A model generated the notes under the pieces. That model made no database searches. It was not told where the DNA came from and saw nothing but the letters and a program-made list of their open reading frames with translations. Below are positions 1 to 64,000 of a stretch of DNA of 64,000 bases, piece by piece; positions within the stretch are counted from its first letter, which is position 1, and the number at the start of each line of letters is the position of its first letter. A program made the translations under genes and the position numbers. Source of the stretch: Candidatus Parcubacteria bacterium (lineage in GTDB: Bacteria; Patescibacteriota; Patescibacteriia; Patescibacteriales; UBA12075); assembly GCA_963814275.1 (NCBI GenBank), contig CAWFCE010000001.1, forward strand, positions 259,307 to 323,306. The letters run 5' to 3'.

Positions 1-352
1 TTATTTTATGTTAGTTTTGCTACGTAATTTGTGCTATGTGCTACGTGCTATGTGCTGCGTGATATATGCTGCTTGGTAATTAAATTAAACGCAAAATAAT
101 CGTATTATATTTATTATTAGCCATAAGTTGATACGTATACTTATCCACAGCCTAGTACCTTGCATTACAAGGTAATATGTGATATGATGTATGTATAAAG
201 TTAAACAGCAAAATTTTATTTATCAGAAAATTATTTATCGGCGATATATCAGCGGATTAATCAGCGCCTACTCAGCGGACCGAAGATGACGGTATATCCT
301 AATTGTTTTAAGCCCTATACTTCGGCAAAAAACTAAAACTAATTGAAATATC

Positions 353-706
353 ATGGATGAGAAATTGAAAAAAGATATTGAGAACACCAGGGCGCAGATG
401 CGCAAGGGTTTTTTGGAGTACTGCATCCTTTTGGTGATATTCCGGGGGAAGATGTATGCAAGCGATATTATCGGCAAGCTGAAGCAGGCGAACCTGATAG
501 TCGTGGAAGGTACGATCTATCCGCTCCTTACCCGTCTTAAAAATTCCGCTCTCCTGGATTACACCTGGGAAGAGTCATCGAGCGGACCGCCGCGCAAATA
601 TTATTTTCTGACCGAAACCGGAAAGGAAACGATCGAATCGCTTACGGAAACCTGGCAGGACCTCAAAAAAACCATTGAGTCATTGGTCAAGAAAAAAGAC
701 AAATGA
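353..706 (+). CDS. PadR family transcriptional regulator
   Basis: 117-aa ORF with the PadR winged-helix signature (GTIYPLLTRL...PPRKYYFLTETG). It sits directly upstream of a PspC-domain gene, a common pairing. Confidence 0.85.
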   Translation: MDEKLKKDIENTRAQMRKGFLEYCILLVIFRGKMYASDIIGKLKQANLIVVEGTIYPLLTRLKNSALLDYTWEESSSGPPRKYYFLTETGKETIESLTETWQDLKKTIESLVKKKDK

Positions 707-893
707 CAGTTCACGCGAATATACGAATTTAACTACAAATTTACAAATTACAAATAACATTGGACAAGAAAGCAATTTTCCGCGAAGTATCCGCGTAGTA
801 ATCAGCGTAAAATCCGCGGAAAAAGAGTTTTTAGATTATATTGTTTATTAAATAGAAAAAAGTCTATATTTGATATTAATTCTATTTAACTTT

Positions 894-2681
894 ATGAATA
901 AAACAGTTACAGTCAATTTGAGCGGCATCGTATTCACTCTGGATGAGAATGCATACGAAAGCTTGAATAAATATCTTGATGCCATCAAGTCGCATTTCAA
1001 GGCTACCGAAAACGGCAGCGAGATCGTGGCTGATATCGAAAGCTCGATCGCGGAAAAACTGGGAGAAAAGATAAATAAGAATAAGCAAGTGGTCACCAAG
1101 GGCGACATCGATGAATTGATCAAGATAATGGGCACGGTGGACGATATCATCCGGGAAGATACCCGGTCCGAAGCCGGCGAAGGGGAAGAGGACGGCAAGC
1201 CCAGGCAGGACAAAAGCGGCCGGAAAGAATACCAGACCGGCCGCCGCCTGTACCGCAATCCCGACGACGTGGTAATTGCCGGAGTCTGTTCCGGCCTGGC
1301 GGCTTTTTTCGGGATCGATCCGGTGATCGTGCGCCTGCTGTTTGCCATTTCGGTCTTTTTCGGCGGCGCCGGCGTCATTATCTATATCGTCCTTTGGGTC
1401 GTAATGCCGGAAGCGAAAACCGGCGCCCAAAAGCTGGAAATGCAGGGAGATGCGGTTACGCTCGAAAAACTGGAACAGGCAGCCAAGGAAAAATCATCCA
1501 GAATCCGGAAAATGGACGTAAGCGGCGTTCGGCGCTTTATTTCACTGCCCTTCCGGTTTCTCGGCGCTTTGTTCCGGGTGTTTGGCCGCGTGGCCAGGAA
1601 GTTCGCGTGGGTGGTCGCGGCTATTGTCGGCCTGGCGATCATGATCGGAACAATATTCGCCATGACCGCTACCGGCCTGACCGCCGCCACCCTGATTTTC
1701 AATCTCGACTCGCCGTATATCCATTCCGATATCCCATTGGCGGAAATGGTCCAGTCGGTTCCGGAGTTTTACCTGGGTGTGATCTCCCTGTTTATTGTGA
1801 TATTCGTTCCTCTGGTGTTCATATTGCTTCTCGGCTCCGCATTGGTCAGCCGCAAAAATACCTTTCGGGCCGCATCCAACAGCGTTTTGATCGGAATATG
1901 GATGATCGCGGTGATCGTGTTCGGCGTGGTCGCGCTCGATACCGCGCCGGTAATACAGGGCCGGATCGATGAATATCGGGAAACGAACCCGGTAGTCCGC
2001 GAATTCGATTATAGTGATTTTGACAAAGTGCTTGTCATGGACGGCCATCGGGCGACGATAACTCCGGGTGACGAATACCGGATCAGCGCCCGCGGCCGGG
2101 AAGCGGACATCGAGAAGCTTCGTTTGTCGGTAGCGGATAGGCGCCTGACGATCGACCAGGCACGTCCGAACGGCATTTGCCTGTTCTGTTTCGGGGGCAG
2201 CGGCGTCGAATTCGATATCACCATGCCCGAACTCATAGAGATAACCGCGCCGGGCGCGAGCCGGGTGACGGCACAGGGCTTCGAGGGTGATGAACTTAAC
2301 CTGGAGATTTACGGCGCTTCCAATGCCGATTTCGAAGGAAATTATAAAACCATCAATAGCCGGTTGTCCGGCGGCGCCAGACTGGATCTGTCCGCGTCAA
2401 CCACGGCAATTACGATCGAGACCTCCGGAGCGCCGCGGATCAATCTGAGCGGCACAGGCAAGGACCTCGAAGCTGAATTATTCGGCGTCACGAAACTGAA
2501 TGGCTTTGAATTTATTGCGGAAAACGCCGACATCATGGCCGATGGCGCCAGCCAGGCGGAACTGAGCGTTACCGGATTGCTAAAAGCCGAAGCGGATGGC
2601 GCGGCCAAAATATATTATCGCGGCGACCCGGCAGTTAATTATATAACTGATGGAGTGGGGGAGGTCAGGAAGATGGAATGA
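894..2681 (+). CDS. PspC-domain membrane protein with C-terminal DUF2807/DUF4097-like beta-helical repeats
   Basis: PspC motif LYRNPDDVVIAGVCSGLAAFFGIDPVIVRLLF, followed by TM helices. The C-terminal repeated G-x-S/A segments are typical of putative adhesin head (GIN) domains. The start is moved to the ATG at 894 (MNKTVTVNL), inside the 870 ORF. Confidence 0.75.
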   Translation: MNKTVTVNLSGIVFTLDENAYESLNKYLDAIKSHFKATENGSEIVADIESSIAEKLGEKINKNKQVVTKGDIDELIKIMGTVDDIIREDTRSEAGEGEEDGKPRQDKSGRKEYQTGRRLYRNPDDVVIAGVCSGLAAFFGIDPVIVRLLFAISVFFGGAGVIIYIVLWVVMPEAKTGAQKLEMQGDAVTLEKLEQAAKEKSSRIRKMDVSGVRRFISLPFRFLGALFRVFGRVARKFAWVVAAIVGLAIMIGTIFAMTATGLTAATLIFNLDSPYIHSDIPLAEMVQSVPEFYLGVISLFIVIFVPLVFILLLGSALVSRKNTFRAASNSVLIGIWMIAVIVFGVVALDTAPVIQGRIDEYRETNPVVREFDYSDFDKVLVMDGHRATITPGDEYRISARGREADIEKLRLSVADRRLTIDQARPNGICLFCFGGSGVEFDITMPELIEITAPGASRVTAQGFEGDELNLEIYGASNADFEGNYKTINSRLSGGARLDLSASTTAITIETSGAPRINLSGTGKDLEAELFGVTKLNGFEFIAENADIMADGASQAELSVTGLLKAEADGAAKIYYRGDPAVNYITDGVGEVRKME

Positions 2682-2692
2682 CATGTAACAGA

Positions 2693-2876
2693 GAACACAT
2701 AGCACATAGCACGTAGCACAGAGCATACGTCTCATTTATTTGCGGTGGGCGTTTTTTTGTTGGGAAATACTTTTGATTTCAGTATTTTTGTGTTTAGCAT
2801 AAATAATGGCTTGAAATGCAAAAGCAATTTTTTATTTTATTTTTTGTTGCGTGCTGTGTGAAATGTGCTGTGTGAT
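2693..2876. repeat. Intergenic word palindrome (CA-word arm cacatagcac..., GT-word arm gtgctgtgtg...)
   Basis: 2693-2731 is aacacatagcacatagcacgtagcacagagc; 2841-2876 is gcgtgctgtgtgaaatgtgctgtgtg, the inverse word. An 18-nt exact inverted match (tgctacgtgctatgtgct) also occurs at about 30-60, at the window start. Confidence 0.7.
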
Positions 2877-2892
2877 ATAAATATTTTATATA

Positions 2893-2922
2893 TTGACACC
2901 CCCTGGGGGTGTATGATATAAT
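2893..2922 (+). promoter_or_regulatory. Sigma-70-like promoter with an embedded CsoR-type GC-rich palindromic operator
   Basis: TTGACA (2893-2898), 18-nt spacer, TATAAT (2917-2922). A 17-bp palindrome, ACACCCCC-T-GGGGGTGT (2896-2912), lies between the -35 and -10 elements and resembles C/G-tract operators of CsoR/RcnR family repressors. Confidence 0.55.
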
Positions 2923-2962
2923 GGTTTTATCGGCAGTATTATTAGAATGTTTATCTAATATT

Positions 2963-3205
2963 ATGAAAAATATCATTCAACTTAATAATAATCTGATTGG
3001 CCAGCTCCAGGGTATCAACCGGATGATCGATGAAGGCAAGGAATGCCTGGCCGTATTGGTACAGATGAAGGCGGTCAGGAGCGGATTGAATTCGGTCATG
3101 GATAAGTATATAATGGAGCATATGAATGCTTGCCTGGAAAAGGGCGTAAATAAGAGTGACGCCGTAATGGTCAAGAAGCTGTTGGCAGAACTGTCAAAAC
3201 GTTAA
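2963..3205 (+). CDS. CsoR/RcnR/FrmR-family metal/stress-sensing repressor (DUF156)
   Basis: About 80 aa from MKNIIQ. The pattern L.GQLQGINRMIDEGKEC..VLVQMKAVRSGL matches the family helix core, including the conserved Cys. The start is placed at the internal ATG at 2963. Confidence 0.75.
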   Translation: MKNIIQLNNNLIGQLQGINRMIDEGKECLAVLVQMKAVRSGLNSVMDKYIMEHMNACLEKGVNKSDAVMVKKLLAELSKR

Positions 3206-3249
3206 AACATAATTGAAGTTTTATTATAGTTAATGGTAAAACAGAATTA

Positions 3250-3440
3250 TAATTATTTTTCTTGTTTATAAATTACAAACTCTAAATCCTAATTTCTAAA
3301 CAAATTTCAAATTCAAATGACACAAATTCTTAAACTCGGCTGCATATTAATATATAATTTGAGTTTACCCGGTAAAGTTTAGAATTTGAGATTTGGAACA
3401 TTGGAATTTGTTTAGGATTTAGATATTAGAATTTATTATT
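3250..3440. repeat. Intergenic word palindrome (aatttcaaa / tttgaaatt words)
   Basis: Left arm: acaaactctaaatcctaatttctaaacaaatttcaaattcaaat. Right arm: atttgagatttggaacattggaatttgtttaggatttagatattagaattt. This is an imperfect inverted repeat filling the spacer before trxA. Confidence 0.7.
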
Positions 3441-3497
3441 GTTGATTATTCGTAAAAATTTTATTAAAGTTTACTAATAATTAAATAAATTAAAATT

Positions 3498-3821
3498 ATG
3501 ACAATGCAATTTACAGATGAGAATTTTCAGAAGGAAGTGATCGATGCTTCCAAGACCAAGCCGGTGCTGGTGGATTTTTTCGCCAATTGGTGCGGACCAT
3601 GCAAGATGCAGGGGCCGATCGTTGAGGAAGTCGCCAAGGATATGGAAGGCAAAGCGGTTATTGGCAAGCTGGATACGGAAGCGGCCCAGGCAACCGCCGC
3701 CCGCTACGGTATCATGAGTATTCCCACTCTGATGATCTTCAAGGATGGCAATCCGGTCGAAACCATGGTCGGCATGCAGCCCAAGGAAGGATTGGTGGCA
3801 AACCTGGAAAAACATATGTGA
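3498..3821 (+). CDS. trxA: Thioredoxin
   Basis: 107 aa with the WCGPC active site and a typical thioredoxin-fold sequence. Confidence 0.95.
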   Translation: MTMQFTDENFQKEVIDASKTKPVLVDFFANWCGPCKMQGPIVEEVAKDMEGKAVIGKLDTEAAQATAARYGIMSIPTLMIFKDGNPVETMVGMQPKEGLVANLEKHM

Positions 3822-3840
3822 ATAGTCAGTATTTTGAAAT

Positions 3841-3870
3841 AAAAGCTCCGGTGTAATCCGGAGCTTTTTG
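3841..3870 (+). terminator. Rho-independent terminator after trxA
   Basis: Hairpin aaaagctccgg-tgtaa-tccggagc followed by ttttt. Confidence 0.7.
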
Positions 3871-3892
3871 GATTTTTAAAAGTTGGTTTGAA

Positions 3893-4025
3893 CAATAACC
3901 AATTACCAAGATACAATAACCAAACAATATCCAAATCCCAATATCCAATATTTAAATACCTTGATTATTCGGTAATTTGTTACACAATATTTGTTTGGTT
4001 ACTGCATCTTGCGCCTTGGTCATTT
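3893..4025. repeat. Intergenic word palindrome (aataaccaa / ttggttatt words)
   Basis: Left arm: aacaataaccaattaccaagatacaataaccaaacaatatccaaat. Right arm: ttgattattcggtaatttgttacacaatatttgtttggttac. The same word family recurs at 9060-9130 and 26972-27105. Confidence 0.7.
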
Positions 4026-4209
4026 TTAACGCGTTTTTACTTATAATTTTTGTACAACGGAAAAAACAGGATAAATACTTATTTTCATTGGTAATAACAG
4101 TTTTTTTACGCTATAATGTTTAATATGGAAAGTAGAGACTGTGGAAAAGCCTTTAAATCCATGTATAAATATCCATATAATTATTAAAGTTTTAAAGAAC
4201 ACAAATTGT

Positions 4210-4491
4210 ATGGCAAAAATGACAAAGTCGCAAATGCTCGCGGTTTTATCCGAAAAAACCAGCCTGAGCAAAAAGGACGTTAACATGGTCCTCGATGAGT
4301 TGACTTCTATGGCCTATTCAGAGGTCAAAAAAGGCGGTGAATTCGTGGTTCCTGGTTTCGGAAAGCTGGTAAAGGCGCATCGCAAGGCCCGCAACGGCCG
4401 CAATCCCGCTACCGGTGAAACGATCAAGATCCCGGCCAAAACCGTGGTCAAGTTCCGTCTGTCAAAAGCGGTTAAGGACGCCGTTTTGTAG
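4210..4491 (+). CDS. hup: HU/IHF-family nucleoid DNA-binding protein
   Basis: MAKMTKSQMLAVL...ARNGRNPATGETIKIPAKTVVKFRLSKAVKDAV is the classic HU beta-arm motif. The start is at ATG 4210. Confidence 0.9.
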   Translation: MAKMTKSQMLAVLSEKTSLSKKDVNMVLDELTSMAYSEVKKGGEFVVPGFGKLVKAHRKARNGRNPATGETIKIPAKTVVKFRLSKAVKDAVL

Positions 4492-4647
4492 TAGTTACGC
4501 TTGGATTGGGCTTATATGGAATTGTGAGTATTGGCAGTGTAATGAAGTTTTATATTCATTTTTCCGCGGATGCTACGCGGATCAATACGCGGATCGTACG
4601 CTGAAGTTTGCTTGAGCAGACGTGAATACAGCCAAGTCAAATACGAA

Positions 4648-4677
4648 ATACCCCCGAGCACTCGGGGGTATTTTTTG
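4648..4677 (+). terminator. Rho-independent terminator
   Basis: Hairpin atacccccgag-ca-ctcgggggtat followed by tttttt. Confidence 0.6.
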
Positions 4678-4943
4678 TTGTATACAAAAACACAAAAACC
4701 ATATTGCAAAAGACCGGTGCATCGCGCAGGTTACACGAGGCTTGAGTTCGTATCCCGACGAGTCATTATGCCCCCTCTGTGTGCCGCGTTACGTTCGGAC
4801 TTAAAAAGTAAAGGCAGAGACAGAAGAGGTGTCAGACGGAAAAATGCGTGTGGTGTAAATATGGAATAAAAAACCCTCGACAAACGCTATATTTCGAGGG
4901 TTTTGCTTTTTTGAAGTTTCCAGCGGTTTAACTTATAATCGCA

Positions 4944-5198
4944 TTACGGAAACATTTTTCGAAGATCGGCTTCGATGGCTTGCAGGTCGTTGTTGATCGA
5001 TTTTACAAGGTATCTGCGTGCTCTCTGAGCCGCCGTGGCGGTATCCGACTTAAGTAATTCTTCCGACAATACTCCCAGGTAAAGGATCGGAAGCTTGTTG
5101 TCGCTGAAGACTTCGTTCATCCTTTCCAACAAAACCACGATCGGTTTTATCATTTTGGGGTTTGCCGTTTCTTTCTTCTCGTCAGTTAGATCATTCAT
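4944..5198 (-). CDS. Hypothetical protein
   Basis: 84-aa ORF in an AT-rich, low-coding segment. No motif was recognised. Confidence 0.3.
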   Translation of the reverse strand: MNDLTDEKKETANPKMIKPIVVLLERMNEVFSDNKLPILYLGVLSEELLKSDTATAAQRARRYLVKSINNDLQAIEADLRKMFP

Positions 5199-5282
5199 TT
5201 TAGACCTCCCTTAATTTTTAGCGACCGCTGCTGGATTGTTTTTTTGTCTTTCCGAAATCTCTTTCTCTTTCAGCTTTCTTTA

Positions 5283-5540
5283 TCATCCCCCCGCTTCCAG
5301 ATAGATCAACTCCGTTTTAATGATGTCTAGCAGAATATCTCTGGCGAATTTGGCTGCGTCTCGGGGGTTTTTGCCTAGATCGATTTCGGTTTGGTAGGTT
5401 TTTATATAAGTTTCTTGCAGCGTAGAACCGTCCAAGGCTTTTTTCAGCTTATTCCTGAAAATTCTATCGACTGCTGTTCGGCGGGTGCCAATGCCGGGTG
5501 CCCTGGTTGCTTTGTCGTGACGTGCGGTCGGTTTTTCCAT
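5283..5540 (-). CDS. Hypothetical protein
   Basis: 85-aa ORF on the same strand as its neighbours. No motif was recognised. Confidence 0.3.
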   Translation of the reverse strand: MEKPTARHDKATRAPGIGTRRTAVDRIFRNKLKKALDGSTLQETYIKTYQTEIDLGKNPRDAAKFARDILLDIIKTELIYLEAGG

Positions 5541-5874
5541 AGGAATACTCCTTTTGAAGCGGTTATATTTTTGTTTTAGGCCGTATGTTATCGTTTTGTC
5601 CAGTATGCATTTATAGCTTCAGATTTGCGGCAAAGGTGCTTATGCCCGTATGTTTGCAACGTTAGTTGAGCCCAAGGAAAGTGAACTCGGGTATTGGTAA
5701 AGGATCTTGGAATATAGGGAATCAGTATTGTACAATCCTGACATAATCGGCCAATATCTAATATTTAATATCTGATTTTTGTATCTAGCCGCAAGTTTCT
5801 TAATAGCTAATTTTTGTTGACTGCCACATACTTGGTGCTTGCGTAATTATTGCGATTAAGTTGAAAACCAGGTG

Positions 5875-6234
5875 CTATTCGCGCCATTTGGCGATATATT
5901 GGCCGAGGCCTTCTTGGTTCAATTTATTGCGTAATTTGGTCTTGGAGTGGAGATAACGCAGGACAGAGCCGAAATCAAGGAGATAGCGGTTACCGGCGAT
6001 CTTATACCTGATTTGGCGGTCCTGGAGGGCGCGGCGCAGGGTTTTGGCGTGGACAGCGCCGAATTTGGCAGCCATGGATATGGGCACCCATAGTGTATGC
6101 CGGATTTCTTGGGAGATAATAGCTTTTATTATCTTCTCTTCCGGATTTTTCCTTGGCCGTCCCCGTTTTTTGGGTTCAGGTGAATTATTCTTCGGCGGCT
6201 GGAGCAGGATAGGAAAATTGATTGAATCAGGCAT
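5875..6234 (-). CDS. AT-hook plus helix-turn-helix (excisionase/MerR-like) DNA-binding protein
   Basis: KKRGRPRKN is an AT-hook. The C-terminal ISMAAKFGAVHAKTLRRALQDRQIRYKIAGNRYLL looks like an excisionase-type HTH. Confidence 0.5.
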   Translation of the reverse strand: MPDSINFPILLQPPKNNSPEPKKRGRPRKNPEEKIIKAIISQEIRHTLWVPISMAAKFGAVHAKTLRRALQDRQIRYKIAGNRYLLDFGSVLRYLHSKTKLRNKLNQEGLGQYIAKWRE

Positions 6235-7037
6235 TTAAAGCGATTTAAGTCTACAAATATGTATACTAAAGAAATAATTAAATCTTATATTACTATTATT
6301 TTTATTTTTAGTCTAAGTTTATTTATACTATAAATTATAATATTATATTTATTAAAAAATGTTTTTTAGATATTGTCTAGTGTAATACGATCACAGTTTA
6401 GAAGCTAGTAGATAACCGAACGTTTTTGTTGCGTTTATTGTCTATTACATTATGTACTTTAATGAATTTAATTATAAACATCTTTGCATAAAATACGGGA
6501 AATAACAAGAGTTATTTAGTTGTGAAATTTATTTACTTTTGATGGTTTTAAACATATGGCGGATTCAACCGCCTAATGTTTTTTTGTAAAAGTAATAAGT
6601 AGTAACACACAAGTAATAAGTTCTTCTTAGTTTAATGACCCTGTTTGCGGACTTTTTACTTATTACTTATGTCTTATTACTATTTAAGAATTATAACGCG
6701 AGTAAAACCATATCGGCATTTTTCTTTCCCAAATGTACATGACCTATTTAGAGGATTATATTCACATTATGTATGTTGTATATTATATTCTGCGTGTCTT
6801 GCGTACGTGACAAACTATTTACTAATCACCAATATTATGGTATTCTAAAAAGTGCCAGAGATGGTTTTTTTTTATTATCAAAAAGTTTTCCCTATCCATA
6901 TATAGTTTTCCCTCTTGAATATTAAGGAGTAAATAAACAATATTGTCCTAATATTTAGGAAAATTAATCAATAAAACGGCTCGGACGAGTCGGATTTTTG
7001 TATCTGTTTATATTTAATATTTTAATATATTTTTTAG

Positions 7038-7063
7038 TGTAACGTTTTCTCTGATTCACCGTA
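7038..7063 (+). promoter_or_regulatory. Candidate ECF-type (autoregulated) promoter
   Basis: TGTAAC-N16-CGTA lies about 30 nt upstream of the ECF sigma gene. It resembles the tGaAAC-N16-CGTa promoters of Bacillus ECF sigmas. Confidence 0.35.
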
Positions 7064-7090
7064 TTAATTAGCATACGGAAGAGACAAAGC

Positions 7091-7690
7091 GTGACCCATC
7101 CCCATTTCATGATCGCGGACAAACTCATTTACAATCGCCTGAAGAAGAAAGACAAGGATGCTTTCATCAAGGCGTATGACAAGTACCTGGAACATATCTA
7201 CCGATTTGTTTATTTCAAAGTGGGAAGCAGGGAAGAGGCGGAAGACCTGACTTCGTATATATTCTTAAAGACCTGGGACTATATCCAGAATAACCAATTG
7301 AAGGACCACAAGACCCTGAAAGCCCTGCTCTACAAAGTCGCCCGCAATGCGGTGATCGACCATTACCGGAAACAGAAACCGCTGGCAGACGCCTCGATCG
7401 ATGATGAGAACCTGGCCAGGACCCTGGTTGACGATAAACAGGACATGCATAAGCAGGTAATGATAAGCGACGAATACGAAGCGATCACGCTTAAGCTCAA
7501 AGAGTTGAAAGATGAATACCGTGAAGCGATCATCCTCCGCTATGTGAACGAAATGTCGATCGGCGAAGTGGCGGAAGCGCTGGGCAAGAACAAAGGCAAT
7601 ACCCGCGTCCTCATCTACCGCGCCCTGAACGCATTAAAAGAATTAACCGGCGAAGAAAACGATATCAATCGGAAAACAGATGACAGATAA
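7091..7690 (+). CDS. ECF (sigma-70 family, group 4) RNA polymerase sigma factor
   Basis: Region 2 (HIYRFVYFKVGSREEAEDLTSYIFLKTW) and region 4 (EYREAIILRYVNEMSIGEVAEALGKNKGNTRVLIYRAL) are both present. The start is GTG 7091 or ATG 7109. Confidence 0.85.
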   Translation: MTHPHFMIADKLIYNRLKKKDKDAFIKAYDKYLEHIYRFVYFKVGSREEAEDLTSYIFLKTWDYIQNNQLKDHKTLKALLYKVARNAVIDHYRKQKPLADASIDDENLARTLVDDKQDMHKQVMISDEYEAITLKLKELKDEYREAIILRYVNEMSIGEVAEALGKNKGNTRVLIYRALNALKELTGEENDINRKTDDR

Positions 7691-7794
7691 CAGATAACAG
7701 ATAGCAGATAGCAGAAAACAGATAACAGATAACAGAAATAAGAATAGTGTGAGTAATCAAAAATATAGAAACTATTATCCGCGTAAAATCCGCG

Positions 7795-7834
7795 CCTGCC
7801 TGCCCTGTCTGCCGACAGGCAGGCGGTAGGCAGG
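7795..7834. repeat. 40-nt cctgcc-word palindrome (copy 1)
   Basis: cctgcctgccctgtctgccgacaggcaggcggtaggcagg is self-complementary. A near-identical copy lies at 9129-9177. Confidence 0.8.
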
Positions 7835-7933
7835 TAGCAATCAGCGTACAATCCGCGGACAAAAGATCGATAGAAGTATAGTTTTATTAAATAGACCATC
7901 CACGACAGCAGCTACGCAAACTAAGTATCATAT

Positions 7934-8971
7934 ATGGACGATAAGATAATCATCGAACAACTGAAGAAATTGAGGCAGGTAAGGCCCGATGCCGGTTGGC
8001 AGAAAACCAACCGGGAGATACTTATGAACCAGATCTACGGACCGGATACCGGTAATTACGTTACCGCGCCGAAAGCGGTCTGGACCATGCCGCTACGCTG
8101 GCTCAAGGCAGTGCCTCAGCCGGTGTTGGCGGTTTTTGTGTTGGTCGTGATTCTCCTTACGAGCGGCATAGTCGGCATTCAGGCGGCCAAAGACAGTATT
8201 CCGGGGGACTCGCTCTATATCGCCAAGATCATAAACGAAAAGACCCAATTGGCCCTGACCTTCAACGATACCAAAAAGGCCCAGCTGGGTTTGACATTTG
8301 CCGGCAACCGGGCTGAAGAGCTTAGGAAGGTGCTGGATGAACCGGCCACCGAATCGGCGGAGAAAAGCGAGACCGTGGAGAAACTGGTGCAGAATTTCAA
8401 AAAGGAAATAAGCGATGCCAAGAGCCGAATCGCCAGGATCAACGCCCAGCAGGCGCCGCAGGCCAAACAGCCGGCGAAGACCCCGGCCGCGGCCGAAACG
8501 CCGGCGCTTGCGCCGGCCGGCGAAGATACGGCCGCCAGCAATACCGAGGTATTTGCCGCCAATCTGGGGCGGGACGATAAGGGATTGGAAATATCGGAGC
8601 CGGCAGCGCCGCCGGCCACGGCTGTTCCCGGCGAGGCCGCTACCATGAGCGAACCGGTATTGCCCGATACCGCGACCGCGACCGGCACCGCGACCGGCAC
8701 GCCCGCAGCCGCGGAACCGGCCGCCACCGACGCGACCAAAGTGATCGAGGAAGCGCAGGTACTCTTGGGACAGAAGAATTACGACGAAACCCTGACCAAG
8801 CTCAATGAAGCCGGCGACCTGATCGATATGGTAGATGTCGGCCAGGTAAAGGGCGAAGAAGAAACACCGACTTCGACACCAGCTACCACGACCCCGGAGG
8901 TGAATGGCGAAGAGGATGGGCAAGTGCTGGGGGTGGAAGAGCAGGCGAGTACGACGGAGAATGTGAACTAA
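7934..8971 (+). CDS. Membrane-anchored protein downstream of the ECF sigma (candidate anti-sigma/DUF5667-like), with an Ala/Pro/Thr-rich C-terminus
   Basis: Short cytoplasmic N-terminus, one TM helix (PQPVLAVFVLVVILLTSGIVGI) and an extracytoplasmic helical domain. Its position after the sigma gene supports the call. The family assignment is tentative. Confidence 0.45.
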   Translation: MDDKIIIEQLKKLRQVRPDAGWQKTNREILMNQIYGPDTGNYVTAPKAVWTMPLRWLKAVPQPVLAVFVLVVILLTSGIVGIQAAKDSIPGDSLYIAKIINEKTQLALTFNDTKKAQLGLTFAGNRAEELRKVLDEPATESAEKSETVEKLVQNFKKEISDAKSRIARINAQQAPQAKQPAKTPAAAETPALAPAGEDTAASNTEVFAANLGRDDKGLEISEPAAPPATAVPGEAATMSEPVLPDTATATGTATGTPAAAEPAATDATKVIEEAQVLLGQKNYDETLTKLNEAGDLIDMVDVGQVKGEEETPTSTPATTTPEVNGEEDGQVLGVEEQASTTENVN

Positions 8972-9128
8972 TAACACATAACACATATCACATATCACGT
9001 AGCACGTAACACGCAACAAGGACAATTGATTCGGGACAAAGGTGAAATAAAAAATAAAATGTTTTTTAATAACCAATAATCAAAAGGTTTGGGTATTCGG
9101 TCATTGGTTATTGGGATTTGTTTGGTTA

Positions 9129-9177
9129 CCTGCCTGCCCTGCCTACCGGCAGGCAGGCGGTAGGCAGGGCAGGCAGG
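9129..9177. repeat. 49-nt cctgcc-word palindrome (copy 2)
   Basis: cctgcctgccctgcctaccggcaggcaggcggtaggcagggcaggcagg forms an almost perfect hairpin. Confidence 0.8.
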
Positions 9178-9647
9178 TTGTATCTTTCAGGACGTTCAAT
9201 GTTGATACGTACAATAATCGTTCTAGTGTTGACAAGTTTGGTTACCTGGCGGTAACCAAACTTGTCCGCATTAGCCTGTTGCCAACAGGGATGCGCGGCA
9301 GAAGACCTTTGGCCCCGAAAGGGGCGGGAGGCCGACCTGACGCAAAGGTCGATCCCGGGTGTACCGGGAGTCAAGTCGCACTTATTAAGTTAATTCGCCT
9401 GGCTGTGAACCGCTGATCCAGGACAAATGAGCAAGCTAATTCCCCCTCGTCTTTTCGGTGAGAACCGGAAGCGGGGAGGCAATGAAGGCGCCGGCAAGCC
9501 GACCCTTAATAGTTTTCCCTCACCCAAGAGGCGAGGGGGGAGCGGGATTCCGGCTTATTTGCTTAAATCAGCTCTAGGTACTCAGACCAGGCGTAAAAGG
9601 ATTAATTTCGCCCCGGGCAATCGCTTTGGGCGAAACTCCAGTAGATT

Positions 9648-12600
9648 ATGAAAAAATTACGCAAAGCTCTTGTTGTCGGCGTAATGGGCATGACCGTGCT
9701 GACTATGAGCGTAGTAGCCGCCCCCAAGGCGGGTGCTGTCGCCCAGGCCGGTGATCTCATCAAGATGGACGGACTTTCATCCGTTTATTACTTGGGTGCT
9801 GATAACAAGCGTTACGTTTTCCCTAATGAAAAAACATATTTCAGCTGGTATTCCGACTTTTCGAACGTCGTGACCGTACCGCAGAGCGAATTGGAATCAT
9901 ATCCGCTCGGCGCGAACGTTACCGTTCGTCCCGGAACCAAGCTGGTAAAAATAACGACCGATCCGAAGGTATATGCCGTCGAACCGGGAGGAACCCTTTT
10001 GTGGGTCCCGAGCGAAGCGGTGGCAAAAACCCTTTACGGTGATATGTGGGCCAAGCGCGTCATTGACGTGCCGGATGGCTTCTTCACCAACTACACTGTC
10101 GCGAGCGGACAGGCCACGGCGGATGCATATCCGGCCGGTTCTTTGGTCATGTTCGGCGATGACGCGACCGTGTATTACATCGACGCCAGCGGCAATGCCC
10201 GCCCGATCGCCGATGAGGCCGCTTTCCTGGCGAATCGTTTCAAATGGGACGATATCCTGAAAGCGACCATCGACATGCCGGCGGAAGGCAGCCCGATAAC
10301 GGGCGCTGAAGCCGACCTGACCGACACCTCCGAAGGTGCGGGCGGCATACCCGGCGCGGGTACCGGCCTGACCGTAGCCCTCGCGGGCGACACTCCGGCC
10401 AGCCGCAACATTCCGTCCAATTCGACCCTGGTTCCGTTCACGGTAGTGAACTTTACCGCTTCCAATGACGGTAATGTAACGGTCCGCAACGTAACCTTTA
10501 CCCGCAGTGGCACCGGCGATCCGGCTGATTTTGACGGCGGTTACCTGTTTTTGGGTAACGAACGCCTGACCACCAAGCGGACGGTCAACACTTCGGACAA
10601 TACCATCACTTTCACCGCGGTTAACCTGATGATTCCGGCTGGTATGACCAAGGAAGTATCCTTGTTGATGAATATCGGCTCCACCAAAACCGGCAATCAT
10701 TACTTCGAGATCGCCAAAGCTTCCGACGTCACGACTGACGGCGCCAGCGTAAGCGGCTCCTTCCCGGTTGCCGGCAATACCATGGCTTTGGCCTCGGTTG
10801 ATGCCGCTACCGTAACCGTGACCGGCCAAGCGAACAATTCGACCGCCAAGATCGGTGAGACCAATGTCGTTTTATCAGATTTCGATATTAGGAACGATGA
10901 CAGGGAGATCGTCAACATTTACCGCATCCGCCTGAAACAGGAAGGAACTGCCGGTGATTCTTCGATCAAGAATCTGTCACTCGATCTTGATGGCAATATC
11001 GTTTCCAGCGGTGTTTCCATGGTCAACAAGTATGTCGATTTCGTACTTGACACCCCTCTGCAGCTCAAGAAGAGCCAGACCATCAGCGCGACTGTTCGCG
11101 GTGATGTGGTCGATGATATCGGCAAAACCGTTCAGTTCTATCTGAACAATATCGCCGATATCGATGCGCGCGGTACCGCCTATGGTACTTTCTACAGCGC
11201 CACCATTAGCTCATCCTTTGGCTCTGGTACCGGTTCATCCATCGAGATCGCCGGTTCGGAAATCAACGTCGCTTTCGACGGACCGCAGGCGGAAGATGTC
11301 AAGGATAATACCGACAATGTCAATTTCGCCAACTTCAAGATCAAATCCAATAACCTGGATGTCAATATTGACAATCTGCGGTTGACGATCACAAATGGCG
11401 CGGCCAACAACCATCCGCTCGAGAACGTGGAAATGGTAGATACCGGTAATAACGTATCCTATTCCACCTCCGACACCCCCGCCTCCACTACTGGCGCAAC
11501 TACCGTGAATTTCGAGAATCTTTATCTCGAATCCGGCGTCCAGTATAATTTCCAGATCCAGGGTGATATTCCGGATCTCGAAACTCCTGGCGCGACCTTC
11601 GTGGTTTCGATGAACCTCGCGAACGGAAATGGCTTTACCGCTAATTTCCAGGATAGCGACGAAACCGCGATAGCGGATAGCGACCTGTCTTCCCTTTCCC
11701 TTACGGGCAAGACCATGACAGTTGCTGCTCCGGCTTATACTCTGGCAACAGTAACGACCAATGCTAATACGGTCGTAAAAGACGCTTCCGGTGTCCTGCT
11801 GTTCAAGGGTAAAGTCACCGCGAACAATGTCGATGACCTGAAAATGTCCAAGCTTACCATCGATGGTACATTTGGGTACGATTATGATTTCAGTGATTCC
11901 TTCAGCCGCATTTATCTCTATAAGGTAAATAGCGACAACACCGAAACCAAGCTTGATGACGAAACATCGTTGGCCAAAGCTTCTTTCGCTTTCACGGGTT
12001 TCACCTTGAATATCCCGAAAGGCGTATCGAACGGTGTATATATAGTAGTCCGCGGCGATGTCAAGGATAATCCGACCAGCGGCGCCACTACTACCGTTGG
12101 CTACAATGCCAGCGCGAGCAATTTCATCGTCAAAGATAGCGATAACAATTCGGTTTCACCGACTTCGATCTCAGCGACCGATGGCGGCATGATCACTGTA
12201 GCCACCAAGGGTTCTTATACCATGGTTATGGATACTGAATTATCCGGTATCAATAACGATAAGAACGTCCTGGCCGGCTCCATGCCGTTACTTGGCCGCG
12301 TCAAATTGACTGCCGCCAAAGAAGCTGCGATCGTCGAAGATCTCGTTATCTATAATGCCGGTGATGCCACCAACGCCACTCTGGGCAGATTGTACCTCTA
12401 TGACAACAAGGATATGACCGGTACAGCGCTCGGCAGCGCGGATATGAACGCGGATGCTCATCCGAAAGCATTATTCGATAGTATCAATGTCGAAGTTCCG
12501 ACTTCCGGATCGACCTATCTCTATATTTTCGGTATGGTCAAGAGCATTGATTACTCATCGTCACCGAGCTCCGATGCGACCGCTGCGGCCGGAAAGACCA

Positions 12601-13280
12601 TTCTGTTGAATGTTCCGGATGATGCCGCGGGCTATACCACCAAGGTGACTGGTTCTGATACCGGTGAAGTTTTGGTTGCCACTGCTGGCGGACCTAACGC
12701 AACCGGCAATACCAAGACTTCCTATGTCTATGGTGCGATCGTGTCCAACATCACCACTGCGTTCGCTAATGCCACGCTCCAGACCGGTACCGCGAAGGAT
12801 ATCTTCAGCTTCAAGGTAACCGTACCGAGTTCCGGCAACATCGACATCGATGGCGATCCGCTGGGTGTCAAGCTGGCGACCACCACCTTCAGTGTGGCGA
12901 CCTCCGGCAGCTTCAGCCTGGCTGACTTCCTGGTCTACCGCGTCGGCGGCTCGAATGACGAGCAAGCGGCCAAATACGGCGGCACGACCGCTACGGCGAT
13001 GGATTTCAGCGACAACACCTTCACGGTCAATTTCCTCGACACCTATGGCGCCACCGAAGCCGACCTGACCATCAGGCCCGGCGACACCGCGGAATATGTT
13101 ATCCGCGCGACTGTCGACGGCACAGTTGAAGCCAACAACACGCTGCAGGTGACCCTCGAGACCATTGACACGAATGTGGACTACGTCCATGAGACCGGTA
13201 CTGCCGGCGTTGATACCGCCGTCATTCACCCGCGCTTAACTGGTATATCCAGTGTCCGCGGCGGTTCTCTGACGAAATAG
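9648..13280 (+). CDS. Very large secreted surface protein (S-layer/adhesin-like)
   Basis: 1210 aa with an N-terminal signal peptide (MKKLRKALVVGVMGMTVLTMSVVAAPKAGA). The translation has no cysteine and is rich in T/S/N/G/A/V with repetitive beta-type modules. A strong terminator follows. Confidence 0.7.
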   Translation: MKKLRKALVVGVMGMTVLTMSVVAAPKAGAVAQAGDLIKMDGLSSVYYLGADNKRYVFPNEKTYFSWYSDFSNVVTVPQSELESYPLGANVTVRPGTKLVKITTDPKVYAVEPGGTLLWVPSEAVAKTLYGDMWAKRVIDVPDGFFTNYTVASGQATADAYPAGSLVMFGDDATVYYIDASGNARPIADEAAFLANRFKWDDILKATIDMPAEGSPITGAEADLTDTSEGAGGIPGAGTGLTVALAGDTPASRNIPSNSTLVPFTVVNFTASNDGNVTVRNVTFTRSGTGDPADFDGGYLFLGNERLTTKRTVNTSDNTITFTAVNLMIPAGMTKEVSLLMNIGSTKTGNHYFEIAKASDVTTDGASVSGSFPVAGNTMALASVDAATVTVTGQANNSTAKIGETNVVLSDFDIRNDDREIVNIYRIRLKQEGTAGDSSIKNLSLDLDGNIVSSGVSMVNKYVDFVLDTPLQLKKSQTISATVRGDVVDDIGKTVQFYLNNIADIDARGTAYGTFYSATISSSFGSGTGSSIEIAGSEINVAFDGPQAEDVKDNTDNVNFANFKIKSNNLDVNIDNLRLTITNGAANNHPLENVEMVDTGNNVSYSTSDTPASTTGATTVNFENLYLESGVQYNFQIQGDIPDLETPGATFVVSMNLANGNGFTANFQDSDETAIADSDLSSLSLTGKTMTVAAPAYTLATVTTNANTVVKDASGVLLFKGKVTANNVDDLKMSKLTIDGTFGYDYDFSDSFSRIYLYKVNSDNTETKLDDETSLAKASFAFTGFTLNIPKGVSNGVYIVVRGDVKDNPTSGATTTVGYNASASNFIVKDSDNNSVSPTSISATDGGMITVATKGSYTMVMDTELSGINNDKNVLAGSMPLLGRVKLTAAKEAAIVEDLVIYNAGDATNATLGRLYLYDNKDMTGTALGSADMNADAHPKALFDSINVEVPTSGSTYLYIFGMVKSIDYSSSPSSDATAAAGKTILLNVPDDAAGYTTKVTGSDTGEVLVATAGGPNATGNTKTSYVYGAIVSNITTAFANATLQTGTAKDIFSFKVTVPSSGNIDIDGDPLGVKLATTTFSVATSGSFSLADFLVYRVGGSNDEQAAKYGGTTATAMDFSDNTFTVNFLDTYGATEADLTIRPGDTAEYVIRATVDGTVEANNTLQVTLETIDTNVDYVHETGTAGVDTAVIHPRLTGISSVRGGSLTK

Positions 13281-13318
13281 TCTTTCCTAGTTACTGTTGA
13301 GATAGTACATAAACCAAA

Positions 13319-13357
13319 CAACCCCCTCGGTAATGCACCGAGGGGGTTTTGGTTTTT
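13319..13357 (+). terminator. Rho-independent terminator after the giant gene
   Basis: Hairpin ccccctcgg-taatgca-ccgaggggg followed by ttttggtttttt. Confidence 0.8.
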
Positions 13358-13397
13358 TCCGGAGATCGGGGATCGTAGATTAATAAGATAAAAAATT

Positions 13398-13672
13398 ACT
13401 GTCATTGCGAGCCCCGATCGCATCGGGGCGAAGCAATCCCGGGGCGCGATGAACGCCTATCGAAAACTGCCCTATCATCAAAGTTTAGTTTTTTGTGGGA
13501 CGGGATTGCTTCTCCGCCTATCGGCGGATCGCAATGACAATTATAAAATATGATTGTCATTTTACCCATAAAATTTTTCAAAGAACCAAAAATTTAAAAA
13601 TCGTAATAAATTCCTCGCGCCCCGGGATTGCTTCGTCGTCCCGAGGCTTCGGGACTCCTCGCAATGACAGTA
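13398..13672. repeat. Nested palindromic MITE-like repeat (gtcattgcgag / gaagcaatcc family), locus 1
   Basis: The left end, tactgtcattgcgag...gaagcaatcccggggcgcga, is the inverse of the right end, tcgcgccccgggattgcttc...ctcgcaatgacagta. An extra inverted module lies inside at 13498-13540. Confidence 0.7.
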
Positions 13673-13759
13673 AAATTTTGTATTTTTAACTTTAATAATT
13701 TAAAGATTTTTAATAAAATATAAAAAATGATATAATATAAATACAAATACTAACATTAA

Positions 13760-14365
13760 ATCTACTATTCCTCGGGGCTCTGCCCCGGGGTTTCCTTCAG
13801 GAGGGAAAGTTTGAAAACCGTAGGTTTTCAAGAGGTTGATTAACAGCTAAACTATGTATATATGGATAAAGATGATAAACATATATACAAAAGGCACAGC
13901 AAGACATTGCTACTCTACCACATAGTTTTTCCTGTAAAATATCGACGCTCTATTCTAACTCCTGAAGTTGAAAATTCATTGAAAGATATTTGTCTGGAAA
14001 TTGGAATTTGCTATGAAATGAATTTTGTAGAAATCGGAGCCGACGAAAATCACGTACACTATTTAGTCCAGGGAATTCCAAGCATGTCGGTTTCAGAAAT
14101 GGTGAAAACGATCAAAAGCATAACTGGAAAAGGGCTATTCAAGAAGCATCCGGAAATCAGGAAAATATTGTGGGGTGGAAATCTTTGGACATCAGGTTTT
14201 TATGCAAACACGGTCGGACAATACGGTAATGAAAAGATGATTAAGGAATATATCGAAAAACAGGGCGGAAGCTACAAAAAGATACACGAAGGTCAGCTAA
14301 AACTGTTTGATTAACAAAAACATCGGAACATCCCCGATACCTCGGGGCTCTGCCCCGGGGTAATT
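13760..14365 (+). mobile_element. IS200/IS605-family insertion sequence (tnpA only)
   Basis: A Y1/HUH transposase gene is flanked by identical subterminal hairpins, cctcggggctctgccccgggg, at 13770-13790 and 14340-14360. The exact termini were not determined. Confidence 0.75.
13862..14314 (+). CDS. tnpA: IS200-type transposase TnpA (HUH/Y1)
   Basis: LLYHIVFPVKYRR, the HUH motif in ENHVHYLV, and a catalytic-Tyr region SGFYANTVG. At 150 aa the size is typical. Confidence 0.9.
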   Translation: MDKDDKHIYKRHSKTLLLYHIVFPVKYRRSILTPEVENSLKDICLEIGICYEMNFVEIGADENHVHYLVQGIPSMSVSEMVKTIKSITGKGLFKKHPEIRKILWGGNLWTSGFYANTVGQYGNEKMIKEYIEKQGGSYKKIHEGQLKLFD

Positions 14366-14376
14366 CATTAAACAAT

Positions 14377-16785
14377 ATGGATCATAAGAAATTCATACTT
14401 TTCGCGTCCCTTTTATTCATCGGTATCCTGTATTTCGGGGCCCGGCCGGCGCGGGCGGCGGTCGATCTGGCTTTGACCAAGATCAAGGTGGATCCGGCGG
14501 AACCGGCCTGGAACGAGCCCGTAACGATCACTGCCACCGTGGTCAATAACGGCGACGAGACGATTTTCGATATGGCAGGGCTGGAAAGCGTCAATCTTAA
14601 TTTCCAGGACTGGAACCAGACCCGGCTGATCATGCCCCAGACCGCAGCCGGCACATCACTGGCTCCGGCTAAGTCGGTTACCTATACGATCGAGGGTTAT
14701 TTCTTCAGCGAAGGCCAGAAGAATGTCGGCTTCGGCGTGGATGACGCCAATCTTCTCGATGAATGGAAAGAAGGGAATAATTACGACTATATCAAGGTCA
14801 ATGTCGTATCGCAGAACGACCTGTCAGTCGAATCAATCGGCGTCTATCCGTCGAGCCCGGCGGCCGACCAGGACTGCATCATCACGGTCACGGTCAAGAA
14901 TAAGGGTTTTGCCACGGTCAAATCCAATTACGCGGCCAATGAATATTACTATTCCTTTGCCGATTTTACCGAAAGGGAGAAAGAAGAGCCGGAATTTGGC
15001 TCCGATAACCCGATCCGGACCGGCGAGACCTACGAATACAAGTTCTACGGCAAGTTCCGGACCGAGGGGGCGAAAAGCCTGGTTTTCAGGATAGACAAAG
15101 ACGACAAGCTGGAAGAAAAAGACGAGGAAAACAACGAAAAGAGCGCGGACGTCACCGTCGTGTCGCCGACCGCGATCGACCTGTCCGTGTCTTCGATCGA
15201 GCTGAGCAAGGACTCGCCCCTCCTGGGGGAAACAGTCAGCATCACGGTCAAGGCCAAGAACACCGGCAAGATAATGCTCATGTCCGACGCCGGCCTGCGC
15301 TACGACAAGAACATCCTGGTATTCCCCACGATCGACGAAGAGGTACGTTATAATTTTCCCGATTTTAAAGTCGAAAGCTTCAAGGGCGGCGCTTATCCGG
15401 CCTACGGCTCCCCCCTGCAGCCGGGCGCGGAATTCAGCTATACGTATACCGGCAAATTTTTCAATAACGCGGGCGACCGCACCTTGTCTTTTTCGGTTAA
15501 TACCAACGAGCGGCTGCACGAAAAGGATAAAACGAATAACACCCTTACGAAAACGGTCCGGGTATACGACACCCAGGCCGCCCGCGACGAATTCGAATTG
15601 GGCGACATCAAGGCCGAATTCTATTCGACCAGCTCAGCGAAGATCAGCTGGCATACGAGCAAATCCGCCTCCTCAAAGCTGGAATACAAGCGTTATGATT
15701 TTACCGGCTGGATCGATGCCAATTCCGATACCGCCCTGGAGCACTCGCGCACCCTGACCGGCCTGGAAACCAACCACGCCTACGATTACCGTATCACCGC
15801 CACTTTCGGTACGATCAGCAAGGAAGCCAAGGACCTTAAGTTCACTACCCCCAAGGATGATTCCGTCAAGGTCACGGCCGGCCCGCGTTATCAGGCGGCC
15901 GGCAAGGACGTGACATTCACCTGGACGACCGATAAATTGTCGGATTCGCTGGTCTTTTACCGAAAACAGGGAGCGACACAATGGATCACGGCCAGCAGCA
16001 AGGAGCTGGTTACCGCCCACAGCCTTTCCGCCGCCAAGCTGGGTGACGGGGATTATGAATATTACGTCCGTTCGGCCGCGCAGCCCGGAACAGTTATCGA
16101 ATCGACCGCCGTTCCGTTCAGTATCGGCAACGCACAGCAGCAGGAAGCGGCGACGGCCGATACTCCGACTGCCGCCGGCCAAGGAGACAACAGTGCCGGC
16201 GAAAGCGATACGGGCGCCGTTAACGCGCAAACAGCGGCCGTTACCAACCGGGAAATGTATTCCCGGCTAAAGGGCAAAATACTGCTGACGGTCGAAAATA
16301 ACGGCGAAGCTTATTATGTAAGCCCGGCGAGGGAAGAACGGTTTTATCTGGGCCGGCCGGATGACGCTTTCACGGTCATGCGCGAGCAGGGAGTGGGGAT
16401 TACGGACGATAATCTAAGCCGTATCCCGATCGGCCTGGCCGCCGTTACCGGAGTTGACAGCGACGGTGACGGCTTATCCGATATGTTCGAAGACGCGATC
16501 AAGACCGACAAGACCAAACCGGACACTGACGGCGACGGTTATCCGGACAGCCAGGAAGTGCAGAACGGCTATGATCCGCGCGGCGGCAATACCATCACCA
16601 CCGATACTTCATTCGGCGCGTCCCAGGCCGGCAAGATCTTCCTCCAGGTGCAGTCCCACGGCGAAGCCTGGTACGTCAATCCCGCGGACGGCAAGCGCTA
16701 TTTCCTGGGCCGGCCGGGAGATGCCTTTGCTATTATGCGGACTTTGGGGTTGGGGATCAGCAATGCGGATTTCGAGAGACTGTAA
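14377..16785 (+). CDS. Secreted multi-domain surface protein (CARDB repeats, FN3-like domains, TSP3-type Ca-binding repeats, CPR-type C-terminal repeats)
   Basis: Signal/TM N-terminus followed by repeated DL.V..I...P....E.V.I...V.N.G modules ending in E.NE.NN (CARDB). Also present: ISWHTSK..SKLEY...LTGLETNHAYDYRI (FN3), DSDGDGLSD...DTDGDGYPD (TSP3), and two GK(I)LLxVxxxGEAWYVxPxxxxRYxLGRPxDAF repeats. Confidence 0.75.
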   Translation: MDHKKFILFASLLFIGILYFGARPARAAVDLALTKIKVDPAEPAWNEPVTITATVVNNGDETIFDMAGLESVNLNFQDWNQTRLIMPQTAAGTSLAPAKSVTYTIEGYFFSEGQKNVGFGVDDANLLDEWKEGNNYDYIKVNVVSQNDLSVESIGVYPSSPAADQDCIITVTVKNKGFATVKSNYAANEYYYSFADFTEREKEEPEFGSDNPIRTGETYEYKFYGKFRTEGAKSLVFRIDKDDKLEEKDEENNEKSADVTVVSPTAIDLSVSSIELSKDSPLLGETVSITVKAKNTGKIMLMSDAGLRYDKNILVFPTIDEEVRYNFPDFKVESFKGGAYPAYGSPLQPGAEFSYTYTGKFFNNAGDRTLSFSVNTNERLHEKDKTNNTLTKTVRVYDTQAARDEFELGDIKAEFYSTSSAKISWHTSKSASSKLEYKRYDFTGWIDANSDTALEHSRTLTGLETNHAYDYRITATFGTISKEAKDLKFTTPKDDSVKVTAGPRYQAAGKDVTFTWTTDKLSDSLVFYRKQGATQWITASSKELVTAHSLSAAKLGDGDYEYYVRSAAQPGTVIESTAVPFSIGNAQQQEAATADTPTAAGQGDNSAGESDTGAVNAQTAAVTNREMYSRLKGKILLTVENNGEAYYVSPAREERFYLGRPDDAFTVMREQGVGITDDNLSRIPIGLAAVTGVDSDGDGLSDMFEDAIKTDKTKPDTDGDGYPDSQEVQNGYDPRGGNTITTDTSFGASQAGKIFLQVQSHGEAWYVNPADGKRYFLGRPGDAFAIMRTLGLGISNADFERL

Positions 16786-16789
16786 TTAA

Positions 16790-17280
16790 AAATTACGCTT
16801 CAAATCAAAAATCAAAATGCAAAATGACAATTCAATATGCAAAAATTTACTGTCATTGCGAGCGCCAGAAAATAGTTGTATAAAAGATGTATCTAGCCTT
16901 AAGGCCAGGATTATATTTTCACGCACACGGAGGCGCGAAGCAATCCCGTGCCACAATGCACAAAGCGTTGATTACGAAGCGGTTAAAAAAGTTGGTTCCT
17001 CGCGCCCCGGGATTGCTTCGCGACTTCACGTGTGTACAAATAACTGCTTATATCTTCATCCAAATATTATCCGTAGATAATAGTTTTTTCTGTCGCTCGC
17101 AATGACAGTATAAAAAAACGCCTCGGGATTGCTTCGTCGCTGCGGCTCCTCGCAATGACATAATAATTATTGATTTTGCATTTTACATTGTCATTTTGAT
17201 TTTTGATTTTTTCAATTTGATTTATTTTCAGTTTGACATTACCCAATCTTTTGCTATAATTTGAACTTAGTTCCATGCCT
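16790..17280. repeat. Whole-spacer nested palindrome (outer aatcaaaa/ttttgatt word arms plus inner gtcattgcgag/gaagcaatcc modules), locus 2
   Basis: Outer arms are 16801-16848 (aaatcaaaaatcaaaatgcaaaatgacaattc) and 17163-17262 (attgattttgcattttacattgtcattttgatttttgatt). Inside is an inverted pair of about 100-bp modules bounded by ctgtcattgcgagcg and cgcgaagcaatccc. Confidence 0.75.
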
Positions 17281-17320
17281 CTTTTTTAGTTTCTTAAATT
17301 AGCCTAAATATTTAAAAATT

Positions 17321-19543
17321 ATGAGTCAAAACACCTACTTAAACATTCTCAAATACGGCTGTTATGCCGCGTTGTTGGTGATCTTTTTCGTTTTTAAAAA
17401 TCTTCTGTTTCCATTCATCACTTCCAAGCAGATCTCCTTCAATATCCTGATCGAAGTGCTGTTCATCATCTGGCTGGCCTTCATCATCAAATACCCCGAA
17501 TACCGGCCCAAGAAGCACTATGTCTGGTTCGGCCTCTTGGGGTTCCTGGCGGCCATGGCGATATCCAGCTTTACCGGCGTTGATTTCAACTTGTCCTTCT
17601 GGGGCGATATCGAGCGGATGCTGGGCGTATTCCACATTCTCCATTTCCTGGCGTTCTATTTCATTATTATCACCGTAATGCGCGATTGGAAAGACTGGAA
17701 AATATTCCTGATCGTCTCGACCGTGTTTGCCGTGTTCGTGTCTCTGGACGCGCAGAGCACACCGACGGCGCGCTACGGCACGATCGGCAACACCGCCTAT
17801 GTGAGCGGCTATCTGCTTTTTAACATGTATTTTTCCCTTCTCTTGTTCTTCAAGGAAGATCATAAGGGGCTCAGGTGGCTGTATCTGATCCCGCTTCTTC
17901 TGATGTTTCCCGGTTTTGTCGCCGCCAAAACATCCGGCGCCTGGGTCGGACTGGGCGCAAGCGTGGTCGCGGTCTGCTTCCTGTACGGGATACTGCATAA
18001 GAACCGCAAGGTGAAGATCGCCACCCTGGCCGGATTCGTCATCATTACCTCGTTCATTGTCTATGTATTCATTCTGCAGCGGGATAATTTCCTGACCCGG
18101 CATAGCGCGTTCATCAACCGGACGGTCCAGGATATCAATATTAATAAGCGAACTTTCCAGACACGGCTCGTATCCTGGCGCGCGGCCCTGAAAGATTTCC
18201 CCCACCTTTGGCTGCTCGGCACCGGTTTCGGCAACTTCGCCATAACTTTTGATAAATATTTCGACCCTTCATTCTATAATTTCGCCCGCGGCGAAACTTA
18301 TTTCGACCGCGCCCACAACAACGTGATCGACATTGCCTCCACGACCGGCGCGCTCGGCCTGCTTATGTACCTGTCGATCTTTGGCGCTCTGGGCTATTAT
18401 CTCGTCAAAGGTTACCGGAACGGCCGGATATCGCTCCACGAATTCGTACTGGTAAGCGGGCTTATTACCGCCTATTTCGTCCAGAACCTGGCGGTGTTCG
18501 ATTCGCTCGTTACCTATATGGCGCTGATGATCACGCTCGGCTTCGTCTACTGGCTCACCGAACATGACGAGAATTTCGAGCGCCCCGCCGATCAGCCGCT
18601 GGTCAACAAGGAAATATATTCTTTCGCGATCGTCGGCGTAATCGTTCTCACTGTCATGTATCAATTTAATATAAAGCCGCTCAAGATGCTTATCGCTACG
18701 ATCGATGGCCAGCGGGCCTGGGCCCAGGGAGATGTTGCCGGTACATATGAGAACTATAGACGGGCGCTCGGTTACAATACCGTGCTGGACCGGGACAGCC
18801 GTACCAGCATGAACCGCCTGTTCGTCGGCAATCCCGCGAGCCTGAGCAAGCTCGACCGCGCCAAAGCCCAGGAGATCATCGACTTCAATATCCAGGAAGC
18901 CAAAGCGAATGTTGACTATAACCCCCGGGATAGCCTGAATGAGATGATGTATGCCCAGATGCTGGACTTGGCGGCGAATTTCAACCGTGACAACCAGGAC
19001 CGCTATTTCTTCTATTCCGACCAGGCGCTCGCGGCCATCGACGCCTCGATCGCGGCTACTCCCGGCCGGACGCCGGTCTATTTCCAGAAGGCCCAGATCC
19101 AGATCAACCGCGGCGACGAAGAAGGGGCGATCGGCACCCTTACATACGCGGCGTCCCTCAACCCCGAATACGAGCCGGCCTATTGCTACCTGGCGCGCAC
19201 CCTGCAGTACTACAAACGGGACGCTGAAGCCTGGCAGGCTATGGACCAATGCCTGACGATAAACAACGGCGCCGGGGCATCCGACCTGACTCCCGCCAGT
19301 TATATTAAGTCGGTCATTAACCACTATGTGGAAACGGAGGATTGGGACAAAGTATTGGTTCTCTACGAAGCGCTGGCCAATAATATCGAGCCGAAGAACG
19401 CCGACAATTGGATCAAACTAGCCAAACTATACGGCCAGCTGGGCGACAAGGAAAAGGCCCGGACCGCGGCCGAAAAAGTGATCGCACTCGATCCGACCAT
19501 GGGACAGTACGCGCAGGAGTTTATCGATTCGCTGGGGAATTGA
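17321..19543 (+). CDS. O-antigen ligase/Wzy_C-like polytopic membrane protein fused to C-terminal TPR repeats
   Basis: More than 10 TM helices. The Wzy_C-type loop is FDRAHNNVIDIASTTGALGLLMYL. The soluble C-terminal third has TPR-like repeats (AIGTLTYAASLNPEYEPAYCYLARTLQYY). Confidence 0.7.
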   Translation: MSQNTYLNILKYGCYAALLVIFFVFKNLLFPFITSKQISFNILIEVLFIIWLAFIIKYPEYRPKKHYVWFGLLGFLAAMAISSFTGVDFNLSFWGDIERMLGVFHILHFLAFYFIIITVMRDWKDWKIFLIVSTVFAVFVSLDAQSTPTARYGTIGNTAYVSGYLLFNMYFSLLLFFKEDHKGLRWLYLIPLLLMFPGFVAAKTSGAWVGLGASVVAVCFLYGILHKNRKVKIATLAGFVIITSFIVYVFILQRDNFLTRHSAFINRTVQDININKRTFQTRLVSWRAALKDFPHLWLLGTGFGNFAITFDKYFDPSFYNFARGETYFDRAHNNVIDIASTTGALGLLMYLSIFGALGYYLVKGYRNGRISLHEFVLVSGLITAYFVQNLAVFDSLVTYMALMITLGFVYWLTEHDENFERPADQPLVNKEIYSFAIVGVIVLTVMYQFNIKPLKMLIATIDGQRAWAQGDVAGTYENYRRALGYNTVLDRDSRTSMNRLFVGNPASLSKLDRAKAQEIIDFNIQEAKANVDYNPRDSLNEMMYAQMLDLAANFNRDNQDRYFFYSDQALAAIDASIAATPGRTPVYFQKAQIQINRGDEEGAIGTLTYAASLNPEYEPAYCYLARTLQYYKRDAEAWQAMDQCLTINNGAGASDLTPASYIKSVINHYVETEDWDKVLVLYEALANNIEPKNADNWIKLAKLYGQLGDKEKARTAAEKVIALDPTMGQYAQEFIDSLGN

Positions 19544-19602
19544 TTTTCGGAGAGCGGGGAGCGTTTTTTCGCAATTTATGATAGTTTCGCATTTTATATA
19601 TC

Positions 19603-19636
19603 AAAACTACCCCTGTAATTTAGGGGTAGTTTTTTG
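19603..19636 (+). terminator. Rho-independent terminator
   Basis: Hairpin ctacccctg-taatt-taggggtag followed by tttttt. Confidence 0.8.
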
Positions 19637-19790
19637 TTTTGGGGATTTTCTGCCATATCGAAACGGAGCTTCCTTTTTTTCTGTCATTTCGAAACAGAGC
19701 CGCAGTGGAGTGAGAAATCTATAATACGCGGTTTGCCCACAAAGCCTTCTAGTTGCGAATTTCACGTATTATAGATCTCTCCTCCCGCGG

Positions 19791-20140
19791 GTCGTCGAGA
19801 TGACAGAAGGAAGGAAAGGTCGTCGAGATGACAGAAGGAAGGAAAGGTTGTCGAGATGGCAGAGGGAAGGAAAGGTTGTCGAGATGGCAGAGGGAAGGAA
19901 AAGTTGTCGAGATGGCAGAGGGAAGGAAAGGTTGTCGAGATGGCAGAAGGAAGGAAGGGTCGTCGAGATGGCAGAAGGAAGGAAGGGTTGTCGAGATGAC
20001 AGAGGGAAGGAAGGGTCGTCGAGATGACAGAAGGAAGGAAGGGTTGTCGAGATGACAGAGGGAAGGAAGGGTCGTCGAGATGACAGAAGGAAGGAAGGGT
20101 TGTCGATATGACAGAAGGGAGAGAGGGTCGTAGAGACTAC
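19791..20140. repeat. 28-bp tandem repeat array, about 12.5 copies with no spacers
   Basis: The unit gt(c/t)gtcgagatg(a/g)cag(a/g)aggaaggaa(a/g)g repeats head to tail from 19791, ending in a truncated copy at 20127-20140. Confidence 0.95.
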
Positions 20141-20159
20141 AAACGGGTTTTGTATTAAA

Positions 20160-20307
20160 AATAAAAAAGGCCGTCCTGAATGTTCAGAAGCGGCCTTTAG
20201 CGTCCAGGTGGACGCAAAATTGTTAAAAAGAGCTGTTATACGGGCGCTGTACAGTAAGCGTAATTTCCATGAAGGGGCAGAACTTGTAGACTGTACAGCG
20301 CCACGAT
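20160..20307 (-). ncRNA. Candidate small RNA (unknown family)
   Basis: Minus-strand promoter: TTGACA (plus 20337-20342), 17-nt spacer, TAATGT (plus 20314-20319). Then a 13-bp stem ggcgctgtacagt/actgtacagcgcc, a second hairpin gcgtccacctggacgc, and a strong terminator ggccgcttctgaacattcaggacggcc followed by a T-run. Confidence 0.3.
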
Positions 20308-20475
20308 GATGTCACATTAACATAAGGGATGATTTTTGTCAAGAGGGGGGAAGTATTATAGATCAAATTATATTAATAAAATATTTAATATTAGATAAAA
20401 AAAGGCCATCAATATGGTGTAAATAGGAGAGCGTGGATTACGCTATAATAAACAATGCACGATTCCCGATTCTTG

Positions 20476-21630
20476 CTATTTATACAATTCCAAATACGCA
20501 TCTACTGATTTTTTCAGGCTGAAGTTCTTTGAAAACTGTTTGTTCTGTTCGCCCAGGTACATGCGTTCCATCTTGTTTTCGACCAGAATACGGAATTTTT
20601 CCAGGAATTCCTCTTTGTTGTCCAGGGCGTAGAGCTGGGCGGCGGAGTTATTGAGCACTTCCGGATTGCCGCCCACATTGGTGGCGAGCACCGGCAGGCC
20701 GGCTATGGCCGCTTCGATCAGGGTGATCGGCAAACCCTCATAGCGGGAAGGCAGGACGAACATATCGAAAGCCTTAAGGAAGCGCGCGGAGTCGGGTATT
20801 GCGCCGGCCAGGAATACATGCTTCTCCAGTTTGTTTTTTTTGATCAGTTCTTCATATTCCCCCCTCTTTTCGCCTTCGCCGATTACTATCAGTACCGTAT
20901 TGCTTTTGATACGCAGGATATCCGGGAAAATATTGATCAGGAAATCCTGGTTTTTTTGGTAATCCAAACGGCTGACGGTGCCGATCACGAAGGAGTCGAG
21001 CCAGTTGACCCGGAGGCGCGGATTGGCCGCGGCGGCCAGGGCGGCCTGGGCTTCGTGCTGGGCCATGATGAGGAGGCGGTTTGCGTCAAGGCCGTTGTAT
21101 ATCACTTTCCCCGTTTTGACAAAGCCCTGGTTGACCAAGGCATCGCGATTATGGTTGCATACGAATACAATTTCATCTACCCGTTTAAAAAGAATCCGGA
21201 AATACCAATGGTAGCCGGATTTGAACCAGGAATCCAGAAGGTAATTATCGTCAAGAAGCGAGAGTCCGTGCACCGTAAAGATCGTTTTCGGACGGAGGGG
21301 GGAGAGGCGGCAGGCGAGGACGGCAACAAGCGCGTTGGAACTGTTGATATGGACGGTGCTAAAATGATTTTTTTTGAGAAAACGTTTGAATTCGAAGATG
21401 AACAAAAGGTGGCTAAAGGGATTATGGGAGCGTTTGAGCCAGCGCAGCCTATGATAGGGGATGTGTTCGAGGTCAAGCGCGGCCGGCAGATAATCGCCTT
21501 CGCCGAAGGCGACCGTGACATCGTAGCCCCTGGACTTCAATTCCCGCGCCAGATTCAATAAGAATACCGGGACACCGCCCAAGTCGCCCTTGGTTTCTAA
21601 TAGAAGGATTTTTGATGAATTTTTATCCAT
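20476..21630 (-). CDS. Glycosyltransferase family 4 (GT-B)
   Basis: C-terminal EGLPITLIEAAIAGLPVLATNVGGNPEVL (E-x7-E region) and N-terminal KILLLETKGDLGGVPVF. The start is placed at the internal ATG (MDKNSSK). Confidence 0.85.
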   Translation of the reverse strand: MDKNSSKILLLETKGDLGGVPVFLLNLARELKSRGYDVTVAFGEGDYLPAALDLEHIPYHRLRWLKRSHNPFSHLLFIFEFKRFLKKNHFSTVHINSSNALVAVLACRLSPLRPKTIFTVHGLSLLDDNYLLDSWFKSGYHWYFRILFKRVDEIVFVCNHNRDALVNQGFVKTGKVIYNGLDANRLLIMAQHEAQAALAAAANPRLRVNWLDSFVIGTVSRLDYQKNQDFLINIFPDILRIKSNTVLIVIGEGEKRGEYEELIKKNKLEKHVFLAGAIPDSARFLKAFDMFVLPSRYEGLPITLIEAAIAGLPVLATNVGGNPEVLNNSAAQLYALDNKEEFLEKFRILVENKMERMYLGEQNKQFSKNFSLKKSVDAYLELYK

Positions 21631-21919
21631 ATATTTATATATTAGCGTATTTCGGTGGTTTGAAGCAAGTAATTTGTATTCAGGCAACTGGAGTATTAAT
21701 GTTTGCCAGGGTTGAAATGATGTATTTTCCATATTGATTCATAACCATGTATATTTTTTTGTCAGTGAATACTAGCTGTCTATTTACTAGTTGTCTGGTT
21801 GTTCTTCATAGTTTGACTTTTAATCCCGATTATTAGATAATAAGTATTAGATTAAAGGTTTTCCCCTACTAAGTTAATTCGACTTAGTTTTTTAATTTTA
21901 GGCTAATTTTAAATATTTT

Positions 21920-22805
21920 ATGCCTATATCAAAAAAACCGTTAATAGGCTTTGTCGGCCAGGGCTGGATCGGTAAGCATTACGCGGACAATTTTGAAGAG
22001 CGTGGCTATAATGTCGTTCGTTATGCGCTCGAGCCGCCCTACCACGAGAATGGCGACCAGGTGAAGATATGCGACATCGTTTTTATCGCCGTACCCACTC
22101 CGTCCACGCCTGAAGGATTTGATGATTCCATTATCCGGATCGCGGTCAAAAGCGTGGGTCAGGGCAGGATCGCGGTCATCAAATCAACCTTGTTGCCCGG
22201 CAAGACCGAGGTTATCCAAAAGGATAATCCAGGGGTTATCGTGATGCATTCGCCGGAATTCCTGCGTGAATCGTCTGCCGCCCATGATGCGGCCAACCCG
22301 AATCGGAATATTATCGGAATTACGAAAATGTCCGATGAATCTGGAAGCGAAAGCGCAGACCGTCCTTGGCGTCCTGCCAAAAGCGCCGTATGAGCTTATT
22401 TGCACCGCCAAAGAGGCGGAACTGATCAAATACGGCGGCAACAATCTGCTCGCGATCAAGGTGCTCTATATGAATATGCTCTATGACCTGGCGGAAAAAC
22501 TCGGCTGTGATTGGCGGATACTCTCGGAGGCGATGGCGCACGATGAACGGCTCGGCAATTCCCATTGGCAGCCGGTGCATTCATCCAGCCCTGGTATGCC
22601 GGCGGGACGCGGCTTCGGCGGACATTGTTTCATCAAAGATTTCGCCGCCTTCCGGGAAATGTATGAAGATTTGGGTGACAAAGAGGGTCTCATGGTTCTG
22701 GACGCGATCACGAAGAGAAATATGAAATACTTGCTAGACAGTGGAAAAGACCTGGATATCCTTGAGGGGGTATACGGGAAAGATGTGAAAATAAAAAATT
22801 CCTAA
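21920..22805 (+). pseudogene. UDP-glucose/GDP-mannose 6-dehydrogenase family gene interrupted by a +1 frameshift
   Basis: The N-terminal part (GFVGQGWIGKHYA...SPEFLRESSAAHDAANPNRNIIGI) ends out of frame. The continuation (LEAKAQTVLG...AELIKYGGNNLLAIKV...GFGGHCFIKD) is in the next frame. One extra nucleotide lies at about 22340 (gat gaa T ctg gaa). Confidence 0.7.
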
Positions 22806-22830
22806 GATTTAAGTTCTAATTTCTAATATA

Positions 22831-23463
22831 ATGCCAAATACCGGAAATCCGAAAAATATAGAGATAGAATTGCGGGGGCCTTTATCCGAATCCAGATATG
22901 GCGAGCTGGCGGATTTCTTGGAAAATAACGGGGAGTTCATTAAGGATAAAAAAAGAGTTTTAATCGATTATTCGACTTTCATTAAGGGGCAGGAGCTCGA
23001 AGGCCGGACAAAAGACATACGGCTGAGGGCCACCAACGGTATCCCGGAAATAATCATCAAACTGGGCGAATGGAAAGGCAGTGACCAGCGCAAAGAATTG
23101 TCGATCAAGACCGAACCGGGAACCTTTGATACATTAGTCCAAATTTATGCCGCCCTGGGATACGGCAAGGGCATGCTCTGTGTCAGGGATATCAAAGTGT
23201 ACCGGTATCGGGATGCGGAATTCGCGCTTTGCCAGGTACCGGGGCATAGTTACTATTTCGAGGCCGAGAAATTGATCAACAATATGGATGAAAAAGACAA
23301 AATCAAACGAGAGCTCGAAACGATATGCGACGAGCTGGAACTCAAACGATTTACCGACGAGCAATATTTCGATTATATAAGGAAAGTGAACGATGAAGCG
23401 AACGAGATTTTTGACTATAATGGTTACGAAGAAAATTATTTCAAGAAACGTTTTAATATTTAA
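22831..23463 (+). CDS. CYTH-domain protein (triphosphate tunnel metalloenzyme-like)
   Basis: N-terminal IEIELRG (ExExK/R-like) and IRLRATNG..IIIKLGEW...RKELSIKTE resemble a CYTH fold. The similarity is weak. Confidence 0.45.
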   Translation: MPNTGNPKNIEIELRGPLSESRYGELADFLENNGEFIKDKKRVLIDYSTFIKGQELEGRTKDIRLRATNGIPEIIIKLGEWKGSDQRKELSIKTEPGTFDTLVQIYAALGYGKGMLCVRDIKVYRYRDAEFALCQVPGHSYYFEAEKLINNMDEKDKIKRELETICDELELKRFTDEQYFDYIRKVNDEANEIFDYNGYEENYFKKRFNI

Positions 23464-23477
23464 CTAATAGCAAAAAT

Positions 23478-24380
23478 ATGGCAAAATGCTTGGTTACGGG
23501 CGGGGCCGGCTTCATCGGCTCCAACCTGGTGGATAAATTGGTCGAACGCGGCGATGAGGTGATCATTATCGATAATCTCAGCACAGGTAAAAAAGAAAAT
23601 ATCAATGCCAAAGCGCGGTTCGAGCAGGCGGACATCAGGGAGCTTAAAACGATCCAGCCGTTATTTGCCGGCGTGGATTATGTATTCCACCTGGCTGCTT
23701 TCGCCCGCGTCCAGCCTTCCATAGAAGACCCGGTTACCGCCAATGATATCAATCTGAACGGGACCCTGAACGTCCTGACGGCGGCGCGCGACGCGAAAGT
23801 GAAAAAGCTGGTCTATAGCGCTTCGTCTTCAGCTTACGGAGACCAGAGGGAAATGCCTCTCCGGGAGGATATGCCGGCCCACCCCTTGAGCCCCTACGGC
23901 CTGCAAAAATACGTCGGCGAACTTTATTGCCGGCTATTTTCGGAAATATACGGCCTGCCTACCGTCAGCCTGCGCTATTTCAATGTATACGGCAGCCGGC
24001 AATTACTCGAGGGCGCCTATTGTCTGGTAATGGGAATATTTGTCCGGCAAAGGCTGAACAACGAAGCGATGACGATAACCAACGACGGCAAGCAACGCCG
24101 CGATTTCACGTCAGTGGTAGACGCGGTACGCGCCAATATCATGGCCGCGGAGAGCGGCAGTGTCGGCAAAGGCGAAGTCATCAATATCGGCCGGGGTAAA
24201 AATTACAGTGTTAATGAATTGGCCGAAATGATCGGCGGTCCGACCGAGTTTATCGGTTCGCGCATCGAGCCGTTCGAAACTTTGGCGGATAATTCCCTGG
24301 CCAATGAGCTTCTGGGCTGGGAGCCGACTATGGATTTGCCCGAATGGCTTGAGGGATATAAGAAAGAGATGGGGTTGTGA
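23478..24380 (+). CDS. NAD-dependent nucleotide-sugar epimerase/dehydratase (SDR family)
   Basis: VTGGAGFIGSNLV Rossmann motif, a catalytic SSS..YG region, and YxxxK (SPYGLQKYVGE). Confidence 0.9.
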   Translation: MAKCLVTGGAGFIGSNLVDKLVERGDEVIIIDNLSTGKKENINAKARFEQADIRELKTIQPLFAGVDYVFHLAAFARVQPSIEDPVTANDINLNGTLNVLTAARDAKVKKLVYSASSSAYGDQREMPLREDMPAHPLSPYGLQKYVGELYCRLFSEIYGLPTVSLRYFNVYGSRQLLEGAYCLVMGIFVRQRLNNEAMTITNDGKQRRDFTSVVDAVRANIMAAESGSVGKGEVINIGRGKNYSVNELAEMIGGPTEFIGSRIEPFETLADNSLANELLGWEPTMDLPEWLEGYKKEMGL

Positions 24381-24498
24381 TGTTTTTCGTAAGTCATAAA
24401 TCGGGGATCGTAAATCGGGGATCGGACAGGTTAGTATTAAGTATGTAGTATTAAGTATTAAGTATTTTGAATTTCGATTTTATATAATTCGTAAATAA

Positions 24499-25686
24499 AT
24501 GAGAATTTTGATATTTTCCACGGCTTATCTGCCGCATATCGGCGGGGCGGAGATCGCTATCAAGGAAATTACCGATCGTTTGCCGGAGTTTGAATTCGAT
24601 CTTGTTACGGCGCGTTTTAAACGGGAATGGCCGGCCGCGGAGAGAGTCGGAAATGTTACGGTCTATCGGGTCGGGATGGGCGGTCAGGCGGACAAATTCC
24701 TGTTGCCGGTTTTGGGAGTGGACAAGGCTTTGAGTCTCCACAAAAAGAGGAAATACGATCTGGTCTGGTCGATGATGGCCAGCCAGGCCGGGATAGCGGC
24801 CGGCTTATTCAAGATGGCGAAGAAGCGCGAAGCCAAATTGCTCCTGACCCTGCAGGAAGGGGATGAGGAAGAGCACTTGAGGCGCTATGTCGGCGGCAAC
24901 GAACTGTTGTACAAAATTCTGATCAGGCCATGGCATCTCCTGCCTTTCAGAAAGGCTGACCGGATCCAGGTGATCAGCGGGCATCTGGAGAAGCGGGCCC
25001 AAAACAATGAGGTGCGTTGTCCGATCGCAGTGATACCGAATGGCGTCGATTTCGATAAGTTCGACAAAATAAGCGATAAGTCGGTACAGGCCGCCGCCGG
25101 CCAATTGGGCAGGAATACGGACGATATCTGGCTCATAACGGTCTCGCGGCTTGAGAAAAAGAATGCCGTAAGCGATATTATCGCCGCTTTGCCGCTCTTG
25201 GATGGCAATGTCCGGCTGGCAGTGATCGGCGAAGGAAACGAAAGAAAAACCCTGGAAAAACTGGCCGGTGAAAAGGGCGTGGCCAATCGGGTGAGATTCA
25301 TGGGATCCGTACCCAACGACCAATTGCCGCCTTATCTCCGGGCAGCCGACATATTTATCCGCCCTTCGCTCTCCGAAGGCCAGGGTATCGCGTATCTCGA
25401 AGCGATGGCGGCCGGTATTCCGGTGATCGCGACGCCGGTCGGCGGCATCGTCGATTTCCTTTCTGATCCGGAACATGACCCGGACAAAGCGCCGACCGGC
25501 CTGTTTTGCCAGATTAAAGACCCGGCTTCGATCGCCAAAACGGTCAAGCAGTATCTGGATGATCGGGATTTGAGACAACGAATCGTGGAAAATGCCCGGA
25601 ATTTGGTGAAGGATAAATACGGATGGGATGGGATCGCAGAGAAGATGGAGGCTTTGTTTACGCAGATCGTAAAAAATGGCGCATAA
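24499..25686 (+). CDS. Glycosyltransferase family 4
   Basis: MRILIFSTAYLPHIGGAE at the N-terminus and SEGQGIAYLEAMAAGIPVIATPVGGIVDFL near the C-terminus. Confidence 0.9.
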   Translation: MRILIFSTAYLPHIGGAEIAIKEITDRLPEFEFDLVTARFKREWPAAERVGNVTVYRVGMGGQADKFLLPVLGVDKALSLHKKRKYDLVWSMMASQAGIAAGLFKMAKKREAKLLLTLQEGDEEEHLRRYVGGNELLYKILIRPWHLLPFRKADRIQVISGHLEKRAQNNEVRCPIAVIPNGVDFDKFDKISDKSVQAAAGQLGRNTDDIWLITVSRLEKKNAVSDIIAALPLLDGNVRLAVIGEGNERKTLEKLAGEKGVANRVRFMGSVPNDQLPPYLRAADIFIRPSLSEGQGIAYLEAMAAGIPVIATPVGGIVDFLSDPEHDPDKAPTGLFCQIKDPASIAKTVKQYLDDRDLRQRIVENARNLVKDKYGWDGIAEKMEALFTQIVKNGA

Positions 25687-25689
25687 TTA

Positions 25690-26000
25690 AAAATTGAAAA
25701 TAAATATTATCCAGAAAGCAAAAACAAAATGTCAAATTTTTTAATGTCATTGCGAGGAGCCGCCGCGACGAAGCAATCCCGGGGCGCGAGGGAATTACTT
25801 CGATATCAATATTTCCAAACCGGCGTCTTGTTATATGTGGCGCGGGATTGCTTCGCGCCGCCGCGTACGTGAAAATAACTATCCTAGCTTTAAAGCCAAA
25901 TATGTCTTTTAAGAAACCATTTTTCGGCGCTCGCAATGACAGTAATTTATTGCATTTTGAACTGTCGTTTTGATTTTTGTATTTTGATTTAAAGCGTTGC
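25690..26000. repeat. Nested palindrome (outer caaaa/ttttg word arms plus gtcattgcgag/gaagcaatcc modules), locus 3
   Basis: atgtcattgcgaggagccgccgcgacgaagcaatcccggggcgcga ... gggattgcttcgcgccgcc...cggcgctcgcaatgacagta. The interior about-100-bp module is homologous (about 75%) to the one at locus 2. Confidence 0.75.
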
Positions 26001-26010
26001 GTTTCGATCT

Positions 26011-26955
26011 ATGAACATAAAACCGATTATTAAACCCATACTAAATAATTTCCCCTTCCTCTACGATTGGCTGAAGCTGGGCACCGGCGGGACGGACAGT
26101 GCCGATTATTGCTACAGCGTCTGGCTGCGGCACCTGGTTATGGTCCGCCAGCATGGCCTCGGCGGCGTGCCGGCAGTGGTGGCGGAGCTGGGCCCGGGCG
26201 ATTCGCTCGGTGTGGGCCTGGCTGCGCTCCTCTGCGGGGTGGAGAAGTACTATGCCCTGGACGTAAAAACCTATGCCAATCCCGAGCGCAACCGGGCAGT
26301 GCTCGAACGCTTGGCCGGTATGTTCGCCGAACGGCACCCAATCCCCGACGCGGGGACATTTCCCTTGATCAAGCCGACCCTCAAGGATTATTCTTTTCCC
26401 CGTTTTTTGTTGCCCAATCCGATCTTCGAACACTCTTTGGATCACGATAATATTGCCGCGTTGCAGAGTGAAGTGGCAGCTGAACCGCCGCCCGGCCAGG
26501 CCCCGCGAATATTCTACCAATCTCCCTGGCAGGATGAATCGGTAATAAAAGAGAATTCAGTCGACCTGGTGGTCGCCCAGGCCGTGCTGGAGCATGTGGA
26601 GGACATTGAAACAACCTACCGTACCCTGGCGCGCTGGCTCAAACCGGGGGCGTATTTGTCGCTTGATATCGATTTCAAATGCCACAATACGACCTGGCGC
26701 TGGAATGGGCACTGGAGCGTGGGGCCGGGATTATGGAAGATCATCCGCGGCCGGCGGGAATGGGGGATCAACCGCGAACCGTGGTCGCGCCACCGCGATG
26801 CGATCCTCAAAGCCGGATTTGAAATTATCGATACCCAGATTGAGACCAGGGACGATGGAATTAAGCGTGAAAATTTGCATCCTGATTTTTCATTTTTGAG
26901 CGACGAGGACGTGCGGGCGGCGGGAGTGTATGTTTTAGCGCGTCGGGAACTATAG
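26011..26955 (+). CDS. Class I SAM-dependent methyltransferase
   Basis: Motif I-like VAELGPGDSLGVGLA and a post-II region LKPGAYLSLD. The gene lies within the sugar-modification cluster. Confidence 0.6.
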   Translation: MNIKPIIKPILNNFPFLYDWLKLGTGGTDSADYCYSVWLRHLVMVRQHGLGGVPAVVAELGPGDSLGVGLAALLCGVEKYYALDVKTYANPERNRAVLERLAGMFAERHPIPDAGTFPLIKPTLKDYSFPRFLLPNPIFEHSLDHDNIAALQSEVAAEPPPGQAPRIFYQSPWQDESVIKENSVDLVVAQAVLEHVEDIETTYRTLARWLKPGAYLSLDIDFKCHNTTWRWNGHWSVGPGLWKIIRGRREWGINREPWSRHRDAILKAGFEIIDTQIETRDDGIKRENLHPDFSFLSDEDVRAAGVYVLARREL

Positions 26956-26971
26956 GCAGAAGTCATTGTAA

Positions 26972-27105
26972 AATAACCAATAACCAAGAAACAATAACCA
27001 AATAAAATCCAAAATCCAATAACCAATAATCAAGCCGTTTGGTTATTCGGCAATTGGTTATTGATTATTGTTTGGTTATTGTATCTTGTATCTTGGTTAT
27101 TAAAT
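26972..27105. repeat. Intergenic word palindrome (aataaccaa / ttggttatt words)
   Basis: Left arm: aaataaccaataaccaagaaacaataaccaaataaaatccaaaatccaataaccaataatcaa. Loop: gccgt. Right arm: ttggttattcggcaattggttattgattattgtttggttattgtatcttgtatcttggttatt. Confidence 0.8.
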
Positions 27106-27119
27106 CCGATGTTATCTGA

Positions 27120-28877
27120 ATGCAAAACCAGTCTCAAAAGCTTAAATTTATAAAATTTTTTATCCGTTTTGCCAATCGTCATGTGACGATCGTTAAATTC
27201 GTGATCAGCGGCGGGGCGGCGGCGGCGACCAACCTGGGCTTGTTGTATGTCTTTACCGATATTTTCGGCGTATATTATCTGGTCTCCGCCTGCCTGTCAT
27301 TCCTGATCGCTTTTTTCGTCAGTTTTTTTCTGCAGAAATACTGGACCTTCCGGGACAAGTCCCGCGACCGGCTCTACTCCCAGATGGCCGTTTATTTCAT
27401 AACAGTCTTCGGCGGGATGCTGGCCAATGCCGGATTGATGTATCTGTCCGTGGAATGGCTCGGCATCTGGTATATGCTCGCCCAGGTCATTGTCGGAGCG
27501 GTTTTGGCGGTCGCGAACTTCCTGGTTTACCGGTTCGTGGTTTTCAAAAAAAGCGGTGATAGCGGGTCTGCGGACAGGGAGCAGCCAGCTGGGAAAAATC
27601 GGATTTTGATCGCTACGCCGATATTCCCGCCGACCATCGGCGGTCCGGCGACATATTCTAAGATATTATGCGAAGAATTGCCGGAGAGAGGATTTGAGGT
27701 GAAAGTGGTTACTTATGGCGAACGGCATGCAGCACGCAGCACGCAACGCACAACACATAACACGCAACACGCAACACACAACACAAAACAAGTTGATAAA
27801 GATACAAGATACAAGATACAAGACACAAATAATCGGGAATATCCCAGTTCTGGTAATGGAGGAGCAAAGGTGGTCGAGATATTTAATAGCGGTAATAAAC
27901 TGGTTAAATACTGGAGGTTTTTTCTGGCTGTTTGGCGTGAGATTCCGAAAGCGGATATTGTGTATATCCAGGACACGGTCAATGCCGGGTTGCCGGCGCG
28001 GCTGGCGTGTCTATTGCGGGACAAGCCGTATATCCTCAAAGTCACCGGCGATTATGCCTGGGAGCATGCCCAGGAATGCCACGGCGTAGCCGATTCGCTG
28101 GATGAATTCCAGAATAAGCACTATAACCGCCGCATCGAGATGGTGCGCAAAACCGGTCAGGCGACAGCGCGGCTGGCGGAGCGGGTAATTACCCCCAGTG
28201 AATATCTCAAAAAGATAGTTAGCGGCTGGGGAGTGGAAAAAAATAAAATAAACGTGGTCTATAATTCCGTTAAACCCGCTAAAACGGAAGAAAATGAAGA
28301 AAAATTGCGGCACCGGCTCTCACTTGCCGGCATGGTCATTATTTCGGTCGGCCGGCTTGTGCCCTGGAAAGGCTTCGGCACCCTGATCGACATGATGCCG
28401 GACCTGCGGCGGAAAATACCGGATATTAGCCTGATCTTGATCGGCGAAGGCCCGGAACAGGCCAGTATTGAAGCGAAGATCGGGCAAAGCGGGGAGAAGG
28501 GCCGGATCAGGTTTATTCCCGGACTGCCCCAGGACGAAATGTGGCAATATCTCAAGGCCTCCGACCTCTTAGTCCTCAATACCGGCTATGAAGGCCTGCC
28601 GCATGTGGTGATCGAGGCGATGATGCTGGGCACGCCGGTCGTAACTACCCGCGTCGGTGGAAATATCGAGGTAATAGAGAATGATAAAAATGGCATATTG
28701 GTAGAATACGATAACCGGGAACAGCTAAAGTCGGCAATTATTGGTATCTTTAATAACCAGGAAAGACGTATGAAGATGGTTAATCAAGCGCAAGCGGATA
28801 CGGGGAAATTCAGCAGAGAGAAGATGATCCGTGAAACAGTTGATATTTTTGAGCGAAAGGAAGCCAGTAATTTCTAA
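27120..28877 (+). CDS. GtrA-like membrane domain fused to a family-4 glycosyltransferase
   Basis: N-terminal FVISGGAAAATNLGLLYVFTDIFG...FFLQKYWTFRD (GtrA) followed by a GT-B domain (RILIATPIFPPTIGGPATY ... YEGLPHVVIEAMMLGTPVVTTRVGGNIEVI). The ORF contains an in-frame low-complexity insert encoded by intergenic-type word repeats (27729-27826). Confidence 0.75.
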   Translation: MQNQSQKLKFIKFFIRFANRHVTIVKFVISGGAAAATNLGLLYVFTDIFGVYYLVSACLSFLIAFFVSFFLQKYWTFRDKSRDRLYSQMAVYFITVFGGMLANAGLMYLSVEWLGIWYMLAQVIVGAVLAVANFLVYRFVVFKKSGDSGSADREQPAGKNRILIATPIFPPTIGGPATYSKILCEELPERGFEVKVVTYGERHAARSTQRTTHNTQHATHNTKQVDKDTRYKIQDTNNREYPSSGNGGAKVVEIFNSGNKLVKYWRFFLAVWREIPKADIVYIQDTVNAGLPARLACLLRDKPYILKVTGDYAWEHAQECHGVADSLDEFQNKHYNRRIEMVRKTGQATARLAERVITPSEYLKKIVSGWGVEKNKINVVYNSVKPAKTEENEEKLRHRLSLAGMVIISVGRLVPWKGFGTLIDMMPDLRRKIPDISLILIGEGPEQASIEAKIGQSGEKGRIRFIPGLPQDEMWQYLKASDLLVLNTGYEGLPHVVIEAMMLGTPVVTTRVGGNIEVIENDKNGILVEYDNREQLKSAIIGIFNNQERRMKMVNQAQADTGKFSREKMIRETVDIFERKEASNF

Positions 28878-29053
28878 ATAGAGATCCGAGGTTTTTGGAA
28901 TAGTTTGATTAATTCTATCGAATTTTGAATCATGCTACCGAACTTCAGTTCGGGTTCGTCGTATGATCCGGCGGGCTAAAGTCCGCGAGACCCCGGTTGA
29001 AACCGGGTAGAAATATACTTAGGTCTGCAATTAGAAATTTTCAATATTTTACC

Positions 29054-30166
29054 ATGAACGAAATCACCAAGAAAAACGTATTATTTATCAGTACCAAGGA
29101 TTATGACTTGGATAAGAATGATCCGGACTTGGAAAAGAAATTCCGCGGCTTGTCCGAAAGGATGAATGTTTATATCCTGGCGCGGGGCCATGGCCGGCAT
29201 GGCCGGAAATACGGGGTGGAATTCTTTTTGACTCCGAAATATGGTACGGTTATCTGGATAATAATGTCATTGATCCGCGGATTGATTGTTGTTCGGGAGC
29301 TTAAAATAGATGTTATCATTTGCCAGGCGCCGCTTTTCGATGGGTTTGTCGGCGCCTGCCTTAAGCTATTTACGGGCAGGAAATTAGTGGTCGAAGCGCA
29401 TTCCGATTGGATCAAGAGTTTGTTCTTCCAACACAAAATTCCTTTTCCCGGGTTGGCGGAAGCCGTTTTCATCCGTCTGGCGAGATTCTCTTTGATGCGG
29501 TCGGATACCGTGCGGACAGTATCACATACCCTTTCGAAACAAGTTAAAGTCTATGCGCCGAATTCCAACATTATCGAGTTTCCCGCTTTTATCGATACGG
29601 AGCTGTTTCGACCCGACGGTCCGGATGTCTGGCAGCCGAAGATCCTCTATGCCGGCGTACTGTACCGCCTGAAAGGCGTGCAGTATTTGATCGAAGCGTT
29701 CGGAGAGATCGCTAAGCGTTATCCGGAGTTTACCCTGGTGATCGCCGGCGACGGTCCGTACCGGCCAACGCTGGAAGCGGCCGCCCGCCGACAGAAGCAC
29801 GCGAAGATAGAATATATCGGTTGGCTTGATCGGCCGGCGTTAAAAAAAGAAATGTCAGAATGTACTTGTCTGGTCCTGCCCTCGCTTTCTGAAGGGTTGG
29901 GATTGGTGCTGATCGAGGCGGCGTCATTGGGCAAGCCGCTCGTCGGCAGCGATACCGGAGGAATTCCGGAAGTGATCAATGACGGCGTAAACGGCTTTCT
30001 GGTCGAACCGGGAAACGTCAAGCAGTTGACGCAGGCGATCATTAAGATTATCAGCGACCGGAAACTGGCGCGGGCAATGGGGGAAGCGGGCAAAAAGCTG
30101 GTCCGGGATAAATTCGCACTTGACAAATATTTTGAAAATTATTTTAAAATGGTGGATAATTTATAA
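29054..30166 (+). CDS. Glycosyltransferase family 4
   Basis: SEGLGLVLIEAASLGKPLVGSDTGGIPEVI motif. The ATG at 29054 (MNEITKKNVLFIS) is preferred over the upstream TTG. Confidence 0.85.
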   Translation: MNEITKKNVLFISTKDYDLDKNDPDLEKKFRGLSERMNVYILARGHGRHGRKYGVEFFLTPKYGTVIWIIMSLIRGLIVVRELKIDVIICQAPLFDGFVGACLKLFTGRKLVVEAHSDWIKSLFFQHKIPFPGLAEAVFIRLARFSLMRSDTVRTVSHTLSKQVKVYAPNSNIIEFPAFIDTELFRPDGPDVWQPKILYAGVLYRLKGVQYLIEAFGEIAKRYPEFTLVIAGDGPYRPTLEAAARRQKHAKIEYIGWLDRPALKKEMSECTCLVLPSLSEGLGLVLIEAASLGKPLVGSDTGGIPEVINDGVNGFLVEPGNVKQLTQAIIKIISDRKLARAMGEAGKKLVRDKFALDKYFENYFKMVDNL

Positions 30167-30274
30167 TATCAAGACACGAGAACACGCTTTTTCATTTCTA
30201 TAGTGGCTATTCGCAGTTTTTCAAATATTAATCTTTTGTCCGCTGATTTTACGCGGAAATATTATCGTAATAAT

Positions 30275-30658
30275 ATGAAAATTATTATAAGTAAGAGCCA
30301 GTTGAGCGAGGCGCCGGAGGTATTTATGCGGCGGGCCGGTTATGCGTATTTGCGGGATCGGCATACCGGCCAGGATAGTTTTGTCCGCCGTTTGTCCGGT
30401 AATTTTTATCCGCGTTTTCATGTTTATCTCGTACACATGGGTGAGAATGTTATTTTCAACCTGCACCTGGACCAGAAAAAACCCAGCTACGACGGTATGA
30501 ACGCCCATAGCGGCGAATACGACAGCGAAATCGTAAAGAGCGAAGCGGCGCGGATAAGGTCGTTGATCGGGGAGCGGAGAACGGGAATCGGAGAGCGGGA
30601 ATCGGGGAGTAATAAGAAAAGCGAGGATAAAAAACCGTGGTGGAAGATATTTTCTTAA
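30275..30658 (+). CDS. Hypothetical protein
   Basis: 127-aa ORF starting MKIIISKSQL. The last about 25 codons run into gggaatcgg word repeats. Confidence 0.45.
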   Translation: MKIIISKSQLSEAPEVFMRRAGYAYLRDRHTGQDSFVRRLSGNFYPRFHVYLVHMGENVIFNLHLDQKKPSYDGMNAHSGEYDSEIVKSEAARIRSLIGERRTGIGERESGSNKKSEDKKPWWKIFS

Positions 30659-30670
30659 ACAGAAAATAAT

Positions 30671-30812
30671 TTTTAATTTTGTAATTTTTAATTTTGTAAA
30701 TAATCTCATAATTTTAAATGTTTCAAACCACCCTATTTTTCGTCCTGTTTAAATATTCGAATTTAAAAGTTATAATTATTTAAAAATTACAAAATTACAA
30801 AATTAAAAATTT
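30671..30812. repeat. Intergenic word palindrome (ttttaattttgtaa / ttacaaaattaaaa)
   Basis: Left arm ttttaattttgtaatttttaattttgtaaat; right arm aaaaattacaaaattacaaaattaaaaattt. Confidence 0.8.
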
Positions 30813-30889
30813 AAGAGCTTGCCCCCGAAATTTATTTCTTTATTAAAAAATTAATAGATCGAAATTATAAATTATCAAAAATCTCTATT

Positions 30890-31432
30890 ATGTCCCTTAA
30901 TTTCATTACCGGCAACGAAAACAAATTTCGGGAAGCGCAGATGTTTATTCCGGATCTGACGATGCTTAAGATCGATCTGACCGAGATCCAGTCGCTTGAC
31001 CCCAAGGTGATCATCGCCGCCAAGCTTACGGAGGCTTACGCCCATAATACGGGGGAACTTATTGTCGAGGATACATCCCTGCATCTTGACGCCTTGAACG
31101 GGTTGCCCGGCCCGCTTATCAAATGGTTTCTCGAAACAGTCGGAAATGAAGGGCTGGCCAAGATCGCTTTGCGCGACGGCCGCGTGGCCGCGGTCGCCCG
31201 GACAGTGATCGGCTACGCCAAAAGCGAAACGGAACATTACTTTTTTGAAGGAATGCTCAAGGGCACGATCGTAGAACCCCGGGGCAAAAGCGAATTCGGC
31301 TGGGATCCGATATTCCAGCCCTATGGCGAAAAACAAACCCTGGCGGAAATGGGGATAGCGGCGAAAAACGAGATCAGTATGCGCAGCGTCGCCTTAAGGA
31401 AGCTCAAGGAATTCTTCGCCGCCAGCCAGTAA
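30890..31432 (+). CDS. rdgB: Non-canonical purine NTP pyrophosphatase (RdgB/HAM1/ITPase family)
   Basis: FITGNENKFRE, EDTSL..DALNGLPGP..KWF, and FGWDPIFQP. Confidence 0.9.
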   Translation: MSLNFITGNENKFREAQMFIPDLTMLKIDLTEIQSLDPKVIIAAKLTEAYAHNTGELIVEDTSLHLDALNGLPGPLIKWFLETVGNEGLAKIALRDGRVAAVARTVIGYAKSETEHYFFEGMLKGTIVEPRGKSEFGWDPIFQPYGEKQTLAEMGIAAKNEISMRSVALRKLKEFFAASQ

Positions 31433-31498
31433 AGAGGCAAGGTATAAGAAACAAGATACAAACGTTTTAATATTTCTGTCAATTGTCAAAAGTCGATT

Positions 31499-33358
31499 AT
31501 GCAACCCTCCGAAGAGATCAAGCAAAAATTGGATATAGTGGACGTGATCCGCGAATACATCCCCCTCAAAGCGGCGGGGATGAATTTTCGCGCGATCTGC
31601 CCCTTTCACCGGGAGAAAAGCCCGTCTTTCATGGTCAGTCCCGATAAGCAGATCTGGCATTGTTTCGGCTGCAGCAAGGGCGGCGACATCTTCAGCTTCG
31701 TCCAGGAGATCGAAGGGGTCGATTTTGTCGAAGCCCTGCGCATATTGGCGCCCAAGGCGGGGGTTGTATTGACGCGCCAGGACCCCAAGCTCCAGAGCCG
31801 GCGCAACCGCGTGCTTGATGTCCTGGAATTGGCCCGGAAATATTATCACCGGACATTGATGGACGCGCCCGCGGCCAAGTCCGCGCGCGAGTATCTCGCG
31901 CGCCGGGGACTCAAAGAGGATACGATCGAGCTGTGGCAGATCGGCTATAGCCCCGACTCCTGGGATCTGACCGGCAACTTCCTGCGCGGCAAAGGTTTCA
32001 ATGACCAGGAGCTGTTCCTGGCCGGCATGACAGCCAAATCCGACACCAGCTCGCGGTATTATGACCGTTTCCGCGGACGGATCATGTTCCCGATCAATGA
32101 CGTTAACGGCAATACCGCCGCGTTTTCCGCCCGAGTCAGTCCGGAAAAGGAGGCAACGGAAAAAATGGGCAAATACATAAATTCGCCGCAGACGATCGTA
32201 TACGACAAAAGCAAGATACTGTTCGGTCTGGATAAGGCGAAACTCCAGATAAAACAGCAGGATCGGGCGATAATCGTCGAGGGGCAGATGGATGTGATAA
32301 CCGCCCATCAGGCCGGCTTTGCCAACGTGATCGCAAGTTCGGGTACGGCCTTGACCGCCGACCAGATCCAGATACTTAAGCGCTATAGCCAGAACATTGC
32401 CTTGTCTTTCGATATGGATGCCGCCGGCGCCATGGCGGCCGACCGTGGAATCCGCGAGGCGATGCGGGCGGAAATGAGCATCAGCGTTATCGAGGTGCCA
32501 AGCGGCAAGGATCCGGACGAGTGTATCCGTGAGAATCCGGCTGGCTGGCGCATGGCTGTGGATAAGGCTAAACCGATGATGCAGTATTATTTCGACCGGG
32601 TCTTTTCGTCCCTGGATACCGAGCGCGTCGATGACCGCCGCCAGGCAGCCAAGGAACTACTGCCGATAATCGTACGGCTGGGGAACCGGATCGAGCAGGA
32701 CTTTTGGCTGAAAACCCTGAGCCAGCAAATTGACGTACAGGAAACTTTGCTGAGAGAAGCTATCAGCCAAGCCGCATCCAAGGAAAAACCGGCACCGGAA
32801 GCCGCAGAACAGAATGAAAAAGCTTCCGCCCCCAAAAGCCGTGAAGAAAAAATGAGCGAATTGCTTTTGGCCCTGGTTTTCAAATTTCCCGAATTGTTCG
32901 AATATATACTGCAAAATATCCAAATTGAGCATATTCAGGGGGATGTCAGCCAGGCCCTTTACAGGAATTTATTATTTTATTATAATAAAATCAACAGTAA
33001 AAATAACGACGAACCGTCCGGTTTGCCGGTTTTGAATTACCAAACCTTTAAACAGTGGCTAAAAGACGCTATTCCCACGCAAAATGGGGCAAAAACCAAC
33101 GACAGCCAGTTAAAAACGTTAGATCGACTGGTTTTTTTAGCTGAGAAAGAATATTCGGAAATTGAGCTAAATTCAGCTAAATTGGAAGTTGCCCGAATGG
33201 TAGGCGAATTGAAAAAAAATCGGTTGGCAAGGCGTATGAGAGAGATTGAGCGCCAGGTTGCCGCCATCGAACACCAGGGGAACAAGGATGATAGTCTGCC
33301 CCTAATGGAGGAGCTTAAGTATCTGTCCGAGGAAATAAGGGGATTGTCCCAAGATTAA
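31499..33358 (+). CDS. dnaG: DNA primase
   Basis: Zinc ribbon CPFHREKSPSFMVSPDKQIWHCFGCSKGGD, a primase core, and TOPRIM (IIVEGQMDVI). Adjacent to rpoD as in the classical operon. Confidence 0.95.
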   Translation: MQPSEEIKQKLDIVDVIREYIPLKAAGMNFRAICPFHREKSPSFMVSPDKQIWHCFGCSKGGDIFSFVQEIEGVDFVEALRILAPKAGVVLTRQDPKLQSRRNRVLDVLELARKYYHRTLMDAPAAKSAREYLARRGLKEDTIELWQIGYSPDSWDLTGNFLRGKGFNDQELFLAGMTAKSDTSSRYYDRFRGRIMFPINDVNGNTAAFSARVSPEKEATEKMGKYINSPQTIVYDKSKILFGLDKAKLQIKQQDRAIIVEGQMDVITAHQAGFANVIASSGTALTADQIQILKRYSQNIALSFDMDAAGAMAADRGIREAMRAEMSISVIEVPSGKDPDECIRENPAGWRMAVDKAKPMMQYYFDRVFSSLDTERVDDRRQAAKELLPIIVRLGNRIEQDFWLKTLSQQIDVQETLLREAISQAASKEKPAPEAAEQNEKASAPKSREEKMSELLLALVFKFPELFEYILQNIQIEHIQGDVSQALYRNLLFYYNKINSKNNDEPSGLPVLNYQTFKQWLKDAIPTQNGAKTNDSQLKTLDRLVFLAEKEYSEIELNSAKLEVARMVGELKKNRLARRMREIERQVAAIEHQGNKDDSLPLMEELKYLSEEIRGLSQD

Positions 33359-33492
33359 AATAAATTATTTTACCAAAATAAACATCCTCATTTTGATAAA
33401 AACATTGAGCGAAAATTATTTTACGGGCGTACTCATAAATTGCAATAATAGTATTTTTAAATATAATTTTTTATTTTATAAAAGCTAACATA

Positions 33493-34761
33493 ATGCCTGC
33501 GAAAAAAATAACCAAAAAAGCGGCACCCAGGAAGAAGCCGGCCAAGAAACCGGTAACCAAGAAGGCGACAGCGAAGAAGAAGCCAATTGCCAAAAATACG
33601 ACAGCGAAGAAGAAGCCAATTGCCAAGAAGACACCGGCACGGAAAGCGGAGCCGATAGAGCCGCGGGAAATCGTCCATCCGACCGAGAGCCAGATCAAGA
33701 ATTTGCTCGTCAAGGGCCGGTCGCGCGGTTTCGTTACCGAAACCGAGCTTTTATATATATTCCCGGAAGTCGAGGAGTATGTTTTCGAGTACGAATTATT
33801 CCTGGAGGACCTGCAGAAAAACGCTATCCAGATCATCGAAGATACCGGCCGGATACTTGACCTGGAGGAAAGGAAAGACAAGAACGAAACCGTCGTCAAT
33901 ATCCTTAAGGGCGACCTGACCGACCTGTCGAAGCTGTCTTCCGATTCGATCCAGATGTACCTGAAGGAGATCGGTAAAGTACCGCTGCTCAATTCCCTGG
34001 AGGAGGTCGAGCTGGCCAAACGCAAGGAAAAGGGCGATAAGGAAGCGGAACGGAAGCTGATCGAAGCCAATCTTCGGCTGGTTGTCTCAATCGCCAAAAA
34101 GTTCACCGGCGCCAAAGGCCTGTCCCTGCTGGACCTGATCCAGGAAGGCAATATCGGACTGTTCCGGGCGGTGGAAAAATTCGAATACCGCAAAGGCTAT
34201 AAATTCTCGACCTATGCCACCTGGTGGATCCGCCAGGCGATCACCCGCGCCCTGGCCGACCAGTCGCGCACGATCCGCATTCCGGTCCATATGGTGGAAA
34301 CGATCAACAAGTTCCAGCAGATCCAGCGCCAGCTGATCCAGGACCTGGGGCGCGAACCGCTGCCGGAGGAGATTTCGGCGGAAATGGGGGAGGAGATCGA
34401 CAAAGTGCGCCACATCATCAAAATTTCCCAGGATACGATATCCCTCGAAACGACCGTGGGCGAGGATGAGGAAGATTCGACGCTCGAGGATTTCATCGAG
34501 GACGTGAAGAACGTGACGCCGGACCGCTCGGCCGCCCTGCAGCTGCTGAAAGATTATGTCAAGGAAGTGATCACCCAATTGAGCCCGCGCGAGCAGAAGA
34601 TCCTGGAGATGCGCTTCGGCCTGGAGGACGGTGTCGCCCATACGCTCGAGGAAGTGGGCCGCGAGTTCGACGTGACCCGCGAACGCATCCGCCAGATAGA
34701 AGCCAAGGCCCTGGAGAAGATCCAGAAGCACGAAGGCATCCAAAAGCTGAGGGATTACTAA
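33493..34761 (+). CDS. rpoD: Primary RNA polymerase sigma factor (sigma-70)
   Basis: Region 2 ([18 protein letters not shown]) and region 4 ([24 protein letters not shown]). The Lys/Ala/Pro-rich N-terminus is encoded by a 33-bp direct repeat. Confidence 0.95.
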
Positions 34762-34852
34762 ATATTAATATAACCAAAATATTCAAATATCCCCGCGGTC
34801 TTTCCGCGGGGTTTTTAAATAAAAATGTCAAAGGGCATCGTTATGATGCCCT

Positions 34853-35203
34853 TTAAGAAATTGGAACAGGAAGTTTCTGATTGTATTGTTTGCTTTTTCT
34901 CTTATAGTATAAGTCGGCGGCATTTGAAAGGATAAATTTTTTATCCTCCAGGTTGAATTCGGAAAATTCGGGGAATTTAAAACGGATATATCGACTAATC
35001 AGTCGAGTAGCTGCAGCCAGGTAATAATTTTCTTTACCATTGTCGACGAGGAACAAGCAAGGTTTTCTTCTGAGTAATTCGATAATAAACATTATTTTCT
35101 TTTCCGGAATATTCTGGACAAGCATTGCATTATGAAAGTCGATCAGCTGATCTTTTAAGTGGTCAATATATTCTTCCGGCCTATGGTTTTTCAAATGAAC
35201 CAC
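34853..35203 (-). CDS. Hypothetical protein
   Basis: 116-aa ORF, AT-rich, with AAGGAGG immediately upstream. The precise start (GTG or TTG) is uncertain. Confidence 0.4.
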   Translation of the reverse strand: MVHLKNHRPEEYIDHLKDQLIDFHNAMLVQNIPEKKIMFIIELLRRKPCLFLVDNGKENYYLAAATRLISRYIRFKFPEFSEFNLEDKKFILSNAADLYYKRKSKQYNQKLPVPIS

Positions 35204-35507
35204 CTCCTTTTTTTATTTGTTTGTTATTATTATTTAATATTATTTTATCAAATATCAAATAATAAGTCACGTTATATATTTTTCATTAAGTATTTTATAT
35301 TATACAATTCCTTTATATTCAATTAATATTGTCTAATAATAGTAAATATTTGGTTAGCCACTCTTGACTAAAATTAATGTTTTATTTACAATATTAGTAC
35401 TGCCAATACGGCAGATTTGTTTTGTTAATCAAAGTTTCAGATTAATAATAAATCGAAAATCGAAAGTTATATTTCCCGGGTAGCGCAGCGGTAGCGCAGT
35501 TGGCTGT

Positions 35508-36069
35508 GAACACACGTTCCCTTTTATTTTTGCTATAATAAATTTATGGGCAAAGATAAAAGAAAATACGCCGATCGTGCAGAATATCTGAAACAAGCGG
35601 TCGCCAAACGCCGTAAGAAAATACGACAAATGGCAATCGAGTATAAAGGCAGCCGATGTGCGATATGCGGTTATAATAAATGCATTCAGGCTTTAGAATT
35701 CCATCATATCGATGGAAGAGGCAAAGATTTCGGCATTTCCGCTAAAGGTTATACCAGAAGCTGGAAAGAAGTAAAATCAGAAATCAATAAATGTATTTTA
35801 TTATGCGCAAATTGCCATCGCGAAGTGCACGAAAGCATAACGCAGCTTCCATGAGCGATCATGGTCGAATAACGAGGTGAATTGTCTGGAAGCCTAAGTT
35901 CCGATTTGTCGGAATAAGGTAATCAGCAGCCAAGTCCCGAGTAATCGGGAAAGGTTCAGAGACTATCCTGAAAAGGAGTAGGCCGTAAGCATCGGCCGAA
36001 GCGCCTCGCGCCCCGCACTTGCGGGGTGATGATATAGTCCACGCCTTAAGGAAACTTAAGGATTACGTG
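35508..36069 (+). ncRNA. Group I (IA-like) self-splicing intron in the tRNA-Asn anticodon loop
   Basis: Conserved core strings: GAATTGTCTGGAAG (P-like, 35879-35892), AATCAGCAGCCAAGTCC (Q region, 35921-35937), GTTCAGAGACTA (R, 35954-35965) and GATATAGTCC (S, 36031-36040). Candidate helices: P3 CGAGGTG/CGCCTCG, P6 CCCGA-GTAA-TCGGG, P7 GACTA/TAGTC, P7.1 TCCT-GAAA-AGGA, P7.2 GGCCG/CGGCC, P8 CCCCGC-ACTT-GCGGGG and P9 CCTTAAG-GAAA-CTTAAGG. The 5' splice site follows a U and the intron ends in G. Confidence 0.8.
35546..35854 (+). CDS. HNH homing endonuclease encoded inside the intron
   Basis: CAICGYNKC...LEFHHIDGRGKD...ILLCANCHREVHE is an HNH/zinc-finger motif. The ORF lies between the 5' splice site and the ribozyme core. 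Confidence 0.85.
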   Translation: MGKDKRKYADRAEYLKQAVAKRRKKIRQMAIEYKGSRCAICGYNKCIQALEFHHIDGRGKDFGISAKGYTRSWKEVKSEINKCILLCANCHREVHESITQLP

Positions 36070-36120
36070 TAACCAATTGGTCGTCGGTTCGAATCCGACC
36101 CCGGGAGCCAAATTAAATCA

Positions 36121-36155
36121 AAAAAACTTACCTAATTTTAGGGTAAGTTTTTTTG
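36121..36155 (+). terminator. Rho-independent terminator after the tRNA
   Basis: Hairpin acttaccctaa-ttt-tagggtaagt followed by ttttttt. Confidence 0.8.
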
Positions 36156-36281
36156 TTATATAATGTGACCCTAGGTAAAATTTGAATATCGGTTGACATA
36201 TGTTGGTATTTATGTTATATTTATATATCAAATTCGGATCGTTTTTTTCAAAATACAACCTAAGCATACGGAGGTATTATA

Positions 36282-36734
36282 ATGAAAGTTATTCTCAAGG
36301 GTGGAAGTGAAGAGAAGAACGAAGAAATCAGAAGATTCTTCATGGGCAAGATTTACCCGATCCTCGACTTCGGCATCGCCTTCGAGCCATCGGTAACTGT
36401 TATCACCGTCCATGAAAAACAAAAAGACGGAACGGTCAAGCAATACGTTGACCCGACTGCCGAGGTGATTGTTGAGCTCACGGAGCAGGCAAGAGACATG
36501 GCCATGGATCCCAAAATGGACGCCGATGAACTGAAAAAATTTACCGGCGATTTCCATGATGAAGCATTGGCTATAAAAGTACTGCAAAGCATGAAGCTAG
36601 CTTTTTCGGTCGAATACTATTGCTGCCGCTATAAGCAATCTAGTCATGGTCAAATCTCCGAATGTGAATCCCACGGTTCGATAGAGCATATGCAATCCTG
36701 GAACGGCTTGTGCCCCGGTTGTGGCAAGCGATAG
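36282..36734 (+). CDS. Hypothetical protein with a C-terminal Cys-rich (zinc-ribbon-like) tail
   Basis: 150 aa with an SD (ACGGAGGT) 7 nt upstream. The C-terminus is CCRYK...CESHG...CPGCGKR. A terminator follows. Confidence 0.5.
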   Translation: MKVILKGGSEEKNEEIRRFFMGKIYPILDFGIAFEPSVTVITVHEKQKDGTVKQYVDPTAEVIVELTEQARDMAMDPKMDADELKKFTGDFHDEALAIKVLQSMKLAFSVEYYCCRYKQSSHGQISECESHGSIEHMQSWNGLCPGCGKR

Positions 36735-37081
36735 TGGGAAAATAAATCCAAGGGTTTAAACGAGGACGCCTGCATTTCGCAAAGTCCTCTTTTTTATATT
36801 TCAAGCAATAATATTTTTGTGCTCTCGCAACAACGCTCCCACAATTAAAGCATATTTGTCCAGTTCAAAGTTCTTAAACCGTTCACGAGTGCGAGCGGAG
36901 ATAAACAAGGCTAATTTTAGCCTTGTTTTTTATTATATTATTGACATTTATAATAAAAAATGTTATTATACAATAATCACAATCTTTATATTTATGGGTT
37001 ATAAATAGGATTTCTTTTAGAAATTTTATTTTCAACCCGTAAAAACAATATAAAACAACTCACTTAAGAAGGAGGAAAAGG

Positions 37082-37762
37082 ATGAAGGCTATTTCAAAAA
37101 ACAAAGGTTGGCTGGTATTGGTTTCTGCAAGTTTGTTGGTTGTCGTTCTTTTTATTCTGCCCCAGTTTAAGGCGAATAATAAAGAGGAAACCATAACAAA
37201 TCTGGTAGTTCAAATCACCGGAACAAATGAAGCGGAGATCAAAGGTCTGCTGGATACGGGCTACAAAGCAGAAGCCATAAAGTGGCTCGAACTTACCCGT
37301 GAACGGTCTCAGAAAAGCAATATGGACTCCCACGTCGGCTACATTCGCGAATACGTGGAAAAGGCCGGGGTCACACTGGAAGACATTGGGACAAACGAAG
37401 CTGAGATTGCCGGTCTCCTGAAAACCAGCTACATTGCCGAGGCAACAAAGTGGTTGCAGTTAACAAGAGAACGAGTCAATAGCGGTAGTATGGACTCCCA
37501 CGTCGGCTACATTCGCGAATACGTGGAAAAGGCCGGGGTCACACTGGAAGACATTGGGACAAACGAAGCTGAGATTGCCGGTCTCCTGAAAACCAGCTAC
37601 ATTGCCGAGGCACGAACTTGGCTAAACCTTGCTCGAGAACGTGCCGACAAACAAAACATTGAGTCTGAAATTGGATACCTACGACAATATGCAAAACTGG
37701 CTGGGGTTTCTCTCGAAGACCTCGGCACAACCGAAACTGAGTTGAAAAAGTTTGACTCATAA
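37082..37762 (+). CDS. Membrane-anchored/secreted protein with three 56-aa tandem repeats
   Basis: SD AAGGAGG and an N-terminal TM/signal (GWLVLVSASLLVVVLFIL). The repeat GTNEAEI.GLL.T.Y.AEA.KWL.LTRER....MDSHVGYIREYVEKAGVTLEDI occurs three times, and two copies are nearly identical at the DNA level (168-bp period). Confidence 0.55.
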   Translation: MKAISKNKGWLVLVSASLLVVVLFILPQFKANNKEETITNLVVQITGTNEAEIKGLLDTGYKAEAIKWLELTRERSQKSNMDSHVGYIREYVEKAGVTLEDIGTNEAEIAGLLKTSYIAEATKWLQLTRERVNSGSMDSHVGYIREYVEKAGVTLEDIGTNEAEIAGLLKTSYIAEARTWLNLARERADKQNIESEIGYLRQYAKLAGVSLEDLGTTETELKKFDS

Positions 37763-38134
37763 AAAAAATGAGCAAATTCTGGGTTAAAACAGAGGGCGCC
37801 CGCATATCGCGAAGCCCTCTTTTCTTTTTGCCAAAAATAGTTATAAAATATATAATACTTTTATGGATACTTTGAATAAATATAAAATTGAAGACAAAAT
37901 AATAACTCTTGCAAATTGTGCTGCTATAGATAAAAGAGTTAGCCGGCATCGTTTGAAATTGATGGCGTGAGCTTTTCACATTGGGAGTTTAACTTTCGTG
38001 ATGTCTGGCTTGCATCGGATTAAATTGAAAGTGAAAATTACATTATACCTAACGAATCACTCTTTTAACCAATGGTCCATTTTTATTTTACATAAGCCAA
38101 ACCAGCCAATTTTACCGTACAGTCTTTAACCTGA

Positions 38135-38213
38135 GGATAGATGTTATTAAGTTCGGAAAGTATGTAATCTGTGGAGCGGCGATAAACGTCCCTAATGTTA
38201 GGGGCGTTTTTTT
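38135..38213 (+). repeat. Conserved 43-nt module plus terminator, copy A
   Basis: ggatagatgttattaagttcggaaagtatgtaatctgtggagc (38135-38177), then hairpin cgtcccta-atgt-taggggcg followed by ttttttt. Confidence 0.8.
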
Positions 38214-38327
38214 ACCTGAATTGGACGTTCGAACCGAATTTATATTTTTCATATTGCTTTTATTTGTAATATATGCTAAAAAATAATTATTCTTTAAAAC
38301 TTAATATAGATCAAAGGAGGTAATTTC

Positions 38328-38606
38328 ATGGTAGATAAAAAAATCCAGCAAGAAAAACTTCATCCCTTGGTAAACGGAGTTCATTTGGCGGCAACCACCA
38401 TGGCTGATATGGGAATTGAAATTCAGGCAGGTCTTATAATGAGTGTTGAGGACTTGCCTGAGGATTTGCAAGATCTTCCTTGGGTAAAAAAAGTTCAAAA
38501 AGCTTACTCAAATTTGAAAAAAGGCGTTGACCAAACTGCTGTTCTTTATTCACTTTTTGAAGAAGGTAAGAATAATAGTGTTTTGCCTGAAGGATACCTA
38601 ATTTAA
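38328..38606 (+). CDS. Hypothetical protein
   Basis: 92 aa with a strong SD (AAAGGAGGT). Confidence 0.45.
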   Translation: MVDKKIQQEKLHPLVNGVHLAATTMADMGIEIQAGLIMSVEDLPEDLQDLPWVKKVQKAYSNLKKGVDQTAVLYSLFEEGKNNSVLPEGYLI

Positions 38607-38712
38607 GCAAGGTTGAAATTTTTTTTATTAAGTTTTTTTAACTGGTCATGGCTAAGGGAAGGATCCTTGCACCGTGGCTTCAACTCGAACCTTGGGCTAA
38701 TAGGAGGATGTT

Positions 38713-39414
38713 ATGTCAAAAGGTTTATTCTTTAAGGATTTGGTTAAGGGAATTATTGCTTCTGAAGCAATAGACGAAAAAGGTGAATTAGATTTTTTGG
38801 TTACTTTTAAAACCTGGGCTTCTGAGGAAGGTCATATTATTTGGTTAAAAAATGAATTCGAGCCGTGGTTTAAAGAGATCAAGAAGATTCCAGGTGTTCT
38901 GAATGCAGGAGGTTTAAAAGTTGAAAAAGCATCCGGCAAATCAAAAATGGGCTCTATTGAGCTTGGAATAAAGATCGCTGGCGGTTTTAGAATGACACCT
39001 GACGCTAATACGATGGTAGCGGGAATTATAGTATCGGCAATCAGAAAATCAGCCGCAAAAACAATTCATAGCTACTATGGCCCAAAGTTTAATTATCAGA
39101 AGCCATTATTCTACGCAATCCACAATCATTATTATGAAGCAACGCCTTGTTGCAGTGATTGGGATAAGGGTAATCGCAGATTAAAACGATTGCAGTCTAA
39201 TAACTGGAAACTAAAACATTTAATTGATGACTGCGGAGCAATGTTAAAAGATTTTGTAATTCTAGATAAAAATAAAGTAATCAGAATTATTTTACGTTGG
39301 AAGCAAAACGCTTCAGATGAGAGCCGTGGCACCCTTGAAAAAGTTATAAAAGCTTATTTTAGGGGAATGGATTTTGAGCTAATGAGTTGGAAATGCCTAC
39401 CATTGAAAGATTGA
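38713..39414 (+). CDS. Hypothetical protein
   Basis: 233 aa with SD TAGGAGGA. A terminator lies at about 39447-39482. No motif was recognised. Confidence 0.5.
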   Translation: MSKGLFFKDLVKGIIASEAIDEKGELDFLVTFKTWASEEGHIIWLKNEFEPWFKEIKKIPGVLNAGGLKVEKASGKSKMGSIELGIKIAGGFRMTPDANTMVAGIIVSAIRKSAAKTIHSYYGPKFNYQKPLFYAIHNHYYEATPCCSDWDKGNRRLKRLQSNNWKLKHLIDDCGAMLKDFVILDKNKVIRIILRWKQNASDESRGTLEKVIKAYFRGMDFELMSWKCLPLKD

Positions 39415-39600
39415 ATCATTGGACATTAAGCACTTTTGCAATAAATAAAATCAGACTTCTCATCAGGAGTCTGGATTTTTTATACAAAACAGGTTCTAAC
39501 TTCCTCCGGTGCTCGGAGCTTAATTGACAAAAACTAAAACATATGTTATAGTTTTTTGTTATTATTTATTCACAATCAATTAACCATCAAGGAGGAAATT

Positions 39601-39906
39601 ATGGGAAAGCACAAGTATATCTACTGGCGTCCTGATTTAGATCGGAACGATGAAGGTGAAATGTTTGCGAATGTACATCTTTTGATCGGTTATAATCAGG
39701 GTAGTATAACCGATTTACAAAAAATGGCGGATGAAATTCGTGAGACCTTTCCACAGGCGACTTATGACGAGATTTACGCGAGCAAAGTAACTCACTCTAT
39801 TCGCGTTAAGGAGTTCACAATTGTAACCTGGGGCGGACACATTCCGCAGGGTGAATATCCGGGCTGGGATCAGATTAAAAACCCGGTAATTGAGTACAGC
39901 TGGTAA
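39601..39906 (+). CDS. Hypothetical protein
   Basis: 101 aa from MGKHKY, with SD AAGGAGGA 7 nt upstream. A terminator follows. Confidence 0.5.
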   Translation: MGKHKYIYWRPDLDRNDEGEMFANVHLLIGYNQGSITDLQKMADEIRETFPQATYDEIYASKVTHSIRVKEFTIVTWGGHIPQGEYPGWDQIKNPVIEYSW

Positions 39907-40006
39907 ACAATTTAAGGGTTGTAAAGAATTGAGAGGATTAACCACCCTCTCATTTTATTTTAAGTAAATAATATTATTTAATATTTCTATATTATTTTGT
40001 ACTAAC

Positions 40007-40088
40007 GGATAGATGTTATTCAGTTCGGAAAATATGTAATCTGTGGAGCAAAAAATAAAAATGAACGTTCAATGTACGTTCATTTTTT
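40007..40088 (+). repeat. Conserved 43-nt module plus terminator, copy B
   Basis: ggatagatgttattcagttcggaaaatatgtaatctgtggagc (2 mismatches to copy A), then hairpin atgaacgt-tcaatgt-acgttcat followed by ttttt. Confidence 0.8.
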
Positions 40089-40171
40089 GTACTTAAATTG
40101 CCGGGATTTTCCATATAAGATACCCGCCCCCTTTTTGTCCCCTTGTTTTACCAATTACTATCGTCCTGTCT

Positions 40172-40474
40172 TCAGGATTCATCAACCGTTTCATCATTTG
40201 ATGTATTAATACCTACCGCAAAAAGCGCTGTGATTGCCCAACCGACCAGCCAATATACGAACATGGCGAGTAGCGTGGTCCATTCGACTACGCTTCCTTC
40301 CACAAAGCCGATGCCGAAAACATTCAAAAATGGAGCCGCGAAAGGCCGGCTCAAACTGTAAATCAAGTTTGTGAATCCGGCGATGGGATTGGCTCCCAAA
40401 AGCAGCAAAACAAAACGTAAAGCCAAAAGAGCTTCAAGCAGACTCGTCAAAGTCCACACTATCCTGATCGCCAA
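40172..40474 (-). CDS. YggT-like small integral membrane protein
   Basis: 100 aa with two or three TM helices. The pattern LLALRFVLLLLGANP...F...IY.LS.PF..PF is YggT-like. The call is tentative. Confidence 0.4.
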   Translation of the reverse strand: MAIRIVWTLTSLLEALLALRFVLLLLGANPIAGFTNLIYSLSRPFAAPFLNVFGIGFVEGSVVEWTTLLAMFVYWLVGWAITALFAVGINTSNDETVDES

Positions 40475-40975
40475 ATATAAAGGATTCGCAAAAGGAAATG
40501 GACGCTTTGTGTGTGCAATGTATAAGTTTTTCTCATGTAATTAATTTATACAGTCTATAATGATAAAATATAGCATAAGAGCATTAGATAGAGATTAATG
40601 GTAAATAAAAATTTTTCACAAAACCGAAATTATGAATATATTCCTTTTTTTTGAGAAATGGTGCGGATTTGGTCCGGCCAGTAGGGCAATAAAAAATATC
40701 TCAAAATTTGAGATATTGTTTTATACCTAAGCCCGGGTTAGAAACTATTTGATAATTTTTTGCATTTTCGTGATATACTTAAAATAAGTATTATTTTTAT
40801 TAAGCAGATATAAGCAAATGAATTTAAGAAAATTTTACATTAGAAAAACCATCGGATTTATTGTTGTTTTGGTACTTGTTTTTATTTATTTTTATTTCTT
40901 TGCTAATAAAAGTGAAGTTGTCGAACTGGTTGATATTGTCAAAATCGCAATACCAATAAATGCAAGATCGATCAG

Positions 40976-42685
40976 TTGCCTTATAACAACCCAAATATTC
41001 CGGTAGACGAAAGAGTGGACGATCTGCTTAAAAGAATGACTCTACCGGAAAAAATCGGTCAGATGATGCTCATCGAAAGAAATAGTTTGAAAAATGATAG
41101 TGATATCGCTTTGTACGGACTGGGCGGATTGCTCAGCGGAATGGGCTCAAAGCCGGAATTAAATACGCCTGAAGGCTGGTTGGATATGGTGAATGATTAT
41201 GGCCGTATCAGTAAAACAACCAGACTGGGAATTCCTGTCTTGTATGGATCTGACGCCATCCATGGGCACACCAATATGGCCGAGGCCACGGTCTTTCCTC
41301 ATTTTATCGGCTTAGGCGCAACTGGCGATGCCGATCTGGTGAAGAAAGTTGCTTTGGCCACTACTGAAGAGCTGGCCGCCAGCGGCATTTACTGGAACTT
41401 CTCACCTAACCTGGATGTCTTGGGCGATCCGAGATGGGGTAGATTCTTTGAATCATTTGGTTCAGATCCGTCTTTGGTGGCTGAACTGGGAACAGCCTAT
41501 TTGGAAGGAATTGCCTCGTATGATTCCAGCGAGTATCATCCCATTGGCACAGCCAAGCATTTTATCGGTGCCGGAGCAATGGTTTGGGGAAAATCATATA
41601 ATAAGGACTTTCAGATCGACCAGGGGGAATCGGAAATTACCTTGAGTGAGCTTCTTGAGCGGCATCTGCCGCCATTTAAGGCCGCAATCGCAGCCGGCGT
41701 GCCTTGTGTCATGATCGGTCTTAATAGTTGGCAAAACAAAAAACTTTCCGGAAATAAATATCTTATAACCGATGTGCTGAAAAAAGAGCTAGGCTTTAGC
41801 GGCTTTGTCGTGTCTGATTGGTACGGTGTTTACGAGATTGAAAAAAATAAATACAATTCAGCGGTGAACGCGGTGAACGCCGGAATCGATATGGTTATGC
41901 TTCCTTTCGAATATGAAAGATTCATGAAAGATATGCAAACGGCAGTGAAGAAAGGAGATATCAGACAGGCCAGAATAGATGATGCCGTTGGCAGGATATT
42001 GAAAGTTAAATTTCAGATTGGTTTATTTGACAATATTGAATACAACCCGGAATCAGTGCAAAACATAGGCTCCAAAGAACATCGCGAGATAGCAAGGGCT
42101 GCAGTCAGCAAATCGATGGTGGTTTTAAAGAATGAAAAGCAGTTGATCCCGGTTTCCAGGTTTTCTAAAAAGATATATGTCGCGGGGGCGGCGGCGGATA
42201 ATCTGGGCATGCAATTGGGCGGCTGGTCGGTCGAATGGCAGGGGATAGACGGGAATTGGACGCCCGGCACTACGATTCTGGAGGGAATTCGGGAGACAGT
42301 ATCGCCGCAAGCTGAATTGATTTATGACAAAGATGGAAATTTTGACAACAAAAATAAACCAGCCGATATTGGCATCATGGTGGTCGGAGAAAAACCTTAT
42401 GCCGAAGGCTGGGGGGATAGTGAAAATTTATCTTTAAGCAAAAACGATTTGGCGGTGATTGAGAAACTGAAGAAAAATTCCAAAAAAATCATCGTTATAA
42501 TAATTTCCGGGCGTCCTTTGGAAGTAAAAAATGAAATAAAAAATTGGGACGCCGCGGTCGCCGCCTGGCTGCCGGGAAGCGGAGGGGGCGGGTGGCCGAG
42601 TGATATTTCGGAGTTAAGCCCATTACCGGTATATTACCGGTCAGTTGGGATCTATGATTTAATATATATAAAAAAAAGACGCTAA
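40976..42685 (+). CDS. Glycoside hydrolase family 3 (beta-glucosidase/beta-hexosaminidase-like), probably disrupted at both ends
   Basis: RMTLPEKIGQMM, GIPVLYGSDAIHGH, and GFVVSDW (nucleophile Asp). A TM-anchor ORF (40818-41006) lies in another frame. The conserved C-terminal LPGSxGG..VAE..FG.....G.LPVSW motif is readable only after a frame change and across an in-frame TGA. Confidence 0.8.
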   Translation: MPYNNPNIPVDERVDDLLKRMTLPEKIGQMMLIERNSLKNDSDIALYGLGGLLSGMGSKPELNTPEGWLDMVNDYGRISKTTRLGIPVLYGSDAIHGHTNMAEATVFPHFIGLGATGDADLVKKVALATTEELAASGIYWNFSPNLDVLGDPRWGRFFESFGSDPSLVAELGTAYLEGIASYDSSEYHPIGTAKHFIGAGAMVWGKSYNKDFQIDQGESEITLSELLERHLPPFKAAIAAGVPCVMIGLNSWQNKKLSGNKYLITDVLKKELGFSGFVVSDWYGVYEIEKNKYNSAVNAVNAGIDMVMLPFEYERFMKDMQTAVKKGDIRQARIDDAVGRILKVKFQIGLFDNIEYNPESVQNIGSKEHREIARAAVSKSMVVLKNEKQLIPVSRFSKKIYVAGAAADNLGMQLGGWSVEWQGIDGNWTPGTTILEGIRETVSPQAELIYDKDGNFDNKNKPADIGIMVVGEKPYAEGWGDSENLSLSKNDLAVIEKLKKNSKKIIVIIISGRPLEVKNEIKNWDAAVAAWLPGSGGGGWPSDISELSPLPVYYRSVGIYDLIYIKKRR

Positions 42686-42899
42686 ATTCAAAATTTTCTT
42701 TAGCGAGCGGTATTTTCTGAATCCAAAAAGTAAGATTATCCCACGCAGCATTTGATGAAATAATAGAAGCCGCTAACTATTAATAGTTGCAATTTTATTT
42801 TGTATAGCTTGATTCAATGCTCCATCCCGAACAGACACATAAATTTAAAGACTTCAGCCCAATGCATAATTCATAAACCGTCAGCCAGCGTGAAATGAA

Positions 42900-42928
42900 T
42901 TGACAATACAATAGCGCAAAGCTATACT
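42900..42928 (+). promoter_or_regulatory. Sigma-70-like promoter for the purB operon
   Basis: TTGACA (42900-42905), 17 nt, TATACT (42923-42928). Confidence 0.5.
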
Positions 42929-42986
42929 TTTTTATTATAGTTGTTCATTTTTATCTTAGAATGAAACCATACAAAGGAGTAAAGCG

Positions 42987-43187
42987 ATGAAAAATGGATT
43001 TATGGCGATAGGATTATTGTTGGCAGTGGTCATTGGTGCATTTGGTGGATATGAAATCCAAACAGGCTTAACAGGCTTATTAAATCCAAAACCAACAAGG
43101 AGGAGAAATGCTAAAACGCTATTCGGGGAAAGACATGGAAAGCATCTGGTCGGAAGACAACAAATTCCGCAACTGGTTACTGGTTGA
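42987..43187 (+). CDS. Possible small membrane peptide overlapping the purB start
   Basis: SD AAAGGAG and a hydrophobic N-terminus (MKNGFMAIGLLLAVVIGAFGG). The 3' third overlaps purB, so it may be spurious. Confidence 0.25.
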   Translation: MKNGFMAIGLLLAVVIGAFGGYEIQTGLTGLLNPKPTRRRNAKTLFGERHGKHLVGRQQIPQLVTG

Positions 43188-44415
43188 GATCGCCGTTCTC
43201 AAAGTGAGACGACGGCTCGGCGAACTGCCACACGATGTTCCGGACGGCCTGGCTGACAAGATCAGCATAGACCCAAAGGAAATAAACCGCATCGAGAAGG
43301 AAATTACGAAACATGATGTAATCGCTTTTCTTATGCACGTATCACCCCAGTTTCCGGAAGAGTTTAGGTCGTGGCTTCACAGAGGCCTGACTTCCTACGA
43401 CATCGGCGACACGGCCTTGAGTCTGCAAATGCGCGAAAGCGTGAAACTCCTGATCAAGGGGATTGCTAAGCTCATGCATGCGCTTGAAAAAGCAGCCATG
43501 GAGCATAGGCATACTCCCGAGATCGGACGCACTCACGGCATCCACGCGGAACCGATAACCTTCGGCGTCAAACTGGCCAACTGGTATGACGAACTGAAAC
43601 GTCATCAAAAAAGACTTTTTAATCTTTCTGGCGCAGTTTCAGTCGGTAAAGTGAGTGGTGCTGTCGGCATGTATACGGTCGATCCAAAAATTGAAGAAGA
43701 GGTTTGCAAGGAATTAGGCTTAACGCCTATCATAGCCACGCAGATCATTTCTCGCGATGTGATCGCCGAGTATATGTCCACGTTAGGTAACGTGTGCGCC
43801 AGTATCGGCAAGATGTCAACCAATCTCCGCTTGCTATCGCAGACGGAAATCGGCGAAGTCATGGAGCCGTTCAGTAGGGACCAGAAAGGCTCTTCGGCCA
43901 TGCCGCACAAGAAGAATCCGATTGGAAGTGAAAACCTTTCCGGACTGATGCGCGTGGCCTGTGCCAATGTGCAGGTCGCTTATGAAAACCTGGCATCGTG
44001 CTGGCATGAACGCAGTCTGGATAATTCTGGATCGGAAAGAGTGATAGTTGCCGACACATCGATTCTTCTGGACTATGCCATGACGAGACTCGCCGGCATT
44101 ATCCAGGATATGAGAGTGTTTCCGGCGAAGATGCTTTACAACCTTAACCTTGCGAAAGGCCTGGTGTTCTCGCAGGAAGTTATGATGCTCGTTGCGGAAA
44201 AAAGTGGATTGCCAAGAGAGGAGGCGCATACGCTGGTTCGCAACATAGCGCTTGAATGCTGGGAAAACAATAAAGATTTTCTTGAGGCCTTACTCGGAAA
44301 CAAGGAAATAATGCAGTTTGTCAGCGAGGAAGAGATGCGTTTATGCTTCAATCTCGAAAATAAATTGCGTTATGTAGATCACATCTTCACCAAAGTATTT
44401 ACAGCCAACCTATAA
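43108..44415 (+). CDS. purB: Adenylosuccinate lyase
   Basis: 435 aa with the fumarate-lyase signature GSSAMPHKKNP. The N-terminal RYSGKDMESIWSEDNKFRNWL is typical of PurB. Confidence 0.95.
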   Translation: MLKRYSGKDMESIWSEDNKFRNWLLVEIAVLKVRRRLGELPHDVPDGLADKISIDPKEINRIEKEITKHDVIAFLMHVSPQFPEEFRSWLHRGLTSYDIGDTALSLQMRESVKLLIKGIAKLMHALEKAAMEHRHTPEIGRTHGIHAEPITFGVKLANWYDELKRHQKRLFNLSGAVSVGKVSGAVGMYTVDPKIEEEVCKELGLTPIIATQIISRDVIAEYMSTLGNVCASIGKMSTNLRLLSQTEIGEVMEPFSRDQKGSSAMPHKKNPIGSENLSGLMRVACANVQVAYENLASCWHERSLDNSGSERVIVADTSILLDYAMTRLAGIIQDMRVFPAKMLYNLNLAKGLVFSQEVMMLVAEKSGLPREEAHTLVRNIALECWENNKDFLEALLGNKEIMQFVSEEEMRLCFNLENKLRYVDHIFTKVFTANL

Positions 44416-44427
44416 GGAGGAAAAGAC

Positions 44428-45741
44428 ATGAAAGACCCAATCGTAGTAACAGAAGGAAAAACAAAGGTAATCTACAAGTCGGAAGACATGCCTGGAATCG
44501 TGCTTATCACGAGCAAAGATGACATCACCAAGAATGATGATCCGTCCGCGACCAAGGTCATGGAGAACAAGGCGGTTCATGCGACCGCAACCACCTGTGC
44601 TGTTTTTTCTCTTTTGAAAGAGGCCGGGATTCCGGTCGCCTTCAAAAAACAGATTTCGGCAACAGAGTTTCTGGCGCCGGAGTGCAAGATGATTCCGCTC
44701 GAAGTGGTCATAAGGCGCTATGCCGTCGGCAGTTATCTCAAACGCTATCCCAATCTCGGCAAGAAGAAAGGCGAATCACCGCACCGTTTTCACCGTCTGG
44801 TCTTCGAACTTTTTTTGAAAACTACCGGAGGTAAAATAATCACCAAGGACGGTGATGTACGCGGAGTTACGCCAACCGAGGAATCGACCGGAAGGCCGAT
44901 TGATGATCCGTTCATTTCCGACCACGACAATGAGGTTTGGGATTTGAAACACCCGAAGTTCCCCGGCTGGGATGAGAAGTCCAACCTTGCTTGTCCGGTA
45001 TTCCGGAGAAACATTCTTCCGGAAAGCGTGAATGTCGCGATAATCGAGGAAATCACACGCAAAACATTCCTCGTTCTCGAGGGCGCATGGTCAAGGCTCG
45101 GTTGCCGTCTTATCGATTTCAAGATCGAGTTCGGCATCGACGCTAACGGCAACCTTCTTGTCGCTGATGTTATCGATAACGACAGTTGGCGTCTGCGGAC
45201 AAGCGACTGGAAAGAACTTTCCAAGCAACTTTTCCGCGATAATTCCGAGATGGGAGACATCGCAAACAAGTATGCGCTGGTGGCAAATCTGGTCAACAGA
45301 GTAACTATTCCGAAACAGGCAATCGTCCTCTGGCGTGGATCAGACAGCGATAAGTTCCCCGAAATCCCGGCTCTGGCTGGCGTAGAAAAGGTCGAGATTA
45401 CGATCTCCGGCCACAAATCACCGGCCAAAGCACTCGACAGGCTGGAAACTGTCCAGGCTGAATTTCCTGAAAAAGGTGTGATCGTAACAGTCATCGGTAT
45501 GAGCAACGGTCTTACTCCCACCCTGTCCGCGCGCACCTGCTGGCCTGTAATCTCGGTTCCAGCAACCGCCAAGGACAGACCACACGATGTTTGGAGTAAT
45601 CTCGAAGCACCTTCGAACGTTCCTTTGGCCACCGTCCTTTCGCCGAAAAACGCAGTTCTCGCCAGTCTGAACATTCTGGCACAAAGCAACCCGATCGCTT
45701 ACATGCATCGTCAGTATGCGATTGAGGAGTTGGATAAATAG
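44428..45741 (+). CDS. Bifunctional SAICAR synthetase / class II PurE-like AIR carboxylase (PAICS-type fusion)
   Basis: The N-terminal domain (EGKTKVIY..., [31 protein letters not shown]...[12 protein letters not shown]) resembles eukaryote-type PurC. The C-terminal domain ([51 protein letters not shown]) resembles the AIRc domain of animal PAICS rather than class I PurE (AGGAAHLPG). Confidence 0.8.
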   Translation: [437 protein letters not shown]

Positions 45742-46127
45742 CCAATACAAACAGCTGAATTGACTTTCTGCATAATCCGTAACATTTTAACAGGGCCACT
45801 TTGCATAAGCAGAGTGGTCCTTTTCTTTTTGGCAATAGTCTTCCATTTGCTTAAAAAATTTGCACTATCTCCCGAGTCAGCAAAGGCATATAGAAATTCT
45901 CGCTATTCTCAGCCAAACTGGTGCGGACTTCGTCCAAGTAGTGGAGCAAAATAAAACTCCGACTTTATGTAGGAGTTTTATTTTGCTTCTGTGGATACGA
46001 AAGAACCTGCTTTTTGGAAAGACCCTTGTGCCCCTTCGGATTCTATTTTAAAAGTTTATAATTCCAGACTTGTCCCGTCATTAAACATAATAGAAAAAGG
46101 ACCAAGCAGCGGCTGGGTCCTTTTTTG

Positions 46128-46523
46128 TTAAATAAATCTAATGCTTTGTTTTATATTTTCGGTATTTTTTTCAGGAAAAGCATAATCCTTTTTTCTCTTT
46201 TGGTCGTACACAGCGATTTTATAAAACGTATAATTATCCCTGTCCAGAATGACTATATGAGTTCGGTACAACTCGCCATTGACGACCGGAGTCAGAATGA
46301 TCCTCTGCGGATCTTCGACTTGGGAAATTGCCTGATCGATCGTTTCGGCCAATCGATTTAATGTTTTGGCCGGTATTCCCGGCTCATCGTATGCGATCGT
46401 ATAATCATCCGATCGAGTATCCCAGCAATCGCGGGAGCTGTTTTTCCCGTAATTATTATGGCCGGCACAGCCGGCGGTGAGTAAGATAAACAAGCCGCAC
46501 ATCGCAACATACCTCGGATTCAT
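46128..46523 (-). CDS. Putative lipoprotein
   Basis: MNPRYVAMCGLFILLTAGC carries a lipobox (LTAGC). SD AAGGAGG lies upstream. Confidence 0.5.
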   Translation of the reverse strand: MNPRYVAMCGLFILLTAGCAGHNNYGKNSSRDCWDTRSDDYTIAYDEPGIPAKTLNRLAETIDQAISQVEDPQRIILTPVVNGELYRTHIVILDRDNYTFYKIAVYDQKRKKDYAFPEKNTENIKQSIRFI

Positions 46524-46956
46524 GAAAAGCTCCTCCTTTCTCAAAGAACATTGCATGATTATGCCCGACTGAATCGGTAAAGGTATTAATATTCAGTCTG
46601 AGAACGCACTGGTTATATAAAGGTATTATGGCCGATTAATATTAGAATATTCATAAATTGAGAATAAGCGAGGCTCATATACATTAATATTACCAGGTTA
46701 TCGGCCCAAGGTCAGGTTGTCGAAAATGAAGCCGGCGATGAGGACGATGGGGGGAGCAAATTGATTCATAATGGCTAAAATTATGATAAATAATTACTTG
46801 TCTATTATATTTTAACCCCTAAAAGTGTAAACCCCCTTGCTGCAATGTTAACAAACCTTTGACTGCTGGCTTGTTAGAGTAAATGAATAATAAAAATATG
46901 GTTTAATTTTTATCTAAGTTTGAGATTCATTTTTTCGGCGCTAACTTTTACCACTC

Positions 46957-47036
46957 GGTAAAGTTGAATTAGTTCGGAAAACAGGTAATCTGCGGCGCAA
47001 AAATAAAACTACAGAGAAATCTCTGTAGTTTTTTTT
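46957..47036 (+). repeat. Conserved module plus terminator, copy C (diverged)
   Basis: ggtaaagttgaattagttcggaaaacaggtaatctgcggcgc shares AGTTCGGAAA and GTAATCTG.GG.GC with copies A and B. It is followed by hairpin ctacagag-aaat-ctctgtag and tttttttt. Confidence 0.7.
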
Positions 47037-47040
47037 ACCT

Positions 47041-47068
47041 TTGCCAGCGCGCGGAAAAGTGATATAAT
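47041..47068 (+). promoter_or_regulatory. Sigma-70-like promoter (extended -10)
   Basis: TTGCCA (47041-47046), 16 nt, TGaTATAAT (47060-47068). Confidence 0.5.
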
Positions 47069-47192
47069 CTGAGCAGATATTATTTCATTTACATTTTATT
47101 TTTCTCAAGCCGCAATGGCAAGAGAAATCGCGCGAACCGCGAAAATATCAGCTGATCTTTGAAATTCACCTTCAGAGAAAGGAGGGCGAGCC

Positions 47193-48614
47193 ATGAAACA
47201 GATCGCGAGTTTTAAGTTTTCGGTTTTATTCCTGTCGCTTTTATCCGTGACCGCTGTCATATGCCTTGGCGGTGTTTCCCGCGCCGGCAATGGGCGAACC
47301 GGCCTTCCACCGCCGGAGTTTCAGTGTCCGGACTTGTCGGCCGAAACGGACCATCCTCCAGAATCCGATGACGAGTCGCTTCTCGAAATGATTCAGAAGC
47401 ATGCCTTTGCTTACTTTTGGTGCGAAGCAAACCCGGCCAACGGGCTGATCAGGGACCGGGATACCTCCGGTTCTCCCGCGAATATCACCGCGATCAGCTA
47501 TGGTTTGTCGGCTTATACTGTAGGGATCGACCGCGGCTGGATCAGCCGAAAAGCGGGAAGCGAACGGGTATGGCGGACATTGAAGTTTTTCGCGGACAGT
47601 CCCGAGGGACCGGAGCCGGACGCGACCGGTTATCACGGGTTTTACTACCGTTTTCTTGACATGAAAACCGGCAAAAGGGCCTGGCATGCCGAGTTGTCGA
47701 GCGTCGACAGCGCCCTGCTGCTCGCCGGCGCGTTGCATGCGCAGCAGTACTTCGACCGGAATAATGCCCGGGAACGCGAAATCCGATGTTTGGCCCGGTT
47801 TTTATTCGAGCGGGCCGACTGGCCCTGGCTTCAGGTGCGGGGAGCCGGGATCGCGCTCGGCTGGAAACCGGAAACCGGCTTTATTCCCTGCGACTGGCAG
47901 GGCTACAATGAGGCGATGATAGTCTACGTGCTCGCTTTGGGTTCGCCGACGCATCCGGTCGGGCCGGATGCCTGGGCAGCCTGGACAGAAGGCTATGATT
48001 GGAGTGATGACGACTATCCGCGGGTCATGTTCCCTTCGCTTTACGGCCATCAGTATTCGCAGATCTGGATCGATCTCCGGGGTTTGCAGGACGCATATAT
48101 GCGCGCGAAAGGAACAGATTATTTCAAGAATTCCCGCCTCGCGACCCAGGCCCAGATCGCCTATGCCGAAGAAAATGCCCAGAAGTGGCAGGACTATGGC
48201 AATTTGTGGGGTATCACGGCCTCCGATTCGCCAGCCGGATATTCGGCCCGCGGCATAAAGGCGGATGGTTTCGACAATTTTACCTTTGCGCCGGACGACG
48301 GAACCATCGTTCCCTCGGCGGCCGCCGGATCGATCGTCTTTACGCCTGAAGAATCGCTGGCCGTTTTGCGGTATATGTATGAAAACTATGCCAAGCTATG
48401 GGGACCGTACGGTTTCCGGGACGCGTTCAACCCCACCATAAACTGGTTTGCGAACGAATATATCGGGATTGACCAGGGGCCCATTGTCCTTATGATCGAA
48501 AACCAACGGACGGGGCAGATCTGGCAGATGGCCATGAAAAACCCGGTAATCAAGCGCGGACTCAAGCGCGCCGGATTCATGCCGAGTGCGGCGCAACAGG
48601 CAAAAGCGCGGTAG
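47193..48614 (+). CDS. Putative glucoamylase-like/GH144-type beta-1,2-glucanase family protein
   Basis: Signal peptide, then FAYFWCEANPANGLIRDR, GFYYRFLDMKTGKR, and ELSSVDSALLLAGALHAQQYF, recalled as typical of the PF10091/GH144 family. This is from memory and was not searched. Confidence 0.6.
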   Translation: MKQIASFKFSVLFLSLLSVTAVICLGGVSRAGNGRTGLPPPEFQCPDLSAETDHPPESDDESLLEMIQKHAFAYFWCEANPANGLIRDRDTSGSPANITAISYGLSAYTVGIDRGWISRKAGSERVWRTLKFFADSPEGPEPDATGYHGFYYRFLDMKTGKRAWHAELSSVDSALLLAGALHAQQYFDRNNAREREIRCLARFLFERADWPWLQVRGAGIALGWKPETGFIPCDWQGYNEAMIVYVLALGSPTHPVGPDAWAAWTEGYDWSDDDYPRVMFPSLYGHQYSQIWIDLRGLQDAYMRAKGTDYFKNSRLATQAQIAYAEENAQKWQDYGNLWGITASDSPAGYSARGIKADGFDNFTFAPDDGTIVPSAAAGSIVFTPEESLAVLRYMYENYAKLWGPYGFRDAFNPTINWFANEYIGIDQGPIVLMIENQRTGQIWQMAMKNPVIKRGLKRAGFMPSAAQQAKAR

Positions 48615-49159
48615 ATTATAGACCATTTTGAAGCAAGGGAAGAATTCCCACAATAAAGACCGTGTGGTTTTACTCATGCGGCCTTTTTTTTATTTTTTTT
48701 TAAGAGAAATATAAGAAGTTTAACCTCCCGGGATCCAACCTGCCCGCAAGCTGAAACAGGCATAGGGGATAAACCGGCTTCGGGAGCCGCACAAAAACAA
48801 AAATCACAAAGTCTGCACAAAAAACTTTTTGGGGCGGTTATGCCGGGTATTTGCAAGACATAGACGTGCACCTCTGGGAAATAGGCCATAATCCGGCATG
48901 GAGAGTTAAGGATTAAGATAAGCTTGTGCGAACGGGTTTTGGAGCTATCACGGGATTCTCCTAAGTAAATCATTGAAAAACCAAAAAATAATTTGGATAT
49001 GTCTGCTAAAGCGGTGAGACTTCGGTCAATACCCGCTTTTTGTTATAATCCATGTTAACGGCCGCCACGGAGTCATAAGCTTTTCGCTTTTGTGCATTAG
49101 TAAGTTATTATATATAATGATATCGGGGATTAATTGTTGATATTAAGTCAAATCGATCA

Positions 49160-49903
49160 ATGCAAAATTCGGAACTGGCACAAAAATTTTATGACCGTTC
49201 GTATCTTCCCGCCCGTGAAGATTTTTTTAAGGTTTTCGGAACAGGATCAGACAGCGATAGTCCGGATTTGGACTGGACCGAATATAGCAATATGATCGGG
49301 AAGGGAAATCCGATTTTTGAACTTTGGAATGTGGAATATATAAATGCTCTTTGCGGTTATTTGGCGCAAAGGGATTGCAATAAAGCCGGTTATCCCATAA
49401 AGGTCCTGGAGGTTGCCGCCGGAAACGGCCGTCTTACTCATTTTTTAAAACAAGAACTGGAACAGATTTCTCCCGGCAAATTCGAGCTGAGCGCAACCGA
49501 CTCAGGCATTGAAAAATATCAGATTGATTTTCCCGTAGAAAAACTGGCGCACAAAAAAGCCATCAAAAAATTTCGCCCCGACATAATTATTTGCGCCTGG
49601 ATGCCGATGGGGATCGATCTATCGGACGAATTTCGCAAGGAAAAAAACACGAAAGAATATATTCTGATCGGTCCGGCCCGGTTGGGTATCATCGGCGATT
49701 ATTGGAAAACCTGGGGGATTTCGCATGTGGAAAAAAGAAATATTTTCCGCAAGTTAATATTGCCGCCTTTTATAAAGGATGGATTTGATTATTATGAATT
49801 AGCCCATCTTGCGCAGAATCAAATTTGCAAAATGGATACGCCTTGCCGCGTTAATCGAGGGATAATGCTGTCAACGACGGTTTCCTTCAGTAGGATCATA
49901 TAG
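49160..49903 (+). CDS. Probable SAM-dependent methyltransferase
   Basis: Motif I-like IKVLEVAAGNGRLTHFL, with an acidic residue after beta-2 (ATDSG). Confidence 0.45.
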   Translation: MQNSELAQKFYDRSYLPAREDFFKVFGTGSDSDSPDLDWTEYSNMIGKGNPIFELWNVEYINALCGYLAQRDCNKAGYPIKVLEVAAGNGRLTHFLKQELEQISPGKFELSATDSGIEKYQIDFPVEKLAHKKAIKKFRPDIIICAWMPMGIDLSDEFRKEKNTKEYILIGPARLGIIGDYWKTWGISHVEKRNIFRKLILPPFIKDGFDYYELAHLAQNQICKMDTPCRVNRGIMLSTTVSFSRII

Positions 49904-50055
49904 TTTTGCTTTCGTATTACTCGCATAATTCAGTTCATTTAAATTTTAAGAGTCTGGGAATCCGACGTAGAATTATTAAACTCAATTCAGGGTCCGAGTA
50001 TCAGGGGATAAGTTTTTGGCTATCCGTGTTTTGCGTAACATGCTAAAATTACCAT

Positions 50056-50968
50056 ATGCAAAGGGTTAAAGTTAAAATTATATTAAACATCCTCGTATTC
50101 TTTTCATTCCTGTCATCATTCATTACTGGATTGGTCAAGACCCCCGGATTGCTTAAAACCTTGGGTGTAAGCACTATTTCACTCCCCATGTATAGGATCA
50201 ACCAAATACATGACCTAAGCGGCGTGGTCTTGGGGTTATTGATTATCACTCATCTCGCATTACATCGGGGCTGGATCAAATCTTATCTTTCTACGGGCGC
50301 GAGGCGATATGCATTTTATGCGCTGGTCGCGGCCGGGGGCCTGCTTTTTTCTTTTTATCTTTTGGGAGTCGTCGGTACCAGCCAGCGGGCGACCCGATTG
50401 GCCAGCCGCGAAGTGCGGGAATATCAGGGCGAAGACCTTTCTTCCATTAATGACCTGATCGAAACATCGATCGGCGGTACCCAGCGTATCGATCCGGGAA
50501 ATTATACTCTGGCGATCACCGGCCTGGTCGATAAACCCCAAAAATATACCTATGACCAGGTGTTGAGTTTCGACAACTACTCCAAAGTGGTCGACATCAA
50601 TTGCGTAACCGGCTGGAGCGCCAAGATCCTGTGGGAGGGGGTACTGCTCAGTGATCTTCTCAAATCGGCCGGCATCAGACCGGAAGCCAAGACGGCCATA
50701 TTCTACGCGATTGACGGTTTTACCACCTCGCTCCCCCTGGATTACATCATCAAGCCAGGATATTATCCTGGCGGACAAAGCCAATAATGTGGTCCTGCCC
50801 GAAGAGAAGGGCTTTCCCTTCCAACTGGTGGCCGAGCAGAAGTGGGGCTACAAATGGATCAAATGGCTGACCAAGATCGAACTATCGGATGACCCGGATT
50901 ATCTCGGTACTTATGAACGGTCCGGCTACAGCAATGAGGCCGATATTACGAAGCCTAAAAAACAATAA
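50056..50968 (+). pseudogene. DUF4405-like membrane domain plus molybdopterin-binding oxidoreductase (sulfite-oxidase fold), frameshifted paralog
   Basis: Collinear with the intact 63080-63988 gene. The frame is lost at about 50755 (aag Cca gga instead of aag cag gat). The downstream frame continues DIILADKANNVVLPEEKGFPFQLVAEQKWGYKWIKW. Confidence 0.7.
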
Positions 50969-51193
50969 AATCGATGTATGCAAAAGCACATTCCATGGAA
51001 TGTGCTATAGAATGCGCTAGCCCGATCCTCAATCCGCATATCCGCCAGTGGTGAAAATAGAATCCTTGAATCAATCAAACCCACGTTAATTTCATTTGAC
51101 AGAGTAGCAATAAAATGTTACTCTTTTTGATTACAAAATGTTTTTTTACAATCGATATAATTAACCTGTTATCAATAGAAAAGGGAGGACAAG

Positions 51194-51616
51194 ATGATAT
51201 TATCCACTATAAAGTTGGCGATTTTGTCTGGTGTTTGTTTCGGGACCTGGCCGTTGTTTCTAAACAAGAGCGGGCTAAGCGGCAACGCTTCGGCGTTCGT
51301 TTATACGTTCTTGTGCCTGTTGGTGCTTTTCCCGTTTGCCATTTCCGAAATGAAAAACATTGGAAACACCAACTGGTTAATGATGATAGCCGCGGCAGTG
51401 ATCGGTGCAATGGGAGTTAAATTCTTTAGCGGAATGCTTGCCGTAACCACTGCCAAAGATACCAGCCTGATGTTTATCGTAATGATCTGCGTGCAGATCT
51501 CGGTGCCGGCCATCTATAACATTTATCTGGAAAGAGGCATTTCACCGATGCGGGGACTGGGACTGGCTTTGGCATTCGCCGCGGCTATCGTACTGACTTT
51601 GTCACGGGAGGGATAA
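51194..51616 (+). CDS. Small 4-TM membrane protein (DMT/SMR-like)
   Basis: 140 aa with four hydrophobic helices and SD GGGAGGA. Translationally coupled to the next gene (taAGATG). Confidence 0.4.
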   Translation: MILSTIKLAILSGVCFGTWPLFLNKSGLSGNASAFVYTFLCLLVLFPFAISEMKNIGNTNWLMMIAAAVIGAMGVKFFSGMLAVTTAKDTSLMFIVMICVQISVPAIYNIYLERGISPMRGLGLALAFAAAIVLTLSREG

Positions 51617-51617
51617 G

Positions 51618-52220
51618 ATGGAAAATTTATTGCGTTTCGTATTGAAGGCAATGGCCCTGAAAATGGTGAAGCGGGCGGGCTGGAACAAGGACAAGACTAT
51701 GAACGGCAAGCGATATTTTTGCCAGGTGAAAAATGCCGAGAGCGTTGCCAGCCATAGCTGGTTGTCTGCCCTTATAGTCTTACTGCTTACTAAAATCAGT
51801 AATCGGGAAGATGCGCTTGATATCTTGGCTATGGCCCTGATCCATGATCTGCCGGAGATCATCACCGGCGATCCATTGACACCCTTTTACAGTTTGGAAG
51901 AAGTCCGAAAGAAAGATTTAGATGAAGCGGTTGCTTTTCGGACAATTGCCAGCGACCTGCCTGATGATATCAGAATTTGGCTGACTGGTTTGCTCGATGA
52001 GTTTGTCGAACAGAGAACTGAGCGGGCCAGACTGGTTAAGGCCTGCGAATATGCAGATCCGATACTCTTAAGCTTGCTCTATGCTCAGGATCCGGAAAAC
52101 ATCGTTGATCCGGCGGAATTCGCGGAAACGAATATGCCCAAGATCAAGCAACGAGCTCCCGACCTGGCCCAGGCATTGAGCGAAATTCTGGAAGGGTTCG
52201 ATGTATCCGGCAAAAGCTAA
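51618..52220 (+). CDS. HD-domain phosphohydrolase (YfbR-like 5'-nucleotidase family)
   Basis: ESVASHSW...ALIHDLPEIITGD carries the H...HD...D metal-binding pattern. Confidence 0.7.
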   Translation: MENLLRFVLKAMALKMVKRAGWNKDKTMNGKRYFCQVKNAESVASHSWLSALIVLLLTKISNREDALDILAMALIHDLPEIITGDPLTPFYSLEEVRKKDLDEAVAFRTIASDLPDDIRIWLTGLLDEFVEQRTERARLVKACEYADPILLSLLYAQDPENIVDPAEFAETNMPKIKQRAPDLAQALSEILEGFDVSGKS

Positions 52221-52442
52221 TAAGACATCTGATCGCATTATCTTTTGTGCCAGATTGTGCTTTTGCACCCCTCGGACAGGCAAGACTGCTTGTTCGAGGG
52301 TTTTTATTTTTATAAAACATGTAAATCAAAAAAACTTATAAAAATTAATGATTAAGGGAAAATACCCGTTACCATATGCGGGCCGTATCGTTATATTAAA
52401 CAAAGAACAGGCCAATGGAGTTAATTTATTTATATAAAATGT

Positions 52443-53060
52443 ATGAAAAAACATGTATTATCGGTGGCGACAGTGATCCTGGCCACCCTTATCGTGGCCG
52501 GGGCGGTCTATGCCTATTCGGCCGCCAGGGAAAAAGCGAAAGTCGCGGAAGAATCCACGGCCGGTGGAGCGGCCGAAAATAATTCCGGTTTAGCCAATCC
52601 GGCAGCGGTCTATTGCGGGGAGCAGGGCGGAGCGTCGGAAATACGCTCGGCTGCCGACGGCAGCCAATCCGGCGTCTGCGTATTTGCCGACGGGAGCGAA
52701 TGCGATGAATGGGCGTATTACCGCGGGGAGTGCCAGCCGGGAGAAAACGGCAATACCCCGGAAAAATCAGTAAAAGAAGCGGTGTCCGGATTGATCGCCG
52801 AGAAATACGGCCGATCGGCCGACACGGTAGCGATCGCGGTCAGTATCGACACCGGGACATTCGCCCAAGGCAGCGTGCGGTTTACCGATGAGAACGGCGG
52901 GGGATTATGGTTCGCCGCCAAGACCGCAGCCGGCTGGGAACTGGCCTTCGACGGCAACGGCATCGTGCCCTGCGCGGCGGCGGATAAATACGGTTTCCCC
53001 CGGGACATGGTTCCGCAGTGCGTCGACACCGAAAATAATAACGCGTTAATCGCGAGATAG
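52443..53060 (+). CDS. DUF333-domain secreted protein (putative hemolysin-like)
   Basis: Signal anchor followed by NPAAVYCGEQGG......GVCVFADGSECDEWAYYRGEC (DUF333 Cys pattern). Confidence 0.65.
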   Translation: MKKHVLSVATVILATLIVAGAVYAYSAAREKAKVAEESTAGGAAENNSGLANPAAVYCGEQGGASEIRSAADGSQSGVCVFADGSECDEWAYYRGECQPGENGNTPEKSVKEAVSGLIAEKYGRSADTVAIAVSIDTGTFAQGSVRFTDENGGGLWFAAKTAAGWELAFDGNGIVPCAAADKYGFPRDMVPQCVDTENNNALIAR

Positions 53061-53552
53061 TTACGGCCAAACGGACTAATGACCAGATAATTCTGATCAA
53101 ATTGAGCCTCAACCAAAGCGCGATGCAAATGACTCTGGCCTCAGCCAGAGTCATTGTTTAATTAAGCAGGGTTGACAACGCCGGTTGACTTAATGACCAT
53201 AAGGTGTATAATCAATATACTAATGAAAAGGGAAACAGGTTGCCTATATTCCAGTTCCCGGGAAATTTAATCGAAAGCACTATAAGCAACTTACGCGATA
53301 CGAGTTGCTTTTTTATATCTATGACATCTAAAGAACAATTTTTGACCGAACACAATAAACTGGCGCCCGCGAATCTGAAAGCCGACATGGATACGCTTGC
53401 CTGTTTTGAGGAGGAAAAACCGGGACTATTCAAAAACAATGACTGGTCAATCGCTAAGATCCGGCGGCCATTTGTCCTCTGGCTTACTTCGCGGGGATAA
53501 AGAAAGCATGCTGATTTAGAGAAATTTTTACTTCACTACAGAATAGGAGGAA

Positions 53553-53738
53553 ATGATGGAAATAAAAATCGATGGATTAAAAGGTACCGCCAAGACTCAG
53601 AAAGCGCTAAATGTCCTAGGCGAAAGGGGAATAAAAATATGCCTTACGGGAGGGACAATTTCATTTACAATTACGGATAAAGAATTGGTGGAGATTACTA
53701 AGAACTATATTTACAAAAAATACGGAGTGAAACTTTGA
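53553..53738 (+). CDS. Hypothetical small protein
   Basis: 61 aa with SD TAGGAGGA. A strong terminator lies at about 53751-53790. Confidence 0.4.
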   Translation: MMEIKIDGLKGTAKTQKALNVLGERGIKICLTGGTISFTITDKELVEITKNYIYKKYGVKL

Positions 53739-54025
53739 TTACAAGAATATATCAGGGTTGCCCGCGCGCGGACAACCCTGATTTTTTTGGGGTTTTTCCG
53801 TCCGCTGTCATTTGCTTAAAATTCGTGTTTTTCCGGGTTTGTCCCCATATAATTTAAAATTATTTAAATACGAATGCCGGTTTGACCCATAACGCGGGGA
53901 GGGGTACAATATAAGAAATGTGCTTGAAACGGTTAATGATGTTTAGCCGTTTTAATTTTGAACGGATCTTTTACATATATACAAACATAAAAATTTAGGA
54001 GCGAGCGCTCCGGAGAGGGGGAAAA

Positions 54026-55048
54026 ATGTATTCTTATGCATCAGCCAGATTCATGTATGAGGCGTTTTGGAGGCCTAAGGACCGGCAAACTTGGGATGAC
54101 GGAACAAACGAAGTAATATGGGATGGGTCGCCGTATTTCAAACTCCGTTTATTCCGCCGACTGGGAGCTAAGAAGCGGCATAATTGCATAGTATTGTTTC
54201 CGCCTCATGCCGGGCGGCATCCCAATGTCACCAACCGGCTTATCGCCACCTGCCAGAATATCGGTTTTGACGTTTACGTATTCGAACAGATCGCCGGTAA
54301 TTTTTTCAACCGCAATCTGAAATTGGCCGAATTGGTCGGATACGGCCGGGATTGCTGGAATTTCATTGCCGATCCTAAAATTATGATCGGCGTGTGCCAG
54401 GGTTTGTGGTACAGCATTTTTGTCGCCGACCGGATCGTCGCCGGCGACAAGCCGGTTGCCCAGTTCGGTTTTGCCGGACCGGTCGATTTTCACGCGGGAA
54501 ACGGTTATATCAAGAATGCCTGCCAGCTTGTCCCGATCGATTTTATCAGATTGATCATCAATATGAATTTCGGCCTGCAGTCCGGCTTGGTGCAATGGTC
54601 GAATTTCGCGTTAATGGATCCAAAAGCAGTCTTTTGGGACAATTACATGAAACTCTTCGGATATATTTTGGCAGGAAATGAGCAAAAGATCGGCGAATGG
54701 CACGATATCGATTCCTGGTATCTGGATTGTTATGACTTACCGGGGAGAGTAATCGAGGAAGTTTTTGAAAGTCTTTTCAAAAACAACAAGCTGATAGAAA
54801 TGGTCGATTTGAGAAAATTCGATTGGCCGCTTCGTCTCTATGCCGGTAAGCGGGATAAGATCACCCCGTCCGTACAAACCTTTGCCATGGCCGACCTGGT
54901 CAGCACCGGTCCGGAGCAGGTCAGGAAATACTTGTTCGAAGAATGCGGCCATACCGCCGTATTCTGCCACGAAGAGCCGCTACAACAAGCATCGCTCGAC
55001 CTTATGGAAATCGAAAAGAATTGGGATAATATGCGAATGGCCGCCTAG
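54026..55048 (+). CDS. Alpha/beta-hydrolase fold protein with a G-x-C-x-G nucleophile elbow (class III PHA-synthase-like)
   Basis: IGVCQGLW (Cys at about residue 124), a later GKRDKITP (Asp), and ECGHTAVF (His). The layout and about 340-aa size recall PhaC class III. Tentative. Confidence 0.4.
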   Translation: MYSYASARFMYEAFWRPKDRQTWDDGTNEVIWDGSPYFKLRLFRRLGAKKRHNCIVLFPPHAGRHPNVTNRLIATCQNIGFDVYVFEQIAGNFFNRNLKLAELVGYGRDCWNFIADPKIMIGVCQGLWYSIFVADRIVAGDKPVAQFGFAGPVDFHAGNGYIKNACQLVPIDFIRLIINMNFGLQSGLVQWSNFALMDPKAVFWDNYMKLFGYILAGNEQKIGEWHDIDSWYLDCYDLPGRVIEEVFESLFKNNKLIEMVDLRKFDWPLRLYAGKRDKITPSVQTFAMADLVSTGPEQVRKYLFEECGHTAVFCHEEPLQQASLDLMEIEKNWDNMRMAA

Positions 55049-55233
55049 TATCCGCGGCGATATTTCAAAATTGAAAGGGGACTGGACAAACTATCCGGCC
55101 CCTTTTTTAATTTATAATAATTATTGAATTTAATTCAAAATTCGGGCACAAAGAGTCCGGTAGGGAAGAAAATGTTACGATTTATTAAAATATGCGTTAT
55201 AATAAGAGGAGAGTATATTATTAAATTCAAATT

Positions 55234-55977
55234 ATGAAAAAACTTCATTTCACCCTGGCGGTCATTTTGATATTGGCCGTAACGGGTATTGTGGTAACAT
55301 CGCTTTTGGTCCTGAAACAAAAGCAGACCGAAGACCGGTTTTCCATAACCGGTTCGGGAACGGTTTATGCCAAGGCCGATATCGCCAATATCGAGGTGGG
55401 ACTGAAAACCGGCACGAAAAAAACAGCCGCGGACGCGTCTACCGATGCCACGGATAAGATGAACAAGATCGTGGAGGCGGTGAGGACGCTCGGAGTCGAC
55501 GAAAAGGACATCAAGACCTCCGGCTACACTTTAAACCCGGTTTACAATTGGACCGAGGCCAGGGGGCAGCAGCTTATCGGATATGAAGTATCGCAGAATA
55601 TAACATTGAAGATAAGGGATTTGGGAAAGATCGGTGATGTGATAGCGCGGACGACCGAACAAGGCGCGAACCAGATCGGCGATATCTCCTTCACCATCGA
55701 CGACGAATATGGCCTGAAAAATCAGGCTAGGGAATTGGCGATTGGGAAAGCCAAGGAAAAAGCGGTATCGATCGCACAGCAGACTGGAATGAAGCTGGGT
55801 AAGATCAAAAGTTTTTACGAAAACGCTTCCCCGGTCGTGCCCAGCCCTCTCGATTATTCCAACATCAGGATGGAAGCGGCAAAAACCGCTAATGATTCGG
55901 TTTTGGCTAGCCCGGAGATCCAACCCGGCCAGAATGAGGTCAAAGTCGAGGTGACATTAGTTTATGAAGTGAAATAA
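55234..55977 (+). CDS. SIMPL/DUF541 family periplasmic protein
   Basis: Signal anchor followed by TGSGTVYAKADIANIEVGL, GYEVSQNITLKIRDL.KIGDVI, and A.ELAIGKAKEKA. Confidence 0.85.
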   Translation: MKKLHFTLAVILILAVTGIVVTSLLVLKQKQTEDRFSITGSGTVYAKADIANIEVGLKTGTKKTAADASTDATDKMNKIVEAVRTLGVDEKDIKTSGYTLNPVYNWTEARGQQLIGYEVSQNITLKIRDLGKIGDVIARTTEQGANQIGDISFTIDDEYGLKNQARELAIGKAKEKAVSIAQQTGMKLGKIKSFYENASPVVPSPLDYSNIRMEAAKTANDSVLASPEIQPGQNEVKVEVTLVYEVK

Positions 55978-56118
55978 AACGAATTTCCCTTGATACAATT
56001 CGGCCATAGCCGCAAAACGGCTGTGGCCGTTTTTGTTTGTAATTACTTTTTTCCGGCGATGTGATATAATGCAAATCAGGAGGAAATCTAACGATTTTTT
56101 TATTTTTATAATAATATT

Positions 56119-56670
56119 ATGGAAAACAACGTGAAAAAATCACAGCCGGATCCGGAGAAAAAATATTCTTCCAGGGTCCACCCCTGGTATCTTAAAATGG
56201 GAGTATTGCTTGTCGTCCTCGTGCTATTGCTGGCGTTGATCGCAGGCATGCACGGAGGCCGGCGCGAATTCGCGAAAAAAGTGGACTATGGCAGCGGAAA
56301 AATGCTGAATGTTCGCTGTGAAACAGGCGGGGCCGGTTGCAAGGCTATTTCAATCGGCAGGGGCGGAATTCCCGCTAATTTGAAACCGGGCAATATGATG
56401 TATTTCAATTGGAACGAAAGGGGGGAAGAGGAACAGGAAAGCAGAACCAGCCGGATATTCGGCGCTATCACAGCGATCGACGGCAACAAGATCACCGTTT
56501 ACGATAACGGCGCAACGGACCAGCCGGTTTTGTCATTAGCCGAAACCATGATTTTTTCGGAAGGAAAAGAAGTAGGCCTGAAAGCACTCTCGGCCGGCCA
56601 GGATGTCGTGGTGAACGGAACGATGAACTCGGAAAACATCCTGGAAGCCGTGAAGATAACAGTCCAATAA
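56119..56670 (+). CDS. Hypothetical single-pass membrane protein (DUF5666-like C-terminus)
   Basis: 183 aa with one TM helix and a C-terminal beta-rich region (ITAIDGNKITVYD...VVVNGT). Confidence 0.4.
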   Translation: MENNVKKSQPDPEKKYSSRVHPWYLKMGVLLVVLVLLLALIAGMHGGRREFAKKVDYGSGKMLNVRCETGGAGCKAISIGRGGIPANLKPGNMMYFNWNERGEEEQESRTSRIFGAITAIDGNKITVYDNGATDQPVLSLAETMIFSEGKEVGLKALSAGQDVVVNGTMNSENILEAVKITVQ

Positions 56671-56763
56671 ACAGTTAATCCGATAAACCAAGCCAGTTGC
56701 TGGTCCGATTTTCATTCAGTAACCGGCCGAAGATTCTTTAAACGCGATAAGCATATGCCAAAT

Positions 56764-56904
56764 ATGAAAGCTATGCAAATAAGCGCTCCGGGCGGCGATT
56801 TCGAGCTGATCGAAGTATTCCCCCTGGAAAAAGCGGCTGAAGCGTATGAAAAAATGATGAACGGCACCGTTAAATTCCGGTCCGTCCTTAAGATGGGTAA
56901 ATAA
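56764..56904 (+). pseudogene. Remnant of a zinc-type alcohol dehydrogenase (large internal deletion)
   Basis: The 46-aa ORF MKAMQISAPGGDFELIEVFPLEKAAEAYEKMMNGTVKFRSVLKMGK joins a typical ADH N-terminus directly to the typical ADH C-terminal helix/strand. Confidence 0.55.
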
Positions 56905-56913
56905 GCAAACAAT

Positions 56914-57459
56914 ATGTGCGGAGAATTGATAAAATTACATAACTATGGAGAGCCGGCCAAACCGCCCGGGGAGGGTGTGCCGGACAAGGTGATAAATCTG
57001 GAAGAGCGCCGCAAACAGAAAAAAGCCAATGAACTGGATAAAGCTTTCAAGACAGACAAAGACCGGGCAGCTGAAAATTCCAAGTATATTCTCGAGCAAA
57101 AATTTTCCGCCCTGGAAGAGAATATCAAAGATAGTATTGAGTTAGGCACAATTCGTACGGCCATTGTGGAGGAACCGCTGGCCCTGTTTTCCGGTGAACT
57201 TGCGCTGTCACCGGCAGCGGCGAAAAGCCTTGATTCCCTGTATAAGAAATTGATTTTCTCCCTGGAAAAACAAGGGATTAGCGATAAAATGGACAGGGAT
57301 ACCGCGCTTATCGGACTGATCCATGACGCGGCTCACGATCCCGTGCTGATCGCCGATTGCCCGCGGCTTTTCGGCGGCCTGGACGAAGCGATCGAGGCGG
57401 AGAATATGAGGAAATCGGAACAGGAACAGCAGGCCGCCGCGGGAAATAGGTTAAAATAA
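56914..57459 (+). CDS. Hypothetical protein
   Basis: 181-aa ORF, predicted helical and acidic. No motif was recognised. Confidence 0.4.
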   Translation: MCGELIKLHNYGEPAKPPGEGVPDKVINLEERRKQKKANELDKAFKTDKDRAAENSKYILEQKFSALEENIKDSIELGTIRTAIVEEPLALFSGELALSPAAAKSLDSLYKKLIFSLEKQGISDKMDRDTALIGLIHDAAHDPVLIADCPRLFGGLDEAIEAENMRKSEQEQQAAAGNRLK

Positions 57460-57548
57460 TTTACACTCGGACTATAAATTATCGAATATAAAACTACAGA
57501 GTTAATTCTGTAGTTTTTGGTTTTTTCGAAAAACCGTAAAATCCGGCC

Positions 57549-57584
57549 CTAAAACATAAAACACCCCCGAGAATCGGGGGTGTT
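57549..57584 (-). terminator. Rho-independent terminator after csp
   Basis: Minus-strand hairpin aacacccccga-ttc-tcgggggtgtt followed by a T-run. Confidence 0.75.
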
Positions 57585-57603
57585 TTCGCTATTTAAAAAA
57601 GTA

Positions 57604-57798
57604 TTAAGCTTTTTTAACCTGGACCGCGGCGTTTCCTTTGGGCGTGTTTTCGATTTCGAAAGTAACTTCATCGCCTTCGCGGAGCTGGCTGAATTCAACG
57701 CCATCAAGATTGTTGGCGTGGAAAAACAGCTCTTTGCCGTCATCCATAGAGATGAAACCGAAATTTTTGTCGGTCAACTTTTTGATTGTTCCCTGCAT
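57604..57798 (-). CDS. csp: Cold-shock protein (CspA family)
   Basis: 64 aa with RNP1-like KNFGFI and RNP2-like LFFHA motifs. Confidence 0.95.
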   Translation of the reverse strand: MQGTIKKLTDKNFGFISMDDGKELFFHANNLDGVEFSQLREGDEVTFEIENTPKGNAAVQVKKA

Positions 57799-58135
57799 AG
57801 TAATGTAAAGAAAAGTTTATTAAATTTATACCAAGAAGTAGAAATTCGACTTTATCTCTACACTCTTTTGATATATTCCCTGTTTTTCATCAGGGAGCCA
57901 GTAATTAACCAGCTACTCCATATTAGCATAAAGATATATATACGTCAATCTTTTTCGGGTGGATAAGGCCGGCAGAGTTCGGCAGAAGGTTTCTTTAATC
58001 TTGTGTATGTTCCGGTTGCATGATAAAATTGTATTTATGGCCCATTATATTCCTTTCGACCGCGGTACATATTGCCTCTTTTCCAATATTATATTAAAGT
58101 CGTAAATAACAAATTTATTAATTAATAATACCCAT

Positions 58136-58258
58136 ATGGCAAAAAGACCAACCGGCGTCGGTAAGAAGAAAAAATCACATTCTCATAAAACCGCCAAACG
58201 GCTGGAAATCAAGCGGTTGATGCTTGAAGAAAAGGCGAAGAAAAACAAGCGGAAATAG
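58136..58258 (+). CDS. Possible 40-aa highly basic small protein
   Basis: MAKRPTGVGKKKKSHSHKTAKRLEIKRLMLEEKAKKNKRK, followed by a strong terminator at 58273-58310. Not in the ORF track because it is under 60 aa. Confidence 0.3.
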   Translation: MAKRPTGVGKKKKSHSHKTAKRLEIKRLMLEEKAKKNKRK

Positions 58259-58339
58259 CATATCCATAAAAACAAAAATCACCCCCGAACATTTGGGGGC
58301 GGTTTTTATTTTGTCGGTATTCGATGATTGGTTCCGGCT

Positions 58340-59098
58340 TTATTTGGATCTGGCCAGCACCGGTTGAAGCTTCTTGAGGCCAAGCAGAATGATCCTTTGC
58401 TCGATATATTTATAGATGTATTTTATAACAGCCCAGTAGATATACGAGATCATATGGAGGTATTTCTTGGGGAAAGTCACGTTGCGGAAGCGGCCCCGCC
58501 TGATCGAATCCAGCACGCTTTCGATGCTCAATTCGTCCGCCTCGATCAGGCAATAATCAGTGTCCAGTTTTTTGAGGACATGGACATCGGCAGTGGCGAC
58601 CATCGGTTTTTTAAATTCTTTGGCGACCGATTCGGCTATTTTATTCTTGTTGCGCCTGATCGAATAGAGCCATGAGTGTTCGACCGCGTCGAACAGACCG
58701 ATGTATTTGCGCAGATTCTTGAGGCCGATCGATACGATCCGGCTATAGGTCGGGTGGGGCGACAGGATAAAAATATCCGGATGTGTTTCTTTGTATTCGA
58801 TAAGCTGTTTGAAATTCCTTACTTTCTCGATCGATTTGTCGCAGTTCAAAATAATAACGTGCTTGCCCGATACCCGCCCGAGGTTTTTTTCCACTCCCGG
58901 TATCAAAAGAATGCCCTTGCGGCGGGCATATTCGGCGTAAACCTTTTTGAAGACGAATTTTTGATGCGGCGTGAAACCCAGGACCCGGAAGCCGCACCGT
59001 TTGGCCTCGTCGATCATTTGATAGATATTGTAATTTATCAAATGGCCGTCTTTTCTGTCTTCTTTGGTGTGGATATGCAGACTGGTTTTGAGAGTCAT
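58340..59098 (-). CDS. PHP-domain metal-dependent phosphoesterase
   Basis: N-terminal LHIHTKEDRKDGH (the HxH of a PHP domain) with later His/Asp positions. 252 aa. Confidence 0.7.
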   Translation of the reverse strand: MTLKTSLHIHTKEDRKDGHLINYNIYQMIDEAKRCGFRVLGFTPHQKFVFKKVYAEYARRKGILLIPGVEKNLGRVSGKHVIILNCDKSIEKVRNFKQLIEYKETHPDIFILSPHPTYSRIVSIGLKNLRKYIGLFDAVEHSWLYSIRRNKNKIAESVAKEFKKPMVATADVHVLKKLDTDYCLIEADELSIESVLDSIRRGRFRNVTFPKKYLHMISYIYWAVIKYIYKYIEQRIILLGLKKLQPVLARSK

Positions 59099-59266
59099 AA
59101 GCAGTAATTATATTATATCATAAAATGTAATTTTGCCCAAACTCGAAAAAATATCGCTAACTAGCGTAATATTATTCAAAAAAATTGCTACCAGGCTGTC
59201 AAAAGAGTATAATATAATAAAGTGCAGAAATAATTGGTTTTTTAATTTCTTTGGTTAATTCAACAA

Positions 59267-59611
59267 ATGACATCTGTGGAAAACAATAATATTAACACTG
59301 GCACTTGTCCGGTGTGCCATCAGGGGATTGCGGCCGAATTTTATTTCTGCCCGAATTGCGGTAATAGCCTCAAAGAAAAGCCAACCCCGGTTTCCGGCTT
59401 GGCCCAGATCGGCGTATACTGCCTGGCGGTTTTCCTGCCGCCATTGGGCCTGTGGCCAGGCATCAAATATTTGTCAAAAAAGAGCCCGCAGGCAAAAAGG
59501 GTCGGTATTATTGCGATTGCCTTGACCTTGGCTTCATCGGCTATAACTATTTGGGCAACTTTCGCGCTTTTTAATAATTATCTTAATCAGATAAACTCGT
59601 TGTTATACTGA
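59267..59611 (+). CDS. Zinc-ribbon membrane protein
   Basis: CPVCHQG...FCPNCGN followed by two TM helices. Confidence 0.5.
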   Translation: MTSVENNNINTGTCPVCHQGIAAEFYFCPNCGNSLKEKPTPVSGLAQIGVYCLAVFLPPLGLWPGIKYLSKKSPQAKRVGIIAIALTLASSAITIWATFALFNNYLNQINSLLY

Positions 59612-59769
59612 AATTCAAGGGGTTAGATAGGGGATTATATTATCGCCAATGTTAAAATAGGGTAATGTAAGAGTTAAAATTACCAGCTCGGTTGACAATT
59701 TTTAAAAATTATGATATAAATAACACATCCTGCGTCTCGCCGGTAGCGAGGCGTTTTTATTTGAATTAT

Positions 59770-61566
59770 ATGGAAATAAGAAATATTGCTATCATCGCCC
59801 ATGTCGATCACGGCAAAACGACCCTGACCGATGCTTTGATGCGCCAAACCAAGATGGCGGAAGAAGGCGTGAGCATGGATTCGAACACCCTGGAGAAGGA
59901 AAGGGGTATTACGATCTATTCGAAAAACACCTCGCTTATTTATAAGGATTCGAAGATAAATATCGTCGATACGCCCGGACACGCCGATTTCAGCTCTGAG
60001 GTGGAGCGTATTTTGCGGTCGATCGATTCGGTATTGCTTCTGGTCGACGCCCAGGAGGGGCCAATGCCGCAGACCAAATTCGTACTGAAGAAATCGCTTG
60101 AACTGGGCCTCAAGCCTATTGTCGTGATCAACAAGATCGATAAGCCGGCGGCCCGTCCCGAGGCAGTCCACGATATGGTCCTTGAACTCTTCATGGATCT
60201 GGGCGCTACCAACGAACAGCTTGATTTCGTCGCCGTGTATGCCAACGCCAAGCGCGGCGTCGCGATCAGGAAACTGGGGGATCCCGAACAGGACCTATCG
60301 CCGCTGTTGGACCTTATCATCGAGAATGTGGCTCCGGCTTCAAGCGAAGAGGCGGACCGCCTGCCGTTGCGCATGCAGCCGTTCAACCTGGCCTACGACA
60401 ATTATGTCGGCCGGATGGCGATCGGGCGGATATACGAAGGCCGGGTCAAAGCGGGCATGAAGGTGGTCGTCAAGGAGAGCGAAGAGCGGTTTCGGACCGG
60501 CAAGATCAGCAATTTGTATACTTTTTACGGCTTGGAGCGCCGTGAAGTGGAAGAAGCGGGGGCCGGCGATATCGTAATGGTGGCCGGGCTGCCTGATATC
60601 TATATCGGGGAAACGATCTGCGCGAACAGCGAACAGGCGATACTGCCGGCGATCAAGATCGATGACCCGACGATCAGCCTCGACCTGATGGTCAATAATT
60701 CCCCCCTGGCCGGCAAAGAAGGCAAGCATGTAACCGGAGGCAAGCTCAAAGAGCGGCTGGAAAAAGAGCTCGAGGTCAATGTCGGATTGAAGATCGGTTT
60801 CGACAAAAGCGGGGGCCGCTACAAGCTTTATGGCCGGGGCGAGCTGCATATCGCCATCCTGCTCGAGAATATGCGCCGCGAAGGCTTCGAGATGCAGGTT
60901 TCCCAGCCAAAAGTAATCATCAAAAACGAAAACGGCAAAAAACTCGAGCCGTATGAGGAGGTAATCATTGATGTTCCGAAGGAAATGGCCGGCCAGGTGA
61001 TAGAGAAATTTTCCCGGCGTAAAGGCCGGATGATCGATATGCGCATCGAGGAAAAGGACCAGCGCCTGATCTTCGAGATTCCCACCCGGGGCATACTGGG
61101 TTATCGGGGGGAGTTCATCATCGATACCCGGGGCGAAGGCATCATGACCAGCCGGGTGGTCGGCTTCAAGGAATACGCCGGCGAGATCGATAAGCACGAG
61201 CCAGGCTCGATGGTATCGATGGAAAACGGCAAAGCGCTGGCCTATGCGCTCTGGAACCTGGAAGAACGGGGTAAAATGTACATCCCGCCGAATACCGAGG
61301 TCTATAGCGGCATGGTGATCGGCGATGTTGCCAAAGGCAACGATATGTGGGTAAATCCGATCAAAGGCAAAAAGCTCACCAATGTGCGGGCTTCCGGTTC
61401 CGATGACGCGATCATTCTGACCCCGCCGCTGCTCATTACCCTGGAAAGGGGCCTGGAGATCATGAAAGAGGACGAATTCCTGGAAATCACGCCCTTGAGC
61501 GTGCGCCTGAGAAAAGAATATCTGACCCAGACAGCCAAAGCGAAGCTGGAAAAAGGATTAACATAG
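59770..61566 (+). CDS. typA: Translational GTPase TypA/BipA
   Basis: IRNIAIIAHVDHGKTTL, DTPGHADF, NKID, and EF-G-like domains. The start is at ATG 59770 (MEIRN). Confidence 0.95.
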   Translation: MEIRNIAIIAHVDHGKTTLTDALMRQTKMAEEGVSMDSNTLEKERGITIYSKNTSLIYKDSKINIVDTPGHADFSSEVERILRSIDSVLLLVDAQEGPMPQTKFVLKKSLELGLKPIVVINKIDKPAARPEAVHDMVLELFMDLGATNEQLDFVAVYANAKRGVAIRKLGDPEQDLSPLLDLIIENVAPASSEEADRLPLRMQPFNLAYDNYVGRMAIGRIYEGRVKAGMKVVVKESEERFRTGKISNLYTFYGLERREVEEAGAGDIVMVAGLPDIYIGETICANSEQAILPAIKIDDPTISLDLMVNNSPLAGKEGKHVTGGKLKERLEKELEVNVGLKIGFDKSGGRYKLYGRGELHIAILLENMRREGFEMQVSQPKVIIKNENGKKLEPYEEVIIDVPKEMAGQVIEKFSRRKGRMIDMRIEEKDQRLIFEIPTRGILGYRGEFIIDTRGEGIMTSRVVGFKEYAGEIDKHEPGSMVSMENGKALAYALWNLEERGKMYIPPNTEVYSGMVIGDVAKGNDMWVNPIKGKKLTNVRASGSDDAIILTPPLLITLERGLEIMKEDEFLEITPLSVRLRKEYLTQTAKAKLEKGLT

Positions 61567-61585
61567 TATAAACCATTATTATATT

Positions 61586-61680
61586 ATTCGTGATTCGTGC
61601 ATATTCGTAGTTAATCGGTGAATATTAGTTTAAATGCTAATTAACACGAATCTAATGCTAATTTTCAATAATCACGAATT
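61586..61680. repeat. Intergenic word palindrome (attcgtg / cacgaat words)
   Basis: Left arm attcgtgattcgtgcatattcgtag; right arm cacgaatctaatgc...aatcacgaat. Confidence 0.7.
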
Positions 61681-61698
61681 ATAAATTAAGTTTGCTAA

Positions 61699-62994
61699 AT
61701 GCAAAATATGAAAAATATCACAAGACAAGAAAAGACGAATTTCTACGGGCTGGGCATCGCGCCGCGGCTTTTGGAGATACTCGAAGAATTGGGCTATCGG
61801 TCGCCGACCCCGATCCAGTGGCAATCCATACCCGCCAGCTTAGAGGGGAAGGATCTGGTCGGTATCGCCCAGACGGGAACCGGCAAGACGCTGGCTTTCG
61901 GCATTCCTATGCTACAGCGCCTGGCCGCCAGCGGCGGCAAAGGCCTGGTCGTTTTGCCGACCCGGGAGCTGGCCCTGCAGGTCGATGAAAGCCTGCGTAC
62001 GATCGGCCGGAAGATCGGTCTGCGGACGGCGGTGCTGATCGGCGGCGAAGCGATGCCGAAACAGCTCAATGCCCTCAGGCGCAAGCCCCATATCATAGTG
62101 GCTACGCCGGGCCGGCTGTCCGACCATGCCGGACGGGGGACGGTCCGGCTGGATGACGTCAAGATATTGGTGCTCGACGAAGCGGATATGATGCTTGACA
62201 TGGGCTTCCTGCCGCAGATCAAGGATATCCTCAGGCTGGTCCCGCGCGAGCGGCAAACCATGCTTTTTTCCGCCACCATTCCGAACGAGATCATGAAGAT
62301 CGCCGCGGAGTATATGGCCTTGCCGATCAGGATCGAAGTGGCGCCGTCCGGTACGGCCGCGGAAAACGTGGAACACGAAGTGATCGTGATAGACCGGGAA
62401 GCCAAGTTTGGACAATTGAAGAAGATCTTGGCGGACGCCAAGGGTTCGACCCTGGTTTTCGCGCGCACCAAGCACGGTGTCAAAAACCTGGCCCATAAAA
62501 TAAGCGATAGCGGAATCAAGGCGGCGGAAATCCATTCCAACCGCACTCTGGTCCAGCGCCGCCAAGCCTTGGACGGATTTAAGCTCGGCGCCTACCGGGT
62601 GTTGGTCGCGACCGACATCGCTGCGCGCGGGATCGATGTCAAGGGTATCGAATTGGTGGTCAACTACGACTTGCCGGAGAACTCGGAGAATTATGTGCAT
62701 CGCATCGGCCGCACCGGCCGCGCGGGCGAGAGCGGCAAAGCTATCTCCTTCGCCCTGCCGAACCAGCTGAGGGACCTCCGGGATATCGAAAGATTGATCC
62801 ATAAGTCATTGAATATCACCAAACTGGCAGCGACACCGTTTACCCCCCAGATGCCGTCTGGCGGCGGTAGCCGCGGATTCGGCCGTAATTCCGGCCCGAA
62901 ACGCGGACCAAGCGGCCCGAAACCGGCTTATCAAAGATACAAACCGAAAGCCTATAGCCGGCGCAGCAAGCCGAGCGGCAGGAATAGCCGGTAA
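61699..62994 (+). CDS. DEAD-box ATP-dependent RNA helicase
   Basis: AQTGTGKT, PTRELA, DEAD, SAT, and HRIGRTGRAG, with a basic C-terminal tail. Confidence 0.95.
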   Translation: MQNMKNITRQEKTNFYGLGIAPRLLEILEELGYRSPTPIQWQSIPASLEGKDLVGIAQTGTGKTLAFGIPMLQRLAASGGKGLVVLPTRELALQVDESLRTIGRKIGLRTAVLIGGEAMPKQLNALRRKPHIIVATPGRLSDHAGRGTVRLDDVKILVLDEADMMLDMGFLPQIKDILRLVPRERQTMLFSATIPNEIMKIAAEYMALPIRIEVAPSGTAAENVEHEVIVIDREAKFGQLKKILADAKGSTLVFARTKHGVKNLAHKISDSGIKAAEIHSNRTLVQRRQALDGFKLGAYRVLVATDIAARGIDVKGIELVVNYDLPENSENYVHRIGRTGRAGESGKAISFALPNQLRDLRDIERLIHKSLNITKLAATPFTPQMPSGGGSRGFGRNSGPKRGPSGPKPAYQRYKPKAYSRRSKPSGRNSR

Positions 62995-63079
62995 GGCCGG
63001 GTATAAACCGCAAAATTTTGCTATAATAATTGCGGTAGCATCCGGGAGATTCTATGATAAAAGTAAGCAGAGCTTCACT

Positions 63080-63988
63080 ATGAACAAATTAAAATATCCG
63101 CTGAATTTATTGATGCTGGCTTCTTTTCTGCTATGCGGCATAACCGGTTTAGTCAAATTTCCGGAATTCCAGAGATATTTCGGCCTGATCATCGACAATA
63201 TTTCCGCCTCTAATTTGACAATGCTTCATGACTGGAGCGGGTTAATACTGCTGGTGTCAATAATCATCCATTTGATAATGAAGAGGGTGAAAATATTCCC
63301 CATAAACCCGAAAGAATATTGGCTCGCCAACCGGAAAGGCATATCAATAATCCTTTTTATCCTGGCCGCGGCCATTACCTTGCTGTTTCTGGCCAGAAAA
63401 CCCGGCGCGATCCGATTGTCCGGGGTCGAGGTCAGGGAATATCAGGGTGAAAAACTGGATTCGATCAGCGACTTCCGGGAGAACTCGATCAAGGGGCCGC
63501 AATATATCGATAAGGAAAATTACCGGCTGGAAATTTCCGGCCTGGTAGACGAACCGGCGGCATACAGTTATGGCGAGATACTCGGACGGCAGCAATACCA
63601 AAAAGCCGTTGACCTGAACTGTGTCGAAGGCTGGGACGCCAATATCCTGTGGGAAGGTGTCAGGACGAGCGACCTGCTTAGCGAAGTGAATATCTCTCCC
63701 CGGGCCAATACGATAATTTTCTATGCTTATGACGGTTATTCAACCTCTTTTCCCCTGGATTATATAATGGACAATGATATTTTGCTCGCCGATAAGATGA
63801 ATGGAGTGGAATTACCGCCGGAGCGGGGCTTCCCTTTCCAATTGGTCGCCGAGGACAAATGGGGCTATAAGTGGATCAAGTGGGTCACTAAGATCGAACT
63901 TTCCGAAGACGCCGATTACCAGGGTTATTGGGAGAGCCGCGGCTACAATAATAACGGCGATCTAAGCGGCTCTAAATATAGCGAGTAA
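63080..63988 (+). CDS. DUF4405-like membrane domain plus molybdopterin-binding oxidoreductase domain (sulfite-oxidase/YedY fold)
   Basis: N-terminal TM helices with His (LHDWSG...IIIHL), then LNCVEGWDANILWEGV and GFPFQLVAEDKWGYKWIKW. This is the intact paralog of 50056-50968. Confidence 0.7.
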   Translation: MNKLKYPLNLLMLASFLLCGITGLVKFPEFQRYFGLIIDNISASNLTMLHDWSGLILLVSIIIHLIMKRVKIFPINPKEYWLANRKGISIILFILAAAITLLFLARKPGAIRLSGVEVREYQGEKLDSISDFRENSIKGPQYIDKENYRLEISGLVDEPAAYSYGEILGRQQYQKAVDLNCVEGWDANILWEGVRTSDLLSEVNISPRANTIIFYAYDGYSTSFPLDYIMDNDILLADKMNGVELPPERGFPFQLVAEDKWGYKWIKWVTKIELSEDADYQGYWESRGYNNNGDLSGSKYSE

Positions 63989-64000
63989 GGCTTGTTTTGT

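Follow-up and report, generated by a model that had tools for sequence, protein, structure and literature searches.

In the 64-kb stretch of DNA analysed here (the window), we consider it highly probable that the locus at 35474-36110 is a functional tRNA-Asn(GUU) gene, following dnaG-rpoD on the chromosome of a bacterium that very probably belongs to the Patescibacteria, and interrupted between tRNA positions 35 and 36 by a 562-nt group I intron of subgroup IA type. The evidence established for the locus consists of its sequence and structure, covariation, intron-less alleles and homology. A preliminary description of this DNA had read it as a tRNA-Asn(GUU) with an IA-like, HNH-encoding group I intron at 35/36, and this reading holds. 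The loci closest to the window come from records whose titles name Parcubacteria, Falkowbacteria or the Patescibacteria group.

The same description had presented an HNH-carrying IA-like intron in tRNA-Asn as unusual, judging from a list in which bacterial tRNA introns were those of Leu, fMet, Ile and Arg (subgroup IC3). That list is out of date and the claim of novelty fails: the class has been published, and the locus is a further, already known kind of member. Williams (2020; bioRxiv 10.1101/2020.01.27.920355) expanded the list of bacterial tRNA introns to 21 cases, among which, according to Nakagawa et al., is a class 'Asn.4Ug'. Nakagawa, Amikura, Omae and Suzuki (bioRxiv 10.1101/2025.07.03.662931; mSystems 2026, PMC13011429) described 15 Patescibacteria tRNA-Asn introns at 35/36, of subgroup IA, four of which carry HNH (PF01844) genes; HNH-bearing IA introns at 35/36 were found only in Patescibacteria. 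With subgroup-specific covariance models, 25 of 28 introns at 35/36 were classed as IA, while 81% of 333 bacterial tRNA introns were IC and only 12 exceeded 500 bp. The same study demonstrated self-splicing in vitro of an ORF-less tRNA-Asn intron (GCA_016700035.1) at 35/36, with the ligated exons sequenced and a control, in which omega-G was changed to C, that blocked exon ligation (PMC13011429). Horizontal transfer of tRNA introns was inferred there to be infrequent.

A tRNA-Asn gene divided within its anticodon

The gene consists of two exons and the intron between them, flanked by candidate transcription signals:

35474-35507, + strand: 5' exon of tRNA-Asn(GUU), comprising the 5' strand of the acceptor stem, the D arm, the 5' strand of the anticodon stem and loop nucleotides C32, U33, G34 and U35; called by ARAGORN on the joined exons, with a CTGT end in 76 of 76 analysable homologous loci
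35508-36069, + strand: 562-nt group I intron separating tRNA positions 35 and 36; Rfam RF00028, conserved ends and homology
36070-36110, + strand: 3' exon of tRNA-Asn, comprising U36, A37, A38, the 3' strand of the anticodon stem, the variable loop, the T arm, the 3' strand of the acceptor stem, G73 and CCA; ARAGORN on the joined exons, homologous loci and identical uninterrupted genes
35364-35392, + strand: candidate sigma-70-like pre-tRNA promoter, TTGACT, 17-nt spacer, TACAAT; 10 of 12 matches in a consensus scan, a pattern only
36126-36155, + strand: putative terminator, a hairpin ACTTACC ... GGTAAGT followed by seven T; direct reading of the sequence

When 35474-35507 and 36070-36110 are joined, ARAGORN reports a 75-nt tRNA-Asn(GTT) with U1-A72, G73 and an encoded CCA, in agreement with the canonical split tRNA that had been described. 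A U1-A72 pair and G73 are typical of bacterial tRNA-Asn. The insert likewise has the ends claimed for it, starting directly after U35 and finishing in a G. The 76 analysable homologous loci used for comparison were taken from GTDB species genomes.

No other tRNA was found in the window. Run over it in non-intron mode, ARAGORN gave no tRNA at all, and standard annotation misses the tRNA-Asn or mislabels it as tRNA-Thr. The sigma-70-like candidate, which may serve as a promoter, precedes the tRNA by about 82 nt. The hairpin at 36126-36155 was not reported by the promoter and terminator scan, probably because its 9-nt loop exceeds the scan's 8-nt limit.

The intron folds as a group I ribozyme with P7.1 and P7.2

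Assignment of the insert to group I is borne out by the Rfam model Intron_gpI (RF00028), which matches 35775-36061 over its full length (1-253) with 96.3 bits against a gathering score of 50 (E 1.3e-23). The 3' 240 nt of the intron have a folding z-score of -5.5 against shuffled sequences. All three hallmark core strings claimed for the intron were located, AATCAGCAGCCAAGTCC at 35921-35937, GTTCAGAGACTA at 35954-35965 and GATATAGTCC at 36031-36040. The following elements were assigned:

35502-35508, + strand: P1 5' strand, GGCUGU and then G, with the 5' splice site after U35507; pairs with 35841-35847
35841-35847, + strand: internal guide sequence CGCAGCU, which is the P1 3' strand, in ORF codons T-Q-L; GCAGC in 72 of 72 homologues examined
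35849-35864, + strand: P2 hairpin CCAUGA GCGA UCAUGG; covariation at each of its six pairs (3-6 pair types per pair, no more than one non-pair among 58)
35873-35879, + strand: P3 5' strand CGAGGUG; pairs with 36002-36008
35884-35927, + strand: P4-P5-P5a domain; P4 and P5a covary strongly, P5 is partly conserved
35886-35889 with 35923-35926, + strand: P4
35892-35895 with 35917-35920, + strand: P5
35899-35904 with 35909-35914, + strand: P5a
35929-35955, + strand: P6 (GCC/GGU) and P6a (UCCCGA/UCGGGA) with a GUAA loop; six of six P6a pairs covary
35961-35965, + strand: P7 5' strand GACUA; pairs with 36035-36039, within the Rfam core match
35966-35997, + strand: P7.1 (35966-35977, GAAA loop) and P7.2 (35981-35997); both covary and both are in the minimum-free-energy fold
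36002-36008, + strand: P3 3' strand CGCCUCG; alignment of 58
36009-36028, + strand: P8 hairpin CGCCCCGC ACUU GCGGGGUG; the outer five pairs covary, and it is in the minimum-free-energy fold
36035-36039, + strand: P7 3' strand UAGUC, with J8/7 AUGAUA just before it; Rfam match and alignment
36044-36061, + strand: P9 hairpin CCUUAAG GAAA CUUAAGG; seven of seven pairs covary
36069, + strand: omega-G, the final intron nucleotide; G in 76 of 76 homologues

Pairs were counted with our own script in a MAFFT alignment of 58 non-redundant 'mini-introns', each made by joining the exon end and intron start to the segment from the guide sequence to omega-G, the loci being anchored on the HNH motif. Several compensatory pair types were seen in P2, P3, P4, P5a, P6a, P7.1, P7.2, P8 and P9 among these 58 homologues, which are related sequences, so that the counts are not those of a tree-aware test. 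The P3, P6, P7, P7.1/P7.2, P8 and P9 pairings proposed earlier were all kept, most of them covarying. P3 has seven pairs, the outer three of which covary (for example CG 29, UA 21), and the first pair of P7.2 is GC in 23 sequences and CG in another 23. P7 is invariant in all 58, with one exception at its last pair, and is uninformative for covariation.

Within P1, the U35507.G35842 wobble and the three adjoining pairs are invariant in the 58 sequences; this core of the helix is unable to covary because the anticodon loop of tRNA-Asn is fixed. The first intron pair of P1 does covary (GC 42, AU 8, GU 3, CG 1 and four non-pairs). The two outer pairs are mismatched in homologues that have other anticodon stems, at one of them in 15 of 58. 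In the ORF-less homologue that has been spliced, the P1 hairpin closes on a 5-nt loop. A different candidate for the guide sequence, AUGGUC (35861-35866), was rejected: it is the 3' strand of the covarying P2, and the true guide GCAGC lies 20 nt upstream of it, inside the ORF. By reading of the sequence, no P10 was apparent: nothing in the 3' exon was seen to pair with the nucleotides that precede the guide.

The two hairpins P7.1 and P7.2, placed between P7 and the 3' strand of P3, fit subgroup IA. Extra P7.1/P7.2 elements between the P7 5' strand and the P3 3' strand are reportedly the criterion that Michel and Westhof used for this subgroup in 1990.

Intron-less alleles are common

The exact 28-nt spliced junction was found in at least 120 metagenome contigs. 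Among the junction matches listed, 16 contigs have a continuous gene that agrees with the two joined exons at each of the 75 nt; in 41, rpoD comes immediately before the gene in the same orientation, which is also its place in the window. Related genomes therefore have alleles that lack the intron and keep the target intact, as is expected for a site open to homing.

The HNH gene reads into the guide sequence and P2

Two further features lie in the 5' part of the intron:

35531-35539, + strand: extended -10 box TGcTATAAT, a candidate internal promoter; ends 6 nt before the ORF ATG
35546-35854, + strand: HNH endonuclease ORF, 102 aa, in the P1 loop; ORF list, homologues and conserved residues

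An HNH ORF of 102 aa had been placed between the 5' splice site and the core. The ORF itself stands; its position had to be revised, since the ribozyme shares its end: the final codons double as the guide (35841-35847) and the P2 5' strand, and the stop codon (35852-35854) falls within P2.

Homologues of the protein fall into more than 2612 protein clusters, the best 120 listed being 71-83% identical to the window protein, and the HNH-bearing form is intact in at least 576 GTDB species genomes. Record titles place such introns also in metagenome-assembled genomes of Elusimicrobia, Omnitrophota, Ignavibacteriota, Aerophobetes and Acidobacteriota. In an alignment of 31 members, C38, C41, H53, H54, C87, C90, H91 and H95 are invariant and N89 is nearly so; the first-strand catalytic His and the helix Asn/His of the beta-beta-alpha-metal motif, together with the zinc CxxC pairs (C38/C41 and C87/C90) of an HNH enzyme, are all found across the 31 sequences. 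An AlphaFold2 model (mean pLDDT 79.3) puts H53 and H54 in a strand (50-54) and the CANCH...H motif in a strand (83-87) and helix (88-95).

Against Pfam HNH (PF01844) the window protein scores 19.1 bits (E 0.0015), below the cut-off of 21.4, and a Pfam search of the ORF at E <= 0.001 gave no match. In a relaxed scan at E <= 1, all 31 aligned members matched Pfam HNH better than any other family, with a best E of 2e-5, and several close homologues carry a precomputed PF01844 match. The best Foldseek matches in the PDB were HNH proteins (Cap5, T4 endonuclease VII and Cas5-HNH), all non-significant (E 0.29-1.8, TM-score about 0.4), and a profile search of PDB sequences returned McrA only (E 0.022). 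The ORF product is most likely a homing endonuclease that would cut intron-less tRNA-Asn genes.

Of 54 distinct leaders, 26 have the pattern TGnTAnnnT 6-9 nt ahead of the ATG; shuffling predicts 0.9, and none of 500 shuffles gave more than 4. A Shine-Dalgarno-like string occurs in none of 72 leaders. This conserved extended -10 box suggests a leaderless HNH mRNA, for which it would act as the promoter.

Free-standing relatives adjoin tRNA-Asn in phages

Free-standing HNH relatives lie next to tRNA-Asn in phage tRNA arrays: 32 of 66 neighbouring tRNAs are tRNA-Asn, against a background of 3.8%. Bacillus phage Bastille, Lak megaphages and many IMG/VR contigs have a free-standing HNH gene beside an uninterrupted tRNA-Asn, and at two loci (L053 and L057) a free-standing copy stands beside a tRNA-Asn with an ORF-less intron.

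Tentatively, and with somewhat more doubt than confidence, we suggest that these arrangements may be three stages of one pathway followed by an HNH lineage dedicated to tRNA-Asn. The gene would be free-standing in phage arrays, then located beside a tRNA-Asn with an ORF-less intron, and finally inside the P1 loop, where its C-terminal codons now also form the guide and P2-P5 and where it would have its own extended -10 promoter and a leaderless mRNA. Phages would thereby have supplied the endonuclease to a pre-existing intron. If this is true, phages may carry the mobile unit between phyla, which would contradict the published inference that horizontal transfer is infrequent.

Alternative readings of the locus

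From the single sequence the splice sites are ambiguous: if both are moved by 2 nt, the 5' site is still preceded by a U and the 3' site by a G, and the product becomes a tRNA-Thr(UGU) with an intron at 33/34 (GGCU/GUGAAC...UUACG/UGUAACC). The intron-aware ARAGORN run recovered the expected 562-nt intron; the expected Asn identity was not returned, and the program instead called tRNA-Thr(tgt) i(33,562) in the window and in most homologues. AUGGUC at 35861-35866 could moreover pair with GGCU, the U.G wobble then falling at U33. The homologues settle the matter for Asn. Many of their introns end in CTTG, ACG, CCG, GCG or ATG, and the Thr reading then lacks an omega-G or a valid loop, whereas the Asn reading (...CTGT, intron ...G, TAA...) works in 76 of 76 analysable loci. 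AUGGUC covaries with the P2 5' strand as its partner, and it is GCAGC that pairs with CUGU, with the wobble at U35, doing so across the 5-nt loop of the ORF-less homologue. The tRNA body has the U1-A72 and G73 that are generally known from bacterial tRNA-Asn, and the 16 uninterrupted genes are identical to the Asn spliced product. For the homologue, the 35/36 junction was sequenced by RT-PCR, and the miscall by ARAGORN and tFind is documented (PMC13011429). A tRNA-Thr gene is thus very improbable. Equally so is a locus that does not work, the cell having its active tRNA-Asn elsewhere and here either tRNA fragments left by integration or a pseudogene that the intron has inactivated. In related genomes many contigs break off near the locus, and some rearrangement at tRNA-Asn is conceivable; against this, the two halves fit perfectly and are identical to the 16 uninterrupted genes, which likewise follow rpoD, a full group I ribozyme makes up the insert, with every core helix and the ORF intact, and the arrangement is repeated in 76 loci of different species. 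The tRNA-Asn that was tested for splicing was the sole copy (PMC13011429).

The tRNA-Asn(GUU) reading leaves the role of the HNH protein to be weighed. The intron might splice while its protein is no longer, or never was, a tRNA-Asn homing endonuclease, being instead a decaying passenger, a maturase or another nuclease. The Pfam score under the cut-off speaks for this, as does the persistence of the intron without an ORF in 11 of the 15 published tRNA-Asn introns of the class; the C-terminal residues are also constrained by the RNA, and part of the protein's conservation is then not due to its function. Yet the catalytic and zinc residues are invariant in 31 diverse members that share 71-83% overall identity with the window protein, conservation extends far beyond the RNA-constrained tail, and the ORF is intact throughout the clusters and species genomes counted above. 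Intact intron-less targets are common, including at the same rpoD-linked locus, and the free-standing phage relatives are specifically tied to tRNA-Asn, the pattern expected of an endonuclease that targets that gene. A maturase is not required, because the ORF-less homologue self-splices without protein (PMC13011429). We therefore regard a protein without a homing role as unlikely, though less so than either of the readings above, and prefer the homing endonuclease.

Proposed mechanism

We infer the splicing of this copy from the self-splicing of its homologue at 35/36. After transcription of the pre-tRNA, C32-U35 and two stem nucleotides would pair with the guide CGCAGCU (35841-35847) as P1, in which the U35.G wobble would mark the 5' splice site. 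Exogenous guanosine would attack after U35507, omega-G36069 would then enter the G site in P7, and ligation of the exons would yield the mature anticodon loop CUGUUAA. The HNH protein, predicted to contain zinc, would most likely cut intron-less tRNA-Asn near the insertion site, and the intron would be copied in during repair. The protein is probably translated independently of the pre-tRNA, from a leaderless mRNA whose 5' end is at the AUG or adjacent to it and which the intron-internal extended -10 promoter would supply.

Significance

As a rediscovery of a published class the result is mainly confirmatory, and the locus is a clean further example. Three points appear to go beyond PMC13011429: the last codons of the ORF are also the guide and P2, an extended -10 box precedes the ORF, and free-standing HNH relatives lie by phage tRNA-Asn. 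The main text of that paper apparently discusses none of the three; 'promoter' refers there only to the T7 promoter used in the splicing constructs, and a reference title is the one place where 'phage' appears.

A tRNA-Asn that is missed or called tRNA-Thr has a bearing on how tRNAs are inventoried and completeness is estimated in Patescibacteria genomes. The four cases from complete genomes give much too low an impression of how common the HNH-bearing form is: it was counted in at least 576 GTDB species genomes and over 2600 protein clusters, and some records that carry it are titled as phyla other than Patescibacteria. The comparison also shows that coding sequence and ribozyme share the stretch from the guide sequence to P5. 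The HNH family tied to phage tRNA-Asn offers a testable route by which a tRNA intron may become mobile.

Comparison with known systems

With the published Asn 35/36 class the window intron has in common the host tRNA, the insertion point, the U at position -1, omega-G and the guide GCAGC, and its P7.1/P7.2 are consistent with the authors' IA assignment. Its ribozyme is 75.5% identical to the intron of GCA_016700035.1 and 72.9% to that of GCA_016699245.1, over 212-221 aligned positions. The HNH family is common to the ORF-bearing members, and two introns of Table S3 (GCA_016699425.1 and GCA_001029735.1) begin with homologous ORFs. The ARAGORN miscall as Thr(UGU) at 33/34 is also common to both. 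The spliced reference intron is ORF-less, 234 nt long, and has another element in place of P7.1/P7.2; with respect to the class as a whole there is no essential difference.

The classical tRNA introns, in Leu(UAA) of cyanobacteria and plastids, fMet, Ile(CAU) of Azoarcus and Arg(CCU), are all of subgroup IC3. They resemble the window intron in being self-splicing group I introns of the anticodon loop, with a P1 formed from loop and stem nucleotides and a terminal omega-G. In contrast, they reside in other tRNAs at other insertion points (33/34, 34/35 and 36/37), lack P7.1/P7.2 and are nearly always ORF-less.

Among phage IA introns we compared that of T4 td with I-TevI, the Twort orf142 introns and the IA2 intron of the cyanophage Pf-WMP3 DNA polymerase gene, which encodes the nicking HNH enzyme I-PfoP3I (PMC3428280). 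Here the likeness is in the IA core, the P7.1/P7.2 extension, an endonuclease ORF looped out from a peripheral element and expression of the ORF separately from the host gene, which in the window intron is a prediction. Those introns interrupt protein-coding genes of phages, whereas the window intron is in a chromosomal tRNA gene and has its ORF in the P1 loop, reading into the guide.

An intron-invasion pathway in which a free-standing endonuclease occurs at intron insertion sites was reportedly put forward by Bonocora and Shub in 2009. In T4, the free-standing mobE (HNH) promotes trans-homing of the nrdB intron (PMC2790892), and SegB is a free-standing homing endonuclease of the tRNA gene cluster (PMC2330249). 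Unlike mobE and SegB, the window HNH gene is inside an intron. The arrangement of the free-standing HNH relatives between phage tRNA genes, usually by tRNA-Asn, and that of L053 and L057 nevertheless match the mobE, SegB and intron-invasion models.

A group I intron splits a tRNA-Asn gene

The interrupted gene comprises the following features:
35474-35507, forward strand: first exon of tRNA-Asn(GUU)
35508-36069, forward strand: 562-nt intron, ending in omega-G
35546-35854, forward strand: 102-aa HNH ORF within the intron
36070-36110, forward strand: second exon

When the two exons were joined, ARAGORN returned a 75-nt tRNA-Asn(GTT) with a 7-bp acceptor stem that opens on U1-A72, with G73 and with an encoded CCA, bearing out the claim of the preliminary description that they form a canonical tRNA; the sequence features it had claimed for the region were also found as described on re-reading. 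The same program detected zero tRNAs in the 64-kb window, which has none besides the split gene. Scoring with the Rfam models had been proposed as a check, and the library gave Intron_gpI as its sole match in the window (35775-36061, forward strand; 96.3 bits, E 1.3e-23), covering the full model and exceeding its gathering score of 50 bits. Compared with dinucleotide shuffles, the 3'-most 240 nt of the intron have a folding z-score of -5.5, and P2, P3, P7.1, P7.2, P8 and P9 are already present in their minimum-free-energy structure. The Rfam score and the folding z-score are far beyond chance, and the split tRNA with its group I intron is therefore real.

The host gene is tRNA-Asn rather than tRNA-Thr

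Intron-aware ARAGORN, also proposed as a check, found the intron but called the locus tRNA-Thr(UGU), with both intron ends 2 nt further 5' (33/34 instead of 35/36). Under this reading, too, the 5' site follows a U and the 3' site follows a G. We searched one genome per GTDB species with aligned homologues of the ORF as the query, which yielded at least 576 related loci, and kept the best 80. An interrupted tRNA surrounds the ORF in 77 of these, and in all 76 parsable loci the first exon closes with CTGT, G is the last intron nucleotide and TAA opens the second exon. Many of the homologous introns terminate in CTTG, ACG, CCG, GCG or ATG, endings incompatible with the Thr reading. The guide sequence (the 3' strand of P1) pairs with CUGU, and its U.G wobble falls at U35. 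The exact 28-nt spliced junction occurs in at least 120 metagenome contigs, in 16 of which the uninterrupted gene equals the predicted spliced product over all 75 nt. The same Thr miscall has been published for homologues together with its experimental resolution; ARAGORN and tFind often call such genes Thr(UGU) with a 33/34 intron (PMC13011429). By these four lines of evidence, namely homologue intron ends, the wobble at U35, intron-less alleles and the published resolution, the Thr(UGU) reading was rejected, and the host gene is tRNA-Asn.

The ribozyme core is supported by covariation

We joined the exon end and intron start to the segment from guide sequence to omega-G, aligned 58 non-redundant 'mini-introns' of this kind, and tallied, helix by helix as drawn on the window sequence, which types of base pair occur.

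Helices of the window ribozyme and their variation in the 58 mini-introns; in all except P1 and P7, compensatory pairs of several types occur and non-pairs are few
P1: GGCUGU/G 35502-35508 with CGCAGCU 35841-35847; splice site after GGCUGU
P2: 35849-35864
P3: 35873-35879 with 36002-36008
P4 and P5a
P6a: GUAA loop
P7: GACUA/UAGUC; invariant
P7.1: 35966-35977
P7.2: 35981-35997
P8: 36009-36028
P9: 36044-36061; GAAA loop

The four anticodon-loop pairs of P1 are invariant, as the tRNA demands, and covariation is seen at the first pair made by the intron (GC 42, AU 8, GU 3, CG 1, non-pairs 4). The P1 assignment is confirmed by the intron spliced by Nakagawa et al. (PMC13011429), which is ORF-less and closes P1 (GGCUGU/GCAGCC) with a 5-nt loop. 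Inspection of the window intron by eye revealed no P10. The helices claimed in the preliminary description stand, and so does its 'IA-like' label, since P7.1 and P7.2, between P7 and P3', are a subgroup IA trait. The pre-tRNA of the window is very probably self-splicing, a prediction in which the standard two-step guanosine-initiated pathway would yield tRNA-Asn.

Some homologous loci (L031, L041, L035, L065) lack P7.1/P7.2 (GAGACUUAUAGCGCC...) or carry a different element there, so that members of the family are not alike in the IA trait. In L041, P3 and P4 are also separated by a large insertion.

The intron ORF encodes an HNH protein and overlaps the ribozyme

Homologues of the ORF number more than 2612, and the best 120 listed share 71-83% identity with it. 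Among 31 diverse members, C38, C41, C87 and C90 (two CxxC pairs), H53, H54, H91 and H95 are invariant and N89 nearly so. HNH (PF01844) is the top Pfam family for 31/31 members at E <= 1 (best E 2e-5); the window protein itself scores 19.1 bits, under the 21.4 cut-off. In an AlphaFold2 model (mean pLDDT 79.3) the N terminus forms a long helix, and the conserved Cys, His and Asn residues lie in a strand-strand-helix unit; the first Foldseek matches, although not significant, are HNH domains (Cap5, T4 endonuclease VII).

The ORF sits in the P1 loop and its 3' end doubles as ribozyme RNA (35836-35854), the guide sequence lying within codons T-Q-L and the P2 5' strand supplying a proline codon and the stop codon. 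The reading frame of many homologues (L003, L007, L013, L014 and others) is longer, crossing P2, J2/3, P3 and P4 before it meets a stop in P5; these share a conserved tail, ...QLPQVIEVEKRGELLEA, which is dictated by the RNA. A Shine-Dalgarno-like string was found in 0 of 72 leaders. Of 54 distinct leaders, 26 carry an extended -10 box (TGnTAnnnT) 6-9 nt upstream of the ATG, where shuffled sequences would give 0.9; the box of the window is TGcTATAAT (35531-35539), ending 6 nt before the ATG. This enrichment, together with leaders devoid of Shine-Dalgarno strings, suggests a candidate intron-internal promoter that would give a leaderless mRNA.

Genomic setting

The window is a segment of bacterial chromosome in which glycosyltransferase genes are followed by:
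31499-33358: dnaG
33493-34761, forward strand: rpoD
and then the tRNA gene. Matching this arrangement, rpoD is directly upstream on the same strand in 41 contigs with an intron-less junction. The order rpoD to tRNA-Asn (window 33493-35474; L084, an intron-less locus, and 40 others) is kept in many relatives with or without the intron, at spacings of 6 nt to 2 kb. The stretch that separates rpoD from the tRNA promoter region contains a 116-aa ORF with a GTG start (34853-35203, minus strand) and no Pfam match; a Logan contig with an identical HNH ORF (L001) carries a 116-residue minus-strand gene (190-540) at the equivalent position upstream of the HNH. About a dozen of the 80 contigs (L003, L012, L015, L018, L024, L031, L035, L056, L072, L074, L077, L079) stop within roughly 100 nt past the 3' exon; such assembly breaks could arise where a population is polymorphic for the intron or where this tRNA has been rearranged.

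Relatives in bacteria and phages

With more than 2612 homologues and at least 576 GTDB loci, the HNH-bearing form is much commoner than the 4 published cases. The published survey found it in Patescibacteria only (PMC13011429); by record title it also occurs in metagenome-assembled Elusimicrobia, Omnitrophota, Aerophobetes, Ignavibacteriota (a 1.23-Mb contig) and Acidobacteriota. Loci with such titles (Elusimicrobia, Aerophobetes, Saccharicenans, Omnitrophota, Ignavibacteriota, Blastocatellia) are L039, L046, L049, L053, L056, L058, L059, L061, L063, L072 and L076, and their tRNA bodies differ from those of Patescibacteria.

At least 559 HNH relatives (46-65% identity) were found in IMG/VR. 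Among 20 scanned of the best 80, Rfam detected a group I intron in L202 only; the remaining relatives (L203-L281) are free-standing ORFs within phage tRNA arrays. In 54 dereplicated loci, Asn(GTT) accounts for 32 of 66 immediate tRNA neighbours versus 3.8% of the remaining tRNAs (binomial p 3e-27, ignoring relatedness of loci). The adjoining phage tRNA-Asn(GTT) is uninterrupted. The free-standing HNH in L228 (1689-2051) carries, in its N-terminal part, an additional Cys-rich segment (CKVHGE...RYRCVKC) absent from the intron-borne protein, and the 3' end of its gene overlaps the tRNA-Asn start by 10 nt. Annotated phage genomes include 469 records with a match, among them Bacillus phage Bastille (NC_018856.1 5857-6685; tRNA-Asn, HNH endonuclease, tRNA-Asn in that order), Lak megaphages and many Escherichia, Salmonella, Klebsiella and Vibrio phages; some members, as in Shigella phage Henu11, adjoin another tRNA.

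Two bacterial loci look like an intermediate arrangement: in L057 (2495-3135) a free-standing copy is flanked by rpoD and by a tRNA-Asn whose 217-nt intron lacks an ORF (Rfam 54 bits), and in L053 (2023-2791) one comes after a tRNA-Asn whose intron, 251 nt long, is likewise without an ORF (74 bits). Together with the phage arrays, they look like stages by which a free-standing endonuclease targeting the intron insertion site became an intron resident. That the HNH is a tRNA-Asn-dedicated lineage of phage origin is possible, and we propose it with some doubt. From the conserved catalytic residues, the abundance of intact target sites, the presence/absence polymorphism at the rpoD-linked locus and the phage evidence, we infer a putative homing endonuclease, which would cut intron-less tRNA-Asn genes.

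Comparison with known tRNA introns

The preliminary description identified the feature correctly and had called it unusual; this novelty did not survive, as its list of tRNA introns was outdated and the class is already published. Williams 2020 (bioRxiv 10.1101/2020.01.27.920355) expanded the four classical bacterial classes to 21 cases, among which, as cited by Nakagawa et al. (PMC13011429), is 'Asn.4Ug'. The latter study (preprint July 2025; mSystems January 2026) analysed 95 complete Patescibacteria genomes and reported group I introns at 35/36, classed IA, in 15 tRNA-Asn(GUU) and 3 tRNA-Asp(GUC) genes, with an HNH (PF01844) endonuclease encoded in 4 of the tRNA-Asn introns and intron sequences given in Table S3. 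By a term search, the words 'leaderless', 'free-standing' and 'guide sequence' do not occur in its main text, which uses 'promoter' for T7 constructs only and has 'phage' in a reference title only. Self-splicing was demonstrated in vitro, with the ligated tRNA sequenced and an omega-G to C control (PMC13011429). From guide sequence to omega-G, the window ribozyme is 75.5% identical to the intron spliced there, and the window intron is a further member of this known, experimentally validated class.
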